From assembly GCA_900088475.1 (NCBI GenBank), contig FLMG01001956.1, positions 62,001-126,000 on the forward strand: 64,000 nucleotides of DNA, given 5' to 3'. Shown here piece by piece: positions 1-64,000 of this stretch (its first letter is position 1; the number at the start of each line of letters is the position of its first letter). A model generated the notes under the pieces. The model saw only the letters and a list, made by a program, of their open reading frames with translations, made no database searches and was not told the origin of the DNA. Origin of the DNA: Hyphochytrium catenoides (lineage: Eukaryota > Protista > Hyphochytriomycota). Position numbers and translations under genes: made by a program.

Positions 1-198
1 TTCTTTCTGTCCTTTTCCTTTCTGCCATCCACTCTTTGTAATCGGTTACTCCACTGTTCTCCTTCTTTCTGGGGCCCCTCTCTCGTTAAGATTGTCGTTG
101 CTTCTCATGGTCGTCGCTATCTACCATCTCTCTATAGAGTTTTGGTCCGTCGTCCTGGTCTCTCTGACCACCACTCTCTTCTTCCCCGGTATATGTAG

Positions 199-1684
199 TC
201 CACTACCATGAAGCTTTTGACAGGAGATGAGATGATCACAAGCGGACAAGCCTTCATCGGTGGCCGAAGCGTGACTTCCGACCAAATGGGAGTTAGGAGG
301 CTCATAGGCTACTGCCCCCAATTTGATGCATTGCTGGATCTTCTGACAGTCAGAGAACATCTGGAGCTCTTTGCAGCAATCAAGGGAGTACCACCTGAGG
401 AAGTAGAGCTGGTCGTGAGGGAGACGTTAGTGGACATGGACTTGACTAATTTTGAGCACAAGCTCACTCACACGCTCAGTGGAGGGAATAAGCGCAAGCT
501 TTCTGTGGGAATTGCTATGATCGGGTCTCCACCTGTTCTCTTCTTGGACGAACCGTCCACGGGTATGGACCCTGTGGCGCGAAGGTTTATGTGGAGCGTC
601 ATCGCGAGAGTGTCAACGGAGACGAAGGAAAGCACCGTGGTGCTGACCACTCACTCTATGGAAGAGTAAGTGGCCCCTTGATGTTAGATATGAGTATGCT
701 GCCAGCCCGGTGCCCTAACTCCTTTCTTTCTTTACACCTCTCTGCGGCTCTTTCCTTTCGTCCCTGTCCTCCCTTCATCCTCATCCTCGGCGGGCTTCTT
801 TTTTTCCCCACCTTCTCCCGCTGTCGCCTTTCTTTCTCTTTAAAAAATAGATGCGAGGCATTATGCAGCACCGTTGGCATTATGGTAGGAGGCAGACTTC
901 GCTGCTTGGGCTCGATTCAGCACCTTAAAGACAAGTTTGGGAACGCTCTGATGCTGGAACTTAAGGCATCTGACCCACCTCAGGGCGAGGTTGAAGCCCT
1001 CATGAACCAACTTCAGAAGGAACTTCTGTCCGCGTCGGAAGTCTTTGAGCTCTGTACCACTCTAGGGAAGCCTTCGCGCATCTCGCTTCTTCAGGGAGGA
1101 GCCTCCCAACTTCAAGGTCAGCTAAGCAGAGAGGGCAAAGTACCCGTGACTCTGTTTTGTACGTGGTGGATCAATCAAAATAACTTTGAGCTCTTGGCTG
1201 ACCGCCTTGAGAGGATACTGCCTGGCATCCAGCTCTTGGAGCGCCACGATCTTAAGTCTCGATGGCGAATTGAGAAGGGAGGCAAGAAGCTTGCTTACAT
1301 CTTTGAAGCTATCGAGGTAAGGAAGGTGCTTTTTATAGATAAGCTAGAAGGGCTAGGAAAGCTGATATTCCTTGTCATGGCCCCCTATGTTACTTCTTCA
1401 TGCTCTTCTCTTCATCGCCTCGAATTTGGCTGTGCACTCTGGACTCGCCGCTTGTTCTATTGGTCTTCATCGTTCTTGCCTCTCCCTCTTCTGTCTGCCA
1501 CCACCACTTCTTCTGGCCACTTACAATACTCTATCCGTAGGACCTTAAGAAGGATATCGCGATCCCTGAGTATTGTGTCAGCCAAGTCTCGTTAGAGCAA
1601 GTGTTCAATCAGTTTGCAGCTCAGCAAGATGAAGAGAAGGCGCTGGCACCGGGTATGATACTCGGTGCGGAGGCCAGCAGGTAG
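199..1684 (+). CDS. ABCA-subfamily transporter, C-terminal NBD2 and regulatory tail (5' part lies outside the window)
   Basis: Exons 199-665, 851-1316, 1541-1684 joined by GT-AG introns. Motifs [10 protein letters not shown] (end of Walker A), [45 protein letters not shown] and C-terminal [12 protein letters not shown] are ABCA hallmarks. Confidence 0.95.
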
Positions 1685-2338
1685 CAGCCCCACGAAGCTC
1701 ATAGAAATAAGGTTACTGTCGATAGTACTACCACCTTACCCGTACACATATTATAATGATAAGGTCTTTCATTGTTTATTATGTTCTTATTGCACGCCAT
1801 CATCTCTTCTTCCACATCCGAGACCTTGGTTAAGGAGTGGAAGGAGGAAAGAAAGCTAAACTATTTGGAAAAAGCCGTCGACAAAGCTGCTCTTTCCTTC
1901 ATCTGCGCTGGCCTTTCGAAAGGAAGCCAAACGACAATGTCTATACCTTGAGAAGTAAGCTATGCCCTTTGACATTCGGCACATCATGACCGGTGGACTG
2001 TGGACCTAGTTTATTGACTGGCCAGCTGTCCGGACAGGAGATTATTAACGTCCCAAAGACGGTCTTATCCAGAGTTATAGCCGTTAGCGACCATTTAGCC
2101 ACCTAATTGGATAAGTTAGTGGTCGTTACCGGGCCTACGAGACCGCCTTCTTACCATGATGGCTGATGGCTCTAGTAACGGGTTGGCTGTTGGCTTTCTT
2201 CAATGTACATACATGGTTTGCCCCTTCAACACCCGAGTGACGCTGCCAGGGAACTAGAAAGATGATTTGCAGCGGAGGACAGGTTTCGAGTCGGAAGACA
2301 TCTCTGTCTCAAGCAGTCTTGTTGGTCTGCGATTAAAG

Positions 2339-5300
2339 ATGGGGGGCACCCAATCGTGCTCTCTCGTGCCGGATCCCTCCTGCCAATGTTTGCCTGGCGA
2401 AGAGACAGTCCTTCCTTCAGGGACTTATCCTGTCTGCAGTGGATGCCATGACTTCTACCCAGTGGATGTATCGGAGTGGCTCATTGGCTTTGCAGTGGCA
2501 ATCAGCTTCATATACTTCATCACGCCAGGCTTTGCTTATCTCTTCATACGCTATTATGTCACACATTCCCTGCAAGATGTCTCGGTAAGCTTTCCCTGAT
2601 GAGAACCCCCGCGTTTAGCCTTCGGGTGTAGGGTTTAAGCGCACAGTAGGCTAATCATGGCTCCATTTATTCTACCTGAGCTAGCGCTTTCCTTTGCATT
2701 GCTCCTTACTCTGTCTCTCCAACTGCTTCAGCTTTACGCAACTCTGATATGTTTCTTGCACCGTTAACGTTGTTATCTGAACCATAGAAAAAAATGGCAA
2801 ACAGTCCATCCGCTACAGTGCCGACTATGCCAGCTCCTCCGCCTACCTACCTTACTGCCAGCGATGTCAGTTATGAGGTTCCTGGACCGAAGAGGAAGGG
2901 AGAGAAGACGCCGGAGAGAAGAACTTTGCTCTCGCAGATGACGGCCTGCTTCCGACCCTGCTCCCTCACCTGCATTATGGGTCCGACAGGTGCGAAGCAG
3001 TCAAAAGGGCAACGCTTCTTGCCGTGGTCTGAGTTCTCAATGCCATAAGTGGGTTACTATTGTAATTTCCTTTGTCTAAGGCGTGATGACACTCTTCATC
3101 ATTGACTTCTTGAGTGTGCGAGTTAGCTTGGTGCACTCAATCGTATCCAGTTCCTGACCTTTAGAACGCAAAGTATGTCTAACTACTTTTTGGTGGTTGT
3201 AGGCTGCGGGAAATCGACCACCTTGAATGTGCTAGCTGGCCGCACACGAGGCAATGGCAAGGTGACGGGCTCTATCATGCTCAATGGGTACAAGCGGGAC
3301 AAGTACTTTAAACGCGCCTCCGCATATGTCGAGCAGTTTGACAGTCTCTTCCCCTATTTGACGGTCAGAGAGACACTGCAGTATACCGCGGAATTCAGGC
3401 TGGACGTAGAGAATGAGGTGAAGGTAGCAAGGGTGGAACAGGTGAGATACTCCTGGGTAAACGCTGGGTTGTTTGCCAAGAAGCGTCGAAGTGCTCTCTT
3501 TAACTGGTTACATTGAAAGACCCCCCGCCCTTGCCTATCCAGAACTTGTCACATATCCACGCCTCTCTTTTGTCTTCTATGTCACTGCTGCCTTCCTCCC
3601 GCATTCCGATGGAGCGAAACCTAGATGAAACTGATTGCATGGGGAGTGGTTGCCCGAAGCCAGTCTTAATGCAAACTCCTATCCTTCCAACTATAGTGCC
3701 AGTGACCCTCTCCTGACTGCATTTTTAGGTCATTCGCCAATTGGATCTGGTTACGTGCGCAGACACAATCATTGGTGATGATAGTAATCCGTCCTTAAAA
3801 GGGATCTCTGGCGGTCAGAGACGGAGAGTGGCTGTTGGTCAGGAGCTACTGACTGCTCCTGCTCTTCTCTTTCTGGATGAGCCTACGACCGGGCTGGTAG
3901 GTTCCCACTTCCAATAACGTTACTTCTCTCCTTGCTCTATTTTCAACCAATATGCCTGGGTTCTTGGTTAGCCCTGCTTGTTACTGCTCGGGCTGATCTC
4001 TTGGCGTGTGGTCTGTGGAGCGTCTTTACCGTATAGTATTATTCCCATGTAACTCTTCGGTTCCCTTGCTGTCTGCTGCTCAGTCGTCAACTAACACACT
4101 CCCTACCGGGCAGGACGCTTTCGACTCATTGACGTTGGTAAGGATTCTCCGCCGCTTGGCGAATGAGTCTGGTACCACTGTCATCAGCACGATCAACCAG
4201 CCACGGCCAGATATATTCTCTCTCTTTGACAACCTGATCCTGCTTGTTAAGGGACAAGTAGGATACCTTGGCGGCATAGACGAAATTCCAGGGTATTTCT
4301 CCTCCCTGAGCCTCCATATCCCTGAAGATGCGAACGTAGCTGACTACATAGGTAAGTATAGTCGATAACTAGGTCTTACTATCGCTTACTTTTCAAGATC
4401 GAGGCCACTAGAGCATTTGACATCTTCGGCCCTCCCAAATTGCTGACGAGTGCTCTTTGCTTGCTGCCTTCTCTACCTTGGGGCTTAGTTGATCTCACCT
4501 ACGATCGCGGTGAAGGGGAGAACGACATCGTCCGCATGCTAGTGCAGGAGTATCAAACCTCAGAAATAAAGAAGCAGAGAGAGACGGAAGTCATGGAAGT
4601 CTGCAACCGCACGGCAGGAGATATCCCTGGTCCGGTGAGCGAGTTCTTTGAGCAGCGAAGAGCTGAGCTAGATGCCAAAGCTAATTATCGAGGCTCAAAG
4701 CTGAGTCAGTATTATGCGACTTACATTCACCGGCAAGTGGGAACGCTGCTCCGTCGCTCACATCGAAACTCATCGAGGACAAGTATCGTATTGCAACAGT
4801 TCCTCATCGCTTGCGCCCAGATGCTTTTCTTTGGGCTCCAGTTTCTTGGGATTAGACTCTATTCGGTGCCGTCCTTTGTTGATATCGGCTCCTTTGTGGT
4901 GACCGGAAGAGCTAAGGCATCATTCATGTACTCCATCATCAATGCGGTGTGTCTTCTGGAGGTAGACGTTATAGCAGAAGGTGGGTGTTGGGCTGTGACT
5001 GATTGAGACTTCCTGTCCCTCCGTCTTAGTCCTCTGCCTTGCAAAATTCTCCTCTACCTCCCAACTTTGCCTAGACTGGTGCACCATGAGCATATTTCTA
5101 ACCCCCAACTGCTTTCATCTCTCCTCTCCGAAACCTCACTCTTCGCCGTGCGAAATGTACGTTCAGCCTTTGTCGAAAAGCAAGTGTTTCTCAGGGAGCA
5201 TGCCAGCGGAGCCTACTCTGTTGTGTCCTACCACCTCTTCTGGATAATCAAGCTCGGTTGGCGTGGGATAAGGAATGGAGTCATTTATTCTCTCCTTTCC

Positions 5301-5849
5301 TATTTCTTAGGAGGACTGCAGATATCTCTCATTCAGTTCTTTACATTCGCCTTGGTGATGTGCATCATGTCTACCATTGGCTCCGCTTTGGCTCTTATCC
5401 TCGTGGTGGCCATTCCTGACGTGAGAGGCGCAGGTGACACTCACAATATTATCCTGGGCTTTATGGGCACCTTCGCAGGCTTCTTTCTTCTTCCGTCTCT
5501 CATTCCAAGCTTCATGCTTTATTATACGTACTACCTGAGCTTCTACCAGTATGCCTACCACGCGCTCGTGTGGAACGAGTTCAATTATGGCCCAGTCTAT
5601 AACAGCGGACAGCTCAGCGTCGAAGGCGATGTCAGTCCCGGCGCCGCCGTGGATCTGGCAAGCATTTTTCAAGTGATCTGCAACTTGAATCAGTGGGGAA
5701 ACATCCTACTCTTGCTAATCTACCCCATAGTCTTCCATGCTGTGGCGCTGCTTTTAAGTGCGCTAAACACTCGCCCAATGAGTTATTGGGCGGAAAATCT
5801 CACCTTCAAGCGGGGACTAAGAAGCTCTGTCACCCTAGATGGCGCCTAA
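2339..5849 (+). CDS. ABCG (White-family) half transporter with an extra N-terminal Cys-rich segment and TM helix
   Basis: Exons 2339-2584, 2788-2989, 3203-3441, 3729-3896, 4114-4351, 4489-4980, 5167-5849 (2268 nt, 755 aa, frame-consistent). Walker A GPTGCGKST, Q-loop AYVEQFD, signature ISGGQRRR, Walker B LFLDEPTTGLD, NBD before TMD, EKQVFLREHASGAYS and YAYHALVWNEF. Confidence 0.93.
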
Positions 5850-6119
5850 CAATGGGGCTGGGGACACTTTCGTTTACCTATCCAGGACAGATACTGACGG
5901 TAGTATCTCACACAGGATATGACTCTGTACGATCAATTATATTCAGCAGCTCGCACAAAGGTGGTCGAAAGGGAAGGCCCCGCCCACACATATGAACAAG
6001 AAGTACCATACCACCACGGGAAACACAAAAGGCATTCGCTAAATATTATACTAGACATTTCTCTACTGCCCCGACATGTGAAAATAATGTCTTATGGTCT
6101 CCGCTGATGCTTCATGTGC

Positions 6120-7136
6120 CTAAGCGAACTCAGCATAGTCTGCATGGCTTCGTCTGTCGGTTGATCTGTCGGTCACACTCCTATTGCAAGGCTCTGGAGG
6201 AGTGCAGGTTTTGCTGCAAGCTTCCGCGACAATGTTATGCAGTGTAATTGCGTCCACCACCATCTCCTTATCACTGACCAGCCTGTGGCCGTCGCCTTGG
6301 AGTTTAGAGAGATAAGAGGGATACACTATGTAGTCATAAAGGAAACCTCCACATAAAGAACCGATGCAGGGCCCAACGATGTAAACCCAGAAGCCGTTTC
6401 TGGGGCCAGGGATGGCAATAGTCCCCCATCCAGCCGCTGCAGCTACAATCCGAGGGCCGAAGTCTCTGGCAGGGTTAAAGCCTGCCTGAGTGAGAGGAGC
6501 CAATAGGCTGATCAGCGCTGCGACCGTAAAGCCAATGAAGAACGGAACTTGTTCCGAGGACGGTCGAGCAGCGTTCTTCCTATCAGTCAGGGAGCGAATC
6601 AGCACCATCAATATCATGGTGCCAAAAGCCTCAATCGCCATCGCGTGAGGAGGGGAAATATCTGTCTCGGCTAGCACTCCAGCCTTTACCACTTGGGGAT
6701 TAGGAAAGTATTCTCCGAACATCATTGCTGACAGGGTGCTGTTGTCAGCTCCTCGCTGAATGAAGTTCCGTGATTCATAGCGGCTGATCGCTGTCCCAAA
6801 AATCAACAGCACGCAGAACCCCGCAATAACGGAGCCCAAGAGTTGCGCGGACCAGTAGGGTAAAAGCTTCCATCTAGGGAATATCGATGGACAGGAGACA
6901 GCAAGAGACAAACTGACCGATGGATTCAAATGTGCCCCAGAGACATGTGCAGTTAAATAGATAGACAGAGCGACACCAAAGCCCCAGACCACCGCAACTT
7001 GCCACAACCCGACTTGAGCTTCCAGCGCCACAGCCGCTGCGACGGTCCCAGTGCCAAAGAAGGTGAGCATCCACGTCCCAAGGCACTCTGCTGCCAGTTC
7101 CCAGGCGATGACATTGATGCGACCCAACGAAGACAT
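6120..7136 (-). CDS. Major intrinsic protein, aquaglyceroporin (GlpF/NIP-like), intronless
   Basis: Single 338-aa ORF with AECLGT, SGAHLNPS, TQAGFNPARDFGPR and FWVYIVGP. The Asp after the second NPA box is the glyceroporin signature. About six hydrophobic helices. Confidence 0.96.
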   Translation of the reverse strand: MSSLGRINVIAWELAAECLGTWMLTFFGTGTVAAAVALEAQVGLWQVAVVWGFGVALSIYLTAHVSGAHLNPSVSLSLAVSCPSIFPRWKLLPYWSAQLLGSVIAGFCVLLIFGTAISRYESRNFIQRGADNSTLSAMMFGEYFPNPQVVKAGVLAETDISPPHAMAIEAFGTMILMVLIRSLTDRKNAARPSSEQVPFFIGFTVAALISLLAPLTQAGFNPARDFGPRIVAAAAGWGTIAIPGPRNGFWVYIVGPCIGSLCGGFLYDYIVYPSYLSKLQGDGHRLVSDKEMVVDAITLHNIVAEACSKTCTPPEPCNRSVTDRSTDRRSHADYAEFA

Positions 7137-7434
7137 GATACAGTGCCACCTAAATAACTGGAGGTAACACGCTGCTGTGGTGATGGAGATCTTTCTTTAT
7201 GGCAATGGGACGGCCTGATGTTGACGAGCAAAGTTATGAGATGGCCTTTCTTCTTGACGTAAAAGTAGCGTCACTGCCTCTGCCGCTTGCCTGGCTGTCC
7301 CTACCAAAGAGCCTCTTTTTTTTTCACTCTCCCAGCTTTCCCAGTCTTTATAATAGCCAAGTTCTTGAACCATTCATGTAGGTCGCTGCACTATCCGCCA
7401 TCTCACTTTAGCTCGCCTGGAGCTTGGACCCCAA

Positions 7435-7609
7435 GCTCTCTCTTTCTCTCTCTCTCTCTTCTCTCTGTCTCTCTCCCTCTCCTCTCTGTCTCTCTGTCTC
7501 TCCTCTCTGTCTGTGTGTCTCCTCTTTGTCTGTGTGTCTCCTCTCTGTCTGTGTGTCTCCTCTCTGTCTGTGTTTCTCTCTCTTCTCTCTGTCTTCCCTC
7601 TCTCTCTCT
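7435..7609. repeat. CT/CTGT-rich imperfect microsatellite (about 175 bp)
   Basis: Runs of tctc, tctgtc and ctctgtctgtgtgtctcct repeated; lies in the MIP/ArsC divergent intergenic region. Confidence 0.9.
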
Positions 7610-8766
7610 GGCTCTACAAGGTGACCTTTCTGTTGCAGGTACAGCTACTTCAGCACTCGTCTGATAAATCTCTGTTTATAAAAACCTTCGTACACCGTCG
7701 TACGATGTACACCCTCCCAATCTTATAGACTGACGGTACCTGTACCAACGAACAGCGTTGGTAGAACTAACTCCTGCAGGAACGCCAGCACACCCTCCGC
7801 CCCGCACTTTATCAGAAGAAGGTGCGAAATCTTGCCTAACCAGGGAAAGGTAAATTTCAAAGGTTTGCAACAAAGTCTGTGGTCTTCTCTATCAGGTTTC
7901 CAGACATGAAACCTACAAGGGAACAATAGTTCAATGACCCGCCCACAATCAAGAGACAAGAAGATGGGTAGTCGAAGAACAACACTGACCGTTGACTCTA
8001 GTCATCTTGTTATTGACGTATTCTGCGATGATGGAGCCATAATGGGGTGAACTATGGCCCATCTGCCACAATTAGCGTATTACTGGTAGCCTTTATACCG
8101 TCCATCGAGCCTGTCGTCCTTCAACTTTATGATACTGTTCCAAAATCATAGCCGGATCCCTAAAATCGATTCATGGGTCTGCTGAGATTCCAACAGACCG
8201 AGAGGCTTACAAGGGTGAGGGCTTTGGGTCGTTACGAATCTACAGCTGAATCTGTGCAAAGCAGATTGTAGTCGTTAGCAACTCTTTAGAGCCTGCATGG
8301 CCAGTTGACCGTTATCTGCCAAGAGGTCTCATGTCATCAGAAGATCAGAAGAGGTCCCTGCTCTTGATTTCTTGATTGGACAGATGACTCTGTCTAATTT
8401 TCTATGAGAAAAATCCGAGTTAAATGAAATAAGGCCCTTATTTATTACGGAGTATGTCAAGATAAATTTCCTAGACTTACTCTTCCTACAAGTAGTGTCT
8501 CTACAAAAACTTATTCAAGTACAATAAGTGTATGTCTCGTCTTCTGGGTGAGAGGACTTGGGTACGGGGATGCTGAACACTCGTTTTATTGATCTTCTGC
8601 CACTGTCCGAGAGAATGAGCCCGCGATGATAGACGAGCATCACGAAAGGAAGGTGCTTGTTGTCAATTAGTAGAAGCTTCCGCCCTCTCTCAAGAACAGA
8701 GCAGAATTCTTGACCACTTGTCACACCTCCAGATTGGCATTGGGAAGACAAGAAAGACGCTCCACG

Positions 8767-9756
8767 ATGGACCAAAGACATCGACTCCGAGACTACGTTG
8801 AAGTTATTGCGGCTGAGAGTTTGACAGCGAGCATTCCGGAAGAGAGGAAGGTATGCTAAACGCCAGAAGCTAAAGCTTGCCTTCAATTTGAAAATAGGAA
8901 CGCCAGTGCCATGTGCTGCTCGGGTGCCTCCATGACGAATGTGTAATCTGCTGCTCTTGTGTCTCCCATGTCCCCGACTCAACCCTATCCAAGGTCATCC
9001 TTGACCAGCTGGCAGAGTATGTCGCCAGAAAGATTCAGAAGGACGAAGAAATCAAGTTGATGTGGGTCTGTACTCATAACAGTCGGAGATCTCAGCTCAG
9101 TCAGATTTGGTGCCAGGTGAGCAGCTGGTAGGCCTCGAAGGAGGTGGAAGTAAAGCCTTAACCGACTCTGGTGTCTAAAGGTTCCTTTTTCCTTGCACCA
9201 CAAACCAGGTATTGGCCCTGCATTACGATATCCCAAAGCTCTCTTCTTTCTCTGCTGGAACCGAGGTAACGTCTTTTCATCCTAATACTCTGGAGCCACT
9301 GCGTGATAGCGGGATAAGAATCAACAGCACTTCTGGGGAGTCAGCCAACCCCAAGTATGAGATTATCTTTGATCTCGGAAAGTCTGGTCAAGGGAGTCTG
9401 ATCTGCTTCTCTAAGCTGATCAAAGACGAGAGCAACCCGAGGGATAAATTCGCGGCTATAATGACGTGCACGTAAGTCACTTGCCTGAGCTTTTGAAAGC
9501 ACCTGATAACTTGAGCTGTAGCTGAAGACTCATTGCGTCACTACGATTCTCCTTTGTATTGTGCGTTAGGAGTGCCGATCGCGGCTGCCCCATCGTAAGC
9601 GGCGCTGAGAAGCGGATCGCCCTGCCCTTCACCGATCCCAAGAGCGCGGACGGTACGCCCGACCAGGCGCAAGCCTATGCACGTACCTCCCGACAGATCG
9701 CTCAGGAGCTTGCCTATGCTTTTGAGAAGGCAAAGCAGATGACTAGTAGGGCATAA
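8767..9756 (+). CDS. arsC: Arsenate reductase, LMW-PTP fold, thioredoxin-coupled ArsC type (CTHNSRRS subfamily)
   Basis: Exons 8767-8850, 8994-9116, 9209-9471, 9570-9756 (657 nt, 218 aa). IPEERK|VILDQLAEY, P-loop WVCTHNSRRSQ (CX5R), SAGTE, NPKYEI, resolving pair MTCTSADRGCP (CX6C), and FTDPK. Confidence 0.88.
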
Positions 9757-11163
9757 TACAGTGTAGTAGAGCTCTAGGGAAACTCGAGTATCAAATAATG
9801 GAAGAAGCAATATGCTGGGGACTCGCCGGTTTGCGAAGGCGGGTGCCTCTTTGCCGGGCTTGCAATAAGGTGCATTCCAGCCTCGATTTGTGCTTCGAAG
9901 TACAGCTGGCTCATCTGTCCGCTCGTGTCATAGCGGCAAAGTCAGGCCAACAGTGGTACCAGGAAGAAACATGCCAACGTGACGTTAACGAGTCCCCTCT
10001 TCAACAGACGTCGCAGAATTCGAACTCAACAGACGTCGCAGTATGACGGCATGGCTCGAACGGTGGAGATTGTCTCCTTGGTGTGCAATTGCAGTACTCC
10101 CTCGAGACTACGGTCAGGGATCCCGCTCCCACTCTCATCTTGCGAACGTGCCATCTCACCAACAGCGCTGCTGGAGTCTCAAGTCACGCTGGGATATCTT
10201 CCATCCATACAAAAGTTGTTAATGAGACTTTCCCTGGGTGGCGTCTTCGGTCGCTGTTTCATCGTTTGTTGGATGGTGAGAAAGATGCAATCACCCATTG
10301 CAACCTGGACTACCTGGACTACGCGAGAACGAGGACAAAGGAAAAGGAAAAGAGGCGATGAGACCGCTAAGCACCAGTAGCAGCATAATGCAGGAGCAGC
10401 AGGAGCTAGCAAGAACCAGAAAGCCAAGGCAGCAAGAGGGAGCGACGATAGTTATAAATAAATAAGAAAGAAGGAAGTTGAAGATAGAAGCTGGGCAATG
10501 TCTCAAGTCGTCGTCACCCTTGCATCCGTGGCGCTTCGCCATTTATTGAACTTCTGTAGTTCCCATAAAGTCGCAAGTACAACGCGAATTGGTAAGTATC
10601 AGGAGAATTGCCGTCCCTCCATGCTTTTGCTCTAGGCCCCTCTCCCTTGAAAAAGCGATGTCCTTGTACTTGTACAGGTTACTCGTGTTACGTACTTGTA
10701 CTTGTACTTGCGACCAACACAGTATAACTCTGAACACAACTACCCACTCAAAATGCACTCTGGACTGGGAGGGCACGGAGAGATTTGTTCCTAGTACAAA
10801 GAGCCCGATTATTACCAAATACTCTGTAGTCGACAGTACTTGTACTTGCTTCTACAGCTCATGACCTCATGACCCGTCTGATTCATCGGTCTAGCGGTAA
10901 ATCGGTAGATCGGCAAACTGCGCTTGAAGACTAGCTATCGGCAATGCTTCCGCAGAAAAGCATTATTTAGAAGGGTGATAATGGGCCCATATCGAGGGTT
11001 TTATGACTTATAACAAGAGCAAATGAGGGCAAGGGAGTTCGTGGATGGTGTCAACATGCGTAGGCCTCCAACCGGCCTGGACAACGACCAATATAGTGCA
11101 CAACAACCCTTGCCACTTTCTTGAGTAGGTATTTCGAAGTAGGGGCAGCCTTCCTTCGGTGCC

Positions 11164-14100
11164 ATGCACTCAGAGCAACGAGCGGAACAGCGGGACTTTG
11201 ACCTGCTCTCAATGCTCCGCAATCACTTCCGAGAAAACTACACCGATGAGATCATCGTCCTCCTCATCGGCGCTGCCACACTTATGTACCTATACCGCAG
11301 CTCGTACAGCAAAGGAAGAAAGCTACCCCTTGTGTCACACCTATTGAGTGGCCGGAAGCTGCCTGGTGAGGTAGGAGTGGCCTTCTTCTCACTCCTTTCG
11401 TCCTTCTCCTAAAGCGTTTTCACTTCTAGAGCTTGTTCCTCGCTAAGGGCACCTTTGAAGGCTACATGTGGAAGAAAGGTCACCAGGTCAAGAGCTGGCG
11501 CAGACGGTGAGACCCAAAATAAGCGAGGAAGATGTGCTCCTGGGTTCGCTCCCGTCTGCTTTTGAGCAGTCTCAGAGCAACGATATATGGTATCTACTCA
11601 CTACTTCCCTTTTCCCTATCGTAATAGGTACTTTATCCTAGACGCGAACAACGTGATGCGCTACTACACGAGTGCGGAAGAAGCACACAGCAATGCTTCT
11701 CCCAAAGGCTCAATGGTGGTCGCCAAGGCTTCACCGTGGGACAAGAAACAGAACGGGCTCGTGCTCTATAGTGATGTGAGAAGGACTTCAAAAAGGCGAA
11801 CTCATCTTTCCCCCGCTGTCCTCTTGCCGTGACCGTATCATTCCTTAGCTTTCCATCGTCTTTTCCGCGCAGCCTGTCTTCAGGTGGCGCTTGTGTCATT
11901 CCCTGTTACTGGTGTTGGGACTACTAGTAGCTTGTCCGACGTGTGCGCTATTCTTTTGCAGGGATTACGTAGTCCTAACAAAGTGCTATCTTTTTACCCT
12001 CCCTCTGAGCAGTTGGGCCAGAGCCTCTATCTGTACTGTGAGAACAAGACCTCGCAGCGAAAGTAAGGATAGCACTAGTAGGGAGATAAGCAGAAAAGTG
12101 GTAGTGGAACGAATAGAGTTAAGGATTATCTGTCGGTCTAGTCTCTTGCTGACAGTCGCCCTTCTATCAAATTGATCAAAGGTGGCTGACTATCTTTGAG
12201 ACACGACAGCGAGAGACCATTCTTGACAATAGGGACGAGGTTGTAGATCTGAGCAAGGATCTAAACCTCACTAAACACAAAATAGATGCGCAGGTGAACG
12301 ACTTTCGTCTTACTCGCTTCTGCTCTTCGGGTGACACCTGTTCCACATTCGCTCTGATGGTTTTTGTCGGTACAGGTGTCTTCTTGTTCTATCGTATCCT
12401 AATTGAGATTGGGAAATGCTGACTACGGACTTGTAGATCCTAAAAGTCAAGATTACGGGCCAGCGAGATAAGCAGCGTGACAAGCAGACATACGTAGTAA
12501 TGAAGGTACAGGGCTGCTTTCTCTTTGTATCCTGTTGCTTGACATCTGACTGCTAATGTTTGACGTCAGTTTAAGTCAGACTTGGACGATTCATTACAAG
12601 AGGGAACGTCCGTCGGACAGTCATCAACGAAGAAAGGCACAGACACATTTGAATGGAACGAGAGCTTTTCTTGGTCCTTCCAGGTCGGGGCACTTGTTTT
12701 CATGCAATATGCACGTCGGCCTGGGGCCTTCCCTTTTACATAAGTAATAGTTTCGCACGCTTCAATAATGACTAACATCTGCTTACCTACGGATTGGCTG
12801 ACTCTAGGATCACGTCAAAGATGATAACAAGGAGAGCTCTGCGGACAGTGATGACAAAGCTGTTGTTGTCCGAGCCCTGCCCGATACGTAAGTGTCATCC
12901 AGGCGTCTCCTTTGCGGTCTGTCACCTTAGCCTCCTTCATTGCTCCTGCTTCTATTTCAGGGTTGCTTTTTACACTTTCGGCGTAATAGTCGTCGTATGA
13001 TGCGCACGCCTCACGCTTTTTCGTATGCACACATCGTCGCGCTTTTTTGTCTAAACATCACCATACAAGTGCTTTGCTATCTTGCCCTATCTTGACTGTG
13101 ACTTCGCCTGGTGACGACGCTCCTGCTTTCAGAATGGTTTGTCAGCTCTGGGAAGTCGCGCTCTTTAAAAACAGAAAGGTTGGGGCTGCCCGGATTGCGT
13201 TGTATGACATGTTTGGGTTCCACGGCATAGAGAAGGCCGACACGACGCTGACCTGCCCTGGTACATGCTTAGCAGATTTTCTCGAGTCGTTCGACCTGAG
13301 TTTCACTCGTTGCTGACCTGAGTTTGATTGACCGAACGTCAACAACTTTATGGAAAACCGAAGCTATGGCGTTTTCTGAACCGATTCTCTTATCTTTAGT
13401 CATGACGAAAGAAGGAGAGCATCTAGGGGTGGTGCAAGTTCAAATACATTATGAAGGAACAAAAGCTACAGGCAAAGAACCCTTCGTTGTCTCAGCGCCT
13501 GCTGATCGAGTGAAGTTGAGGACGGGATTGGTAAGACGGGGTTTGTCTACATCTTGCTTGGACTTCAGAGTAAACGTTTACCTTCACCCTCCCCGACAGG
13601 TACTGGAAGGTGTCAGCAGTGCAAAGGAAGTCTTCGACCTGCTTTGGTGCGTACGCCTGGTCTCGGACCTTCTTTTAACCACTTTCGCCTGCTTGAGCTT
13701 GACAGTCTAGACCGATCACTGCTAAGTATCACCTTCATTCTCTTCGTCAGGTCGGACGAGGCTGGAGTTTTCTGGCAAAAATATTATGACGTCCGCGGTG
13801 ATACTGAGGTGACGGAGCAGAAGTGGGAGAGCTCCTCCAAATATGGCGGGTTAACGCGAGAAGTGGTTTGCAGATCCCCAACAAATGCACCCATAGGCCC
13901 ACCCTCTACAGTCGTGGTAACTTTTTGCAGACTGTTGTTTATGGTGTTTCTCGTATTTGAGACATCCTTTTTGGATCAGCTTCTTGCCTTTAATGACCTC
14001 CGCCCGGAAACATGATATCTTTGAGTTTGACAAGCACTTCTGGTCATAGTCGTTGAACTTTAAATTTCAGTCTTCAGTCAACACGACGGGGACTCGACCT

Positions 14101-15955
14101 TTTATACACAGTCGGCATCCCAGTAACATTCTCTGGACGCATGTTAAATTTGCCCGTCACTTTCGGTTGTTGTGTTGTGTTCAGACAGGCGGTTCTCAGT
14201 GTCTCTGCTTTGCTCTACCCTTTTCATACTGTTTGTTTAGACTATCCAGCAACACGCTGTCCTCAGTGAAGATGGGAAGAGTCTAGTCGTAGAGGTAAAG
14301 ACGGTAAGCAGAACCTGCTTCGTGTGTTGTCCGCCATACTGAGGCGAAGCAGAGCCTTCGATAAAAGTTACATCCTGTTGGCTCCGTACTTCGGTACTCC
14401 ATTCTAACGCTTCCCTCCTTTTTGTTGTTGTTGTTGATCCATTGCAGACCCTTCACGACATACCCTACGGCGACTGCTTCCACGTGAGTGCTGTCCTCTC
14501 CAGAAGTTTTATAGTTCCATGGTTCACTGCACTCTTTAGCCACCCATGCTAGTTTCGGCCCCTTTATACACTTATTTGAGAACTAATGCTGTTTGCCGTC
14601 TCTTTTACCATCTATGATATACCGGAAATGTGTCCACGTTGGCTATATGTGTAGATTGAAGTCATCTACGTTTACTCCACAACTGGAGATAACGTCGTTA
14701 GTGCAGATGTCTTCCTTGCGATACCCTTTTCAAAGGGTTGTCTCTGGAAGGCTAGGATCATTGCCAACACAGAGGCACAGGTAGGTCTATAATATGAACT
14801 CTGCTAGTTCGCAGTTCCTCATTGCATCACAACTGCCGCCAGACAGCACTCGTCTGTTGCTTGATGAGTTTGTTGTAACCTTTGGCCTAGGTGCCAAATA
14901 TCCTTCGTCCGATTCTGCAGAAGTGGTCATTACATCTCCTCTGTTTCGCATAAAGCGGACACTTACTCCTCTACATCATTATTTGTCTGACCTTGCCGCT
15001 CTGTATGCAGTATGGCGAGTCAGTGGACCTTATCTTCTCGTTGGCGAGGTCCCATATCAAGGAAGGGCCCAAAGAAGGTGGCGACGGGAACAGTTCTGGA
15101 TCCACCTCCAATTCTCAACGGATTCCGAAGATCGTGTCTAAAGTTTCCAAGCTCATGGATAGTGATATCGCCATAGAAGAAGTTTTTGAGAATGAGAGGT
15201 CAGCCGGAAGCACTTTAAGCTCTTTTTTAGCTCTTATGTTGAGTTCTGTCGTCCACGATTTCAAGAATACAAGTACCATCGACTGTGGTCGGGCAAGTTT
15301 CACGGGCCTCGTGCTGCATTCTCAGTTCTCATTAGTTTCTTCCTATCATGTCGTCTGAAGGTACAACCTCGTCACTGGTTGGGGCCCGGGACATCTCTTC
15401 CCCACTGATCGTCGTCGGTTCACAAACCGTATGGGGGACAAGGAGGTGGACATGCAGAGCATCAAGCTTCCAGAGAATTGGGTCTGGGAATCAGATTGGA
15501 AGGTGGACACCAAATATACAGACTGCGACGAGCAAGGTAGGAGGCAATGCCCTTATATGAGCCTTCGGCTGCTTGCAGGACTGGTAGATGGAGACCAGGG
15601 GACTATCGTTGCATCAGGGTTAGGGTAGTAGAGTGAGGAAGAACGTGAGCTAGGTGTCGGACTAGGAGAGACGTATCCTTTCTGTCCGTAAAAATGCGGC
15701 GTCCCTCCCCGTGACCAAGAAGGCGGAAGCCGCCAAATTTCCCGTCACTGGAGTTCCTTTGAGCTTACCTTGTGTTTAACATTTGTAGGATGGAGCTATG
15801 CAAGCTCCTTTCCACGATTCAATGAGCATTTGAGAAGAGGCAAGTCTCGTGCCACGAAGGGAATGTCAGTAGTCCGACGAAGGAGGTGGGTCCGAACATT
15901 AATGCGGATGCCAAATGCCAGTGGGACTGAAGGATCCAGTGCCATCTCGGGATAA
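11164..15955 (+). CDS. Multi-exon membrane protein with TM-PH-C2-VASt(StART-like)-DysF architecture
   Basis: N-terminal TM IIVLLIGAATLMYLY; PH FEGYMWKKGHQVKSWRRR|YFIL; C2 ILKVKI..TYVVMK..FEWNESF..VGAARIAL..GVVQVQI; VASt WQKYYDVRGDTEV..TREVVCRSP..LHDIPYGDCF; DysF EVFENER|YNLVTGW..LPENWVWESDWKVD..GWSYA..VRRRRWVR. Some exon limits are approximate. Confidence 0.85.
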
Positions 15956-16258
15956 GAGAGCTACGACGCGGAAGTAATCGGAAGGAGTCGGAGATTTGTG
16001 GATAGTGATAGAGCTAAAGAGAAGAGAGTTCACCAGCGACTATTTTATTTGTTATATATCAACATGACCAAACAAAGATACAGAGTGACCTGCGTGCCAT
16101 TATCGCCCCTCATTTTAGTCAGAATGTACCGCCAACCACTTATACTCCTCTATAACTTGTGGGGGACGTGGATAGCACCAAGAAGTTACCTTAATGGAGC
16201 TCCACACAGGACCACGCCACAGTCGTGCATTTGGGGCCTCATTAGTGAAGGGTCGGAT

Positions 16259-19200
16259 CTAGATCTGGACCTCCTCTTCCTTTTGCTTTTCGGCGAGAGT
16301 GATTAAATCATTCGCTATGACGGTCAACTGTTGCACCTCCGCAGACAGCCGCTGTGAGACAAATCTGTGATCAGTAGCGCAGTTCCTTCATCAGGAGTTC
16401 TTTTTATCTCGTTGAGCCGCCAGTTCATCTTCTCCTCATACCGCCTTTCATCCATCGCTTCTCCGTTGTACGAAACCCATTTGACACTTAGTGCGCCCCT
16501 GGCTTACCTTGATCTCTGCCTCCGCATCTACTAGGCGCACCTTCAGCCCACTGTTCTCGTGCTCCAACCGTAGAGTTCGTTCGGCGTGCTATCATAATTT
16601 TGTTAATCACACAAGGATGAAGGTTGCAAAAGGGGAGCAAGAAAGAATCAAGGACCACTGGGTAGCCCAGACTGACCGGAAGACTGCTAAACGGATCAAG
16701 AAAACATGAGAACAAATAGAGGTATCAAGTGTACCTGGGCCAGAACTCTATCCTTCTCTGTTAGGGCAACGCTTTTCCCTCGCTTCTCTTCCTCCAACAT
16801 TGCCAGCCTTGATGAAAGCTCGGCAGTAAGACATGTCTGGTGCATAGGGGCAAAAAAGGTCAAATGCACTCTCCTTTATGGTTCTGACAGAAGGATAAAA
16901 GCACAAGGTATACAAACAACCGAAGACATGTAGATAGTGTAAGATGGCAGCCAAAGCGACAAATAAGAAACTCCATGCCAAAAGTGAGTGCTGAAACTGC
17001 AGCCGAATAGAGTTGTATTTTGTTCCAACCCAAGGGACAGAGTAGTTGCCGAGCGAAAGCGGCGCAAGAACGATTCCGTTTACTCCGCTCAACTCTTACT
17101 GGACTTTGGTGGTAGTTGTGGGCTCTGCTTTGGGTGATTCTTCCTTTTACATAGAGCTACACTCACCTTCTCTGATAGCTGGACTTTGGTGTTAACGAGC
17201 TCACCCTCCAAGACCCTAATTCTTGGCTCTGAATGGCGTACGCGTTCCCTATGGACGACCTCCTTAAATAAATTCATAAAGGTCCCGTGAACGGAACAAG
17301 TAGAGCTGAAGGTAGGTAGGAGGAAGCCAGAAGGAGAAGACCCTGGAAGATAACAGTATAATCGAAGCTTGCGCACCCTAGGGTTTCCAGCTCCTGAACC
17401 GTCTTCTTGTGCACTTCTTGCAGCGTCGCCAAGTCCTGCTTTAGCGCGTCTACCCCCTGATCAACCGTATAATAATAGATGGTTAGGTATGTTCATCGCC
17501 TCCAATTGCCCCTCCATGAAGATGTTAGGTTTGTTCTCTCTTCTCCGTCCATCCCGATTGCAGCTAGATCTACGCAATCTGACAGTAGCTCGGCTTTCGT
17601 ATCTCTCGCTTTCCTGAGTGTAAAATGCTGACCTCTATCTCTTTCCGAAGCGTCTCATTTTGCGTGGCAAGTTTATCGCACTTCCGCTGTGCCTTGGCTG
17701 CTAATTCTCTGTTCATATCACCCATAGTTTGTTTCAGGCGTGCAAGGTCACTTATGCGCTGCCGATCTTTTGCCTCAACTCGCGCTTGCAGGCTGCTCAC
17801 GGTCTAGGATTAAAAGGAACAGCGGTGAATTAGCGCAAAGACAAAGCCTATGGAGATAGAACAACACAGCAAAGCAAAGAGGGGAGAAGGGACATATCAA
17901 ATACTTTGAACATAAGACGGCTGGATTCCCTTCTCACCTCCGTCAATGCCGCTTCCGCAGTTCTAAGCCTCGTTAATTCCACTGAAAGGCCCTCCATTTC
18001 TGAGCTTCTGGCCTCATTCTCACGTCGATGGAATTGCAGCTCCGTCTCGAGCCTTTCCCTTGTTAGCTTTTCCATGTTCAAGGCAGACTGACGATTGAAT
18101 CAAGACATCTATGAGGGTGATACACTAAGATGGGGGACGATCGGGCAATGAGAGAGAGCTATATACTCCGAATTAATTGCTATGACGAACATGAAGAGGA
18201 CGAGTAGTATAGAGGGCAGGCAGAGAGATAAAGTGACCTGATACTGTGCAGAACTCTCTAATGCTTTCTCGGTCTCTTCTGACTGGGCCCTCAGCCTGTC
18301 CTCTAACACTCGAACCTTCTCCTCATTTGCAACTGTGAAGCGCTCGTATTGACTTACAAGGTCGTCTATGGGAAAAGAGGGCAGCATAGGAATACATCAG
18401 GTCATGGGACCTCCTCCCTGGAGAAGATAAGTTCTGAAGAGCCTGAAAGCCCGGAAGGGGAGGCGAATTAAAAAGTGCATGTCCCAGTCGGTGCGTCCAT
18501 GAGTAAAGGGCATGAAGCGGTGACGACGGGCGAGCTAACGTGGGCCTTCAACTTTCACTCCCACTCACCAAGCTCTTTGAGCAGGACTTGATTTTCCTCT
18601 CTGGTCTTTGCGTTAACTTCCGTGAGGTGGTCGAGCTCCTTCTTCGTGTCGTAGATCTCTATCTTCAGCGTCTGAACTTCCCGCCCGTGCTGCAGCTCCA
18701 GCTCGCGCTTACATAGACAATTAAAACGTTAAGGCCCCTTTCCGCTGTCCATATGGTGCCCGCTATCCTATTGTAGCGAGCCTAATCTGTCTCTAGGTTC
18801 AATCTGTTGCCTTTGACGGTGGAATAGCTCTAGTTTTGCCATTCTAGTTACCTCCTGAAGCTCTGACTCTATGACTAGTATCTAGCCCCCAGCTTCTCCC
18901 GGGTTTCTAGGGACTCTAGGTACCTGTTCCCACCCCACACGGCCACTATAGATACTCTTCATACCACTAACCTCTTATCAATACTCTCCTCGTACTTAGC
19001 TCTTGTCTTCTTCTTTATGTTTCACTCTTTGTGTTGCACCTGTTATGACCCATTACTTCATCTTACCAGTTTCTGCTTGAGCAGCACGTCCACTTCTGCC
19101 TGGGAGTATTTGGGTGCGAACTCCTCCGTCGCATACTTGTTTGCCATGAGCAGCATAGTCTCTCTCCGCTTGGGCTTGTTGCTGTTGCTTCTCTCCTCCT

Positions 19201-19533
19201 CTGCACCAAGTCCCGTAAGAATGGCAAGGAAAGAGACCGACTTGTGACAGGCAAGAGGTGCAAGAGTAACAATGTTCTCGCAAGAGCGCTATGCAAAAGT
19301 TCCAGTTATAACCGGCAAAGCGTAGGAGAAGAGACTCGCACTCAAACGAGAGCGAAAGGAATGAGAAGAAGAAGGAGTGTACCTCTGGACTCGTTAAGCG
19401 ATATGGACGCCAATGGGCTTCGTAGGGAAAGGGGACCAAGGCTGTCTGTCTGGGAAAGTGTCACTTCCTCCACCTCCCTCTCCTCTATTGAGGAAGGAGA
19501 AACCATAGTCTCGTCGTTCAGTTCCGCTGACAT
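16259..19533 (-). CDS. Multi-exon coiled-coil protein, function unknown
   Basis: Start MSAELNDETMVS at 19533; heptad-rich exons (VRVLEDRLRAQSEETEKALE, MEKLTRERLETELQFHRRE, LQARVEAKDRQRISDLARLKQ); last exon RLSAEVQQLTVIANDLITLAEKQKEEEVQI* ends at 16259. Confidence 0.7.
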
Positions 19534-20085
19534 TCTTTCACCTCAAACTCTCTTATAGCTCGTTACTTGCTGGTGGCCAGAAGCACCACTTGAGCTTCTT
19601 AACTTTCTACGGAGCTTTACTATTGCCTCTCGATGAATCTCCCGCAATCCCCAAGCAGCTAGAGGAGCTAGCCCTACTGCAAGCCACAGATATGCCTAGT
19701 AGGAGGTAACCTGGTGCAAGAAGAGTACTCCCAAGCTGTGTGATCAAGCGATGCCGATGTCCGATGTCAGCAATCAGCCGAAGGAGGTCAGATCAGCAGA
19801 GAGAGAGAGACACACACACAGAAAAAGTCAGAGAGAAACAGAAGAGAACAAGAGAGCGTTCAAAAGTTCCGAGCCGTTAGAGGTGGTAACGGCTAGTTGA
19901 AGCACCTGTCTTTCTTGTCTGGATTGTTTGGGTTCTGATGTTTGGGCCTCAGAGATCTTTGGGCCTCAGAAATGATGAGACGGAAGACGTCGCTGCCAGG
20001 ACCGCCGGCAGACCTCCGTCAAGCCCTCGTTCATCACAAGGAGGACGACAGTTAGAAGCTTTGTGCCAGGAAGGCGAAGAGACCC

Positions 20086-23024
20086 ATGGAGTTGGCGTTA
20101 GGGATTGATGTCGGCACCACGGCAGTCAAGGCTCTGATCTGTGGCCTGCCTCCTGCTGGAAACAAGCAGCGGGTGCAGTCTCCGGTCATACTTTCGAGGG
20201 CCAACATCCCTACACATGCATACATTAAGCATGAAGATGGACATAAGCATGGTCGACGGGAGCAGGACGTAGAGAAAATTGTGAAGGCCATGACCACAGC
20301 GATTCTGACGCTGCCCGCCGAACAGCGCAAAGAAGTAAGCCGCTAGTCTTTGCTTCATCCTCACTCAGCTTTTTCTCTTCCTCATTCTCCTTCCTCCCTT
20401 GCACTCTCTCTAGCCGTCTCCCCTCTGCCTCTACCATCCCTTCTCTTCTCTGTCGTGTCCTTGTATTGGATGCATGGCAGCAGCTCTTTTCGGCTACTAT
20501 AACGCCGCGGCGAAAGTGAACGACTTTCTGAAAGCGCTCTCCATCTCATCTACTAGATTGAAAGTATCGGTATCGCAGGGCAGATGCACGGCATCGTTTT
20601 CTGGAAGGCATCTGCTACCTTCTTCACTTCCACGGCGGCCGACGTTCCTTTATCTTTCACAGGCAAGAAAGCCTGTTCACCTCTTATTACCTGGGAGGAC
20701 CAGCGCTGCGACCGAGCCTTTCTGCAGCTTCTTCAGGGAGACACCCCCTATAAGCTTTACTCAGGTACTACCTTTACTCGACCTACCTCTCCCCTGCCAG
20801 ACGTTCCTCGATCTTACCCTGCTGGATGTCTACTGGGACGAATATGATTAGCTCTTAGCCTCTAGCAAGGCTTCCACAGGTTCCTAGGACTGAACTTTCT
20901 TCCGTCTTTCAATCATGACATTCTCTCGGACGCCTTTTGACTATGGACTGGACTAGGATATGGCCTGGCCACATTTGCCCATCTCATTGAGTCCTCGCCT
21001 TCCTTCTACGCACCTTTCGATTGCTGCGGGACCATTCAGGACCTTATTACCTTTCTCCTGATAAATGGAAACAGTCACTCAGATGTCTTTATCGACCGCA
21101 CAGATGCGGCGAGCTGGGGCTTTTTTGACGACAAGAAGGACTGCTGGGATGGAGTGCGGTGAGAAGTCTACTTGTCTAAGCATCTACTTCAGGATTGCGC
21201 TTCCTCAACACCGTTCTGGGTACTTTAGTAAGTGATAGCTCTCTTGTTGGAGGTGCTGCAGTTCTACCGCCTGGAGGTTTCGGGCTTCTCCATAGCGCTC
21301 TTATGATTTCTCAGCTATTCTCAAGACATACTTTGAGCAAGCATTTGCCCTAAGTTAACCATTGTTTCGTTTAGCCTTCACTCTCTCAACATACCTCTGC
21401 ACATTCTTCCGAAGATCTACCCTTCTGGGACTATGGTGGGTAGTTGTGACTCCTTTCTGGCAGCTGCCCTTGGGCTTCCAAGGTCCGCTTCCATTAGTGT
21501 CGCGATGGGGGATCATCCTGCTTCACTGGTGTCTCTTATAGGCTATCGGGAAGAGGAATGGTCGTCTGATGCAGGTATTAGGGCTAAGTACTTCTCATAG
21601 AAGGAGGTTGAAAGAAAAGCTCTAAGAGATCAAGGCTAGGGTGGTCCAGTAAATCTACCCATTTCTGATAGAAACCGTCACTTATGTTTGACCTTTGGCT
21701 CTTGTACTCTCCCCCGTAGCACTCAATATTGGCACCTCTGCTCAGATTGCTGTGGTTCTCCCGCGAGGAAACCTTGATAAGGACTGTCAATCAGAATTGG
21801 ACGCCCTGGTCCGGGAGGGCAAAATAGAGATTCGACCTTTTGTCTATGGAAGAAGGATTGCTGTGGCGGCATCCTTGAACGGGTATGAGAGCAATCTGAC
21901 ACTCCTTCGATTAGTTCTCGCGCTCATTTTCAACATATCTCATTTGGTCTGATACCTCTTTGTGTGTCGTTCTTCTTCGGATTAGAGGAGGATCTATTTT
22001 GCTATAAGGGCTTCTTTGGGTCGTCGAGTCTAACGCTGAAATATCTTAACCTACTTGGTAGGGGCAATGCCGTTGAATTTTTGGTACAGACAATAGAGAG
22101 GTGGCAGAGTGAGCTGAGAAGCATTGGAGAACAAAGTGAGCAGGGAGAATACCAATCAGAACAGAGTTCACGGGAACAGGTCTATCAATTCCTCATCGAC
22201 CAAGCACTTAAGAGTACTGATAAGCACCTGCGGGTTAGACCAACTTTTGCTGGCGAACGTTACAACCCAGACCTGAAGGTATCGAAACGCTGGAAGCTCA
22301 GCCTTTCCTCTTCATGGTCTATTCCGTCTAGGTACTATTCCCTCTCGTTTCGGTCGGCGCCAGAGTGAGCGGCCGCTCTCTGGGTTTGGTTTTGCTTGGT
22401 CAATTATGTCGTACTGCCGCGCTTACTACCTGTCTCCTCCTTCCGATTCCCACCCTTCTTGCTGGGGGCTGTTGAACTCTGTGCCATGATTACCTACGCT
22501 CAACGAGAGCTTTCGCCTCAGGGATCCATAGAGGAGATATGCAATGTGGCACCATTGGGGTTGGGAGACTTGGCCGCGGGAACAATGAAGGGCATCGTGG
22601 AAAACCTTTTTGAGCTCTTCCCTCCAGAGCTTCTAAGAGGCTTAGGGGTCAAGAGGTAGATGTTCCTGGGAGATGTCCTTGTTGGCCTCATGTCTTACAA
22701 TTGCTCAGGCCCTCCTTCAATAGGAGTTCTGTTTTCTTCTTTCGAGTGGCCCTATGGGTGTTCTTTGCTTGGCCGTTTGCGTGGTTCTCCCTCGATACGT
22801 TTGTGTTTCAGCCTTACCCTTTGGTTTTCCGTACTCAGATTTTCTTTCAATCACCATCATCTAGGCTCATTGGTACCGGAAGTGCACTGCGTCGGAACAC
22901 CTTTCTCCAACAGTACTTTAAAAGCCGATGCGATCTACCTCTTAGCATAGGAGAAGAGACAGACGCGGCACTGGGAGTTGCAATCCTCTCCCATGCTTCC
23001 ACCTGTCAATCACTTACCCTATAG
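20086..23024 (+). CDS. SHPK: Sedoheptulokinase (FGGY carbohydrate kinase family)
   Basis: Eight exons with canonical splice sites. LGIDVGTTAVKA, EQDVEKI, GQMHGIVFW, LITWEDQRC, GYGLAT, CGTIQD, AASWGFFD, LNIGTSAQ, VAASLNGGN, PTFAGER, GTGSALRRN and DAALG match SHPK/CARKL. Confidence 0.9.
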
Positions 23025-23489
23025 ACGAGGCCTCTGCGAGATCAGGGCCTCTCGTGAACTATGGTTGGAAAGATTTCCTTCAGAAGCTAGAGGCTTTATG
23101 GCTCTAGCGTCACCGACCGTCTAGCACAGGGCGGGGGCACCCCCAGCTAAGACTTTAACAAAGTCGGTTTCAATTTTCGTCTAGCTTACTGCTACGACAC
23201 CGTTGGCCACGTGAACAGGGGACCCTGCCTATCTTGACTCGCGCACTTCTGAAATAGAGTCTCTTATCACCACACCTCAGGAATGAATCAACTTTGGCCA
23301 TGGGAGAGATAACGCTTTAGCATCGAGTCCTTGTATGGCCCAATTACCATCGCGGTCCCTTGCATATGTAATGGGACTGTTCCCTAAGAAATGGACGTTA
23401 ATTACTTTAATCTAGATACCTTCGATGATACTATACACTCCCTTTTCATAGGAGCGAGGTATTTTGCGCGCTTGGTCGGATCCGCTCGA

Positions 23490-26400
23490 CTATTCTCCAG
23501 CTGTGACCTCTATGCTTGGATGCCCCACAGGTTTGCCAGAAGGAGGAATAGAAACAGCTATTCGGCTATTGATTATGGATCCACTGCTGGTAACGGTGAA
23601 AGTGTAGGCATTCGGTTTGAGGTGTGGCACAGGAAGACTCTTTTTCCCTCCCCCGTGCAACGCCGCAAGGACCTCGCGAGGGTACTTGATGCCATGGCTT
23701 CCCACATGGTGGCCCTTCGCTCTCGCTATCAATCTCTCTTTCAAAAAGGCAAATCCGGGCACAGTCATCGTTGCAAGCGGAGGGTGAGGATGTTCTTTCC
23801 TCTCCTTTTCTGCCTGGAATATGGACGCAAGAGGAAACGTCGCTCGCCACATGCTCTCGGGCACCTTGGTGAGGCTCTCTAGGTTCTCGCACGCCGCAGA
23901 AACACCAGAGAAGCTAGCTGTTCTTTCCCTATCGCCTCTTGACGAAGGAAATCTCTCTTTTCTCCCCTTTGATGGCGGCTTGTGGAAGAGTACTCTAGGT
24001 GCTCCCTCTGCGTTCTGAGGTGGGTCCAGGCTTGCCTTTCCCAGAACTTCATCATCACTTGTTGCCCGCAAGTGTGGCTGTCATCATTACAATGGGTTGT
24101 TAGATATGCAATCACAGAATCAAAGGTAGAGAGGTCAGGGCGCTTTCAGAGCAGAACTTCAGCATCATACGTGACAGAGGGAGGAATGAACTGCAGTAGG
24201 ACGTACGGAGAGCTTTGACCCTTTCCCGGCCACGGGGCTTGATGGTCCATATTTCGAGGGGCTCTGTGGGTCGCCATAACCGCCCATTCCACCAGCTATT
24301 TCAATCTCAGCGTCGTACCTTCTGCCTGGTGGCCTCAAACCTGACGTATCAGCAAAGGAGAGGTCAATGCTAGACAAAAGAAAGACTTCAAATTCATACT
24401 ATTAGTGATCGGCGGATACCATACACTGCATTATAAGGAATGGAAGAAGTTAGTAAAGCAGATCCATGTTAAGGGAATATGAAAACGTGAAAGCTAGATC
24501 CAGGACCAACAGAGCGTCTTGTAGATAAACTAGCTACAAGAGAGATGCTACTTCGTTACCATAGGAATTTTCGGCTGATGTGCAGCGGCAGACAGTGTCA
24601 CACGCGCAGTGAGAGAAGTGGCAAGCGTCGCCTCGCCTGCAAACACCCTTATTCTGAAAGTCATAGCAAACTCCTAGCCCTTCGGTCGACTTGGGGCCTC
24701 CTGGCCCTTCAAATAAATGACAGAGTGGATCAGCTGCAATCAATGGGAATTGTAGGTAATGTCACGACAGTCTTACGTCCTCCTCCGTCCATTAGCTTCC
24801 GCCTCTTGCTATTCTGCTTTTCCATCTGCATACACACACAACTTAGAGGAAGTAACCGGCAATTGTGATGGATGAAGGAACATCATGTGAACGTTGCACA
24901 ATGAAGGAGCTGAAATGGCCTAGTGATAAGGCCCTCAGAAGCATCAAACAAGATTGCCAGGGAGGAGTGCCCCCCAACAGCTACTGGTATCCAGCATTTA
25001 AACTAGGCTAAAGAGATCAGACAAGTGCTGCCAAAGGCGCAGGTAAGCTCGTTAAGAAATAAGTAGCATACCACTTAACAACAACCTCACCTCAATCTGT
25101 CTCTTTGCTGCGAGTGTATGTTTTCTTAATCGGGCGACAAAGGGCGCAGAAATAGCTGGATCCTCACTAAAGATGCCCTCGAGCTCGTCAATAGAGATGT
25201 TGTCAAGAATAGCTTGCTTGACCGTAGCTGCCAACGAACTTCAGTTGACTGGTTAGACGCCGGAGTGAAGAAGGAAAAAAACGCCTCTCTGAAAGAAAGT
25301 GGGACAAAACAGCAGCGGTGCGATTGACTTACATATCTGTTGCCTGTTTCAGATCCTCTCTAGTCCTATGTAGCCGCCATCCACCTGAGGAGAGCCACTG
25401 AGTTGCCGTCTTTTAACTTGCCACCCGTCTTCGATAAATATAAAGAGAAGATACCTGTGCGCCATCCTGGCCCTCTCTCAGGGTGCACAAAGTCTGGGTT
25501 ACCGACTTCCCAGCCCTGATTGGGGTCTGGAGACGGAATGAAGGTCGGCCAGGACTACGTAGACGCAACGTCCAGTCACCAGTAAGTCGTATAAGTTCTA
25601 CCCAACTTTTCAGGGAGAGACCTACCACATCGTAGACACACTCCACGATCCTCTCCCCTGACTTAACAGCACTATCTTTAGCAACATTCTCGAAGAGCTC
25701 TATTGTTGTCATACCCAGGGCCATACAGAGATGCAAAAAGCCTTTGTAAGTAGAGCCATTGAAGGGGGAAAGGAATAGGAATAACGATTGGTAAGGCCAA
25801 AGAAATTAATAAAAAAGCACACACTAGCTAATGAGTAGCAAACGGATGCCTCGTCACGGAGATTACCTGGCTCCAGGCTGATCCAATCATGGAAAACATG
25901 CGCTTTCCTATGAGACAGATGGAGCTTGAAGCGTGGGCTAGGTGGTCTTCCTCTCCATTCTGCCGCTAAGATGAAGTTACAAGTCTGCCTACCCCCAGAA
26001 GCAGCCCGAAACAATCCCCTATTGATGCCAGACTAGCGAAGCTAATGAGTGAGAATGTATCATCAGCGCCACTGCACACTCACTTACCTGGTATGGCGCA
26101 GTGGAATGACAGAAAACAAGCCCCACTGAGTTGTAGGGTAACCTACATTCATGTCCCGAAAGGTGAGTTAGCATAAGAATGCAAGTTTACAGGGATTGAT
26201 TAGCCCTCAGAGCAAGGCTACTACCTCCCATACCGTGACCCGCCCGTTTAGCAGATGCCAAAAGGTTGACCATGCAATGAAAAAGAAAGGAAGGAGAGAT
26301 CTGGAGACCAAGACCAAAGACAACAACACAAGATAAGGCTGAGCGCACACAACATAAATCAAGGCTGAAGAAATGGCCATGGAGGAGAGGACGGAGAATT

Positions 26401-27674
26401 GGAGTTGAGAGTTAACGAATCATCACCCATGCCTAATAATAGCTTTGAGAAGGAAAGGCCAAACTCTATAAAATGCGTACCTTGGTATGGATTTAGTGAC
26501 ATAAGAGAGTTTGTTGGCGGGGTAGATCGCCTTCAACACAACGGGGAATGCATCCGGCGGGCATCCAGGTGGGGCTGGTAGGGCTTTCTTGGGACCCATA
26601 ACGTCATTCTGAATAATCTTCATATAATAGGGTCAGCCGTCGTATCATCATTAGAGATAATAGGAAATATAGGCTAACAGAGTCAACAGTGCATGGGAAT
26701 GGAAGAGGCAACAGCTTCGGGTCAGCAAAGCTAAAGCACGATTGAATAGCGATGTTGGAATACATGTGTGGTCGCTTGGCGAACTTGTAGAAATTAGCAA
26801 ATGGAGAATATTATGCACCTTTAATCGCTCGGGTAAGGTTAACCGCATAACGTTGTGAGCGTTAATGAGCAGCATATCCGAGACCACAAAACGAGTGGAA
26901 CGCTTGGTTGCATCCTACATGCTTTGCCGTCAGTGCTGACCAAACATTGTCCTATACTTGCTGAGACAGTCTTGAGTGCACCTTTTCAAGCACCAGATCC
27001 CCGTCCAAGAGTGTCCAGTGGTGATTTGTTAGGGTTTGACCTTCCGGGTTGGCCTTCACTCTATCTGGGCGTAGTGGGAAGTGCAAATGAACCTACTTAA
27101 CAGTGATCGAAAGCCCCGCATTAGCGTGCCTCGCGTTTCGTTCAACCAATCCTTCAGTAATATCCAACGTACCCTCCGACACTCGTAGCTACCATCTACC
27201 AGAAAGCATTCGTTGTGCATAATCAGGAGGAGAAGTCTGGGGCCACAGTTATGATGTCAGATTGCCGTTATAACGTATCCTCTATGTCAACCTCCAGGAA
27301 AGCGATAACAAGGAGGTACCTGATCCCGTCCGCTTGTTCCGTCACAAAATACGGCTCATCGACGACCCTCTCTAGTGCTGGAAGGAAATATCATTCGTGC
27401 GTTAGGAGATAACCTTGATCAAAGTAAGTCGTGACATACCTGCTCTCGTCAGTGGGACCGGTTCTGCCCAAGGGAAAAGCGGCTGTAAGTGCGGGTCAGC
27501 ATATCCAACCATCTTCATCAGCTTCGTCTGGAGAGAGAGCTGTCGACAACAACTGATTAGGATACCACTCCTTGCCAACTTCATCAGCTTAAGGACCTGA
27601 AGGCTAGGGGTTAACTTTTCCCCCGGAAGTTCCGGGAACGCGTCTGCGCTCAAAGGAGGTCGGATTTCTGCCAT
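23490..27674 (-). CDS. mRNA-capping guanylyltransferase-like protein (NTase + OB fold) with degenerate catalytic motifs, followed by an NLS, a CCCH zinc finger and a low-complexity tail
   Basis: Spliced model MAEIRPPLSADAFPELPGEKL..LFPWAEPVPL..YFVTEQADGIR|LLLLIMHNECFLVD..HHWTLLDGDLV..FVVSDMLL..ERLK..NSVGLVFCH..GLFRAA..RIVECVYD..VKQAILDNISIDEL..KRRKL..CYDFQNKGVCRRGDACHFSH. Motif order and spacing follow Ceg1/RNGTT guanylyltransferases. Confidence 0.8.
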
Positions 27675-27836
27675 AATCCCTAAAACCTCAGTACCGCGGC
27701 TGCCAAGAGGCCACTCAAACACTAAGCTAACGCATGCAAGCCCATTCGGTGTTGAAACAACAGGTCAGCAGAGTGATCACCATTGATCAGCGAAGAGCAA
27801 ATGAACAGTACTGATGATCCGTCTGACCGCTATGGG

Positions 27837-28316
27837 TCACGGTCCTTCTACAGCACCCTTGTAAGTGATATGTGGCCAGGGTAGGGCTCTGTCTGCACCT
27901 GACTCTGAGATGTAGGCTTCCTCGAGGATAGGCACTCTCATCTCATGAGGTGGTTCCTGATGATGGATGACATGATGAGGGAGCTTGTAAAAGGATCTGC
28001 TTGCACTTGATCCAAAGGTCAATCAAGCGCACAGGGTGATGTCTGCGATGATCTGAAGTGTGTCTGTACGTCTGTACGCATACTGCATACCTTCCTTCAC
28101 AGAAGACCTCGAGATCATAAAATTGGTTAATCTCTGCTTGATTGAGGTTCGGTAATCAGGCTCATGATGGCTTTTGTGAAGTACGAAGTGATTGCAACTT
28201 CCAGAAAGGAAGAAGCGGCATGGAGGAAAGGGAAAGGAAGTCCAAGGAAATGCATCGACTTCCAGGGCTTCGAGTGCTTGGATGAGTGCTGCTGCATTCT
28301 GCATGGTGCTCCTCAT
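27837..28316 (-). CDS. Possible small two-exon hypothetical protein
   Basis: Two adjacent ORFs (MRSTMQNAAALIQ..SVKE and ..SFYKLPHHVIHHQEPPHE..VEGP*) with a plausible donor GAAG|GTATGC between them. No recognised family. Confidence 0.25.
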
Positions 28317-28530
28317 CTTCGCAGGCACATCTGCAGCACCTGAACTCTTCTTCTTGCAGCCTGCACCAGCCGCTTCTTATGTTGATAGGGTGTTACGAGG
28401 CGAACTGAGGAATAGACAAGAAGCGAAGCTTATCGCCTGGTGGAGAGATAAAGGACAGTCCTAATCTACCTCGAGTGCCTCTGGCAGGGAAAGCAGAAAA
28501 GTCTTTTCTTGGGAAGACATACTAAACTCG

Positions 28531-31173
28531 ATGGCGTCTTCCGATGGCGGAAGCCGGGATCAAGGCTACCCTGTCGTTCTCCACGTTTACGATCTGAGTA
28601 GAGGCTTGGCATCACAGATGTCCCTTCAGCTGATTGGAAAACAGATTGATGGCGTCTGGCACACGGGAATTCATGTCTATGGGAAGGAATGGTTCTACGG
28701 TGGCGGGATCCAGGTATGGGATGCTCGGTCACTCACATCATGTTGCCATTAGTCTAATCCCTAGCCTGCAGTGCTCGTCAGCCGAGGATGTGATTCGCAC
28801 TTATGGGATGCGACCAGTCGAGCAAGTGTCGCTTGGCGTGACCAATTTGGACGAAGAGGTTTTCGTGGAGTTTTTATCGGAGGTACGGAACGTTCTGACT
28901 GCAGTCATTTCCAACATGAATGTTCACGCTGAAACTCTGTTATGGCCGCGTTCATTCTGTAGCTTAGTAGACATTTTACTTGTTCTTGCTGCTAGCCGCT
29001 GCGTAGAATGCGGCTAAGATGGTTACTGACACATTCGGTGCTGCAGATCTCGCCGCGTTTTACGGCAGCGACTTACAATCTACTGACGAACAACTGCAAT
29101 AACTTTACCAACGAGTGCGCCCAGTTCTTGCTAGGCCGCGGCATCCCGCAACACATCATCGACCTTCCAAACGAAGCCCTAAATTCCCCGATTGGGTAAG
29201 CGGTCTAGAAGTACCTTGTCTCTGGAACAGCTATCTTGCCTCTGCAAAAGCTACCCTACTTGTGGCATGTCAGCTGTATCAATCCATTGATGGTGGTTCG
29301 CGGAAGTGAGCCTTAATCGTCTCCGTCATGTCCTCATCAACACTAGGAAGTATTCTTGTTTCTCGCTCTCATACACCTCTCTCTCAGAATGTTTCTTCGA
29401 CCGATGCTGGAGAATATCCAGCGTGATATGGGTTCTCACTTGGCAGAGCACATACCTTTCAACAATCATCAGTTGCACAGCAGAGCAGCAAGAGATCTGG
29501 CAGCTCGATTACAAAACATGGCACCACTCCATCCCACCACAGGTAGAGCCTCAGCTCTTCCCGATAAAGTCCTTGTTCAACGGCGAAGTCCTCTCTCTCT
29601 CTCACTCCAGAAGCGACCTTCCTTTGCTTGTCACCTCTCCTCTCTGTCCTTTACACAATCCCTTCGTCTTTTTGTCCTTTACACAGTTTCTTCTTCCTTT
29701 TGTCCTCTGCTCTGCTTACGCTCCTATTGAACCTGCAGGGGAGCCTCAGAAGGAGCTTTTAAATCAGTACTCTCGGCCATTCGTTTCTAAAGATATAACT
29801 CAGGCGAAGGTTGCTTCCGAGAAGCTTGTATCTAGCTGTCTCGGCCTTGGAGACGAGGAAAAGGCTTCTCTGAGAAGCTTGGGAGATGGCCTTATGGCCC
29901 AAAAAAGCCCGGATTGCAATCAAACTCGGCTGCTATCCAAAATTCTTTTGAATCCCTCAACTCCAACAGATGCAGTCTTCCCTACTCTCTACCTCCTGAG
30001 GGCCGCCGCATACTTGGGCATCGGGGAAACAGTAAACGATCTTCAACCAGCGATCGAGAACTTAGCAAGCAAACTGGCTCTTTCTGATCTACTAACGATT
30101 GGGACTCAGCAAATGGTAAGCACTGCTACTGACAGGGCCTGACTTTCATCCCTTCAGGTGACAGATTGCAGCCTTGTATCTTCTTGTTTCTTTTTTTCTT
30201 GGCAGCTGCACCATACCTCCAATGTAGGAACTAATTGACCTATGTTACCGGCTGTGTCGCAAGATCGTCTGTCTACTGATGAACTTGCTGGGCTCTTCCG
30301 GAGGCAGACGAGTCATCTTCCAGGAGAAAGTCCTTTCTCAGATAGTACCCTACTCCACAAAAGGTACGTCGATCTCGTAATTGTGCTGGCTTTGAGTCTC
30401 TCGTCATCCGTGCTTGTCTCCCAGCCTGTGTAGCGCACGATTGTAGTTACATAACACGTCTCGTCTTAAGTGCAGCATCTTTAGGTTTTTGCTGTTCTCA
30501 GCATTGCATTGCTCCTAACACTGTGCTCCTTGACTACGTTACTCTAAACTTTGTTTGCGCTCTACCCTATCATGTGTCACCTCCTCCGCGGCATCCCAGC
30601 TTTGCGTTCCAGTAGCACGGACTTGCGGAGGGCCGTTAGTGCTTTACTCTTCAACTTTGTCATATCTATAACCAGCGATGGCGATACTATTCCTCGCCCA
30701 GCTCAAGAGGTCAGTAAGCTGATAACTCCAAGGTGTCCTAGGGTTTTTGTTAGCCTTTCTCAATTTAGTACCGTTGAGACCTGTCTCTAATCTTGAGTTT
30801 GCAGATATACACAGCTATCTTAGAGACTATCGCTGAGGAGCCGGATACTGTTACACTCCACCGAATGGTTCTAAGCTTAGGCCATTTGTTGAAGGTAGAG
30901 ATTCTTACCTCGTCTATCCTGTCCAAACCTTATCTCCTACTCCCGTCCTTTGCTTTACTTGAGTATGTCTCCTTTTTGGCTGTGAAACCGGACTAACACA
31001 ATCATTACATCCAGAAATTCGATGGCAATAGGCAGCTTAGCCAGCTGAGAGACTCCTCAGAGGCGGTGCATGCACTACTGAGGAGCCATCTTATTAATGC
31101 GGAGCTCTCGGCCATGAGTCATGAGATTTTGGGAATGGTCACTAGACGAGAGGGTCCTAGCTCAAGGAGCTAA
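28531..31173 (+). CDS. PPPDE/DeSI-1-like desumoylating/deubiquitinating peptidase fused to a PUL domain
   Basis: VVLHVYDLSRG, catalytic His in VWHTGIHVYGKEWFYGGG, catalytic Cys in YNLLTNNCNNF, IPQHIIDLP. C-terminal ARM-like PUL features AVFPTLYLLR, AVSALLFNF and LHRMVLSLGHLL. Stop at 31171-31173. Confidence 0.9.
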
Positions 31174-31966
31174 AGGGCAAGCGACCTTGAAAACAAATAA
31201 AGATATTAAAGACCCTTTTGTGATGCTCCTTCAAGAGTGCCTTATGCCGATCCGGTTATAATGACACCTCACCGCCTCCGTCCTCTTCTTTGCAGCAGCA
31301 AGCAGCATCCCGTATAACTCCCCGTCTTTGGCTTCTTGCATTGGCGGAAGACCGGTTGCCACGTAAGCTTTGTCGGTGTGAAGGGACTTCCTAGCCTGAG
31401 CAGGAGTGTCGCATATCAGCACACACATACAATCCGCAAATACCGGTGGAATGATAAATCTACCCTTAGAGGGCATGCAGAGGCCGATGACAGATCTTAC
31501 TTGCAAAATGCAAAGACATAAGCCAAGATTCGCCCGACAAACAAAGATACTTGGAACAGATGAAAGCTTCATAAACTTCCGTTCTAGTTGAATTGTTCAC
31601 ATTTGCGAAGCCGCGGTTTGCAGACCAAGGATCACTGAAAGTTTCCGAGCTGCTACTTTCGCCGATCGTTACTTTGTGCCATAGTTCTTACATGCCGCCG
31701 CGATAGGACAGAGCTCTTCCTCGGGCAACTTCTTACAAAGAACTTAAAAAAGCCTGACAAGTCTCTCACATACTGCCGACGGTCGAAGCTCCTGCAGACT
31801 GCGCCTCGGGACGGCGTAAGATAGACAACAACGGACAGAGAGCAAATCGTGAGGAGAGAGAGAAAAGAGAGGGGAACCTGGCAACTGTATGGCCCATGGA
31901 CACCTAGAACATACTGTCCCATGAGACTTTGGGTGTTGATGGTTGTCTGTTCTCTTCTTGAAAGCG

Positions 31967-34662
31967 ATGACAATGGGCGGCATAGACGATAGAACGTTAA
32001 ACAGCAAATCCGCTGACGGGCACAGTGGAGTCAGAGCAACCGCGGATATTCGTGGCTATGACTCTGTTGCCGGAGGAGTAGAGCCTGTCTCGAGTGACCA
32101 GAATGTCAGTAGTAGCACCACAACGCCAGAGATGAGCTCCTCGGCGAAAGACGCCAGCTCACCTGGGTCTGGCCGGAAAGGAGAAGGGAAGCCTAAGGTC
32201 GCACTTAAGAAGGCGATGTCTATACGTGTGCAATCACGAAGAAAGTCATGGTCCACACTGCAACCTGAAGTGATAAGGGCAGAGTTTGACGCTATTGCCA
32301 ACAAAGACACACACCTCATAAGTCAGTTCGATATGAAGAGAGCATTGGAGCGGCTAGGACTGAAAACGACAATGAAGCAGGTTGTCTCTACCTTGTTCCC
32401 TCTTCCAGTCATTGTGCGAACATTCCTTCATTTATTTTCTGACGTATCAGGTTATTGACATCATGACCAAGAGTGATCGAAATAATGACGGATATGTGGA
32501 CTTCGAAGAGTTTAAGGCGTATGTGCAAAGCCGCCAGGCAGATATAGAAGCTGCATTTGACGCACTGGATAGCAACATGGACGGTGTGATCACGGATAGA
32601 GAGCTCCATGAGGCAGTCAGTAGTCTCGGACTTCGAGCCGGTAGTGAGGACATCCATCGACTGCTGAAAAAGGTTGGAGCTTCGATTGGGTGCCTCTGTG
32701 GTCTTACACATTGTATGCCTTTATGGTTTGCACTTTAGCACACGCTGACTGGTTTCGAACGCTATTATCCATGTGATGGCTTTCTCACGGGCTTTGTTAA
32801 CTATTTGGCACTTTTCCCATAGCTCAGTATCAACTCGTTCTTTCTTTACTAAATGTTTTGAGAAACTGACACTTGCTCCCTGCAACAGATGGACAGCGAT
32901 GATTCAGGTGCCATAGACTTCAACGAATTTCGACACTTCTTGATGCTTCTACCTGATGTCAACCTCAACGCAGTCTTTGAGCAGTACGTCCACTTTCTGC
33001 TGTGAGGTAACCCTCTGAAATTCCAGCACTAAAGTCTCCTTCTCTAGGTTCATGCATGGCATTGTCGATGTAGGAGAGTCTGCGTCCATTCCTCCTGACC
33101 TGAAAAGAAGCCATACCGCTACCGTAGGCCCCCTTAGCATCATGTTAGCTGGCGGGATTGCTGGAGCCATCTCAAGGTACCACTCGTGTGAAACACTAGA
33201 AAGAGTTGAGGAAGGCCTGTGAGAAGACGAAAAGGCTGAGACCATGATTAAGTTGAACAATTTCTATGCTTCTAGGACCGCCACTGCTCCTATGGACAGA
33301 TTAAAGGTCATACTACAGGCGGGGAAGTCGACAAATGGTCCACAGGTCACAGGCGTTCTACAAGGAATAAAAGAAATCTACCGGTCGTCGGGCTGGAGAG
33401 GATTTTTCAGAGGCAACGGTGAGAACCCAGAACATTTCCCTTGTCCATTGATATTCTAAGCATCAGTTCATCGGCATTTCTGGTGGGAAGGTTGCACTTA
33501 TGTATCGCTGAGGCACGGGTCATGCTGAGTTTCCACTTGCTGTTAATTCTCTTACTATCAGCCAGCTCAAAGCTTTCTCGTCGTCTAGTCAGTGTCATGC
33601 TGGTCACTAAATCAACCAGAGAGACTGACTCTCCTAATCTATCCTATCAGGAGCCAATGTATTGAAGATTGCACCTGAAAGCGCCACAAAATTTCTGTCT
33701 TACGACCTTTTCAAAACGCGTGTCGCCGCTGATGTTGATAACATTACCATGGCAGAGAGGCTCCTGGCTGGTAGTTGTGCAGGAGCACTCAGCCAGTTCC
33801 TTATATATCCCATGGAAATCACCAAGACAAGGCTAGCGCTTGCTTCAGAGCAGGAATACTCAGGGATCAGGGACTGTATAGTCAAAATCCGAGAACGAGA
33901 AGGGGTCAGAGCCTTATATAGAGGCCTTGGAGCGTCTCTTACGGGAATAGTCCCTTATGCAGGAGTGGACTTGGCTGTATTCAACTTTCTCAAGGACTCC
34001 TATGTGCGAAGTCAAATAGGATCAACCAAAGAGCCATCAGTGGTCGTCCTCTTAAGCTTTGGGGCTTTGTCTTCCACACTTGGACAGGTAAGGATCGGCC
34101 ATGCCCGTCTCTCCTCCCATAGTCTCCACTAGTGCCCGTCTCTCCTCCCATAGTCTCCACTATCGGCCTTTATGTAGTTAGTTGCAATGTTCTACAATCA
34201 TCTTTGTTACTTGTTTGAACTGATACAATGTGTCTGGCACCGGTAACCTCTCATGCAGCTGGTAGCCTATCCTTTGAATCTGGTGCGAACCCGGCTGCAA
34301 GCCCAGGGAATGCATGGTCGGCCCGTGATCTATAGCGGTATGGTGGACTGCTTCCAGAAAACCCTGCATGAAGAAGGGGTGAAAGGGCTCTATAGGGGCC
34401 TTCTCCCCAACTTCATGAAGGCCATACCAGCCATTAGCATCAGGTATGGATGATAGAAGGGTGTAAACGACGGTCTTATAAAGAAATGGAGGAAGAACCG
34501 TGAGCCGCGCCGAAAAGTGCCATGTTTTACTGAGAGTATAAGGATGACGTTACTAGGTACAGAATGACCAAAGTTCTTGAGCTTACCAATGACTTCCTTT
34601 GCAGCTATGCTGTCTTCGAGTCACTGAAGCGCGAGATGACCAAGGCTAAGTGGAGTGTCTAA
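31967..34662 (+). CDS. Calcium-binding mitochondrial carrier (SCaMC / ATP-Mg:Pi carrier, SLC25A23-25-like)
   Basis: EF-hands DRNNDGYVDFEE, DSNMDGVITDRE and DSDDSGAIDFNE, followed by three carrier repeats (APMDRLKV, YPMEITKTRL, YPLNLVRTRLQ), KIAPESA and YRGLLPNFMKAIPAISI. Confidence 0.95.
34102..34162. repeat. Tandem duplication of 30 bp (31-bp period) in an intron
   Basis: tgcccgtctctcctcccatagtctccacta at 34102-34131 and again at 34133-34162. Confidence 0.95.
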
Positions 34663-34889
34663 AGTCATTCACTGTCAATAGTATAGCTATTTATCTTAAA
34701 ACAGCTTTACATAGCTGCCCTGGCCCCACAGTTGCCTCTACCGTTATCGTGAGCCTTCCTTGCTTCTGGTTATTGGATTCCTGTATCCGTTACTAAGACT
34801 ACATGAAGATGCTTCTTCAAGTCCAACAATGAGACTAAGCCGCACCTCCTCTTGACGAGTGCAAGAGGAATGAGTCTCTTTTTTTTATC

Positions 34890-36461
34890 TTAGCCCTTCC
34901 GAGCTTCTTTCTGCAATCGTACAGCTTGCCCCAAACGATGTTGCGCCTTGTTGGCCATCTGTGGAGATTTACATATAAGAGCGTGAACAGCAAAACGTAG
35001 CGTTCAGTAATCGTACACTCCTGCAATAAAATGTAGGCGTTGCAAAGGGAAGACAAACGTGGAGAGGCAATATGTCTCTAGCATGAAGCACTTTTCAGTT
35101 TATAACAAGGGACGCATTGGCGAGACCCTCCTAGAACTTACATCAATATTGGGATTTAGAGCTAATACTCTTCGGATGTCATCCAGAGCTAAAGCGTATC
35201 TGTGGGAGGCTCTCATTATACTCAACATTCCCAATGATGCCATGTGAGAGAGTTCTTACCTCTCTAGCCCCTCGAACGCCAATCCGCGGCGGAGCAGTGC
35301 CTTCTGATTGTATGGCTGGAGAAGTGCAGTGAGTCGCAAGGTAATAAAGACACTGCAACAAGGTAGTAATGATAGCGAACGTCTACGAACATTAGGTGCG
35401 GTAAAAGCACATGCTCAATGGTTGGACGTAATCAAAGGAACAGAGTCTGTGCGGTCATGGGCTCAACAGGTAGAGGGTTTATGGAGCAGAGAGTTAGGAA
35501 AGAGACAACTTAAAGTTTGAGAAGTTGTAGATCTCGCTTACATCTGCCTCCAGCACATAACTGCAGTCCTCAACGACGTGCTGAAAGTGAAAGAGCTGCT
35601 GATGGCAAGCTGCCCTGTTGTTATAGCAGGAAATTGCCAGCTCGCTCTTCTTATCCTTTATGAGGTCCAGGGCCTGTGTGTACTTCTCAATTGCCTTTTC
35701 AAACTGCGCATTCTTGAAAAGATCATTGCCTTCTTCCTTCAGTCTCTCCCCAGGGCTCATTCCCCTCCTCTTTGCCTTCTCCTCAGCCTCTAGCAATGGT
35801 TCGATTTCTAGAAGTAGCTTCTTGAGATCCTGGTTGTCAAACTGGACCTTCTGGCCAGCCTTTAGAGTCTCCAGCGCCTCCTTATACTGGGCAAGGTTCT
35901 TTTGAGCGGTAGCGAGGCGATGATAGCCCTTCACAAAGTTCTTGTCCAACTCAATGCACTTCCTACCATCCTCTGCCGCCTTTGTCCAATCCTTCTTTCC
36001 AGCATAAGCGGCGCTAAGGCAGGGAAGCCCATCAGTCAACAGGTCTAAGGCTCCATTATGTGGGACCACCTTCGCCGATCTCATCCCAATCTTCTCGCAC
36101 ATCATTTCGTTCAACACCTCATGGTGTATCAGAAACCGCAATAGTCAACGCCAGCCTCTCCCCTTACCTTCTATTGGAGTAGTAAATTGCATTGGTTGGC
36201 TCCAGTTTGACAGCCTACAAAAAGTTGACCTTTAATATCTTCTTCAACGTGCTTTTGAATGATTGTGCCGCATGTGTACCTCAGAGTATAATCGGATGGC
36301 ATTCTCATAGTCACGCTTCTTGAAGAATTCATTGCCTTCACTGAAAATAGGACGAGCAAATGTGAGTTATGATGACCTCGACCGGACCCTTGAAGACAAC
36401 ATGGAGCGGCATTAGCAGATAGTTGATGCACGTACTTCTTCTTCCTTTCAGCAGCACTCAT
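34890..36461 (-). CDS. Dual-TPR-domain co-chaperone (STI1/HOP-like, no DP domains seen)
   Basis: KK|NEGNEFFK..YYSNR|SAAY..FVKGYHR (TPR cluster 1) and LKEEGNDLFK..YNNRAAC..KALLRRG (cluster 2); carboxylate-clamp K/N/R residues present; ends HRLGQAVRLQKEARKG*. Confidence 0.85.
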
Positions 36462-37261
36462 CTTGGCGACTCAAACTATAGCCTTTGGCCAACAGGGAGC
36501 GAAGCAATGAACAATGAGTACTGAAAGCGATTAGAAGGCTTCGAGAACTTGCAGACTGCGGGCAATGACAGGAGGAGCGGGCAAGAGCTGGCGGAGGCGA
36601 ATGAGAGAAATGAACTGATGATAGAGCGATCACCTCCTACGAGTACTACCTACTTTCTCCTGGTGCAACCACAGGATCGTAGGAGAGGACTGGGCTTGGA
36701 TACGGACTGTGTTTGGAACTGATTCCCTAATACTAACTATAGTAACCCCTCGGGCTTTCGATGTTTGAGTTTGCTGGCGTATCGATATATTCTGAGGCAT
36801 TTCACTGGGTCCGATCTCTCTCTATTCTAAACACAAGGTAAAACACACCCACACTTCAGTTAGCTCATAGACATAGTACCTAGACTCACACATAAGAGAA
36901 AACCCATGCCATCCTCTGTCTCGAGACTTTGGGTGGAATGTATGTCAGAGCGAAGGGTAAAGAAAGAGGTGATGATGGGTGATCAGTCAAAGGCCAACAC
37001 AGATCCAAGCGTTATGAGCAGGATGAGGAAAGCTTCTTCTGCTCTACCAACGCCGTCTGACCGACTTGGAACCTAGATCTGGCGCCAAGAATGGATCTCT
37101 TCGCACAATCCTCTGATCCTTCGACAGCCGGATGACTACCTCCTAGCCCCTCGCTCGCTTCTCTGCCTTCGAATGTTCAGATTCGTTGATGACGATATGG
37201 GTAGATGTTACCCGTTTGGCACAAAGGCATTGTGGAAGAACTAAGGGGAACTGCTAGACAG

Positions 37262-40200
37262 GATGGCTGAGATTGCACCTCGCCAACGCCTGAAGAAGTC
37301 CATAGACGTTGCCGACAACCATCAGGTAGTGCTTGTCACGATAAGCTTGTGAAAAGTAGTCAAGAGATTTCCTTATGCGCAGAGTTTATCTGCATTCGCA
37401 TGTTAAGTGACATGGAGAAAGCGATGTATATATGTTTTCTAGAGAGCGAAGAGAGCTGTAAGGAAAGCAAATACCGACGTAAGCGATAGCGGTAAGCTAA
37501 TATTGTCCTAAACGTTGTGGCTTACCTTCGTAGCGCCGACTTTCACGATTTCTGGCTGGCACCAAAGCCAACAGAAGCCGTCAGTTTATCCAGAAACGCC
37601 TCAGCACTGTGTACGTTATGAACGTACTTGATATATCGTGGGGTTGGGAGCTCGAGAAGGAAGATGATCCCGGGGTGGAGAGGAAGGAAGGGAAGAAGGG
37701 AAGAGTCTAGGCTGTGACTTGAAGGAAGAGTCACCACCTGGCCACGCAAAGGGGTGAGAAGACCACCTGTGAAGAGAGCAGCGAGAGAAAAATGAGGAGA
37801 GAGAGTTAGAATCATGAACTCTTATAGCTCACTGATTCCATAATTCTTAGACCAGCCGAGGAGTATGAAGCCCGTATCGTCGGGGATGGGGAAGGAGGCT
37901 TGCAGAAGGCAGCTAACATGCTCAAGAAGAGAGATGTGGATGAACGAAAGGAAGGACTGAGGAATTTGAGGTGCATCCTCTCGAGAGCTGCAGAGCAAGA
38001 GAAAAGGGAAATCTTCGAGGTGCGCTAGCCCCTCGCCATTCTAGATACCCCTACACCCTCCGAAACCTCATTTCACCCTTACCCTTACCCTTCATGCTTT
38101 TCACCGAGAATCCTTGCTCCATTAGCTTATTCAGCTCTTATGTGGCAATGTCTTAGATTACATTTATCAAGTCTTACTTCCCATGCCCCTATCCCACTCA
38201 CTGCTATATAGGCGGTCCTGGACAGTGAAGTCCTCCCCTTCCTTCTGGAAGCTGTCAAAGTTCTAAGCTTTGCAGGCTCGCGAGGCCAAGTAGACTCCCT
38301 AGCCTGCCTGGTTAATCTCTCATCCCTTCCTCCGGCAAAGCTGTCAAAGGTACAACGCCCCAGCTACAGTCTGTATCTCCAGAGGAAGGGTCAGGCTCAG
38401 GCAGAAAGTTGTCGCGCTTTGCTTTTTACTCTTTCCACGAACCGATGGCAAGCCTTGGTGCCTCTCTGACACACACTCTCTCTCCTGCCTTTCTCTCTTC
38501 GTATTTGCCGTTCTAGTTGGATGATCTGCTACCTACTCTTATCGCCTTAACCTCAAGCCCAAGCCTTCCAGTTGTTGAACTGGCCCTCTGGATCTTAGGA
38601 AATTGCACCAGTGAATGCCACCGATTTAGAAGCAAAGCATTAGCAGCAGGTGTCTCCTCAGTTCTACGAAGGGTGTTGCTTCAACAGGTTAGAAGCTGTG
38701 TGGTTTGATGACAGCTTTTGACTTGGCTTTCCCTGATGTGGTATTCTACCTTCCCGTTCCGATATGATGCTTGTCATACCATCGTACCTTCTCTTTTCCC
38801 TTTTGATCTGAGAGTGTATATCATTGCTGCCCTCTTACCTATACGGAAATGAACTATGCAGGAGGCTCAGCTTCACGAGGCCGCTGCTTGGACACTCGCC
38901 AATGTTACAACAGACTTGGATTCAACACGTCGCAACTCTTTGACTCTAGAGATGATAGGCGAAGTGCTACCGCTAATAGAGGTAAAGCAGTCGCATTTGC
39001 AGCCCTTCTATTTGGATTGGTGGTCGACGAAATGCATCTTTTCTCCTCCCTTTCCTTTCCCTGCATGGGAAGCTGGGTCAATAATGTTATCTGGACGGAG
39101 GGAGTAGAATTTCCCAATATTTCTTCCGCCAAACCCGCTCATCTCTCTCCCTCTCCGTTCGTCGCCAACTGCACTGTTTATCTTCTAGCAATCAAGCGCC
39201 TTGCTTGTTGATCTCTCCCGAGCACTCTTCAATCTCCTTACCGTTGCCGCGGCTGGACTGCCTGATAGCAAAGGTGGGTCGCAAGGGCAGTCCAAAGACT
39301 TATCAGCAATAGGGATGTCAATAATAAAAGGGAAGGGTCAGTACGCCAGGCTTTCGGAGAGATTGAGATTTCTAAGGGAAATAAGGTTGGGAGCAATGAG
39401 TTGGGCTGACTGCTCCTCTTGTGACATTTGCCTACCAGAGGTTATGAAAGTAGCATCTCAGGCGTTCCTTCTTGCTTTTGGCCAGAAGGATGAAGCCAGT
39501 GTAATATCTCTTCTCCGATGTATGGCACAGCTACTGGTCTTAGACTCAGATTGTGCAACCTCAATGGTGAAGGAGGTGAGCTCACTTGAGCACCAACTAG
39601 CTGACGTGGGCTTCAGAGTCTGACAATTACAATATACACAAGAACGAGGTGGCACATGCTGTTTTGGCCTTGCTGCAAGAGAAGAGGTCAGACCGCGACG
39701 TCCTTACTAGAGCTTACTTCTAATCCTTCGTCAGTCTTACACCTCTTTCCTTGCCTTGATAAACCTGCTACATTGTAGTCCATTGAAAAAGGAAGCACTT
39801 TGGCTCCTCAGTAACTGGATTTGCTGCAAGCCGACCCTTTGGGGTGAGCAGCTTTTTCAGGAGTTGAAGGTAGCCATCAATGGCATTCACACAGAGGAAG
39901 CCATAGAGGTACAGGAATTGCGACCCACTCTGAATTTATCATATGTTTCTTCTCTGGGGAGATGATAGGCGATCTGCTTACTCTTTCATGTGACTGAATC
40001 ATGAAGGCCGTGTTCGTGCTCTATAACTTTTTAGCTACTGGGAACGCCAGCATCCCCCAGAGTACACCTAAGGTGCTTGGCTCCTTCCCAGAGTTGCTGA
40101 CAAGCATCGTCCAAGGCCTTAAAGGTACACGGCAGAGCAACGTTCAAAAGGAGATACCATTTACATATATACTCCTTTTGCATCCCATGTCGACTATTGC

Positions 40201-40632
40201 TGGCCTACCTTTGCGTCTCTGTACCCTTACTTCCCCTGGCAGCCATCTAAATGGACCCGTTCACATCTAACCCTACATTTCCTGACTGCCTGCATATTTT
40301 TGGGGAAGTCTGCCGTATGCGAAGAGAGCGAGAAATCTATCTGTTGCTGCTACATCTTCTGCTAACGAAAGAGCCCACCAGAGTAGCATCTGAGCTGACA
40401 GGTTTACAGGCAACGGCCGTTCTAGAAGCTCTCCTCTTTACTCAGGTAGTAACGAGAGGAGGGAACTGATGATAGATGGGGCGAATTCTTTCTCTATCGT
40501 CGCTCAAGTTTCTTTCATTCTCTATTTGCTTCTTTCTAGAGCCCAGGTCAGGAGAAGGTGAAGAAAGTTGCCTCGGTCATTCTGACGCAGCTTTCAAACC
40601 TCTCTGCAAGCTACCATTCGCCCACTGAATGA
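37262..40632 (+). CDS. Divergent importin-alpha-like protein (IBB-like N-terminus plus ARM repeats)
   Basis: Basic N-terminus RQRLKKSID..RRLSRF..IQKRL; ARM motifs GLRNLRCILS, SLACLVNLSS, LALWILGNCTSECHRFR, EAAAWTLANV, KEALWLLSNW and AVFVLYNFL; stop at 40630-40632. Confidence 0.7.
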
Positions 40633-41981
40633 GCAGGCCAGCCAGTTTTCCTCGCCGCAATCTTAGCTGGCATATGTTTGTGAACAACCAGTTATAAGCT
40701 CCTTCCTAGGTGACGACACAATGTGATCACATCTATCTGCGGATCTCGATAGTCCTTTGCAACTACGTAGTTATGTTAAGGTCATTGCCGGCATGGTGCT
40801 TGCGATGCCCTAGTTGCGGGGCAAAAGTGCCCTAGGCTAATTCTATGCGCTATAAAGGAAAGTTAACGTCGCTAGACTGCTGAGACACGCTCCTGTTCTG
40901 CTACCCAGTTGTCTTGTCCTGATTACACCGGGGTGATCTGTCTCAGTGAATCCTCCTCAGAAGGTCGAGATAACAGCGGCTACCAAACACTTTGGTAGCA
41001 CTCTCGTAGCTCTAATGAACCGTTGCTAGTTTACCTTATCGTTCGGCCTCAGGCCACCGTCGGTGCACCCAGCATCATTAGCCCATCACGTCCACGATAA
41101 TTTGCCTTGCCTCTTTCAGCTAACTAACCTCACCTTTCTTCTTTGCCGCATTCCTCGTTCCTCCGTGGAGCACCTTGGCAGAAGTCCTCTGAAGTTAGTA
41201 TATCCCTACCATTTTAACTTCTTTCATGAAGGTTGCTGTTTCGCGTAAGCTAACTTCCCACCGAGAAATCTGGGCTTCTCTTCGTTTCTTGGTTGCTGGT
41301 TGCCTGGTTGTGCCCATCATATCAGAGATCTCTGCGAACTGTGCTTGGATGTAGTTCTACGGACACTGCTGCTGGTTGAAGCTCCTCCCTGCACTTCAGA
41401 AAGTGCAGAGAAGAAATGCGGACACACCTTCACATCTAACATTCCAAACCCCATTCCAAATAGATACCTATTTATCCTGTATGAATCACCCGCTAGGTAG
41501 GTGCATCACCAATCTGAACGCTAGTGTCACGTCGGAAGGCCGTGATGGGAAAGAAGAGCGAATCAGAGCGAGCTTATAAAGCAGATCCATTTCTTCTTCT
41601 TATCGGCCACCGTCAGCTGCTCCTGCCAACTCTTTGCTCGACAGAACAGAGACAGCTATCGACCTTGCCTTTGCCTTGCATTCTCTCCCTTGCCACGGTC
41701 TCACTCAGTAGCCGTCTCTCCTGCGGTTATCTTCGGGCCCGCGACACGCCAGAACGCAAAGAGACCTTACTCTTCACGTACGGACTTCACCCTGGGCATT
41801 CTCTTCCTGTTTCGGTCGGGATATGAACCCTTAAGGCCCCTCTTCTGCATACCGAAATCAGCATCCCCTGACCTTCTCGTGGCGCTATCAGCCCTTCCGC
41901 AAGGCAAGAGGACGGGTCTTGAAGGGGCCATCAGACGTCCTTCCCTAATCAGTTACTTGGCTAGGAGCTTACGGAAGAGGG

Positions 41982-44900
41982 ATGGACTTAGTCGGAAACT
42001 TGGTACTGTTTGCAGACCGTTTTCTTATCCCTTGTTTTCGGATGTTCCCGCGTCTTGGCTTCACGGCTTGCGTTTGCGCCCTTTCCGTTCCTTGTGGACT
42101 TACTTTGCCCATCTTAGTAGCTGGAGGTTACCTTCTCTCACTGGCCATTCTCAAATCTACCAGGTTGCGGCCCAAGGCTGCGCCGCCGACGGAACCGTTG
42201 CCGCACGGAATCCTCTTTCTCAGTTTGTGGACTCCGTCATTGACGGCGGGTCAGCCCGGAATAAGGATGGGAGCATCGGCGGCCCTTTACACAGAGATCC
42301 AAGGGCAGCTCTTCCGCCCTCTATGGGGATTATGCAAAGAGGTAGGCGGTCTTTTAATGGAGAACCCACATAAATCGGAGCGGAGGAGGCGAGATGGGTG
42401 AGAAGGAGCCAAGAAGATAGCAGAGATTGATATCGATTCACCCCGCTTGACAGCTTCCACCTTTTCTTGTGGGCTTACTCATACAACTGTGCTTTCAGGG
42501 CTTGCGCAGGGGCTCGACATGCATCAGAAAGGATTCGGTCCTGCTGGCCCTCACTTTGCTCCTCGCTCTCAGTCGAATGCGGGTCTCAATGCGCAGGTCA
42601 GCTTCTCCAGATCTCCTAGGCTCGATGCGATCTGCCTCTCAACTTCAAAGGCCACTCCTAGTGTCCCTCTTCCTTGCCTTTCCTTCCGTTGACTTGGTCT
42701 CCCTTCTTTGCTTCTACTTGGTATCCAGGCCAACCGTTTCATGGAAGAGTTTCATAGCGCCTCCGCTGCACCAGCCTATACTCAGGCGGATGACTGGGCT
42801 GCAGAGTTTAAACAGTCAGCAAGCGCCACACATCGAAGAGCGATGGAGGCAGCTTGGGCTGAGCGGCATGCTCCTCCTCCCTCAGCTATCCATCAGCCAG
42901 GTGAGGTAGAGCGAGGGTCAAAAATATATCAGCGCTGATGTGCTTCAATTGCCCTGTGATGGCTAGGCATGGGGATGCACAAGCAGTGGGTAGAGGACTT
43001 CCACGGCAGCCGGATGCACCCTGCGATGGCTCCACAGGTCTTCTATGAATTTCCACGTTTCGCACTACTGTCCACCTCTTGGCTGCCATAGTCCATGACT
43101 CCTCATATCCGTGCAGCACATTTTTCTACCGTTGTCTAAATGCTCTTGTGTCACACATGACATATACCTGTCTATCCGATACCCTCCACTCTTTTGTTGT
43201 GACCTCATTGCTCCGTGTAGCAGTCGAGAACATTTCCTTGGGGCAAGTCCATGTTGTCCTTTCCTCAGCGCGCTTGAATTATATCAATTGAAACGTTACT
43301 GTCCTTGGCACCGACTGACCATCCTGCCGCTTATAAAGGAGGTGCGCATGGATACCGCCTGGGAAGAGACAAAAGAGGAGTTTGAGAGTGGCAGCGCTTG
43401 GGCTGAGGAGTTCAAACAGCAATATAACGCAGAGCAGCAGCGACACCCCCAAGTATGGAATGGAGTATTCACTATGTTTTTCATGCTTTGCCGCCATGCT
43501 CTGTGCAATCTCGCTCTCACTGGCAAAGCTGTATCGTTTTTCTAGCTCATTTTGAGATCACCTCCACACTAGACTGGTCTACGCCTGTTTGGAGTCTAGA
43601 GTGGCCAACACTTCATGCACTGCTCTCTTAGAGTTCTCAGGACCCTGCAACTCGGGCTGCGACTGCTGCGGTTGTCGATGCTATGACCAGTCAGGGAGAT
43701 CCGAAATGGCAGCAGAGCGAGTTGTTGCAATTTATGAGTAAAGTAGCTCAAGGGGAGCTAGGTTTTGAGGACAACAAGGTAAGACGGATAGCTTGGATAG
43801 GACCCGACATTAGTCGACCATCGCTCCTTTGTAGAAGAGACACCCTGGGTGGCAGAGGGACAAAGAAGCATGAGATAGTGAGAAAACTTTAGCGTATTGG
43901 TGGTGCTGATGACTGCCGTCAACGAGTAAAGGAGAATGAGAGCTGTCCGAAAGTCCTGGAAGAGGTACAGGGCTTATTGGTTGGTACTGCTTCCTAATTC
44001 TACTTTCTGGGCTCCTGGGAGCGCAGGTGGTGTCCACATCTCGAGAAGAGACTGCGCTAGAGAATGCTTGGCAAAGCTCCGCTGAGACTTCCCTCAACGC
44101 GGCATGGCAGGAGCTTGAAGGCAAGGTGGAAGGGAGAAGCGGGGGAATGGAGACAGCCTGGACAGGTAATATCAGGGCCGAGAACTATGATAGCTCTTGT
44201 GACGGGGAAAAGGTGGCTTGCAAACAGCTAGGAGTTAGGGCATTAAGATGAGTACTGAAGACAAGAACTTAGGATATAGCACCATGACATGACTTGGACA
44301 ACGAGAGGCATAAAATTCGATCAACCGAGGGTGGAGGCGCGGCATGGCACAACCTTAGTCTCTTTGGGCGTACTGAAAAGGGATTGAAACCCAGACCACA
44401 GTAAAAGGATCTGACACTTAGTTCGATGCAGAGAGTGCACCCGGTTACCACTCATCAGAAACCCTTAATAGTGCGTGGGAGTCGGTTCAGGAAGGACCAG
44501 AGCCAAGCACCTCTGACACCTTGGAGCAAGCTTGGAGAGATGTGATAGCAGGCGATGAAAGTGCTCAGGCCACACTGGTGAGTAAACAAAGCTTCCACAG
44601 AAGGGCGGCCTCTAAAAATGAAGCCCAGATCAATGAGAGCGCGAAAAGAGTTCCCACAAAGAATGAGCGAAAGGGAGTACGAGAAGAAAAGGCGCTGTCG
44701 AAGGAGGGATATCGTGATATTGTGTTACCTGCTGACTGGTACGTAATTCCTAGGAGGAGGCCTGGGAGAAGGCTCTACAGGAAGCTATGGGGACTGATCC
44801 ACTGGGCTCTGTTTGGGATGAGGTTTCTTCATCTTCTTATCAATATCAACCAGACAATGAATTTGCCGGCAATCCAAATGCTTTTGAAGAGGTAGGTTTG

Positions 44901-46470
44901 GCTTCTATTTCTTTCCTCCCTGTTAGTGGTAGGGTTGTCCATGCTCCACATCCATCAACCTTGGCTCATTAGGCATTGAAGCCGCAACATGTCAGTCATC
45001 CTGCCCAATCTGCACGTGGCCTGTCTGTGAAGTATTTGAACTATCATCCGGCTGACCCACAACCTATACCGTCTTCCTCCAGGCAATGCGCCTGTTCGAG
45101 TCGGGATATATAGAGAAGGCTGTTCTTGCCTTCGAGGCGGACGTACAGCAGAACCCTGACAACTCTGAAGGGTGGCGAATGTTAGGCATGTGCCATGCTG
45201 ACCACGACGAGGACAAAAAAGCCATTATCTGTTTAGAAAAGTAAGTCAAATGAACTTGCCCTTCTTCCTCCAGGTCGCTTTATTCCGCTTCTTGGCAGTG
45301 TCATTTACTTCCTTAAATTCCAACAATGAGGGCTAATACTCCTAGAGAGGTTTCTAGAGTCTCAGGGCTTGTCTTTCCTCTACTTGGGGTGGTCCTTCAC
45401 CTAGGACATCTCAAATGACATCCTTCCTCCAAGCTCTACTGCTGGGCACTGGGCTAGCCTCAGTCGCGCTTTTATCGCTGTTCAATGTTAAGCTTCGCTC
45501 TTATAATTTGCAGAGCCATCGAGACGGATCCATACAACCTCCCCGCATTATTGGCGCTAGGTACCAGCTATGTAAATGAGCTGGACCCTCAAAAGGCCCT
45601 AACAACTCTTAGGGCATGGGTGAAGCATAACCCAAAGTTCCACGGCCTAGAGATAGAGCGCGACGAATATTCGGACGGTTCCTTGATGGATGAGGTGATG
45701 CAGCTCATGCTTCAGGCACAGCACTACGAAGAAGCAGAAGGGTTAGATAGAGAGGGAGGAGAGGTTAGCGTAGTGTTGGGGGTGCTATACAACGTTTCCA
45801 AGGACTATGATGCCGCCGCTGCGAGCTTTCGCAGGGCTTTGGAGGCTAATGACCAGGACTATTCTCTATGGAACAAGCTTGGAGCAACGTTAGCGAACAA
45901 TAACAAGGCAGAAGAGGCGATTCCCGCGTACTATAGGTGAATAGGGGCATTTCTCTGATAAGTACTTTTCTACTTTTCTCGCCGTCCGCTCAAACCCAGT
46001 TGGTTGCTTGTGTTTGCCTCCAGCTCATGCTTGGTGCGGTTACTTTCCCGACTTTACGCAAAGTTCGGGCCTGATTATAAGACTTTTGCCTAACAAAGCC
46101 AAGTGGCTAACATCGTGCTCCTTTCTAATGCAGAGCCCTTCAGTTGAAGCCCAGGTACGCGCGAGGCTGGCTCAACCTCGGGATCGGTCATGCTAACCTC
46201 GGAAAATACCAAGAAGCTTGCCGGTGCTACCTCCAGGCCCTATCGTTGAACTCCAAGGCCACCCATATCTGGTACGTTTACTATCGACCCCTCTACGAGC
46301 CTCTTGGGTCCTTGAGTGTCGATGCCAAAGAATCCGCACTAAATGTCCTTCTCTAAAATACTAGGAGCTACCTTCGGATAGCCTTTACTTGTATGGAGCG
46401 GTTTGACCTTGTCAGCAAGACCGATTCCCAAGACGTCTCACAGTTCACCGATGAGTTCAGCTTATTCTAA
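41982..46470 (+). CDS. PEX5: Peroxisomal PTS1 receptor PEX5
   Basis: MDLVGNL|VAAQGCAADG..NPLSQF (conserved N-terminal Cys); WxxxF motifs WAAEF, WVEDF, WAEEF; DPKWQQSELLQFM; TPR region AVLAFEA, WRMLG, LALGTSYVNEL, LGVLYNVS, LWNKLGATLAN, PRYARGWLNLGI and IW|SYLR. Confidence 0.96.
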
Positions 46471-46755
46471 AGGACAAATGTAGCATGTTGACCTATGGCA
46501 TAATTACCCTGTTTGATAAGTGTGTGCTATACTCTGAAACACAAAGAGAGAAGCCTCATTGGTCGGGACGACTACTTCCAATGGTGGAAGTGACAGCATG
46601 TGTTAGAGACCGAAACAGGCTTCCAGCTAAGTTTCAGGCTCAAATTAAGAGAAAACGAAGAAAGTCAGCCTTAGAGTCTCGACAAAGATCTACATAGCTA
46701 TGAGCAGTCGGCTGAGACTGATGAGCAACGTTGGTCTTTTCTTTTACTCAGCTTT

Positions 46756-49082
46756 TCAGCTTAGACCTGGTGGCATGTCATGCTCGTGCCCGTCCTGGCG
46801 CCTTTTGTCGGTTGACACTATCCTCCTTGGGCTTCTGGGCCGCTCGATCTGCTTGGCTTTACTAGGACTGCTAGGTTTCGGCTGCTCTTCTACCAGATCC
46901 GAACTGCTGCTGCTTCCTTCTTCTTTGTCGCTACCAGCACTGCTGGCTCCCATTTTCTGCTCAATGAGTGTCTCCCATGGCTTGGGCCGTGAGGGAAGTT
47001 TCGGTTGGGTAGGAGTGAGAGCATCTTCGGAGAGCTTGTTTGGTATGGTCTTGATGCCAGGAACTGATTTGCCATCCCGCACCATGTTCATTACATCCAA
47101 AAAGGAGGAAGGATACTGAGGCTGGGGCGTCGCCTCTTCATTGGATGAGATGGATTCTGCATTTGCCTCAGCCGCCTATGTAGCAAGAATGATTAGTAAT
47201 AGAGGGGACCGTGGAGGTAGCTTTCAGGACTTGTTAGAAAAAATGCGTGCCTTGCCCGCTCTCCTGGATCCTTTCTCCGGCTGTCGTCTTCTCCCCTTGC
47301 CAGCTGTGAACAATTTTCTTGATGTCCTTTCTATTCTGCCCGCCCACCGAAAACTCTTTCCGCTTCAGCTATGTACCTCAACCCCTGTAACCACGACTGG
47401 GCGTCTGCGCTAAAATTCTTATGCAGGTGTGATGCTTACCTCTGGTGTCAATGCTTTAACTGAGGGAGTAGGCGTGGCACCTATTTGCAATGTATCGAGG
47501 AGTTAATGACTACATAAAGTGAATCGCTAGTACAAATGAGGATTTTACCTAACTGCTCAGGTGCCTCATCTGTTTTGGAGTGATCATTCTGAGGAGTTGG
47601 CCCTTGTTCGTCCTTCTGTTCACCCTTCTTCCCGGACAGATCCTGGGGCTTAAGGCGGCTGAGGAAGTCGTCGAATCCAGATATCTCTGAAGCTGGTGCC
47701 AGCGTCGAAGGTCCTTTTAGGCCAGTTCCTTTCTCTCGTTGAGGGCTACCGCTTGGGGCCGCCTTAGCTAAAGATGGTGCAGGAACATCGGCCTTCGGTA
47801 CCAAAGAAGAGGAGGTAGGAGATTCCGTCTGACCCTCTAACCCTCTGAGACATTCAGCAATGGACTTCCCCTGCTTAAAGTCCGCCAGGCATCGCACGGC
47901 ACCATTCAGAAGGCTGAAGTCGCTAGAATTATCCCCGGCGGAAGTTGCCGTCCATTCAAAGTAACTAGCAGAACGTGAGAAGCCAAGAGCAGTCAAAAGC
48001 TCTTCGTAGCCTTCGAGAGAAGCCACCTTGGTCTTAAAGTTTGCATTCACTGTAGGAATCCGCCGGTAGCGCGGGTTGTCCGGCTCACGAGTGAGGTTCC
48101 TGGCGTACATTTGAAGCGTTGGAATCGCTTCTTGAACAGCTTTCTGTGGATTTTTCTCAAATATTGTGGCCATTGCTGTCCTTAACCTATCCACTGGGTT
48201 TTCCTCTGGTGGAGCTTGCTGCTCAGCTGCTTCTTCTAGATGCGACGATCCATTCTGCTCCGGGGTTAGTGGCGGGGCACTTTCATTGTCCACAGCGCCG
48301 TTCGTCACCGGGAAGATACCCTTTGAGGTGCTCAAGGCCATAACCAATGCCTTGAGCGACGAGACCTCAGCCTTGAGCTCTGCTACTGAATTGGCGGAGA
48401 GTTTCCTCTCAACTTCCTCGCTAACAAATCGATTCTGCACATCTTTTTCAGCAGAATCACGTAGGTGCTCAACGACGGTTTGCAGCTGCTTCGTCTGGGC
48501 TTCCACAGCGTGAATGAGATCTGACAGTTGGTTGGATATCTTCCCTGACTCCATGGCAGTCTCCTCCAGCTCTTGTCGGGTTTGAACCCTATTCTCTTCC
48601 TGAACTGCCTCCTCTGGAGCAGCCAGTTGTTGCTGCTGGTGATGATTAGGCCCAAAAATATACCTATAGGCAAGGTATGCTAGCCCTCCCAACATCACTA
48701 GGCTCCCGGTAGTACGGAGCGCCCTTTCTAGTGGTGAACCATTGCGCGCACCCATTGTTCTGGGTGCTAGAGAGGTTGCCATGGTCAGAGCTGCGGCAGC
48801 TGGTACTGCAGCAGCCCCGGAGTTCAATCTCCCTGCGGCAATATCAGCTGTCGTGTCAGAAAAGACTTTGCTCAAGGACGATTCTGGAGGAGAACGTTGT
48901 GAGGTTTCACTACCCACGCCGCCGGCCTCAACAATCTTGAGCGCTCGGTCAATCTGTTGAAATGACAGTCCCTTCGCCTCCAAGAACTTCACACGCTCCG
49001 ACAATGGTAAGTGCTTAATATCAGGATGAGAAAGGAACTTAATGGCGCCGTCAACGCTTTGATCCGTCGTCCCGTCGTCCAT
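46756..49082 (-). CDS. PEX14: Peroxisomal docking protein PEX14 with an internal PUB domain and C-terminal KPWE domain
   Basis: Pex14_N AIKFLSHPDI..ERVKFLEAKGLS..IDRAL; TM LVMLGGLAYLAYRYIF; coiled coil ..AELKAEVSSLKALV; PUB TLQMYARNL..PDNPRYRRI..NANF..LLTALGF; YPSSFLDVMNMVRDGKSVPGIKTIP..RPKPWE. Three exons; the 3' end is tentative. Confidence 0.88.
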
Positions 49083-51625
49083 GGGGGTCAAGTGACACTA
49101 GGTTCTACAGCTTCCAATTAGCGCAACCCTTCAAAGGAGAAGAGTGGGCTACCAGGGCCCCAAAGACGACTGACCTGCCTTAGTTGCAACGATGGACCCC
49201 TTTAGCTAAGTCGATACACGGATGATCTTCATTGGAAGACAGCATTATCACCAGTATGAGGTCAGCTCTGCCATCTCAAGCTCCTTTAGTCCCCGGCTTC
49301 GTAATCTTAGTCTGCTGCAGGTCTGTTCATCGCTCACGACTTGGCTTGTTGGCTGCAGTCTTTGGGCCGCGGCGCCACAGCCCTATCATCAGCTGCTCCT
49401 GGCACTTGGGATTCTCAACGTGCAAGGAAGAGAAGAGAACAGGAGTGAAAGCTTCATTGGAAAGGTTTAGATGCAAAGTGGCAAAGTCTAAACCTATGGA
49501 GAGCCTTCCAGTATCGAAAGAGGAAGCTGAATCTTTCAATCATTGATCAATTTCATGAAATAATGCGTTGAAGAAAGGATCTTGGTGAGAGGATAACACT
49601 ATGGACACTTCATCATCATCGCTCAGTACTGATCACTCATCATCACCAGCAGCACCTCATCGGAAATCGGCAAAAGCAGGAGCGCTCATCATCTCCACAT
49701 CATCACCAGGGCACTGCCCTGTGTGATCTGCAGCATCCCTTAGATGTCATAGAATAGCCCGATTTGATTGGAATGCAGTTAATTGGTGAAGGGGGAAATG
49801 CCAAGGCGATGGCCACAGGCATTATATGCGCTCCTTTATCTTTGGCACAGCAAAATGAAGCGAGAGGTCAATCCATGTCGCAAGTATCAATGCGTATAGA
49901 GTTCTCTTAGAAAGCAGAGTGAGACTTGATGAAGCCAAGGTCTTAGGGCTGAAGATGAGCGAACGTAGTTTTTAAAATAAGCACGACCTCAACGTACTGT
50001 GCTCTCTTACGAGTTCTTGACAAGGTCGCGCTCTTTTCTTTGTATGAACTTTGATGCCCGCCACCAGGAGCATCCAGGCGCGGTGGGAGCTGGGTTGAAA
50101 GCCTTAGACAATGGGATTTCTCCTTAACATAACGGATAATAAGGATGCTGGCAGGTTTCAAAGACTGAGACCCGTGAATATGCGCTACCACTTTGTGATA
50201 GGAGGAGGTGATGACAAGGATAGGATGTATCTCAAAGCTCTCTCTTTATAGAAGCAATGACGACCACCACGGTTCTTAGAAGTCCTAGCCAAAAGCGCTT
50301 CAGCATGAGAAGTTGATCTTTTATGCTGTTGACCTTCTGGCATCATGTGGTGGTATCCAACAGATGCCAAGAGGAGCTGCTGGTATTTCTTTCTCTGACC
50401 TTGGCGTTTGAACTCCACTGTGTATATCACCTTGTCTCTTATTGTTAGGTTCCTCTCCCACACATAGTGGAGATTAGAAAACGGATAAGTTCCTACCGTA
50501 CCGGCCCATCAATTGGTGGAACTTGTGCGTCACCACCACCGTGGAACGGCTCCGTTCTCCATGGTGGAAGATCGGCTTTACCCTGTGAAGCTCTGACGTT
50601 GGACCTTGCCTGTGCTGGCTGACTAGAATAATAATCGTCAGAGAGCAAAAGGAAGGTTCCATTTCTTTACCATCGAAAGGCCCGCTTCTTCTTGCAGGAA
50701 TCCTTGTCCGCGTTGTTGCTTCATCTGTTCACCGGCGGTTAGTGACACCAGCAACTAATCGGACACCCTACATTTGAGATGAAAAGTGATGACTGATCGA
50801 GGAGGATGACGGCGCCCACCACCAGGAGAAGAAGACTTCGTTCTCTTCTCTTCTAGCAAACACGGGAGCTATCACTCGCGCTGGCCCAGAGATCAGCCTC
50901 TCTCTATCTGGAACGCCAGCAGAAGGAAGAAAGCAAAGCAGAAAAGTGCTGTCATGGGGGGCGGACCTTGAAGAGGATGATGAGTAAACTTCTCACAATA
51001 TTATTCATAAGATAGATTTCACACGGGCTTATAATAGGTAACACTCGAAATACTGGGCGAAACGTTAGAATGGAATGTTTCTTTCCGTTCCCCTCTCCTC
51101 GCAACCCTCTCTGTCTCTCTCTCTGTCTCTCTCTCTCTTCCCTCACTCCCTCCTCCAGATGAGTTTCTGACAGTTGGAGCATCTTTCCCATCATCACGAC
51201 CACTCTGCTCCGCTGCAGTCCTCCTTCCTCGGGCCCATAGCTTGTCTGCTAGCCCACTTCTCTCTCTCTCCCTCTCTCCCTCCCTCTATCATTGCAGAAG
51301 AAGATTCTATGGACTGTGGCACTACGTCATCAGCCAGGATCTCATACATCTGGGTCTAAAGGAGTTGGCCGCTCTACCTAGGTTAAGGGAGTACCCTGTT
51401 TTGAGGACACCGGTAGTGGCTGAGAGTGTTAGCGGCGGTGGCCGGCTCTATTGTACCTGGTTAGGCAGGATTTGCGGGATGAGAGGGCAATCGCTGTGAC
51501 CCATGCTAATTTGGCGTCAAGAAGGACGCCTGGTGAAAATGGAGGCTGGTACTTCTTGCGGGCTCAGAGTGTGATAGGAGTGCGGGTTCAAGGGGTCGCA
51601 ATTACTCTCGTGTGCTGCTGGCACC

Positions 51626-54600
51626 ATGGCGACCCGGGAAGTGAGCACTCCTCAAAGTGCCACTATCCAGGTCTTCGTGCGGTTTCGTCCGCAGAATGTT
51701 CTCGAGAAGAGTCTTAATGGCCAGGTATTATCGCACAGCTGCAATGGCGTGTGAAGGTAATAACTAGACATTGCTCTACAGATAGCGGTAGAATTTGTTG
51801 AGAACCAGACCGTTCGGGTCAAACCTGAGTGTGCAGAGGGAGGCCGTGATCAGAGCTTTAGCTTTGACCATGTTTTTGACATTGGAATCGATCAGGTAGC
51901 TGCATGTGCTGCGTCGACATGTCACACTAATGAAGTGCCATCTATCCCCTTCACAATGCTTACCTGTCTTTTACCTACCTTCCTCTCTATCTTCTACCGC
52001 CACCTCAGGTCCTATTTTCAGCTTCTTCTCTTCTTCTTCCTCGTCTTTCTTCTTCTCTATCTTTCAGTCTCCTTTGGAATAATTTTTCTGGTGGCTCTTT
52101 CTTAGCTATCTGGCGTCTCTGTCCATACTGTCATCTATGCGCTCTAAAGTCATTCACTCTACCCCTAAGGCCAAGGTATATGAAAGGACAGCCCGCCCGC
52201 TCATCGATAGTGTCATTCAGGGTTATAGTTGCACGTATTTCGTCTATGGGCAAACGGGAAGGTAAGCTTTGTCACCTCTTCCCTATAGGCGTTGTGTGCT
52301 TTCCCTGCTGACAGTCTCGCTCACAGTGGAAAAACCTACTCAATGGCGGGCGTTCCTGGCGACCCGAAGTATGAAGGCATCATTCCTCGCGTCATGACCG
52401 ATATCTTCGAAGGCATCTGTCTAGCTCCGGAAGAGGAAGAGTTCATTATCAAGGTTCTCAACCCCACTGTGGCCTGGAGATAGCACTGAGTTTTTCTTGC
52501 TCCGTTGCTTCCTCTTCTTTGCCTAAAGGATCTTCTCTCTCTCTTCCTTTTGTTTTGCTCATACATTACCTCTTGACTGCGATCTCGCGGACAAGAGAGA
52601 CCTCATGTCCCCTGCCTCATAAACCTGGCGCTGGGTTTCTTGGTCAGCCTTCAATGCACGACTACTACGAGGAACATCCGTAACGTTGCTTCCTCAGGTG
52701 TCCTACATAGAAATTTACATGGAGAAGATTCGTGACCTCATTCAACCCGCGAAGACGAACCTCCGTATTCGTGAAGATAAGAACCGAGGAATCTACGTGG
52801 AGGGTGCAACCGAGGTCCCGGTAGCGAATCCAGAAGAGATGGCGGAGGTTATGAGGAAAGGTACGGAACCGTGTACGAAGCAGTAACTCCACAAGCAACA
52901 CGTTGAGCGGTTTCATCTTCGTGGCGTTTGTTCCTCGATCAGTATGGTGATTAATCTCTCACTTATCTGCTGTGCGCGCGCTCTCCGCCCACTGTCTCGT
53001 GTTCCCTCCTTCACGCCGCCGCCATCACGTAAACCTTACCGTCGTCATCAGGTGGAGCTAACAGGGCCATCTCTTCCACTCGGATGAATTTGGATTCTAG
53101 CCGGAGTCATAGTGTTTTCATCATTACTGTGGACGGGAGGGACACCGTGACCGGATCGGTGAAAGCAGGTTAACGATTGTACTCCGTTGCTAGCCCCCAG
53201 GATACCTAAACCGAACCACCTTCCTAACATGTGGTTACGTTGTTGTGATCTTCATTGGCTAGGCAAGCTCTTTTTGGTTGACCTGGCAGGATCTGAAAAA
53301 ATTGGGAAAACGAAGGCTAGTGGGCAGACATTAGAGGAGGCGAAACATATCAACAAGTCCTTGACAGCTCTAGGAAACGTGATGATGGCGCTCACAAGTG
53401 AAAGGAAGGGCGTACATGTGCCTTACAGAGACTCTAAGCTTACCAGGCTTCTTCAGGTGATGGAGTTCAACCTACGAAGACCCCAAATTAATATGGAAAA
53501 TTGAGTGGCTACATGCCCGTCTGGAAGCAAGCCACTTCTTTTCGTGTCCCAACTTCTCCTTGTGTCAGTAATTCTTGGTGTTACTCTTGGTTCCTCCGAC
53601 TATCTGAGCCCCTCAATACCGTGTAGTTTGCCTCTTACTTAAAAGTTCCTACTGTCCATTGGCCACTACCGGGTTTGTACAACAACTAAATGTCGGTCCA
53701 ACGAATCATAGGATTCTTTGGGAGGTAACTCTAAGACGGTAATGCTCGTCTGCTGCTCGTGCAGTACGTACAATCTTGAAGAAACACTTTCTTCTCTCCG
53801 GTTTGCTACAAGGGCAAAGAGCGTGAAAAATAAACCAAAGGTATTTGCGATTGTAACTATGGAGGCGTACCGCTCTGACTTGAAAGGAGTCTGAAAGTAG
53901 CGTTTGATCAGCTGATAGTTCTTTAGAAGCGGGCAACGGAGTGCATTTAGGATAGAGGGATAACAGAAAGGCTAGGTAGGCCTGGGCTCTGCGGTAGGCA
54001 GGTCAGAGGACACCAAGACTTAGCGATTTGGTAGAATATTTTTTTTTTCGTTATCCAAGTCTTAACATTTAATTGCCCCTTAGGTGAACGCAGTGAAAAC
54101 TGTAGCCGAATACATTGCAATCATCAGTGAGAAGGATAAGACGCTGGAGGCACTGTTGGATAGAATCAAAAAGCTTCAAGCAGGTCAGAACAAGGGACAT
54201 GACGAAGCAGAGAGCAACCAAGAGGAAGCCCCGTTATCCAAGTCACAGGAGCCGGTAGGATCTACCTAAGTCGTCCTTGGCAGTGCTGCGTGGCTAGTGA
54301 TGATAACTTTGCAACCTTTACCTCAACCTGTAACCATTTTCTAGTCCAATTCTACAGTCCAAACTCTAGAGTCTGAAGTAGAAAGTCTTAAGGAGATCCT
54401 CGCAGAAAAGCAGACGGAGCTGGAGCTCCTCAACAATAACTTCGGAAGTTTGAGAAATGAATCAAAAGTAACTTTGCCCACTCCATTGTTCTCTGCACTA
54501 TGGAGGCTAGTAAAGAGCAATTAATCACTGTGGTCTTTGTTTCTGCAGACTCAACACGAGAAGCTGGAGACTCTCAGTTCTCATAATTCCACGCTGGTAC

Positions 54601-57600
54601 TTTGAGTCTTCTATCTGTCAAAACCTTCTCGGTACTCCGTCTTCCTCGTTCCCACAGCTTGTTGGGGTTTTTACCAAGAAGCGTCTCCTCTTATTTGGTC
54701 TCTACGATGCCAACCAGTTTAATGTCTTCCTTTGCATTATGCCTGGTTATAGGAGGTTGAGCTTCAGTCTTTAAGAAAGGCTGTTGACTATCTCCAGCGG
54801 GAAAATGAGCTAGCTACCCAGGAGGTGTCGCAATTGAAGAACATGCTATCGGACGGAGCTGGGAAGGGTACAGGGCGCAAGTCGTCCATTGAAATAGAAG
54901 GGGAAGTTGATGAGACGATGCAGCAGGACGCGGGAACTTCAGAGCCAAATGAGAAGGTACAGATAGAGGATAGGCTTCAACCACTGACGCGGATCCTCAA
55001 ATTCTTCAATTGATTTGTTTCGCATCTGGTGACGTACCGCCTCTTTATACATTTTAGGATACATTGCTGCGGACTATTGCCGGTTTAGAAGGTGAACGTG
55101 ACTGTCTCAGGGAGCAGGTAGCTCTCCAGAAGTCAAGGATTGAGGAACTTCAAGAGGTAAGCATAAGATGCGTTATTCTTTTCCCCTCCATCTGAGTCTA
55201 GCAGTGTATCCTACTTGTACAGTTGTTGCTTGAATTCTCGAGTACTTCCTGTTATCAGTTTACTTATGGTTATCGTCCTTAACTGCTTCTTAGTAGATGC
55301 CCAATTCTAAAAGATTTGCTTCCCATTTGTCAGGAAGTGGTAAAGGCCCAGACGAGCCGTAATGAAACAGCTGCAGCTCTGCAGGAGCGTGTCAGGGAGC
55401 TAGAGACCAAGCTTTCGGACTATGAGGTACCTTCTCACCCATCACCTTAATTAATCTAGTGTGGCATCCTCTCGCTTCAAATCACTTGCTAACATTAATG
55501 TATGGACCGACCACCTATGTTTCCACCAAAACCCCTTCTGAGGGCAGGAGTTTGTGGATGACGTTGTGGGCGTGGAGTCCATTACGAGAGAGTCTTTGGC
55601 ATCCCCTCGTACGGGGTCCTTCGCTGCTTCTCGTGCTTCTATGGGTCACAGGGGAAGCTTCACAGGACCCAAGGGCGGTGGAGGACGCGCACTAAAGTTG
55701 GTTAGAGGGGGTAGCGACTTCAGGAAGAAGAACAGGTACTGATTATTACATTGACTCATAACCCTTGGACAATTGCTCTACTCAGCGCTTGCTTCATTTT
55801 TTCAAGCGAAAGAACGTAGCTCTTCTATGTCCAACGCAACACTCATCCTCTTGTTGAACAGGAAACTTCATTCATCCCAGTCGGTAAATGAGGAGGACAC
55901 TTGTTCTAAGGACGGAAAGGCCTCTGAATGGGTCCTAGATAATGAAGTGGAACCATTGCCACCTGTTGGTATAGACTCTCCGGTTATCCAGGAACTACTT
56001 AACAAGCTGCCAGGCGAGAAGAAGGTCAGCTATCAGCTTTACTACATCCTCGGCTGCACGTCTATTGTGGAAATGAAGGGGCGCTAGCATATACAGTGCT
56101 GTTTTTTTATTAATACAGAGTGGCCTTGAGGATGTGACAAGGAAGAAAGCCAACCCTTAGTGAGGAGTGATGACGGTTTTGCAGCCCTATACTTCCTAAC
56201 GAGCGTGTTTGATGTTGGCTGTTTTTGCCATCATATAGGAAGCAGTGACAAAGTGGCTGAACTTTATCTTGGGCGGACAAGATATCAGGAACAAACTAGA
56301 GCCAGAACTCTCCCTCCCTGAGCTTAGCCCCGAGGTNGCCACCGACCTATCGTCGCCCTTGACCTTAAGCTTACAGTGGAGACCCGCCTGTCGTCTCCGT
56401 CGAGAGGAACGGATGTTAGCGGTAGGTTACACATGTACAACATACACCTCGTTGCCTCCTTAAAGCTGTCAAGGGACGCTGACATGCATGCCCAAGCCGT
56501 CTTCCTTACCGTACCTTTAAGTCTCTATGCTGCCATTGTAGCTTCCACAGAAGCGTTATCTAACACGTAACGCTTCTTTATTTAGTGGGGGCAATTGAGA
56601 GCTCCGAGGATGACATAGACTCTGCCGTTCTTGAACAGAGTCTTAGCTACGGAAGTGATGTGAGTCAGAATTCTCTGCCATTCGATCGAGCGCATGAAAG
56701 TGCTGATGCCTTGTCCTTTCTATGTTTCTCTCGGTCTTATGGCATGCTCCTTGTAACGTCGGCTCCATGGTCACGCAGCACCCGTTTTTCGGCGTTGGTA
56801 GTGACCCTACCAAACCAAGTGTGCTCCACACAGTTAGAAGAATCGACGCCAATAAGCCAAGGTAAGGACCTGCTTAAGGCGCCCTCTATACCAGACGTTA
56901 CGTCCCTCCGGGCCGGCTCTCAGTGATCCTATGCTATCGTAGATATGTCTCTCTTCCAGCTGATGTTCGCAGCGGCGCTTCCCCATCGGCAGTTCCAGAT
57001 CGATTGGGCAGTAGCCTCATTGGACCAGCGGATCTTGCGAGAAAGAAAGGAGGATGGGGAGGGTGGAAGAGCATGGTAGGAAGCGCGGTAAGTAAACAAC
57101 GGCAGCTTTATTGCTTTCCACAGTATCCTTCTATCAAGCTACCCTGTCTACAAAGTCTCGTTCCCTGCTTCATTTGGCTCTTCTAACGCGCCGTAATTCA
57201 TCCTTAATTGTAAAGGTGGGAGCAGTTAGTAACGCCGCGAAACGAAGCCTGGCGGCACAACATGTACATGACAACACTTTTTGCGATGGCTGCGGCATGA
57301 GTCCAATCGTTGGACATCGCTGGACCTGTTCCCTATGTGCCGACTATGAGCTCTGCGACAAATGCTATGAGAAGGTCTTTACTGTTTCCTTTAGACACCC
57401 TTCTCCCACTCTCAGTGTCTCTTTGCTATCGACCTTCTCTCTTTGAGTGGCTGAGTGACTTTTAAAGCATCCAAAATCTCCCCTCGTGTCACTTTCCTCG
57501 TTCTGCCCTGCTTAGTAAAGTTGCGACTACCTAATCACTCCATTATCCAATCGCTTAATGAGCTCTCACTGTCTGATCGAAAAACTGCTACATTACTGCC

Positions 57601-58932
57601 AGGGGGTTCATGGTCTGGAAAATAGTAATGAAATGTACCAGAAAGTGAAAGAAGAGCTCCTTCACTCTTGCCCGCCTCTGGGAGCTGTCAGTGACCTTTT
57701 GGACCTAGTTCGTGAAAGAGTATGTCGAAGAAGGCTACAGAAGTTTAAAGCGCTGGTAATCGTTTTCTGGGGTTTCTATTGCTTGATGTGGCTATGGCAT
57801 GAACTCATTCACTGCGTCCTGTAAACGTCGTCCCCTCATTGTCTTTAGACCAAGTGGTTGGCCGATGTGGTCAATGGAAAGCCGATTTCAAAACTTGCTG
57901 CTCGAGGAATAGCTATTCCAAGGATGGAGGCAACTGTCCGTGAAGAGTTTGTTACCCGAATCATGCCCATCATGACGTGCAGGACGGACGTTAACATCAA
58001 TACGCAATGGTTTACACAGGTTAGATCAACATCACCTTCTTCTGAGAACCAGAATCTGCCGCTGTCTTGAAGGCGACTAGAAACTGTTGACTGCAGTCTT
58101 ATCTTTCTTATTCCCCTGTCCTTCCTGTGCAATAATTCGCTTTCAATTGAACTCCTCGAATACTAATACTTAGCTGCGCTCTTGCTGTCAATGCCTCGGA
58201 CGTGGAGGCCATGTTGTCACTTTCTCCTCATGGGCCAAGTTCCTGGCTTCCTTAATAGTGTTGATAGTTAAGGATCAGTATCCCGACAACCAGAAGTAGT
58301 GAACTTACGAGTTTCTTGTTCTGACTCTCAGACTGAAACCAGCGAAGACGGAAGTGAGGTTATTCGGACCGAAACTCTAAGACTTTGGGTGTCAGACCAA
58401 AATCATCCCCACTCCCCTTTCGAGCCTCGACCATCCCCTCAAACTAGAGGTAAAAGTGTTTCACGGACCCATCTGATGATTGTCTGTGGCATAAGTCCTG
58501 CCTCCCCCTGTTGCAGGCTCAGAGAGGAGATCCTCAGTTATTCAGAGAAGATCCCTGCTAGGTAGCTTAGGATCATCCTCTGCCTCGTTGTCAAGTCAAG
58601 AGGACCCTGAATCAAAGGTCGTTCAGCGCCTCCCACTAGGCCCGGATCTGAGTCCCAATGCCTTGCCACGGCCTGATCTGCCCAGTAGCAGAAGTGTAAG
58701 TAGGTCTGGTAGTCGTCACAACTCACCACGAGGGAACCCCAGTTCGTCATTTCAAGCTGAAGCAGTGGCTGCGGCTTTGGCCGGTCAAAGAGCTGCTCAA
58801 GAGGCCTACATTCGACAGCATTCATCTGGATCCCTTTCCAGTGAGAGACTTCCTATTGGTGGCGAAGAGGTTAGAGTGGCAGAGTCTCCCAATAGTTGTA
58901 GGGTCCGTCAAGAAGAGAAAGGACCAGACTGA
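51626..58932 (+). CDS. Kinesin-1-like heavy chain with coiled-coil stalk and extended tail containing a ZZ zinc finger
   Basis: [22 protein letters not shown]|[54 protein letters not shown]|DSLGGNSKT; later [36 protein letters not shown]. Continuity of the tail exons is inferred from splice sites. Confidence 0.88.
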
Positions 58933-59096
58933 GCAAGAAGTATTTATTTAGTAAGGGATGTCAGTCGTGTAGCAAATGGAAGCTGACAACTATTTTGACG
59001 TTTGGGGTTTTCTACGACAAGCCACCTCGCTAGACACGATCGTAGATGGATCGCATTAGACATTAATTGTACATAGTGCAGGAAAGCAGGAAGAAC

Positions 59097-60167
59097 TTAG
59101 GCCGTCTTGGAACTGCGATGCAATCTTCTCTGGCCCTTGAAGTCCATGATACTTTTTTCTATAGCTACTGCACTCTTTTTCTTTAGCGCAAAATACTGGT
59201 TGGTAGACGGTAGTTTACTTTTTCTCTTCTGTGTGAGCATGGCCTCTGTGACCACACCCCTTACCGTGAAGGGCAGAATATATCGAGGCAGGTCCTTTGC
59301 AGCATAGAAGAAGGAGGTTGTGGACTTTGACGGCCTTCGGTTGAGATAGCGGATCCAAAGGGCCTCCACGTCCGTTGAGTAGTAGATGCCGTCATAAGTT
59401 CCAACTCTTCGCTTGATTACGTTCTTCAGCGGCTCAAGGACCATCGCGAGCCAGAACGCGAAGCCGTGATCGTCAGCCCCAGGTGCCGGTTCTATGATCA
59501 CAATATCTCCAGGCTTTAGGCCTCTAGCTAGACTTAGTGACTTCTTTTCAATAGTTGCCACGTAGCTCTCGTAGGGTTCTTCCATGGGCTTCTGCGCAGT
59601 CTTCGACATCTTCCTCTTCTTTAGACTTGTTCCAGGAACTGTCGTCTCTTCAGGCTCATTTGAGCCGTTCTGCGGCCGCCCTTCCATCATTGCCGATGGC
59701 TCGGAGTCGGGTTTGGTGTCCAAGGGACTACCATAAATAAGAACAAGTAAGTATGTGATAGAGTGAGCCCAGGCAACAAGGCTGTAAGACCTACCGGAGG
59801 AAGGAGAAGCTACTGTCCAGCGCCTCCTCCTGCGGGCCCAGTGAGGGGTTGAAGGCCCATTCCTGATCATCCATTAGCAGGATCTCGTTTTCGATAGGCA
59901 GGAAGCCGTCACTAAGAACAGTGTCGTTTTGCAAATCCGACGGTAATGGATAATCGTCCTGAAGTACGACAGTCGTTGAAGGTCAGGTGGTCAGGCAATA
60001 AAAAGCATATAACGTCTATGGCGCTGAAGCATAAGGAAAATCGCAACTCGTCTAACATTTACCTGGGAAACCCCATTGAGTCCAGCCACGTTATAGGCCA
60101 TTCCTTTCTGCTCAGGAAGTCCTTCAGGAAAGAGCTTGTTCTCTTGTCCAACAGCGATTGGTTCCAT
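59097..60167 (-). CDS. Hypothetical nuclear protein: acidic N-terminus, NLS, C-terminal beta-rich (Tudor/BAH-like?) domain
   Basis: Three frame-consistent exons MEPIAVG..GVSQ|DDYPLP..FSFLR|PLDTKP..; KKRKMSK; LKPGDIVII..FWLAMV..LWIRYL. Domain identity is uncertain. Confidence 0.6.
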
Positions 60168-61140
60168 CTTCTCTTATATTGGAAAAGATGCTGTTCTGAC
60201 AAAGCAGTTGGAACGAGGAACCTTTCAAGCCGTGCCAATGCGTAAGTTATTTCGACATGTCAGTGAATGCGTCGCGCCTGGGCATAGGCTACCCCAATCC
60301 AGACGGCATGACTAAGGCTACTTCAATGGCGCGAAAGCAGCCTTTAGGTCGAAGCGCGAAAGAGCAACCGAAGAGATACGAATCGGACGATTCTCAGCTA
60401 AATCGCATCTAACGCGCAATTTTCCGCTATTGTAGACTGCATCGTGGCAGCTAGGTCCGTAATCTGTTTAGCGCCGGTTATGAGGCTTTTCTAAGCTTGG
60501 CCTTCGTCTTGTACAGAAGCAAATGGATTAAGAGGAGAGTATTCGCACTGGTGAGCGTACACCGGGGTCAGTCTTTCTCTTCGAAAAGTCCATCAAAGCT
60601 GACGGAGCGATAAGTGTTGCCGCCACGCCCAACGGAGATCCAATCTCCTTCCTACAATTAGTCGAGAGGAGGAGCTCGATCAAAAGCAATGTCACGCAGA
60701 TCGCGCCTGAAGACGGACCAAAGCTAGGCGCAGCTGAGCCTGGCGATGGAGGATGGAGGATGAAGACTCTCCTAGAACTCTACACATCGATCAAAACAGC
60801 CAACGTAACCTCCTGCGGCGTATCTCACACCTTTTCTTCTGTTCAGGTGGTGTTTCCTCAGTGTTTTCGTTGAGTGATTTTATTGTCTCTCGTTCCTCTC
60901 TCTGTCTGTCTGTTGGGATGGAGAGAGTCTGATTCTCCGACACAATGAAAACTTCAATGTGATTCGTTTCTTCTGAGTCCCGTAGTTCTATATCCGATTT
61001 CCTCCATTCTTTCCGTGATGCTTTCCGCAAATCTTTCCAACTAGATCTTGGATAGAGTTAGGTCTGGTAACCACAGACTGATTATCGCGAGTGCTTGTTA
61101 TCCATCAAGGAGGGTGGAGTGTGGAGCATGAATTGTTCAG

Positions 61141-61164
61141 ATCTCCAGATCTCCAGATCTCCAG
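61141..61164. repeat. (ATCTCCAG)x3 tandem repeat
   Basis: atctccagatctccagatctccag about 350 bp upstream of the PA28 start. Confidence 0.8.
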
Positions 61165-61512
61165 CTCTCAATCAACCAAAAGGCAGCTGCTCTCCTCATG
61201 AAGGAGCATCACACTAGGAATCTATCTACTCAAGACAGATCTCTGACTTCGTCTCACGTTCCATCCGGGCGTCATACGAGTGCTACTATTCCCGTGCATC
61301 CGTCGCAGAGCTCCTTTACTGAGTCTCCAGACCTTAACTTGGGGCACAACTTCTATTCCCTCCGTTCATAGGCAAAGTGTGCGATACGTAGCTCAACGGG
61401 AGCTGGTTAAGGATAATAACGGGCCTATCGCGTCTAAGGTCCTTGTTTGTGGCTAAGTACGGTGCTCAAGGAGTCAACGGGGTTGATTCCTAAGCTACAA
61501 CGGATATAGAGA

Positions 61513-62732
61513 ATGATGTCCTCTGGAAAGCCCCTCTTCAGGACTGCCAGTGAAATCTTAGCGGTCAAGCACGATGGAGATATTAAGGGGGTGCTTGGGG
61601 AGCTGGACAGAGTCAAACAAGAGAACCAAAAACAGGCGGAGAGCATAATCCACGATGTACTTCCGCAAAAAATCATAGACCTCAACACCCTATTCCAAGT
61701 TAGTTATGATCTCCAATCCAATGAATGTTGCATGTCCATCAAATCAGCTGACCTCCGTCTTGTCTCTCTGAACAGAAACTTAATACTTCTAATCCAGCGC
61801 AGCATTTCACTCCTACTCGTTACTCCAGGGACGCAGAAGCCCCTTGTAACCAGGTGAGAAGCGCTATCGTCCCCAAAGGCAAGATCCTTGGGTATGTTCG
61901 TCTCACGTCTGCCACGACAGCATATCGTCGAAGCTCTGGAGGTCTTGAAACTAGAGATTGTGGGCCTTGTACATATTGTCAATGTTCTTCGGTAGGTGAG
62001 CTATCATTTCGGATGGAAAGGACTGGCTCTGAACCCTGCACCTTAGGCTATGGATTAGCCTCAACATCCCGAAGATCGAGGATGGTAACAACTTTGGTGT
62101 GGGCGTTCAGGTGAGCCATTTTCATACCAGACGGGTCCTACTTCCCTATAAGGTAACTTAGCTTAACCATACTGATAATAACTGAAAGGAAGAGATTCTT
62201 GCGACGCTGAACAGCGGCAGGAGTTCAGGATTGGCGGTTTTGGAGGTGATAAGCGGATACTTTCTTAAGAGGGGGAAACTGGTAACACTGGTAAGAGAGA
62301 TCTCTTTACTTCAATTCTCAGGGATTTTTTCCTTTCCTTTCTATCTAAGCGATTTCTTCTGATGGCGATCTCTTCTGATGTCGACCTTGGGGCGTGCTTA
62401 TTCACACTCTCTGAGATTTGTTGTCTGTTCAGCTCCGACGCTTGTTGCAAAGTGTTTAAGTTCTTTCTGCAGAGTGTGAAGCATCCGCAGGTAGAAGATT
62501 ATCGGCGCAGTATCGTTGAATTGGACGAGAAGCAGTGAGTTAAACCGCCCGTGTGCGTGCCTCCATACTTATACAACTTTTGCTTATAACGCTCGCCTTT
62601 AGGTTCTTATCAATAGTCCAGAGCTGTATGGATCTCAGAAACAACTATTCCCTCTTGCACGACAAGATGCTCAAGAACATGGAGAAGCTTAGTAACCCGA
62701 AGAATCCCTCTGGGTCTCTGTATATGTCTTAA
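61513..62732 (+). CDS. Proteasome activator PA28/REG (PSME3-like)
   Basis: LPQKIIDL, LWISLNIPKIEDGNNFGVGVQ|EE (activation loop), KHPQVEDYRR..ELDEKQ and LRNNYSLLHD..KNMEKL; stop at 62730-62732. Confidence 0.95.
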
Positions 62733-62871
62733 GCAGTAACAGGAGCGGAGGTCTCCACCTGGCACTTGTTAGTGCGGCTGTAAATAACCTATTTTAAGAA
62801 CGGCGATGATCTTGTACGGGGGAACAGGACTAGTTGGATGGAGGTTATGGCACTTGTATCCACCCTGTGAG

Positions 62872-63973
62872 CTAAAGCTCTGGGAGAAGTTGAATCACTT
62901 CCTCGGTTAAGCGGTCGACGCTAGCAGTGCCTAGTGAGTAGATTAGCAAGTAAGGCGTCGACGGATCGGAATGAGTCTGTTCAAGTCTGTTACCTCCTCG
63001 GCATCGATTTAAAATCGGTAGAGCGGTGAAGTAGGGCGGATTGGACCGCGGGGCGCGAGGTCTTCTCTTCTGCCCTAAGGGCATTTCGTGCTTGTTGAGC
63101 TTGGCGACAACTAAAGTCCTGAAGGGAGATATCGGGATTGCCTACGCATCAGAGACAACGGGTTAAAAAATTCAGCATGAGCGAGCAGTCAAGAAGCAAG
63201 ATATTCATACATCCACCACGGTTAAAAGCTCCACGTTTGACAGCGACGACCATTCTTTTACTAATATCTCCTGAAAGTCGACGAGTTCAATCGTTTCAGG
63301 GGGGATAGCAGATACGACCAAGCTCAGGAAGAAGCCCAGTCCCTTGATGAGCTTGATGTGGATAGGATGGACCCTTCCGACGTTAATCTGCACCACCAGA
63401 ATGCGGACGGCTCTCTCAGCAGTCTTTAAGCTTTCTCGAATGGGGCTGGAGGAGAAGGACAGTAGTTCCTGGTGTGCCATATGGTAAGACACTGAAAGGC
63501 TTAAGCTTGCATCAGCACTAGACATACCTCTAGCATTCGCCCACGTGATCCGAACTTATTGGGCGAATGGGACATTTGCTCTGTGGGTCTGCAATCTAGG
63601 GCTAGGGCATGCAGGTAAAAGAGGGCAGCATATATGCTTCTATCGCCGTGGTCAATAATGTGAGGTGATTGGCTTATCTCAACTTCCGTCTCACCTGTAG
63701 TCCCCTGCGTCTTTTTCAAGAGCCTTATACGTCAGAATAGAATGGAAGTAAGGGTTACGTCAGCGCGATAACTCCTCTACTATTGATAAGTTCGGTTTCT
63801 ACATCACCTCCAGAGCTTCATCTAACGCCGCCCAGCTCATGTCCATACCATCCAGGACTGCGTCAGCGTTGTGAACGGCTTCAATGTATTGCAAGAAGAA
63901 GTCATAGGCCTTTCTTGGGGTCTCAGCGTCTTCAGACTCTGTCACCAGCTTCCATAGTGACCTAAATATAAAG
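62872..63973 (-). CDS. 3' exons of a hypothetical helical protein (5' end beyond the window)
   Basis: Exon-like frames FIFRSLWKLVTESED..ALDEALE|ALEKDAGDYR and ..ESLKTAERAVRILVVQI..LTVVD|AIPISPFRTL..EEVIQLLPEL*, flanked by GT/AG sites. Confidence 0.5.
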
Positions 63974-64000
63974 CTAGGCACACAGAATATCAGAGACGTG

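Follow-up and report, generated by a model that had tools for sequence, protein, structure and literature searches.

Arsenate detoxification by a reductase and a channel is established for AqpS-ArsC of Sinorhizobium meliloti, where a reductase gene lies beside the gene of a MIP that stands in for an ArsB/ACR3 pump, and where reduction inside the cell is followed by passive exit of the product (reviewed in PMC9454679). In eukaryotes, arsenic reviews assign arsenate reduction only to rhodanese-fold enzymes (ACR2, HAC1), and a 2022 review states that homologues of prokaryotic arsenate reductases are absent from eukaryotes (PMC9454679).

The ArsC proteins of pI258 and B. subtilis combine the LMWP fold with a CX5R(S) P-loop that carries the nucleophile, a distal CX6C cysteine pair and an Asp-Pro general-acid motif. 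In yeast, the genes of an ACR2/Cdc25-type arsenate reductase and of an As(III) exporter are clustered (ACR1-ACR2-ACR3). Wu, Song and Beitz in 2010 reportedly described actinobacterial aquaglyceroporin-ArsC fusions, which join a MIP channel and an arsenate reductase of LMWP type in one molecule.

We analyzed a locus of Hyphochytrium catenoides within a stretch of 64 kb, hereafter the window, where a MIP channel gene and an ArsC-like gene lie head-to-head. On comparative evidence we read the two genes, with a probability of about 60%, as a pair that detoxifies arsenate by reducing it and letting the product leak out of the cell. The locus resembles S. meliloti aqpS-arsC in the placing of a reductase gene beside a MIP gene instead of a pump, and in the proposed logic of internal reduction and passive exit. 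It differs in being eukaryotic and divergent, with separate transcripts and not an operon, and in having neither ArsR nor ArsH near the pair; moreover, its predicted reductase, whose gene has introns, belongs to an uncharacterised subfamily of LMWP enzymes, and its channel falls in another, GlpF-like clade. Like the yeast cluster, it brings together in a eukaryote the genes of an arsenate reductase and an As(III) exporter (both functions being predicted here), and relatives of its MIP adjoin ACR2-like genes in Pythium insidiosum and at the eukaryotic loci L001 and L174; however, the window reductase has the LMWP fold and not the rhodanese one, and the exporter is a channel and not an ACR3 antiporter. 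Unlike in the actinobacterial fusions, channel and enzyme are encoded by separate genes.

Architecture of the divergent pair

The features of the locus are as follows.

6120-7136, minus strand: MIP channel gene, a single intronless ORF of 338 aa with an ATG start, GlpF-like
7137-8766, no strand: divergent spacer, presumed promoter region of both genes (sequence, Tandem Repeats Finder)
8767-9756, plus strand: ArsC-like gene, four predicted exons, ATG start, in-frame spliced coding sequence of 657 nt giving 218 aa plus stop
8767-8850, plus strand: exon 1, 28 codons, start of the N-terminal helical extension, running from ATG to AAG and followed by GTATGC
8851-8993, plus strand: intron 1, 143 nt, GT..AG, phase 0, same position in L003 and L170
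8994-9116, plus strand: exon 2, 41 codons, with the P-loop C54-T-H-N-S-R-R60-S61
9117-9208, plus strand: intron 2, 92 nt, GT..AG, phase 0, same position in L003 and L170
9209-9471, plus strand: exon 3, 87 codons and 2 nt, ending just past C156
9472-9569, plus strand: intron 3, 98 nt, GT..AG, phase 2, cutting the T157 codon within the CX6C motif
9570-9756, plus strand: exon 4, 1 nt, 61 codons and stop, with C163 and D179-P180

The MIP gene (minus strand) and the LMWP/ArsC-like gene (plus strand) diverge with 1,630 bp between their start codons. The first-pass annotation had proposed a diverging aquaglyceroporin and ArsC-like pair, and had credited the latter with a CX5R P-loop, a CX6C pair and a DP motif; the gene structures and the spacer bear out the arrangement, and the motifs are present as the CX5R(S) P-loop CTHNSRRS (C54 to R60-S61), the distal pair C156-X6-C163, in which both cysteines are invariant in 30 family members, and the general-acid motif D179-P180, also invariant in the family. 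Residues C54/R60, C156, C163 and D179 map onto C10/R16, C82, C89 and D105 of B. subtilis ArsC (1jl3), a mapping made through the HMMER alignment of a bacterial homologue (L004) that is 44% identical. With respect to the pI258 and B. subtilis enzymes, whose P-loop reads CTGNSCRS, the window protein is about 85 residues longer and has an insertion inside the chain as well as a helical extension at its N-terminus.

The exon model is supported by the end-to-end alignment of the spliced protein with bacterial family members of about 205 aa (phmmer, up to 185 bits). Exon 1 corresponds in the alignments to the N-terminal part of bacterial homologues and of the orthologue in L003, the helical extension being typical of the family. 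The first two introns are held in common with L003 and L170, and the L003 counterpart of intron 2 is a GC-AG intron; intron 3 has the same position and phase in L003 and is lacking in L170.

The 1.6 kb of the spacer are about the average at the gene density of the host genome, so that its length is not itself evidence for a shared promoter. A CT-rich microsatellite was found inside it at about 7436-7615 (Tandem Repeats Finder); between 7137 and 8766 there is no ORF recognised by Pfam and no Rfam family, thus no recognisable hidden gene or RNA. Divergent pairs are frequent within the window, according to the first-pass annotation. The 64-kb window was also searched for ArsR, ACR3, ArsH and ArsM, none of which was found, and it holds no rhodanese gene.

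Affiliation of the ArsC-like protein and of the channel

By sequence similarity, the ArsC-like protein belongs to a family of about 205 aa that is uncharacterised and occurs mostly in Bacteroidota. Local comparisons were made with the full spliced sequence, while large-database, Pfam and structure comparisons used exon 3 or bacterial proxies. With phmmer the spliced protein reaches up to 185 bits against family members of 199-236 aa, and with tblastn it shows 39-49% identity to bacterial relatives, from residues ~5-25 to ~208-216. All 19 residues that are invariant in the family alignment are kept in it, including the P-loop Cys and Arg, the distal cysteines and the DP motif. As sole query, exon 3 retrieved 325 relatives (E <= 0.001) among 1.84 billion representative proteins, and the family is present in at least 597 of the scanned species-representative genomes. 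Its members are named 'protein-tyrosine-phosphatase' at NCBI and arsenate reductase at JGI; no experimental characterisation of a CTHNSRRS-type LMWP family was found in the literature.

Membership in the curated pI258-type ArsC equivalog was considered and rejected, the scores being far under the cut-offs. Against TIGR02691 and NF010053 the exon pieces score 16-17 bits, below cut-off, and full-length bacterial relatives score 37-42 bits where the two curated Trx-ArsC models demand 174 and 215; moreover, the family scores below the Pfam LMWPc gathering score. Therefore it is to be regarded as a sister family of the curated equivalog. Its fold was approached through the AlphaFold model of a bacterial member (P0123, pLDDT 92.6) that shares 39-51% identity with the protein of the window: the top 13 PDB matches of this model are all LMWP ArsCs, headed by D. 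indicus ArsC2, pI258 ArsC and B. subtilis ArsC, with a target TM-score of about 0.7-0.8 to LMWP arsenate reductases and a lower one, about 0.6, to LMW-PTPs.

The genomic context of the family is rich in arsenic genes. Within 3.5 kb of the family member, 80 bacterial species carry ArsR (56), ACR3 (35), arsenite methyltransferase ArsM (22), DUF6428 (19) and MIP (7), and some family members are fused to ArsA, others to a GNAT domain. Residues and gene context together suggest that this bacterial 'protein-tyrosine-phosphatase' family is an arsenate reductase.

The channel matches Pfam MIP at 8.8e-45 and has the two boxes NPS71 and NPA221; its closest solved structure is E. coli GlpF (7e-42), and with NCBIfam TIGR00861 it scores 164.4 bits, slightly below the cut-off of 171.25. 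The selectivity filter, read from the 1fx8 alignment, is W51/I209/A218/R224, against W48, G191, F200 and R206 in GlpF: Trp and Arg are retained, Phe is replaced by Ala, which is invariant within the clade, and Gly by Ile. We take this W-(I/V/A)-A-R filter to resemble that of plant NIP-I channels. Plant NIP-I channels pass As(III).

Eight eukaryote-type MIPs, that of the window included, group together with 100/99 support, and their clade lies inside the ars-linked MIPs of bacteria. An LMWP ArsC gene directly adjoins 14 of the 22 closest metagenomic MIP relatives, as well as the MIP of two Chloroflexota-type loci, but only 1 of the 58 more distant MIP relatives. Two candidate features of the channels were rejected: a Cys-rich C-terminal tail acting as metalloid sensor, the ~65-aa tail and its cysteines not being conserved in the eukaryotic relatives, and a MIP-ArsC fusion in P0061 (463 aa), which has a MIP domain only. 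Among the matches examined, no fusion between the two families of the window was seen.

Eukaryotic relatives and origin of the pair

The ArsC-like protein of the window groups with those of L003 and P0122/L170 (98 SH-aLRT), and members of the proposed eukaryotic LMWP clade occur on at least four sets of contigs (that of the window, L003, L170-172 and P0312). Both members with enough flanking sequence lie head-to-head with the gene of a (predicted) As(III) exporter, which is the MIP for the window and ACR3 for L170. This ACR3 was called from Pfam SBF and from 48% identity to a bacterial ACR3, and it is accompanied by an adjoining ArsH that exceeds the curated NCBIfam cut-off. Relatives of the MIP have their own arsenic-related neighbours: two ACR2/Cdc25-like rhodanese genes, the MIP gene and an arsenite methyltransferase gene in Pythium insidiosum, a rhodanese gene head-to-head with the MIP in L001, and rhodanese, GAPDH, MIP and ACR3 genes together in L173/L174. 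Wider synteny with P. insidiosum was sought by tblastx of window positions 1-16000, which matched the MIP alone. The exact combination of ArsC-like gene and MIP was seen in one genome only.

The locus and the relatives that share its introns indicate that eukaryotes domesticated an LMWP-type enzyme of bacteria, which came to lie beside As(III) exporters by recruitment. Tentatively, at somewhat less than even odds, we propose further that several eukaryotes hold an intron-bearing clade of bacterial LMWP-type reductases, and that the LMWP gene of the window is a non-orthologous displacement of an ACR2-like rhodanese beside an ars-type MIP; in the oomycete, ACR2-like rhodanese genes fill the place by the MIP that the LMWP gene fills in the stramenopile of the window. 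If this is true, the review is mistaken in denying eukaryotes any homologue of the prokaryotic arsenate reductases, and arsenic clusters centred on a MIP exist in pseudofungi. The comparison also brings to light such clusters in oomycete-like organisms; for neither group was a description found in the literature searched.

As judged from their closest relatives, both genes descend from bacterial ars-operon genes, of different operon types. Both proteins find their best database matches among bacteria, which would fit bacterial contamination or an assembly artefact as well; this is excluded by the three canonical spliceosomal introns of the ArsC-like gene, shared with another eukaryotic contig, by GC and GC3 like those of neighbouring genes, and by the flanking genes, the 64-kb window being intron-rich and eukaryotic, with ABCG and PEX14 genes. 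Moreover, the stretch is present in three sequencing runs of the organism. Joint import from one bacterial aqp-arsC operon, with a later relative inversion, would account for two bacterial-type genes side by side, and bacterial ArsC-plus-MIP operons do exist in two forms. Neither form provides the two subtypes of the window, however: the MIP in the operons of the ArsC-like family is AqpZ-like and 26% identical to that of the window, whereas the LMWP ArsC beside the closest bacterial relatives of the window MIP matches the enzyme of the window at only 30% in a local alignment. The matching combination is absent from all 160 bacterial and metagenomic loci inspected (80 of the ArsC-like family and 80 of MIP), the MIP clade contains an oomycete without an ArsC-like neighbour, and the intron counts differ, 0 in the MIP gene and 3 in the ArsC-like gene. 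Joint import is thus very improbable. Of the bacterial origin that the first-pass annotation had considered probable, the bacterial type of both genes stands, while arrival as one bacterial unit does not, the partners being of different subtypes.

Both genes appear to be old residents of a eukaryotic genome, because the ArsC-like gene shares its three introns with a relative, the base composition is like that of the neighbours and the MIP clade includes an oomycete. The differing operon types and the old residency together imply that selection inside the eukaryote brought the pair together or kept it, and that it did not arrive as a unit; the locus and its relatives would then show, in nature, how genes acquired by separate horizontal transfers become clustered by function in eukaryotes.

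Predicted function of the pair

If the two genes form an arsenate-detoxification pair, arsenate would enter the cell, presumably by phosphate transporters, and the ArsC-like enzyme with its LMWP fold would reduce it in the cytosol, with C54 of the CX5R loop as the nucleophile. C156 would form a C54-C156 disulfide, whereby arsenite is freed; C163 would move the disulfide to C156-C163, to be reduced in turn by thioredoxin. The product, As(OH)3, would exit down its gradient via the neighbouring GlpF-like MIP channel. We infer enzyme activity, thioredoxin coupling, As(III) permeability and flux direction, as well as co-regulation of the two genes. The first-pass annotation had pointed to bacteria that pair a reductase with a channel, and the pairing does recur in bacteria, where MIP accompanies 7 of 80 ArsC-like loci and LMWP ArsC 14 of the 22 closest metagenomic MIPs, and in analogous form in other eukaryotes, where MIP is found with rhodanese or ACR3/ArsM genes. 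It had also known of no description of the arrangement in a protist, and none was found in the searchable literature.

The two genes could instead be neighbours by chance, each under its own regulation, with a MIP that serves as general glycerol/water channel and an ArsC-like protein that has some unrelated role, for instance as a phosphatase or redox protein. The restriction of the exact pair to one genome, the unremarkable 1.6-kb spacer, the annotation of the family as protein-tyrosine-phosphatase and the fact that each gene has bacterial partners of other subtypes agree with such a coincidence, which we nonetheless consider unlikely: the two families are independently associated with arsenic genes, both among bacteria and at four further eukaryotic loci, the distal Cys pair, although needless for a phosphatase, is invariant, and the chance that one of about 10 arsenic-related genes lies directly beside a given gene is estimated at ~1 in 1,000 for ~18,000 genes. 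It is also quite unlikely that the pair is an arsenic module whose enzyme is other than a plain As(V) reductase, acting on another oxyanion or organoarsenical (antimonate, methylarsenate, an arsenylated metabolite) or coupled to glutathione/glutaredoxin. The low scores of the family with the curated Trx-ArsC and Grx-type LMWP models (26-42 bits), its extra N-terminal helical region and insertion, seen in the alignment and in the AlphaFold model, and the GNAT fusions and co-occurrence with DUF6428 and ArsM, which point to a wider arsenic chemistry, speak for such an enzyme. Against it, the full C10/C82/C89/D105-type constellation is invariant, the nearest solved folds are As(V) reductases, and the commonest partners, ArsR and ACR3, are the minimal inorganic-arsenic set.

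For an arsenate-detoxification pair, protection would cover As(V) and not external As(III), as with S. meliloti aqpS-arsC; the MIP channel being bidirectional, As(III) uptake could equally rise.

Structure of the gene pair

The window has an even GC content (~48-52% along its length) and has few long ORFs, in line with an intron-rich eukaryotic source. Two genes diverge from a common spacer:

6120..7136, minus strand: MIP channel gene, a single ATG-initiated ORF of 338 aa (Pfam MIP, 8.8e-45)
8767-8850, 8994-9116, 9209-9471 and 9570-9756, plus strand: ArsC-like gene in four exons (CDS 657 nt, 218 aa)

The ArsC-like gene appears as three ORF fragments in different frames, joined via canonical GT..AG introns, and the exon model is backed by the end-to-end alignment of the spliced protein with a bacterial family of ~205 aa (phmmer, up to 185 bits). 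The first-pass annotation had described an aquaglyceroporin starting at 7136 on the minus strand, divergent from an ArsC-like gene starting at 8767 on the plus strand; the ORF and the exon model agree with this, and the intergenic region that it gave as 1.6 kb measures 1,630 bp between the two start codons. Pfam and Rfam searches of the spacer returned no recognisable ORF and no RNA family. A CT-rich microsatellite of ~180 bp (periods 2, 19 and 21) lies at 7436-7615, ~300 bp upstream of the MIP ATG. On the other side of the channel gene, the C-terminal ABC-2-type membrane domain of a convergent ABCG-like transporter gene (~4440-5849, plus strand) ends 270 bp from the 3' end of the channel gene; no arsenic link was found for the transporter gene, and it shows no synteny with the ABC gene that lies close to the MIP of Pythium. 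In one soil metagenome run, 9% of the window's sampled words were present.

The ArsC-like family

The predicted protein carries C54-THNSR-R60-S61, C156-X6-C163 and D179-P180, which are exactly the CX5R loop, CX6C pair and DP motif expected at the outset. The proposed equivalence to Cys10/Cys82/Cys89/Asp105 was borne out by a HMMER alignment of a 44%-identical bacterial member (L004) to Bacillus subtilis ArsC, where these residues coincide with C10/R16, C82, C89 and D105. Exon 3 alone has 325 relatives (E <= 0.001; 1.84 billion representative proteins searched), mostly of 200-215 aa and named "protein-tyrosine-phosphatase" at NCBI and "arsenate reductase" at JGI. Invariant columns in a 30-member alignment include C-T-x-N-x-R-R-S, C...C-P and D-P, and the window protein carries all 19 of the 19 residues invariant in the family alignment. 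When the AlphaFold model of another bacterial member, P0123 (pLDDT 92.6), is compared with the PDB, the 13 best matches are all LMWP arsenate reductases (target TM-scores ~0.7-0.8), LMW-PTPs ranking next (~0.6). Judged by its profile scores, this family, here type A, is not the curated pI258 family, because full-length members score 37-42 bits where the NCBIfam cut-offs are 174-215, and remain below the Pfam LMWPc gathering score; it also differs from curated pI258 ArsC by a ~45-aa N-terminal helical extension and an internal insertion.

The bacterial distribution was scanned with one genome per species, giving at least 597 carriers, and the best 80 of these were taken for neighbourhood counts, neighbour names being checked with Pfam and NCBIfam. 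These 80 belong mainly to Bacteroidota, with Planctomycetota, Acidobacteriota, Myxococcota and others also represented. Within 3.5 kb of the type A gene, these best 80 loci encode ArsR (56/80), ACR3 (35/80), arsenite methyltransferase (22/80), DUF6428 (19/80) and MIP (7/80). Moreover, the type A LMWP domain is fused to an ArsA ATPase in P0190 (811 aa), to a GNAT acetyltransferase in P0139 (365 aa) and, in P0166 (410 aa), to an N-terminal region of ~200 aa without a Pfam match. From these neighbours and fusions we conclude that in bacteria the family is a component of ars operons; no experimental study of it was found in the searchable literature. DUF6428, a family of unassigned function, lies directly upstream of the type A gene in 19 of the 80 species, and is found at 9528-10001 of L004/L005, the typical order being ArsR-DUF6428-ArsC-like-(ACR3 or MIP), and is probably an unrecognised component of the operon. 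In the contig of P0123 (JGI 3300071325, Niastella-like) what follows the type A gene is not ACR3 but a metallophosphoesterase and then a PHO4-type phosphate transporter, a hint of a connection with phosphate/arsenate uptake.

The window gene is an established eukaryotic gene. Its GC and GC3 are like those of the adjoining genes, and in a tree of 100 sequences, with a poorly resolved backbone among the bacterial ones, its product groups with two other eukaryotic relatives, L003 and P0122/L170 (98 SH-aLRT). L003, a contig of 1.36 kb in a public run, encodes a 223-aa orthologue with 53% identity to the window protein, and all three of its introns are identical to those of the window gene in position and phase; the counterpart of window intron 2 (L003 463-532) is a GC-AG intron with donor GCATGG. 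Three metagenome contigs of 38% GC (L170-172; L170, 38.5%) have introns 1 and 2 in common with the window gene and are without intron 3, and P0312, from a large NCBI assembly, is a fourth eukaryotic member of the clade. In the eukaryotic arsenic cluster of L170 (1-2890, a JGI contig), the intron-bearing ArsC-like gene is head-to-head with ACR3, a gene incomplete at the contig end and called from Pfam SBF and 48% identity to bacterial ACR3, and tail-to-tail with ArsH (343 bits on NCBIfam, equivalog cut-off 292). Two different eukaryotes therefore have the enzyme gene beside that of a putative As(III) exporter, and these exporters are of two unrelated kinds, MIP in the window and ACR3 in L170.

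The channel and its relatives

The window MIP, which has the NPS71 and NPA221 boxes, has Escherichia coli GlpF as its best solved relative (7e-42). Aligned to GlpF, its selectivity filter reads W51/I209/A218/R224 against W48/G191/F200/R206, and the filter alanine (A218) is invariant within its clade. The nearest database matches of the channel (57-64% identity) come from bacteria, the named ones being Chloroflexota/Dehalococcoidia, and from Pythium insidiosum. In two Chloroflexota-type loci the gene upstream of the MIP, overlapping it by a few bases, encodes a different LMWP ArsC subtype (type B), with Phosphatase-like_N plus LMWPc domains and the loop CVHNAGRS. Among 80 metagenomic loci, type B adjoins 14 of the 22 closest MIPs but just 1 of the 58 GlpF-like MIPs that are more distant. 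In a tree that has the distant GlpF-like group as its root, eight eukaryote-type MIPs form one clade (100/99), with the window protein as first branch, and this clade plus P0061 is nested inside a bacterial group with ars-linked MIPs (99/99).

In P. insidiosum (L002, JAKCXM010000491.1, ~8430-12950), the MIP gene lies close to two ACR2/Cdc25-like rhodanese genes, both with an HC-X5-R-GP site and one in head-to-head orientation to the MIP gene, and to a convergent arsenite methyltransferase gene whose product matches PDB 5evj (4e-64). The rhodanese adjoining the MIP has no Pfam match on record; that of a further eukaryotic locus, L001, which is homologous to the P. insidiosum ones and likewise head-to-head with a MIP, has Arabidopsis CDC25/ACR2, Cdc25A and Leishmania ACR2 as its best PDB matches. 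The Pythium locus is an apparent oomycete arsenic gene cluster. Two Logan contigs, L173 (1-6699; SRR23945519) and L174 (1-3451; SRR23945645), carry, in this order, an ACR2-like rhodanese, GAPDH, a 99-aa ORF, a MIP with 63% identity to that of the window, ACR3 and a pogo-type transposase, the GAPDH beside arsenic genes recalling the bacterial GAPDH-ArsJ arsenate pathway. From the neighbours in P. insidiosum, L001 and L173/L174, the MIP clade is therefore embedded in arsenic gene clusters across several eukaryotes.

Proposed function and origin of the pairing

The mechanism proposed here is modelled on pI258 and B. subtilis ArsC: the enzyme would reduce As(V) in the cytosol by a disulfide cascade running C54 -> C156 -> C163, D179 would serve as general acid, and thioredoxin would regenerate the enzyme. 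As(OH)3 would then pass out of the cell by way of the MIP, down its gradient, in the manner established for AqpS-ArsC of Sinorhizobium meliloti (PMC9454679). A module of this kind would give protection from arsenate but none from arsenite outside the cell. That the two genes are co-regulated from the common spacer is a plausible hypothesis. The logic of a reductase joined to a channel is already known from bacteria. A 2022 review describes prokaryotic arsenate reductases as without homologues in eukaryotes (PMC9454679), and a 2021 review of eukaryotic microbes gives ACR2-type enzymes only; our literature searches found no description of a eukaryotic LMWP ArsC, nor of MIP-centred arsenic clusters in oomycetes.

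The pair is not derived from one operon, because the partner subtypes do not match, the combination is absent from the loci fetched and the introns differ. The MIPs of type A operons (L004 and six others) are AqpZ-like, with 24-29% identity to the window MIP, and the ArsC adjoining the closest bacterial relatives of that MIP shows no more than a 30% local match with the window enzyme. The window's combination occurs in none of the 160 bacterial or metagenomic loci fetched, and the MIP gene has no intron while the ArsC-like gene has three. The simplest reading has three parts: an ars-linked MIP would have been acquired by an ancestor of the window lineage and oomycete-like organisms; a type A gene would have been acquired separately by some eukaryote and would then have spread or been inherited; and in the window genome this gene would have come to occupy the site where relatives have an ACR2-like reductase.

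A second, separate GlpF-like clade is present among the bacterial ars-linked MIPs (L106, L112, L134, L135, L147, L149 and L160), with a support of 96 SH-aLRT for the seven rows and 99/99 for the four kept in the rooted tree. Its members are short JGI contigs of 1-1.8 kb that possibly belong to protists, which would suggest that channels of this type entered eukaryotes more than once.

Follow-up and report, generated by a model that had tools for sequence, protein, structure and literature searches.

A probable catalytically dead paralogue of the capping guanylyltransferases, most likely joined to a CCCH finger, in Hyphochytrium catenoides

Closest described systems and the locus

Capping guanylyltransferases are usually regarded as single-copy, essential and strictly catalytic, and mutagenesis of Ceg1 and the Chlorella virus enzyme by the Shuman laboratory reportedly found the motif I lysine and residues of motifs III, IV, V and VI to be essential for guanylyl transfer. 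The only described precedent that we found for a dead version is the poorly understood, non-functional guanylyltransferase-like domain of CMTR1, for which a part in recruiting the substrate or in the architecture of the protein has been suggested (PMC6414751, PMC3941023), and which is lacking from the stramenopile CMTR1 homologues sampled, those of two diatoms (PMC3113572). Because this domain has been described, the statement in a preliminary description of the locus that there is no described family like it was too strong; our literature searches found no paper on a dead stand-alone capping guanylyltransferase.

The predicted gene lies in a window of 64,000 nucleotides of H. catenoides DNA (contig FLMG01001956.1, positions 62,001 to 126,000 of the forward strand; all coordinates below are window positions). 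Our reading, to which we give a probability of about 60%, is that it is an intact and probably selected gene for a catalytically dead capping-guanylyltransferase paralogue, most likely fused to a CCCH finger, with capping itself performed by an intact enzyme encoded on contig C863. It shares a non-functional guanylyltransferase-like module with CMTR1, a cap-related nuclear protein, but in CMTR1 this is a single domain, preceded by a G-patch and an RrmJ methyltransferase and followed by a WW domain, whereas here it forms the body of the protein and there is no methyltransferase. No Pfam family of the CMTR1 architecture (RrmJ/FtsJ, G-patch, WW) was found on the exons of at least 20 residues (1, 3-6, 8-10, 12 and 14-16) or on the upstream open reading frames, and CMTR1 was not listed when a yeast guanylyltransferase profile was run against the PDB with E-values up to 10, using a PDB copy which may hold no full-length CMTR1 chain. 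Compared with the cellular guanylyltransferases (PF01331 plus PF03919), the N-terminus is colinear and a motif VI-like segment and C-terminal helix are present, whereas the catalytic residues of motifs I, III, IIIa, IV, V and VI are all replaced, there is an insert of 33 residues in the OB region, the predicted protein has a CCCH finger and a long tail in addition, and no triphosphatase domain is attached.

Gene model and loss of the catalytic residues

The gene model occupies the minus strand from 27674 to 23490, and consists of 16 exons and 15 GT-AG introns which together give 745 codons plus a stop (ATG at 27674-27672, stop at 23492-23490), with a total length divisible by three, the frame kept throughout and no internal stops. 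This bears out the earlier claims that the exons stay open and splice in frame, and that the gene is intact. Its statistics are of the coding type, with codon log-odds of +0.09 for the chosen frame versus −0.24 and −0.33 for the other two and approximately −0.3 for the introns, and a GC-content of 53% in exons versus 44% in introns. An Rfam scan had no match inside the gene, and a repeat scan gave just short two-copy matches.

In a local profile search, residues 65-281 of the joined model matched positions 38-253 of a seven-protein yeast Cgt1 profile with 71.4 bits, on a scale where the active PBCV-1 (Chlorella virus) enzyme reached 69 bits and human RNGTT 104 bits with a similar profile. The model is 32.5% identical to Candida Cgt1 over 206 columns, and retains 53 of the 124 yeast-invariant columns (43%), versus 0/6 of the catalytic columns; a guanylyltransferase fold stripped of its catalytic residues, as first proposed, is thus what the profile match and the catalytic columns indicate. 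Exon-wise matches to PF01331 were colinear (17, 13.7 and 12.9 bits for exons 2, 4 and 5), and the motifs follow the canonical order of the nucleotidyltransferase domain, shared with Cgt1, Ceg1, Schizosaccharomyces pombe Pce1 and RNGTT. Exon 1 (27440..27674, the N-terminus to FPWAEPVPL) is colinear with the N-terminus of Cgt1 (hhalign, residues 8-32 versus Cgt1 4-29, E 0.061), and therefore the predicted protein lacks no N-terminal domain.

Motifs were assigned by residue-level alignment to Candida Cgt1 instead of by eye, and the changes are K67 to Q93, E126 to D151, F144 to S176, D220 to Val, K241 to Arg and K243 to Ala. Motif I (27325..27336) reads QADG, the lysine nucleophile being replaced by glutamine (CAA, 27336-27334), and lies in exon 2 (27320..27377, YFVTEQADGI), which matches PF01331 positions 10-34 and is 43% identical to the KTDG exon of the intact guanylyltransferase on C863. 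Exon 3 (27173..27236) rests on the gene model and the Cgt1 profile alignment, and exon 4 (26958..27092, HFPL...HHWTLLDGDLVLE), for which Cgt1 (1p16, E 0.03) was the sole match in a PDB search, contains motif III as LLDGDLV with the glutamate changed to aspartate at 26999-26997. In exon 5 (26819..26914) motif IIIa reads FVVSD, with serine for phenylalanine at 26881-26879, and exon 6 (26481..26617, IIQNDVMGP...) was placed with the Cgt1 profile alignment and by comparison with a paralogue. The same profile alignment locates motif IV in exon 7 (26088..26142), where VGLVF has valine for aspartate at 26126-26124, and motif V in exon 8 (25867..26032), where LFRAAS has RxA for KxK (26014-25997). Each of the altered motifs I to V listed in the preliminary description (QADG, GD, SD, VGLVF and RAA) was verified both by coordinate and by the Cgt1 alignment. 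Motif VI is to be added: exon 11 (25333..25384, GWRLHRTREDL), placed by profile and paralogue alignment, has REDL at 25361-25350 where RxDK is expected, with leucine for lysine. A K.DG peptide is absent from all six frames of 23300-27900, i.e. there is no hidden catalytic exon. With the adduct lysine and the residues holding the phosphates, ribose and guanine of GTP all absent, the predicted protein would probably be unable to cap RNA, and its binding of GTP is also improbable.

The OB domain, claimed at first as retained, is probably there, but this part of the claim stands less firmly. Exons 8-12 have no Pfam match to PF03919, and the colinear matches found around motif VI are weak (local hmmsearch domain 2 with −1.6 bits, tblastn to the intact paralogue with E 0.53, hhalign with E 0.39). 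The domain presumably starts in exon 8, which gave no match in the PDB search or with hhalign, and continues in exon 9 of the gene model (25626..25699, ...GERIVECVYDV), which holds a putative OB strand recognised by eye. Exon 10 (25455..25554) encodes the 33-residue insert, which has no counterpart in other guanylyltransferases and is required by the frame, and exon 12 (25091..25238) encodes the presumed C-terminal helix of the OB domain, to which the tblastn and hhalign matches given above belong, both colinear.

One gene or two across intron 12

The KRRKL patch, the C-x8-C-x5-C-x3-H finger and the further CxC..CxC cluster noted originally are all present, at 24807-24793 in exon 13 (24777..24825), and at 24668-24609 and 24608-24582 (CACDTVCRC) in exon 14 (24560..24706), respectively. 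The finger scored 27.1 bits with PF00642 (cut-off 20.5), with PDB matches at E-values from 3.6e-5 to 0.03, including Unkempt (3.6e-5) and TIS11d (7.9e-5). It has the same spacing and similar flanking residues as the single-stranded RNA-binding CCCH fingers of TIS11d/TTP, Unkempt, MBNL1 and CPSF30, but is one finger instead of a tandem pair and is directly followed by a CxCx4CxC cluster. A Gly/Pro-rich linker follows in exon 15 of the gene model (24207..24340), and exon 16 (23490..24077) encodes a tail of 195 residues without recognisable domain up to the stop. This tail is single-copy in the genome and was without match in a domain scan, a word search, a metagenome scan and an ESM Atlas look-up, and its single-sequence AlphaFold model had a pLDDT of 38 and was not usable.

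The fusion of guanylyltransferase and finger depends on one predicted intron, the 265 nt intron 12 (24826..25090). Exon 13 opens precisely with an ATG, so that the part with the finger could belong to a gene of its own: a dead guanylyltransferase (exons 1-12) would then end at an in-frame stop 16 codons into the intron, next to a CCCH protein of about 306 residues starting at the exon 13 ATG. The guanylyltransferase homology stopping in exon 12, and the low information of the acceptor sites in this gene, also fit such an arrangement. However, the donor (GAG|GTGAGG) and acceptor (TATGCAG|) of intron 12 score no lower than the range spanned by the other 14 introns, the phases match across it, and its GC-content of 46% is intron-like. 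Two genes would need a 3' end and a promoter within the 265 nt spacer, while the nearest long open reading frames flanking the gene are about 450 nt or more away, and the word search with exon 16 gave no stand-alone homologue of 107-341 residues. We consider two neighbouring genes unlikely, although of the alternatives this one keeps the most weight, and the guanylyltransferase part most likely continues via intron 12 into KRRKL, finger and tail, as judged from the splice signals and frame.

Paralogues, selection and possible role

The same genome contains two paralogues, and similarity of the predicted protein to both is very low. The first, on C863, answers the proposed check for a separate intact KxDG enzyme, as it has all motifs (KTDG, DGEFV, FD, DGIIF, KWK and RPDK), so that the dead copy is not the sole guanylyltransferase in the genome; just upstream of it, the same strand has a PF02940 match (Cet1-type triphosphatase, 33 bits). 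The second, on contig C815, is also dead, with MYDR, DGVLV, VTD and EGVVF as motifs I, III, IIIa and IV. It has RLxI(I/L)QN(D/E)(V/I)(M/L)GP(K/R)K in common with the predicted protein, but has a cysteine-phosphatase domain, also dead, at its N-terminus (FDDFGFNLTG) and lacks the CCCH finger.

Searches for orthologues in other species were limited to single-exon queries, and found none. Exon 1 (78 residues) had one match among 1.84 billion representatives, the 2105-residue tandem-repeat protein P0001, which was rejected as spurious (its repeat resembles FPELPGEKL...LKLMK). No relative was found with exon 16 in the word search, which sees proteins of 107-341 residues only, or in the metagenome scan, nor were there any in the scans of viral and prokaryotic contigs. 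A metagenome scan with the motif III alignment returned seven loci, all of which were ordinary Candida-type Cgt1 with intact motifs and served as reference only.

The alteration of all catalytic motifs, and the failure of the single-exon queries to find orthologues, could also point to a pseudogene, a copy of the capping enzyme that is decaying and not expressed. This is improbable, as the 745 codons in 16 exons contain neither stops nor frameshifts, the coding-type codon bias is confined to the chosen frame, and 43% identity on invariant columns versus 0/6 catalytic columns is not a pattern expected of neutral decay. In addition, the very low similarity to both paralogues suggests an old copy, which would therefore have broken if unconstrained. 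A pseudoenzyme under selection, as the preliminary description had it, is the probable explanation; the loss of the catalytic residues and the intactness of the gene stand as described, while selection is seen indirectly, through the open frame, the codon usage and the 43% versus 0/6 contrast. That the protein is still an enzyme, transferring nucleotides with another nucleophile or catalysing a different reaction on RNA 5' ends, is very improbable. Motif I keeps its Asp, Gly and Arg, motif III its Asp-Gly and motif VI its Arg and Asp, but each of the four lysines that contact phosphate has been lost, as have the aspartate of motif IV and the guanine-stacking phenylalanine, and to our knowledge no covalent nucleotidyltransferase functions without the motif I lysine.

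For the selected pseudoenzyme we envisage a protein that has kept the scaffold of the nucleotidyltransferase, and probably also the OB domain, without the lysine of the enzyme-GMP adduct, and capping would fall to the intact C863 enzyme, adjoining or fused with the Cet1-type RNA triphosphatase. One more intron most likely connects the dead protein to the basic KRRKL patch, the CCCH finger of the single-stranded RNA type and the long domain-less tail. It may act as a nuclear, non-catalytic adaptor, in which the former enzyme would offer a surface on which the transcription or capping machinery could dock, with RNA held by the finger. Four residues of Cgt1 hold the Ser5 phosphates of the CTD, and the manner in which the CTD is read differs from one capping enzyme to the next (PMC4066402); in our alignment R140 and K178 are the same residue, whereas R157 is Leu and K193 is Pro, a comparison which therefore decides nothing.

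More tentatively, and on balance we doubt it, the protein could be an old, selectively kept stand-alone pseudo-guanylyltransferase in which an RNA-binding CCCH finger is linked to a surface where Pol II, Spt5 or the triphosphatase would dock, and thus a new kind of cap-proximal regulator. If so, it might act in trans in the manner of the guanylyltransferase-like domain of CMTR1, within a lineage where CMTR1 itself is without that domain, and, with the dead RNGTT-like paralogue on C815 counted in, the lineage would keep two non-catalytic descendants of capping enzymes next to one active triphosphatase-guanylyltransferase gene. A dead but well-preserved copy with an RNA-binding finger would demonstrate that a capping enzyme's non-catalytic surfaces can be put to separate use, and would supply a natural separation-of-function protein for asking what these surfaces bind.

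Gene model and guanylyltransferase homology

The predicted gene model on the minus strand comprises 16 exons from an ATG at 27674 to a stop codon at 23492-23490, and lies in intron-rich eukaryotic DNA with a GC content of about 49%, from a protist assembly that comprises 61 Mb in 4759 contigs. The 15 introns are 43-338 nt long and all have GT-AG boundaries, and the joined exons give 2238 nt encoding 745 residues with no internal stop, a tracing which reproduces the coordinates and reading frame of the preliminary description. Using a codon table trained on four long ORFs elsewhere in the window, only the chosen frame had a positive score (log2 odds of +0.09 per codon, versus -0.24 and -0.33 for the other frames and about -0.3 for the introns), and GC content is 53% in exons versus 44% in introns; selection on the gene is supported indirectly. 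On the other (plus) strand, an ORF lying upstream of the gene (28634-29014) shows a very weak match to PPPDE peptidases (PF05903, E 0.13).

Database, family, structure-bank and fold searches used single exons as queries, and the joined protein was compared locally with fetched sequences only. Three weak, colinear matches to PF01331 were found, in exon 2 (PF01331 positions 10-34, 17 bits), exon 4 (63-87, 13.7 bits) and exon 5 (86-115, 12.9 bits), and a PDB search with exon 4 matched a single chain, the Candida albicans capping guanylyltransferase Cgt1 (1p16), at motif III (E 0.03). Seeding a metagenome scan with motif III yielded seven Candida-type Cgt1 genes, all without introns, and a profile of these seven gave an unbroken local alignment with the joined model (71.4 bits, residues 65-281 to profile positions 38-253); for scale, a six-Cgt1 profile scored 68.8 bits with the active Chlorella virus enzyme 1ckm and 104 bits with human RNGTT. 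Over 206 columns the joined model is 32.5% identical to Cgt1. In exon 1 the alignment starts at the eighth residue, opposite Cgt1 residue 4, so the protein begins where Cgt1 begins; no upstream domain is missing, and a Pfam search of ORFs upstream of the gene gave no match. Judged by these sequence comparisons, the predicted protein belongs to the guanylyltransferase superfamily by fold. The seven metagenome contigs (L008-L014, 25-152 kb) each carry an ordinary Candida-type Cgt1 gene, those of L008 and L010 being near-identical to 1p16, and are probably yeast genomes inside metagenome assemblies.

Catalytic motifs and other guanylyltransferase copies

Motifs were assigned from a Cgt1-anchored alignment, with window coordinates rechecked. 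Cgt1 K67 of motif I corresponds to Q93 (CAA, 27336-27334), E126 of motif III to D151, F144 of motif IIIa to S176, D220 of motif IV to Val, and K241 and K243 of motif V to Arg and Ala, and the RxDK of motif VI reads REDL. The protein keeps 53 of the 124 yeast-invariant columns (43%) and none of the six catalytic columns, bearing out the main observation of the preliminary description, that of a guanylyltransferase fold with altered catalytic motifs. In guanylyltransferases the Lys is the nucleophile, the lysines of motifs V and VI hold phosphates and the Phe stacks on guanine, and the residues replaced here are essential in Ceg1 and the Chlorella virus enzyme. Their replacement would make RNA capping impossible and GTP binding improbable: the predicted protein should be unable to cap RNA, probably does not bind GTP and, by its chemistry, would not be a guanylyltransferase. 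No K.DG peptide was found in any frame of 23300-27900, so the introns conceal no alternative catalytic exon. The status of pseudoenzyme is well supported.

When the entire assembly was searched against Pfam in six frames, three PF01331 loci emerged. The separate paralogue with an intact KxDG motif, which had earlier been suggested as something to look for, is present on contig C863 (about 11100-14800, minus strand), with six intact motifs (KTDG, VLDGEFVV, MLMIFDALAL, DGIIF, YLKWKWADLITIDF and WRFKMVRPDK) and a PF03919 match. This copy is predicted to be the working guanylyltransferase of the genome. Its strand also carries, about 1.1 kb upstream, a match to the Cet1-type triphosphatase family (PF02940, 33 bits), and the two form one fused gene or else a tandem pair. 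A second degenerate copy, on contig C815 (about 11400-14200, minus strand; MYDR, DGVLV, VTD, EGVVF), is preceded by a dead cysteine-phosphatase-like domain with the P-loop FDDFGFNLTG, and shares RLxI(I/L)QN(D/E)(V/I)(M/L)GP(K/R)K with the studied gene. The best segments of the studied gene are 43% identical over 28 residues to the C863 copy and 40% over 35 residues to the C815 copy, a similarity so distant that the studied copy is judged to be old.

The OB region and the C-terminal half

Matches to the OB domain are colinear and weak only, and the putative OB region holds a 33-residue insert from exon 10 (25455-25554, minus strand). This insert is rich in Pro, Gly and Trp (SWPTFIPSPDPNQGWEVGNPDFVHPERGPGWRT), separates the IVEC strand from motif VI, and has no counterpart in Cgt1 or the C863 enzyme.

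The product of exon 13, which begins with an ATG, reads MEKQNSKRRKL..., and exon 14 encodes a C-x8-C-x5-C-x3-H finger (PF00642, 27.1 bits versus a cut-off of 20.5) that is directly followed by CACDTVCRC. PDB matches of this finger are to RNA-binding fingers, those of Unkempt, TIS11d, TTP, MBNL1 and CPSF30. Exons 15-16 contain no recognisable domain, have no second copy in the genome and, in a word search limited to proteins of 107-341 residues, no homologue; a single-sequence structural model is uninformative (pLDDT 38). The two halves would be joined across intron 12 (25090-24826), which has an intron-like composition and whose donor and acceptor score no lower than the range set by the other 14 introns, whereas the ATG at the start of exon 13 speaks against the join. 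The predicted fusion of the guanylyltransferase-like and finger halves is likely, with a probability of roughly 0.7-0.75.

Relatives, known systems and a possible function

Searches for orthologues, with queries of 45-195 residues, came up empty: scans of metagenome, viral and prokaryotic sequences found nothing related to the protein, and these blanks are weak because of the query lengths, the length window of the word search and an apparent lack of records from this genome. The sole match of exon 1 among 1.84 billion representatives (P0001) was rejected as a repeat artefact; it has 2105 residues with dozens of near-identical repeats (…REFPGEYLNHARAVLKWLETAWSSFK…).

The view that no such family has been described goes too far: literature searches turned up no stand-alone capping guanylyltransferase described as dead, but a dead guanylyltransferase-like module is already known in the cap 2'-O-methyltransferase CMTR1. 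The stramenopile homologues of CMTR1 sampled (two diatoms) are without this domain (PMC3113572). The protein lies much nearer to true guanylyltransferases (71 bits) than the CMTR1 domain seems to, and its architecture is different; CMTR1 was absent from the PDB matches of the yeast profile, in a PDB copy that may hold no full-length CMTR1 chain.

In Cgt1 the Ser5 phosphates of the CTD are reported to be held by R157 and by R140, K178 and K193 (PMC4066402), whose counterparts in the studied protein are L, R, K and P, respectively. Since the CTD is read differently by each capping enzyme (PMC4066402), this alignment neither favours nor rules out CTD binding, and we would only infer that the protein may function as an adaptor.
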